Part shown: positions 1 to 344 of the stretch, in pieces | Layout: each line of letters begins with the position of its first letter | How positions within the stretch are numbered: the first letter of the stretch is position 1 | NCBI RefSeq assembly: GCF_003334315.1 | Contig: NZ_QOWR01000136.1 | DNA length: 344 nt | Strand: one strand, 5' to 3' | DNA from: Escherichia coli | GTDB taxonomy: Bacteria; Pseudomonadota; Gammaproteobacteria; Enterobacterales; Enterobacteriaceae | Notes under the pieces: generated by a model | Seen by the model: the letters and a program-made list of their open reading frames with translations, nothing else | The model's database searches: none | Told to the model about the DNA's origin: nothing | Made by a program: the position numbers and the translations under genes

Positions 1-344
1 CCGATGACTTTGTCATGCAGCTCCACCGATTTTGAGAACGACAGCGACTTCCGTCCCAGCCGTGCCAGGTGCTGCCTCAGATTCAGGTTATGCCGCTCAA
101 TTCGCTGCGTATATCGCTTGCTGATTACGTGCAGCTTTCCCTTCAGGCGGGATTCATACAGCGGCCAGCCATCCGTCATCCATACCACGACCTCAAAGGC
201 CGACAGCAGGCTCAGAAGACGCTCCAGTGTGGCCAGAGTGCGTTCACCGAAGACGTGCGCCACAACCGTCCTCCGTATCCTGTCATACGCGTAAAACAGC
301 CAGCGCTGACGTGATTTAGCACCGACGTAGCCCCACTGTTCGTC
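1..344 (-). mobile_element. Internal fragment of an IS1-family insertion sequence (divergent or mosaic isoform); both element ends lie outside the window
   Basis: The reverse complement of the window matches, along its whole length, the insB portion of IS1 as I recall it (e.g. ...GATGACGGATGGCTGGCCGCTGTATGAATCCCGCCTGAAGGGAAAGCTGCACGTAATCAGCAAGCGATATACGCAGCGAATTGAGCGGCATAACCTGAATCTGAGGCAGCACCTGGCACGGCTGGGACGGAAGTCGCTGTCGTTCTCAAAATCGGTGGAGCTGCATGACAAAGTCATCGG). No terminal inverted repeat or target-site duplication is visible because the window is internal to the element. Identification is from memory of the IS1 sequence, not a database search. Confidence 0.93.
1..344 (-). CDS. insB: IS1 transposase InsB / InsAB' C-terminal region, partial at both ends (5' part of insB and the stop codon lie outside the window)
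   Basis: The minus-strand frame with codons running from 344 down to 3 is open across the window: 114 sense codons and no stop. It translates to [115 protein letters not shown], which is collinear with IS1 InsB as recalled (...[124 protein letters not shown]). It is missing from the supplied ORF track presumably because it has neither start nor stop codon inside the window. Confidence 0.92.

What the first reader, a model, noticed from the sequence alone, without database searches (positions are those of the whole stretch)
1..344. Window lies entirely inside an IS1 element, with insB on the minus strand and absent from the ORF track
The only real coding signal is a minus-strand frame open over all 114 codons that encodes the C-terminal part of the IS1 InsB / InsAB' transposase. 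The ORF track shows only two plus-strand ORFs, which are antisense to this gene. Taking the track at face value would give two spurious hypothetical proteins and miss the transposase. An IS1 copy here marks the locus as mobile-element associated, possibly an insertion into a gene, a plasmid or island junction, or one arm of a composite transposon.
Basis: partly seen in the sequence, partly recalled or inferred. Interest (0 to 1): 0.35.

Follow-up and report, generated by a model that had tools for sequence, protein, structure and literature searches.

The report
Internal fragment of IS1 transposase gene
The window is an ordinary internal piece of the very common bacterial jumping gene IS1, read backwards, and it encodes the catalytic core of the IS1 transposase; the two forward-strand ORFs are artefacts.

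Summary
The minus-strand frame starting at base 344 is open over all 114 codons. It matches the IS1 transposase in Pfam DDE_Tnp_IS1 (E=1e-63) and in NCBIfam NF033558 (127.8 bits, cut-off 100). The DNA is 100% identical to annotated IS1 copies in two E. coli chromosomes, four plasmids (Klebsiella twice, Salmonella, Enterobacter) and a Yersinia artesiana contig. Six of those copies are complete 768-bp elements; the seventh is cut by the start of its record.

In those elements the window is IS1 nt 379-722. That is 46 bp from the right end and 378 bp from the left end. It encodes InsAB' residues 109-222 of 232, which include the whole D-D-E catalytic triad (window codons 342-344, 171-173 and 96-98).

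Substitutions among IS1 isoforms fall mostly on the third codon position of the minus frame (28 of 41 variable sites; 84 synonymous against 31 non-synonymous codon changes). Both plus-strand ORFs acquire stops in most isoforms and match no family, so they are spurious.

One extra: the window is a recombinant. Bases 1-184 are IS1A-type and 185-344 are IS1F-type. This is known biology of low interest. Host and insertion context cannot be recovered from the window.

The parts
1..344 (-). Internal segment of the IS1 insB' / insAB' coding region. It corresponds to IS1 nt 379-722 of 768 and to InsAB' residues 109-222 of 232. Bases 1-2 are a partial codon.
   Evidence: The frame is open. Pfam DDE_Tnp_IS1 E=1e-63, model positions 8-121 of 131. 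NCBIfam NF033558 gives 127.8 bits against a cut-off of 100. The DNA is 100% identical to annotated IS1 CDSs. Coordinates were mapped.
342..344 (-). Codon GAC for the first catalytic Asp (window residue D1, InsAB' D109), in the M-D-E-Q-W motif at the start of predicted strand beta-1.
   Evidence: Conserved in 17 of 18 divergent IS1-family proteins, and the neighbouring E2 is invariant. It lies at the start of beta-1 in the predicted RNase H-like fold.
171..173 (-). Codon GAT for the second catalytic Asp (window residue D58, InsAB' D166), in the W-M-T-D-G-W motif directly after predicted strand beta-4.
   Evidence: Conserved in 16 of 18 sequences. The two exceptions look like degraded copies. 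Its position after beta-4 comes from the model.
96..98 (-). Codon GAG for the catalytic Glu (window residue E83, InsAB' E191), in the Q-R-I-E-R-H-N motif, 24 residues after D58.
   Evidence: At least 90% conserved, and the 24-residue spacer has no gaps in any complete copy. It lies on the long helix after beta-5. The 24-aa D-to-E spacer matches my recollection of Ohta et al. 2002 (J Bacteriol 184:6146), which could not be opened here.
1..184 (-). Tract identical to IS1A/IS1B-type elements (3' part of insB').
   Evidence: There are no differences from K-12 IS1A or from IS1B in this tract, against 10-17 differences from IS1F-type copies.
185..344 (-). Tract identical to IS1F-type elements (5' part of the catalytic domain). 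The recombination junction lies at window 182-184 when judged against IS1F, or within 115-184 when judged against the p18044 copy.
   Evidence: There are 19-20 differences from IS1A/IS1B in this tract and none from IS1F, p18044 or IS1X2-like copies. The chance that such clustering arises randomly is 2e-7 and 2e-5. The reciprocal combination exists in L011.
4..294 (+). Spurious antisense ORF of 96 aa. It lies in the plus frame that shares its third codon position with the sense frame.
   Evidence: No NCBIfam or PHROG hit. Five of 9 isoforms carry two internal stops. Its ratio of 60 synonymous to 54 non-synonymous changes is explained by the shared wobble position.
69..314 (+). Spurious antisense ORF of 81 aa.
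   Evidence: No family hit. Six of 9 isoforms carry one internal stop. The frame shows 16 synonymous against 99 non-synonymous changes.

Best explanation
The window is an internal 344-bp piece of an IS1 insertion sequence in reverse orientation (IS1 nt 379-722 of the 768-bp element). It encodes the catalytic core of the IS1 transposase InsAB'. In a complete element, transcription starts from a weak promoter in the left inverted repeat. Ribosomes usually make only the 91-aa repressor InsA. A rare programmed -1 frameshift at an AAAAAAC motif, about 65 bp upstream of the window in the sense direction, fuses InsA to the insB' frame and gives the 232-aa InsAB'. The shared N-terminal zinc-finger and helix-turn-helix part binds the 23-bp terminal inverted repeats. 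The part encoded by the window folds as an RNase H-like domain whose D109, D166 and E191 coordinate metal ions. That domain nicks the element ends and transfers them into a target, leaving an 8-9 bp target duplication. Shown here: the identity, the reading frame, purifying selection on that frame, the conserved triad, the predicted fold, the anatomy of elements that carry the identical window, and one perfect 9-bp target duplication. Taken from the literature: the frameshift control, InsA repression and the chemistry. The window's isoform is a recombinant of IS1A-type and IS1F-type sequence.
Against: Nothing argues against the identity. There are limits. The window holds no inverted repeat, no insA and no frameshift site, so it cannot show whether this particular copy is complete or active. 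Five of the six exact-match loci whose flanks could both be read lack a target duplication. The structure model has only moderate confidence. The catalytic role of the three residues comes from the literature and from conservation, not from an experiment on this isoform.
Confidence: 0.97

Rival explanations
1. The window comes from a truncated or decayed IS1 remnant and not from a complete, potentially mobile element.
For: The closest non-identical E. coli matches (99.4% and 98.0%, named IS1X2 by NCBI) are pseudogene remnants cut by ISEc12 and carry an internal stop. The window itself shows nothing beyond IS1 nt 379-722.
Against: The window has TGG, not a stop, at the codon that is mutated in those remnants (window 180-182). 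Six of the seven loci holding the exact 344 bases carry a full 768-bp element with both inverted repeats, and the seventh is cut only by the start of its record.
Confidence: 0.1
2. One or both plus-strand ORFs (4-294, 69-314) are real genes antisense to insB.
For: Both are open in the window, at 96 and 81 aa. Plus frame 1 shows a relatively mild ratio of 60 synonymous to 54 non-synonymous changes.
Against: Neither has an NCBIfam or PHROG match. ORF 4-294 has two internal stops in 5 of 9 isoforms, and ORF 69-314 has one in 6 of 9. The mild ratio in plus frame 1 arises because its third codon position coincides with that of the sense frame. In the one record where a 'hypothetical protein' was annotated under the match, the call was on the minus strand, so it was a truncated insB. 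From my own knowledge, mutational analysis of IS1 ORFs (Jakowec et al. 1988) found that only insA and insB are needed; I did not verify this here.
Confidence: 0.01
3. The IS1A/IS1F mosaic pattern is an assembly artefact, a chimeric consensus of several IS1 copies collapsed in a short-read assembly, and not a real recombinant isoform.
For: IS1 is multicopy (median of 10 places per E. coli genome), and collapsed repeats are a common source of chimeras.
Against: The identical 344 bases occur in seven independent records from five genera, including complete chromosomes and plasmids. One of those copies has a clean 9-bp target duplication.
Confidence: 0.02

Closest known systems
IS1 family insertion sequences, isoforms named IS1X2 / IS1F by NCBI and ISfinder
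   Same: The window is 99.4% identical to copies that NCBI labels 'IS1-like element IS1X2 family transposase' and 95.1% identical to IS1F. Bases 185-344 are identical to IS1F-type sequence. The residues in which this isoform differs from IS1A (DRIRR..L...E..L....A.E..V) are shared with them.
   Different: Bases 1-184 differ from IS1F at 17 sites and are identical to IS1A/IS1B instead. The X2- and F-named chromosomal copies examined carry a TGG-to-stop change at window 180-182, which the window lacks.
IS1A / IS1E (K-12 'consensus' IS1, also IS1R) and IS1B
   Same: The architecture, length and end sequences are the same in the elements that carry the window (L001 IRL and IRR are identical to IS1A). 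Window bases 1-184 are identical, and the proteins agree at 105-106 of 114 residues.
   Different: There are 19-20 nucleotide differences, all within window 185-330, giving 94.2-94.5% identity. Nine amino-acid differences cluster between the first and second catalytic Asp.
Retroviral integrase / DDE transposase catalytic cores (RNase H-like fold)
   Different: Sequence identity is only 10-20%. The D-to-E spacer is very short, at 24 residues. No solved IS1 structure is detectable by sequence.

Membership tests
IS1 family transposase (InsAB') | Significant match to curated IS1 transposase profiles above their thresholds | tested here: met
   Pfam PF03400 E=1e-63 over residues 1-114. NCBIfam NF033558 (equivalog) 127.8 bits against a cut-off of 100. 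PHROG 720 E=6.6e-71.
IS1 family transposase (InsAB') | D-D-E catalytic triad with the characteristic short (24-aa) spacer between the second D and the E | tested here: met
   D1, D58 and E83 are present in the window. They are conserved in 17/18, 16/18 and at least 90% of divergent relatives, and the spacer is ungapped. The 24-aa criterion is recalled from Ohta et al. 2002, which is not held in the library.
IS1 family transposase (InsAB') | RNase H-like catalytic fold | tested here: met
IS1 element (complete insertion sequence) | Element of about 768 bp bounded by imperfect inverted repeats of about 23 bp (GGTGATGCTGCCAACTTACTGAT / GGTAATGACTCCAACTTATTGAT) | not testable with these tools
   These lie outside the window. 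Six loci carrying the exact window (L001, L002, L013, L014, L016, L017) meet the feature. L015 is cut by the start of its record.
IS1 element (complete insertion sequence) | Upstream insA overlapping insB' in the -1 frame, with an A6C slippery motif | not testable with these tools
   These lie outside the window. In L001, insA is at IS1 nt 56-331 and AAAAAAC at nt 307, and joining the frames there gives a 232-aa InsAB'. The role of the motif is described in PMC12903888.
IS1 element (complete insertion sequence) | Target-site duplication of 8-9 bp flanking the element | not testable with these tools
   This lies outside the window. Among exact-match loci, only L016 has one (9 bp, CGGTATTTA). 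L001, L002, L013, L014 and L017 have none, which fits later IS1-mediated deletion or recombination between IS1 copies (PMC10569738).
IS1A / IS1E 'consensus' isoform | Near-identity to the K-12 IS1A sequence | tested here: not met
   Identity is 94.2% in the window (20 differences), and the L001 element is 95.6% identical over 768 bp.
IS1X2 isoform (name as applied by NCBI PGAP) | Near-identity to copies labelled IS1X2 | tested here: inconclusive
   Identity is 99.4% and 98.0% to two copies so labelled, but both are truncated pseudogenes. The 100% matches are labelled only 'IS1 family', and the ISfinder reference was not available.

The most novel reading that the evidence does not exclude
The window-type segment marks an IS1 isoform group that is not formally named. 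It would have arisen by gene conversion between IS1A-type and IS1F-type copies. Unlike K-12 IS1F and the X2-like chromosomal relics, it keeps an intact transposase and is currently mobile on multidrug-resistance plasmids of several genera. Recombination would in that case be rescuing decaying IS1 lineages.
Probability: 0.15. Interest if true: 0.15.

Novelty: already known. Interest (0 to 1): 0.06.

Why it matters
The main value is for annotation. A window that lies wholly inside a gene yields no ORF in a track that drops ORFs running off the ends, while antisense 'shadow' ORFs are reported in its place. Recognising the IS1 fragment prevents two false hypothetical proteins. It also flags the locus as repeat DNA: IS1 has a median of 10 places per E. 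coli genome, is prone to assembly breaks, and is associated with deletions, gene inactivation and resistance-plasmid rearrangements (PMC10569738). It adds nothing new to transposon biology.

Tried and rejected
An Rfam scan of the window at E<=1 found nothing on either strand. A PDB sequence search found no relative, only chance hits at E>0.1. Ohta et al. 2002 (PMC151954), the source of the DDE assignment, is not held in the library, so the triad was tested by conservation and fold prediction instead. A search for literature on IS1 gene conversion or mosaics returned no paper that deals with IS1 mosaicism; PMC4444293 covers conversion in rRNA operons and prophages only. I checked whether 'hypothetical protein' annotations under the match in some plasmid records were antisense ORF calls; the one examined was a truncated insB on the correct strand. 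L010 (IS1D) was left out of the frame analysis because an indel breaks the ungapped comparison. No attempt was made to infer the host or the insertion site, because identical copies occur in five genera and at least six contexts.

Full report
OBSERVATION. The 344-base window was read on both strands. The minus-strand frame beginning at base 344 translates without a stop through 114 codons: [114 protein letters not shown]. The other two minus frames carry 6 and 8 stops. At 60 aa or more, the mechanical ORF list gives only the plus-strand ORFs 4-294 (96 aa) and 69-314 (81 aa). By its own description that tool omits ORFs that run off either end, which is why the real frame is missing. An open frame of this length is only moderately improbable on its own: 0.8% of mononucleotide shuffles keep it open. 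The case therefore rests on homology and on substitution patterns.

IDENTITY. The translation matches Pfam DDE_Tnp_IS1 (PF03400) at E=1e-63, over model positions 8-121 of 131. It matches the NCBIfam equivalog model NF033558 'IS1 family transposase' at 127.8 bits against a curated cut-off of 100, and PHROG 720 'transposase' at E=6.6e-71. The two plus-strand ORFs match nothing in NCBIfam or PHROGs. At the DNA level, 4,965 of 5,426 complete E. coli genomes hold a match, with a median of 10 places per genome. Two chromosomes (NZ_CP063487.1, NZ_CP104526.1) are 100% identical, and there the window lies under a minus-strand CDS annotated 'IS1 family transposase, programmed frameshift'. Exact copies are also on four plasmids. 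These are K. pneumoniae pKPT698-tmexCD and pS90-2.2, Salmonella Senftenberg pNDM-SAL beside blaCMY-4, and E. cloacae pNDM1_EC14653. The best phage matches reach only 94-96% and include the IS1 of phage P1. A scan of about 100,000 species-representative genomes with a 160-base stretch across the middle of the window found one exact match, in Yersinia artesiana IP42281, and the whole window is exact there too. Rfam finds nothing.

ANATOMY. In the exact-match loci the element is bounded by imperfect 23-bp inverted repeats, GGTGATGCTGCCAACTTACTGAT and GGTAATGACTCCAACTTATTGAT, that lie exactly 768 bp apart. The window corresponds to IS1 nt 379-722 in reverse orientation. That puts it 46 bp from the IRR end and 378 bp from the IRL end. 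insA occupies nt 56-331, the AAAAAAC slippery motif is at nt 307, and the insB ORF is at nt 250-753. Joining the frames at the motif yields a 232-aa InsAB'. The window encodes residues 109-222 of that protein, which are InsB ORF residues 44-157 of 167. The published anatomy is the same: 768 bp, IRL and IRR, the InsA repressor, InsAB' made by a -1 frameshift at A6C, N-terminal zinc-finger and HTH motifs, a catalytic DDE motif and 8-9 bp target duplications (PMC12903888 and PMC12428005).

WHICH STRAND CODES. I compared the window with eight other distinct IS1 isoform sequences that are 91-99.4% identical: IS1A, IS1B, IS1F, IS1X2-like copies and unnamed ones. Of 41 variable columns, 28 are third codon positions of the minus frame, 8 are first positions and 5 are second positions. 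Codon changes in that frame are 84 synonymous against 31 non-synonymous. The unrelated frames give 5-16 synonymous against 99-108 non-synonymous. Plus frame 1, which holds ORF 4-294, gives 60:54. This happens because its third codon position falls on the same bases as the sense frame's third position, the classic cause of long antisense 'shadow' ORFs. ORF 4-294 has two internal stops in 5 of 9 isoforms, and ORF 69-314 has one in 6 of 9. Both are therefore spurious. Some plasmid records annotate a 'hypothetical protein' under the match. In the one I examined it was a truncated insB call on the correct strand.

AN EXTRA FINDING: MOSAICISM. Against K-12 IS1A, all 20 differences lie at window 185-327 and none at 1-184. 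Against IS1F, all 17 lie at 9-181 and none at 182-344. Against the p18044 copy, all 10 lie at 45-114. Clustering this extreme would arise by chance with P of about 2e-7 and 2e-5. L011 carries the reciprocal combination, so all four combinations of the two halves exist, which is the signature of recombination. Over the full 768 bp, the L001 element alternates between IS1A-like and IS1F-like patches. Across the seven exact-match loci the identical window sits in five different full-length element sequences. The four variant elements differ from the L001/L002 element at 16-22 sites, all outside the window, and the plasmid and chromosomal copies carry four different protein accessions. Gene conversion or recombination among co-resident IS1 copies is the simplest explanation. 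From my own unverified memory, IS1 sequence types and their patchy relationships were described in the early 1990s (Umeda & Ohtsubo 1991, cited; Lawrence, Ochman & Hartl 1992). I do not regard the mosaic as new, and an assembly artefact is unlikely given seven independent records.

WHAT CANNOT BE SAID. The window holds no element end, so three things are unknown: whether this copy is complete, what it is inserted into, and its host. Exact copies occur in Escherichia, Klebsiella, Salmonella, Enterobacter and Yersinia. The nearest non-identical E. coli matches (99.4% and 98.0%) are relics cut by ISEc12, with TGG changed to a stop at window 180-182. The window has the intact TGG.

VERDICT. The feature is a textbook IS1 fragment: already known, of low interest, and mainly useful as an annotation warning.

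Noticed in passing
window 1-184 versus 185-344 (junction at 182-184): The window is a recombinant of IS1 isoforms. The first part is identical to IS1A/IS1B and the second part to IS1F-type copies. L011 carries the reciprocal combination, and the full 768-bp elements are patchworks with several breakpoints.
   Followed up: yes
L001 2440-2454 and 3223-3237; L002, same coordinates: Two E. coli chromosomes carry the identical 768-bp element with the same IRL-side flank but different IRR-side flanks, and neither has a 9-bp target duplication. In L001 the element abuts a putA that lacks its N-terminus. This suggests an IS1-mediated adjacent deletion or recombination between IS1 copies in at least one of the two strains.
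   Followed up: partly
L016 2446-2454 and 3223-3231: A perfect 9-bp target-site duplication, CGGTATTTA, flanks an IS1 that carries the exact window on E. cloacae plasmid pNDM1_EC14653. It is a clean footprint of transposition.
   Followed up: yes
L004, L005 and L008 at locus position 781 (window 181, in codon 180-182): Chromosomal copies named IS1X2 and IS1F share a TGG-to-stop change in the transposase frame. L004 and L005 lie next to ISEc12 (beside hlyE in L004) and are truncated. They appear to be an old, vertically inherited dead copy, and they make up most of the E. coli matches at 99% or above.
   Followed up: partly
L017 (Yersinia artesiana IP42281 contig NZ_CACVAD010000041.1); window exact at 3285-3628: This is the only one of about 100,000 species-representative genomes with the exact 160-base junction stretch. 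It carries a complete 768-bp IS1 that differs from the L001 element at 17 sites outside the window and has no target duplication. An E. coli-type IS1 in Yersinia implies recent horizontal transfer.
   Followed up: partly
L006, L007, L014, L016: first 23 nt of the element (IRL): The left inverted repeat comes in variants: GGTAATGGTGCC... in these copies, GGTGATGCTGCC... in IS1A-type copies and GGTAATGCTGCC... in IS1F. IRR also varies at one base (..CTTACTGAT versus ..CTTATTGAT). I did not test whether these end variants co-vary with the N-terminal DNA-binding part of the transposase.
   Followed up: no
L013 and L015 (plasmids pKPT698-tmexCD and pNDM-SAL): Exact-window IS1 copies sit next to resistance genes: aph(3'')-Ib/aph(6)-Id and qnrB4 on one plasmid, and blaCMY-4 within about 250 bp on the other. 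This fits the known role of IS1 in resistance-region rearrangements.
   Followed up: no
P0001: The best hit in the representative library is a 203-aa protein that matches the query in two separate stretches, at 334.6 bits, which exceeds the score of the 100%-identical hit. It may be a predicted protein that spans a tandem or rearranged IS1 segment.
   Followed up: no

Follow-up and report, generated by a model that had tools for sequence, protein, structure and literature searches.

The 344-nt stretch of Escherichia coli DNA analyzed here (the window, positions 1 to 344) is very probably part of the insB gene of a mosaic IS1 belonging to what NCBI annotation calls the IS1X2 family, the assignment to IS1X2 resting on the annotation labels of near-identical elements and not on an ISfinder reference. 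Judged by the alleles it carries, the window is a recombinant of two IS1 types, those of IS1A and IS1F, joined in one of the longest tracts of identity between them. This IS1 variant is already known, being established, named and widely disseminated.

Identity of the Window as a Piece of insB

The window aligned, with no gap, to the 768-bp IS1A of E. coli K-12 MG1655 (NC_000913.3 19796-20563) at positions 47-390, these being element positions in the orientation of the window and corresponding to approximately 379-722 in standard IS1 coordinates (Table 1). It was matched in 4965 of 5426 complete E. coli genomes and in thousands of enterobacterial plasmids, with the annotation at the matching E. 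coli and plasmid places always being "IS1 family transposase." The InsAB' protein of L001, a full element with an identical window, scored 247.8 bits against the NCBIfam model NF033558 ("IS1 family transposase"; cut-off 100), and when an isoform-level name was sought in NCBIfam this family model was the sole match. An Rfam search of the window gave no match. A 96-aa open reading frame on the plus strand (window 4-294), antisense to insB, was taken as a mechanical ORF.

Outside the window, the elements L001, L012 and L013 are 768 bp long with ends (GGTAATGACTCCAACTTATTGAT ... ATCAGTAAGTTGGCAGCATCACC) like those of K-12 IS1A, and possess the imperfect terminal inverted repeats of about 23 bp that are found on IS1-type elements of about 768 bp. 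The A6C frameshift motif AAAAAAC, which also lies outside the window, is present at standard position 307 in L001, L011, L012 and L013, in each of which insA and insB' are joined via a -1 frameshift to give a 232-aa InsAB'. A "programmed frameshift" is noted in NCBI annotation.

Table 1. Features of the window and the sites on which they are based
Feature	Position	Strand	Basis
Internal part of insB, InsAB' residues 109-222	1..344	-	Alignment to K-12 IS1A; open minus-strand frame (DEQWGYVG...HDKVI)
IS1A-type tract	1..126		IS1A allele at all sites separating IS1A from IS1F-type elements
IS1A-allele sites in 1-126	9, 45, 62, 69, 72, 75, 93, 102, 108, 111, 114, 126
Further IS1A-allele sites in 1-126, private to K-12 IS1F	20, 46, 87
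Crossover interval, parental types identical or able to be	127..184		Identity tracts against IS1F-type elements
IS1F-type tract	185..344		IS1F allele at all 20 sites (185-327); 328-344 without informative site
The 20 sites differing from IS1A	185, 189, 192, 200, 201, 215, 223, 228, 231, 236, 252, 261, 271, 276, 278, 279, 309, 312, 321, 327
InsAB' changes, IS1A versus window	S130R, L131I, K133R, M145L, G149E, M152L, P157A, D159E, I162V

Two-Block Partition Between IS1A and IS1F

Alignment of the window to K-12 IS1A gave 324 identities over 344 positions, with no differences in 1-184, 20 in 185-327 and none in 328-344. The preliminary description of this DNA had put the counts at zero in 1-184 and about 20 in 185-327, figures that proved exact against the K-12 element. 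The difference between the two parts (0/184 versus 20/160) gave p = 1.1e-7 in a Fisher exact test, and a breakpoint test of the kind that the preliminary description had proposed, a maximum chi-square scan, placed the break at 184 with the observed value being reached in 3 of 5000 site permutations, such that the clustering of the differences is not due to chance. The delimitation of the divergent region as 185-327 was sound as regards its 20 substitutions, while position 327 is merely the last informative site and does not form a second boundary; in full elements with an identical window the divergent block runs on to window-equivalent positions 366-476.

The source of the divergent block became apparent on comparison with the second K-12 type. 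IS1A and IS1F of K-12 differ at 73 of 768 positions, about 9% over the whole element, a number of mismatches that has also been reported elsewhere (PMC12428005). Within the window the two are separated by 37 sites, the first 17 of which (9 to 181) carry the IS1A allele in the window and the last 20 (185 to 327) the IS1F allele, with no private substitution relative to IS1A and IS1F. Such a perfect two-block order of 17 and 20 sites would arise by chance with a probability of about 1.3e-10. The informative sites therefore fall in contiguous blocks, each matching a parent that exists independently. The parents themselves differ at similar rates on each side of the junction (17/184 on the left and 20/160 on the right), so that the identical half is not merely a conserved region, and this divergence on both sides argues that it is the window, rather than either parent, that is the recombinant.

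Window 1-126 had no differences to IS1A and 12-15 to six IS1F-type references, rising to 13-17 differences to IS1F-type elements when 1-184 was considered, while window 185-344 is identical to K-12 IS1F and an IS1F-type element of Klebsiella pneumoniae ATCC 13883 (L039) showed no differences to the window above position 150. An origin of the mosaic through recombination or gene conversion, with a canonical IS1 and a divergent isoform as the partners, is thus borne out as proposed, with all 20 variant bases being IS1F alleles and the left half lacking the 13-17 IS1F-type differences.

Consequences for the Encoded Protein

The 20 differences from IS1A change nine residues, all within InsAB' residues 130-162 (Table 1). 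When the window was compared with the intact IS1F-type element of EDL933, labelled "IS1F family," 14 differences were found, all in 1-184 and all 14 synonymous, this being the one comparison classified by codon, and over its whole length the window encodes the same protein segment as the EDL933 element. In the left half the two types therefore specify one protein sequence, and within the window the crossover is silent in terms of amino acids. In keeping with the earlier argument from synonymous sites, protein constraint cannot explain the identical half, since the IS1F-type differences there are synonymous (14/14, EDL933).

The Crossover Interval

The sharp boundary that had been placed near position 185 reflects a real switch, the break itself being an interval, 127-184 or 151-184, and not the point 185. 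Compared with L041, a common Klebsiella-plasmid IS1F-type element, the interval 127-184 (58 nt) is the longest tract of identity between IS1A and the IS1F type in the whole element. Compared with IS1F-type elements that have T at 150 the interval is 151-184 (34 nt), which is still among the longest tracts. Site 150 varies among IS1F-type elements, with both L041 and the element of E. coli M217 (L042) carrying the "IS1A" base G. Site 181 is C in the window and in all intact IS1F-type elements and T in K-12 IS1F (L005, reverse complement of 3473-4240, element column 227), where the T turns the Trp163 codon into a stop and makes K-12 IS1F a pseudogene. A truncated IS1 copy adjoining hlyE (L002, annotated by NCBI with "internal stop") also has T at 181.

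Site 181 had been considered as the last IS1A marker, which would have confined the break to 182-184, and was rejected in this role because T181, the K-12 IS1F nonsense mutation, occurs in none of the intact IS1F-type elements. With site 150 variable and T181 private to K-12 IS1F, the crossover is therefore placed in 127-184 for some donors and in 151-184 for others. Its location in one of the longest identity tracts between IS1A and IS1F is as expected for a homology-dependent crossover. Neither a Chi site nor a Chi-like site with one mismatch was found in the window.

Occurrence of the Identical Window and the Junction

The exact 344 bases were found in two E. coli chromosomes, in four plasmids from three genera (two of K. 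pneumoniae, pNDM-SAL of Salmonella Senftenberg and pNDM1_EC14653 of Enterobacter cloacae) and in a Yersinia artesiana genome, giving at least seven independent records in five genera (Escherichia, Klebsiella, Salmonella, Enterobacter and Yersinia). A junction probe made up of window 108-205, with IS1A markers in 108-181 and IS1F markers in 185-201, was matched at 99% or above in 307 E. coli and 342 plasmid records, counts to which each record contributes only its best place and in which a few alignments are trimmed at the ends. A 91-nt probe (window 140-230), which had exact matches in 1176 E. coli and 2020 plasmid records, was dropped because L041, with G150 and C181, matches it fully. In phage records the identities to the window were just 93.9-95.6%, with none at the level of 98.8% or above seen for mosaic elements.

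The window-identical element of pNDM1_EC14653 (L013) is a complete 768-bp copy flanked by a 9-bp target-site duplication, TAAATACCG, and the mosaic has therefore transposed as a unit. No target-site duplication was present at L001, L011 or L012, nor at K-12 IS1A. The assembly chimera that the preliminary description had also entertained is not supported, and neither is an event local to the source genome, given the presence of the same 344 bases in independent complete records of five genera and of the junction in hundreds of records. That description had named a uniform match of one known isoform to the window as a refuting finding, and the elements labelled "IS1X2 family" match the window over its whole length; by this measure the recombination event appears to be an old one that is fixed in a named isoform lineage.

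Relationship to IS1X2 and Other Mosaic Elements

Between the window and intact elements labelled "IS1-like element IS1X2 family transposase" the identity is 98.8-99.1%, with E. coli L73 (L045) having 341/344 and pPK5074 (L009) 340/344 identities. The L045 element has the same IS1A-to-IS1F switch as the window, between 181 and 185, and L009 encodes a protein segment identical to that of the window. The exact-window elements L001, L003, L013 and L017 differ from the labelled elements outside the window and are labelled just "IS1 family transposase" by NCBI annotation. IS1X2 has been reported to be active in clinical E. coli, disrupting nfsA/nfsB and causing deletions (PMC10569738). In relation to the canonical IS1 elements of K-12 (IS1A and IS1E), the window is identical in 1-184, and the element has the same length and ends, whereas 185-327 carries 20 substitutions (nine amino-acid changes); unlike K-12 IS1F, the window is free of the stop at Trp163 (site 181).

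Full elements sharing the junction showed diverse patterns elsewhere. The pEC014-2 element (L010, 955-1722) switches once, from IS1A-type before the junction to IS1F-type throughout the remainder, the pattern of a single crossover, while the E. coli L73 element (L045) has an IS1A-IS1F-IS1A pattern and L001, L003, L013 and L017 have extra IS1F-type patches towards the insA end of the element. At about standard position 307 of the pEC014-2 element, a C-to-A change gives AAAAAAAT where the frameshift motif would read AAAAAAC. The left edge of the IS1F-type block lies between 114 and 126 in pPK5074 (labelled IS1X2 family), between 126 and 150 in the truncated copy adjoining hlyE, and between 192 and 200 in pHS30-1 and a contig in a Streptomyces assembly. 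The panel of elements was picked by similarity to the window, so the seeming persistence of the central IS1F-type block across the mosaics is a sampling effect and carries no information on selection for it. The differing mosaic patterns of elements that share the junction argue for repeated recombination, and IS1 in Enterobacterales is, as far as these patterns allow it to be described, a pool of repeatedly recombining segments.

A complete mosaic IS1 with AT-rich flanks occupies 54-821 of the 1001-bp contig NODE_133 of Streptomyces pinistramenti SF28 (L038) and has 33 differences from IS1A and 48 from IS1F. This contig is probably contaminating enterobacterial or plasmid DNA.

Mosaic IS1 elements are not a new observation. 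Lawrence, Ochman and Hartl (Genetics 131:9-20) reportedly found in 1992 that IS1 homologues of diverse enteric taxa are mosaic, pointing to multiple recombination and horizontal transfer; relative to that study the present work names both parental types, the crossover interval and the junction counts in current collections. Experiments in E. coli B have yielded sequenced hybrid IS1 junctions, in amplifications, that arose from crossovers joining two IS1 copies (PMC11253626), and gene conversion between repeats is documented in E. coli K-12 (PMC4444293).

Parental IS1F-Type Elements Outside E. coli K-12

Intact IS1F-type elements were sought by a pattern scan that took one genome per species, which retrieved elements in Siccibacter, Mixta, K. 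pneumoniae ATCC 13883 and Pantoea, all with C at 181. Further intact IS1F-type elements are those of EDL933 and the common Klebsiella-plasmid element (L041). The draft genome of Mixta mediterraneensis Marseille-Q2057 has 19 IS1F-type copies (L018-L036), 16 of them complete and near-identical to each other, with L019 having a 9-bp target duplication, and three cut at element position 303-319 or thereabouts, a pattern suggestive of recent IS1F-type expansion outside Escherichia.

Two of the records call for comment in their own right. On scaffold25.1 of Pantoea piersonii (3715-4463, L040) the IS1F-type IS1 aligns as two overlapping pieces (element 1-649 and 588-686), suggesting that about 60 bp have been duplicated or rearranged internally. 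The 547-bp contig00190 of Archangium violaceum Cb vi76 (L037, 1-547) opens with 149 bases that match perfectly the yjhU-side flank of IS1F in E. coli K-12, continues as IS1F with one difference in 398 bases, nonsense site included, and is E. coli K-12 contamination of the myxobacterial assembly.

Proposed Origin of the Mosaic

The proposed origin builds on the findings that the informative sites fall in two blocks, that both parental types exist separately, that many independent records carry the junction, that reading frames are intact and that one copy has a target-site duplication; a mechanism of homologous recombination within a single cell that held both copies, as well as the timing and direction of the event, is what we infer from them. 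At some past time two copies diverged by about 9% over 768 bp, one of IS1A type and the other of IS1F type, would have recombined, with a crossover or gene-conversion boundary inside the identical stretch of 34-58 bp (window 127-184), giving an insB of which the 3' part (window 1-126/184) is IS1A-type and the central part (window 185 on) is IS1F-type. The recombinant would have retained intact reading frames and ends, spread through Enterobacterales via transposition and conjugative plasmids, and since undergone further recombination with other IS1 copies in other parts of the element.

A mosaic lying wholly inside a multi-copy repeat could in principle be an artefact in which IS1A-like and IS1F-like copies were collapsed and joined in silico at their shared 34-58-bp stretch, particularly as both types coexist in many E. 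coli genomes, the median genome having 10 IS1 places, and the junction sits in just such an identity tract, where an assembler could switch between copies. We regard this as very improbable for the window given its identical counterparts in at least seven independent records of five genera, the junction in hundreds of complete records and a window-identical element that has inserted cleanly at its full 768 bp, flanked by a 9-bp target duplication; a real and common molecule with the sequence of the window exists and an artefact is therefore not needed. Less credible still, to the point of being negligible, is an origin with no recombination at all, in which the right half would have evolved faster, as a mutation hotspot or under relaxed or positive selection, and the left half would have kept the IS1A sequence. 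The alteration of amino acids by 9 of the 20 changes, clustered in residues 130-162, would be in keeping with such an origin, yet every one of the 20 variant bases is an allele of IS1F-type elements that exist independently, which independent mutation would not reproduce, and IS1F-type elements carry 13-17 left-half differences, synonymous where classified, that the window lacks.

The direction of the event could also be reversed, with the mosaic being ancestral and the IS1A type, the IS1F type or both being recombinants with unsampled lineages. Comparisons of three sequences cannot formally root such events and IS1 mosaics are numerous, and this reading is granted slightly more room than an artefact, while still being judged highly unlikely. 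It needs two events and two unsampled donors as against one event between two sampled lineages, the divergence between IS1A and IS1F is fairly uniform along the element, and the IS1F-type elements form homogeneous multi-copy families in several genera. A past recombination between an IS1A-type and an IS1F-type copy is therefore the reading that we retain.

Implications for the IS1 Family

The window represents a genuine and widespread IS1 variant and not an error, which matters little beyond bookkeeping. Agreement with "canonical IS1" along part of its length does not fix the isoform of an element. In IS typing, or the tracking of plasmids by IS1 variants, copies should be treated as mosaics and compared segment by segment, and short-read assemblies cannot assign IS1 halves to copies.

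It is possible, if rather doubtful, that the switch in 127-184 is a recurrent crossover point rather than the trace of one ancestral event. This suggestion comes from the interval being the longest perfect run (58 bp, against the common plasmid-borne IS1F type) and being shared by elements that have very different mosaic patterns elsewhere. Were it recurrent, IS1 "isoforms" such as IS1X2 and IS1X3 would be a network of repeatedly recombining segments and not clades, with the positions of the crossovers set by the minimal length of perfect identity needed for homologous recombination.

Follow-up and report, generated by a model that had tools for sequence, protein, structure and literature searches.

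A 344-nt Escherichia coli sequence read as an internal segment of a mosaic, IS1X2-like IS1 transposase gene

How much can a short internal piece of an insertion sequence tell us about the copy it came from, the site at which that copy sits, and its pairing with a second copy? The question is raised by the 344-nt stretch of Escherichia coli DNA analyzed here, which we call the window. The window is almost certainly an internal piece of IS1, lying antisense to the strand shown, coding for the DDE catalytic domain of InsAB' and belonging to an IS1X2-like mosaic lineage. No evidence in the window is contrary to the internal-IS1 reading, and the feature is an already known, ordinary one without novelty. 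The features located in the window are listed below.

Positions 1 to 344, minus strand: IS1 segment, nt 379 to 722 of 768, the insB part of insAB' (from the open frame, Pfam, NCBIfam, and mapping).
Positions 342 to 344, minus strand: first candidate catalytic Asp, codon GAC, window amino acid 1 (InsAB' D109), in the motif EM-D-EQW; Asp in 17 of 19 aligned rows.
Positions 171 to 173, minus strand: second candidate catalytic Asp, codon GAT, window amino acid 58 (InsAB' D166), in the motif MT-D-GW; Asp in 16 of 19 rows.
Positions 96 to 98, minus strand: candidate catalytic Glu, codon GAG, window amino acid 83 (InsAB' E191); column kept in at least 17 of 19 rows.
Positions 151 to 184, no strand: interval of the apparent mosaic (recombination) junction, IS1 nt 539 to 572 (from the segregation of isoform differences).
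Positions 4 to 294, plus strand: ATG-initiated antisense open reading frame (ORF) of 96 codons (from the ORF listing), judged not to be a gene.

The earlier note on this DNA took the sequence to be IS1, and that premise is confirmed by three kinds of evidence. A megablast comparison with 5,426 complete E. coli genomes matched the window in 9,463 E. coli records, labeled "IS1 family transposase." On the minus strand, frame 1 of the reverse complement runs for 114 codons without a stop, its translation ending in SVELHDKVI, and residues 1 to 114 of this translation match Pfam DDE_Tnp_IS1 (PF03400; 1e-63; model positions 8 to 121 of 131). The translation also scores 127.8 bits against the NCBIfam equivalog NF033558 (transpos_IS1, "IS1 family transposase"), for which the curated cutoff is 100 bits. 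An IS1-type DDE domain, which defines the IS1 family, was thus found in the window with both Pfam and NCBIfam.

We placed the window within the element by mapping it onto full-length copies that are 100% identical to it, using as coordinate reference a 768-bp IS1 on an E. coli chromosome (L001, locus positions 2955 to 3722). The window corresponds to positions 3001 to 3344 of that locus, with window base 344 at IS1 nt 379 and base 1 at nt 722, and the transposase gene is on the minus strand of the window. A simulated −1 fusion yields a 232-amino-acid InsAB', of which the window codes for residues 109 to 222 (L001 and L013). The 23-nt imperfect inverted repeats occupy IS1 nt 1 to 23 and 746 to 768, beyond the window; in L001 they read GGTGATGCTGCCAACTTACTGAT and GGTAATGACTCCAACTTATTGAT and are 78% complementary. 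Also beyond it are insA (nt 56 to 331) with its stop codon, the slippery site TTAAAAAAC at nt 305 to 313 (A6C at nt 307 to 313), which lies 66 nt past window base 344, and the final 31 nt of insB, comprising its last 10 codons. All 11 copies that contain the exact window are 768-bp elements with both inverted repeats (the L005 element is complete after joining across the record origin, and the L018 contig begins 2 nt before the left inverted repeat, IRL), and insA, A6C, and the fused 232-amino-acid InsAB' are present in the two exact-window copies checked, L001 and L013. These full-length copies bear out the earlier statement that the inverted repeats, insA, the frameshift site, and the flanks all fall outside the window; the window alone cannot demonstrate the ends, insA, or the frameshift site of its own element.

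To characterize the encoded domain, we aligned the window translation with 18 IS1-family proteins that were 44 to 66% identical to it (19 rows). These relatives came from the 1,799 matches (E ≤ 0.001) obtained when 1.84 billion representative proteins were searched. From conservation in this alignment and the motif described in the literature, we infer that D109, D166, and E191 are candidate catalytic residues. Between the second D and the E of the candidate triad there are 24 residues, and a basic residue lies 7 positions past the E. The window thus appears to carry the IS1-family arrangement, a D-D-E triad with about 24 residues from the second D to the E, whose catalytic role is taken from the literature. 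InsAB' carries a catalytic DDE motif (PMC12428005, PMC12903888), and the D-D-E motif is credited to Ohta et al. 2002 (as cited in PMC12428005). Most exceptions across the three columns are proteins that look degenerate elsewhere; at the second Asp the exceptions are three rows, two of which (P0052 and P0117) look degenerate elsewhere in the alignment, and the third of which (P0108) has Gly.

The public genomes were searched with a 166-nt segment spanning the junction, and identity over the full window was then confirmed by script. The exact 344-mer was found in at least 11 distinct flanking contexts. It occurs at 100% identity on two E. coli chromosomes (L001 and L002), on the Klebsiella pneumoniae plasmids pKPT698-tmexCD and pS90-2.2, on the Salmonella Senftenberg plasmid pNDM-SAL, on the Enterobacter cloacae plasmid pNDM1_EC14653 (L006), in four metagenome contigs, and in a Yersinia artesiana contig, the last being the sole match to the 166-nt junction query among 100,044 species-representative genomes. 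The flanks include a truncated putA, an IS-rich island, resistance regions with strAB and qnrB4, blaCMY-4, capsule genes, and, in Yersinia, a MIP-channel gene beside a repeat-protein gene; those on plasmids include resistance regions of IncF, IncC, and IncHI1B plasmids. The flanks are unlike almost everywhere, and only the flank on the IRL side is common to L001 and L002. The exact-window copies themselves vary at up to 22 sites, all of them at nt 1 to 345 or at nt 750 or 765, beyond the window.

Among the 10 exact-window copies with readable flanks (L001 to L006, L013, and L015 to L017), a perfect 9-bp target duplication was present in one (L006, CGGTATTTA). The ends of the Yersinia copy (L013) match at 7 of 9 positions (CAAAAATCG and CTAAAAGCG). 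The frequently missing duplications and the truncated neighbors in related loci fit the outcomes of adjacent deletion and of recombination between copies.

The two E. coli chromosomes, of strains EF7-18-51 (L001) and E8 (L002), carry identical IS1 copies with a shared IRL-side flank consisting of IS5 and IS3 fragments and a phytase-like esterase. On the side of the right inverted repeat (IRR), the flank is a 5'-truncated putA in EF7-18-51 and a hypothetical gene with IS3 in E8, and a target duplication is absent from both copies. Such a pattern would be expected of an IS1-mediated adjacent deletion or rearrangement. In Yersinia artesiana IP42281 (NZ_CACVAD010000041.1; L013, positions 2908 to 3675), a complete IS1 of the enteric plasmid type lies between a MIP-family channel gene, itself 3' of a PduG-like reactivase gene, and a gene for a 979-amino-acid repeat protein.

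Because the identical 344-mer stands in such varied contexts and its 99.4% relative is a truncated copy, neither the intactness of the element, nor its target, nor its pairing can be read from the window. The earlier note had anticipated this for the genomic context as a whole, and the number of contexts agrees with it. Its caution that the interrupted target could not be deduced held as well, with flanks that range from the truncated putA through plasmid resistance regions to the Yersinia contig, as did its caution over intactness, since the exact copies are full-length and the 99.4% relative is truncated with an in-frame stop. As a 344-nt internal IS1 fragment without positional information, the window cannot serve to assign a taxon or a locus, since five or more genera carry it unchanged, both on chromosomes and on conjugative resistance plasmids.

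IS1 matches were found by megablast in 4,965 of the 5,426 complete E. coli genomes, with 10 places in the median genome and up to 66 in a single one. Plasmids that match the window number at least 5,000, and most of them come from Klebsiella and Escherichia. IS1 had been described beforehand as usually multicopy, which these counts substantiate. The accompanying remark that short-read assemblies break or collapse at IS1 is backed by the copy number and by a published case in which a short-read-only assembly recovered IS1X2 solely as five connected graph nodes, with copy number indeterminable (PMC10569738). Where the window turns up, an assembly break or repeat collapse is therefore likely, and placing it needs long reads.

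This leads to the question of whether the window represents one locus at all. It could be a collapsed repeat node, that is, a stand-alone short contig that represents several IS1 copies, and we regard this as possible, if doubtful. The window is only 344 bases long, the E. coli genomes carry IS1 at a median of 10 places, the five-node recovery of IS1X2 offers a published parallel (PMC10569738), and the exact-window metagenome contigs tend to be short or to stop where the IS1 does (L017 has 1,016 nt, and L018 begins 2 nt before the IRL). However, no contig of 344 nt was found in the metagenome scan, the IS1 positions adjoining the window ends (nt 378 and 723) show no variation across 12 compared IS1 copies, and the window may be an arbitrary slice. 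Because nt 378 and 723 do not vary in those 12 copies, the ends of the window do not match isoform polymorphisms. A graph node bounded by isoform single-nucleotide polymorphisms (SNPs), considered as a candidate in its own right, was unsupported, the nearest variable sites in the 12 copies being at nt 372 and 731 or beyond.

An improbable alternative places the window in an arm of a Tn9-like IS1 composite transposon, in which two IS1 copies move, for instance, a resistance or capsule cluster. Exact-window copies do occur in plasmid resistance regions, beside blaCMY-4 and near strAB and qnrB4, and the IncF NDM-1 plasmid pNDM1_EC14653 has a composite-like arrangement, with an IS1B at positions 112 to 879 and an exact-window IS1 at 4955 to 5722 of the locus (L006), mutually inverted and bracketing about 4 kb of capsular polysaccharide biosynthesis genes. 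However, the outer flanks of this pair do not match, and a perfect 9-bp duplication, CGGTATTTA, flanks the exact-window copy alone, which gives it the look of a solo insertion. A second IS1 is absent from the fetched annotation of the remaining exact-match loci, and the window itself carries no information on composite pairing. That pairing could not be read from the window, as had been argued, is in keeping with a second IS1 being annotated in one of the six annotated exact-match loci (L006).

It is very unlikely that the window comes from a truncated, dead IS1 remnant, an immobile insB fragment whose insA half was lost to another IS or a deletion, since its 114 codons contain no stop or frameshift and the exact 344-mer occurs in full 768-bp elements in 11 of 11 cases. 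Remnants of this kind do exist. In the E. coli CT30 chromosome (L007, positions 970 to 1380), only IS1 nt ∼343 to 768 remain, between hlyE and ISEc12, and the piece is annotated as a pseudogene with an internal stop, TGG having become TAG at the codon for window residue 55. Several of the listed E. coli chromosomes (H7, H10, H11, H14, H16, H18, and H19) have, near 70 kb, a segment with 99.4% identity to the window, and partial IS1 pieces are also annotated in L009 and L012. The CT30 remnant nonetheless differs from the window at two positions, one of which is its stop codon. Given that a relative this close, at 99.4%, has been truncated and carries a stop, the window could be intact and still belong to a dead copy. 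The remnant of the L007 type appears to be a conserved chromosomal relic, with matches recurring at one position in several strains (one of them fetched). We infer that the source copy of the window, read as an internal piece of IS1, is complete and active.

The isoform differences within the window fall into two blocks. Plus-strand positions 1 to 184 (IS1 nt 539 to 722) are identical to IS1A, IS1B, and IS1SD, and positions 151 to 344 (IS1 nt 379 to 572) are identical to IS1F. The 33 informative sites, 14 in one block and 19 in the other, segregate perfectly (P = 2.4e-9). The best explanation of this pattern, as judged from the alignments, is that co-resident IS1 isoforms underwent homologous recombination or gene conversion; the mosaic relationship is evident from the three lineages, but any of them could be the recombinant. 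Mosaic IS1 copies are said to have been described already in the early 1990s, and Lawrence, Ochman, and Hartl reportedly treated IS1 evolution in 1992. In the full-length elements the insA half is mosaic as well. The exact-window elements differ at 7 to 22 sites in nt 1 to 345, and the isoform can therefore not be assigned from the window alone. What the window does permit is typing at the isoform level, as an IS1F/IS1A-type chimera close to IS1X2. The title of the earlier note placed the informative parts of the element outside the window. This holds for the ends, insA, A6C, and the flanks but not for the candidate triad and the mosaic junction, both of which are inside.

Junctions fall at different places in related copies. 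In L011, a 97.4% copy, the junction is at nt 622 to 629, and in the IS1X2-labeled L007 it is apparently at nt 574 to 596, versus 539 to 572 in the window. We consider it unlikely, but worth stating, that the 3' part of insB holds a preferred zone of recombination or gene conversion that repeatedly yields IS1 chimeras, which plasmids then spread between genera. The block from nt 346 to 749 is common to all exact-window copies. If the recombination-zone reading were true, this block would be a successful catalytic module swapped among insA/IRL halves.

One further mosaic around the same central block was seen in a metagenome contig (ERZ1031347 NODE-26197; L014). Its IS1 lies at positions 198 to 965 of the oriented contig, contains the 166-nt junction segment exactly, and differs from the window-type elements at 38 sites, of which those in the range of the window include nt 381, 387, 402, 414, 440, and 630 to 714.

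Other features of the window were also examined. The antisense ORF at positions 4 to 294 was rejected as a gene, having no NCBIfam match and containing two stops in IS1F and in L011 while insB stays open in both. Because it shares its third codon positions with insB, it can be open in some isoforms, and counts by codon position do not discriminate for it; we regard it as an antisense artifact of the insB frame. An Rfam scan of the window at E ≤ 1 gave no match, a promoter and terminator scan of both window strands found none, and the RNA fold of the window was no more stable than that of shuffled sequences (z = +1.03). No repeats were found in the window beyond a weak 13-nt overlapping palindrome around ACGCGT at positions 280 to 299. 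On these Rfam, promoter/terminator, fold, and repeat scans, a hidden RNA or regulatory element in the window was rejected.

The way in which the encoded domain would act can be outlined from the literature on IS1 transposition (PMC12428005, PMC12903888, PMC10569738); the identity, coordinates, open frame, D/D/E columns, mosaic pattern, and multiplicity of contexts come from the present analysis. The published accounts describe a 768-bp element with an A6C frameshift, an InsA repressor, and a DDE motif (PMC12428005, PMC12903888), as well as IS1X2 activity and IS1-mediated adjacent deletion (PMC10569738). A weak promoter within the IRL, PIS1, would transcribe insA and insB. Normal translation would produce the repressor InsA, which would repress the promoter and compete for the ends of the element. 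A rare −1 ribosomal frameshift at A6C would join the zinc-finger/helix-turn-helix (HTH) DNA-binding part of InsA to the insB-encoded catalytic domain, the part of the fused InsAB' for which the window codes. InsAB' would then bind the 23-bp terminal repeats, nick the ends, and join them to the target, with a simple insertion flanked by a 9-bp target duplication, a cointegrate, or an adjacent deletion as the usual products. In the window copy, insB resembles IS1F as far as about nt 538 and IS1A/B beginning around nt 573, which recombination or gene conversion would account for.

The biological weight of the finding is small, since IS1 ranks with the best-studied and most abundant Enterobacterales insertion sequences and the piece is a standard part of its transposase gene. 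IS1F of E. coli has the same protein as the window over all 114 residues. At the nucleotide level the two are 95.9% identical overall, with 14 differences, all at plus-strand positions 9 to 150 (IS1 nt 573 to 714). All 14 are synonymous and 13 lie at third codon positions, which points to purifying selection on the insB frame. Classical IS1, represented by IS1A, IS1B, and IS1SD (E. coli K-12, R100, and Shigella), has the same 768-bp organization, inverted repeats, and A6C site but differs from the window at 19 positions, all within plus-strand positions 185 to 330, which change eight InsB amino acids (94.5% identity overall).

The nearest named relatives are those of IS1X2 (an ISfinder isoform name, as used by NCBI PGAP), which are 99.4% identical over the window and carry the PGAP label "IS1-like element IS1X2 family transposase." This likeness was judged against PGAP-labeled copies, and the 100% matches are labeled only "IS1 family transposase." IS1X2 is an active isoform, for which an interrupted nfsA and adjacent deletions of nfsB and of capsule-locus genes have been described (PMC10569738); nfsA and nfsB are genes of nitrofurantoin susceptibility. 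The IS1X2-labeled L007 departs from the window at nt 573, where its base is that of IS1F, and at nt 542, where it has a private stop mutation. The IS1X2-labeled relatives share the plan of the window, with a middle part of insB that is IS1F-like and a 3' part that is IS1A/B-like.
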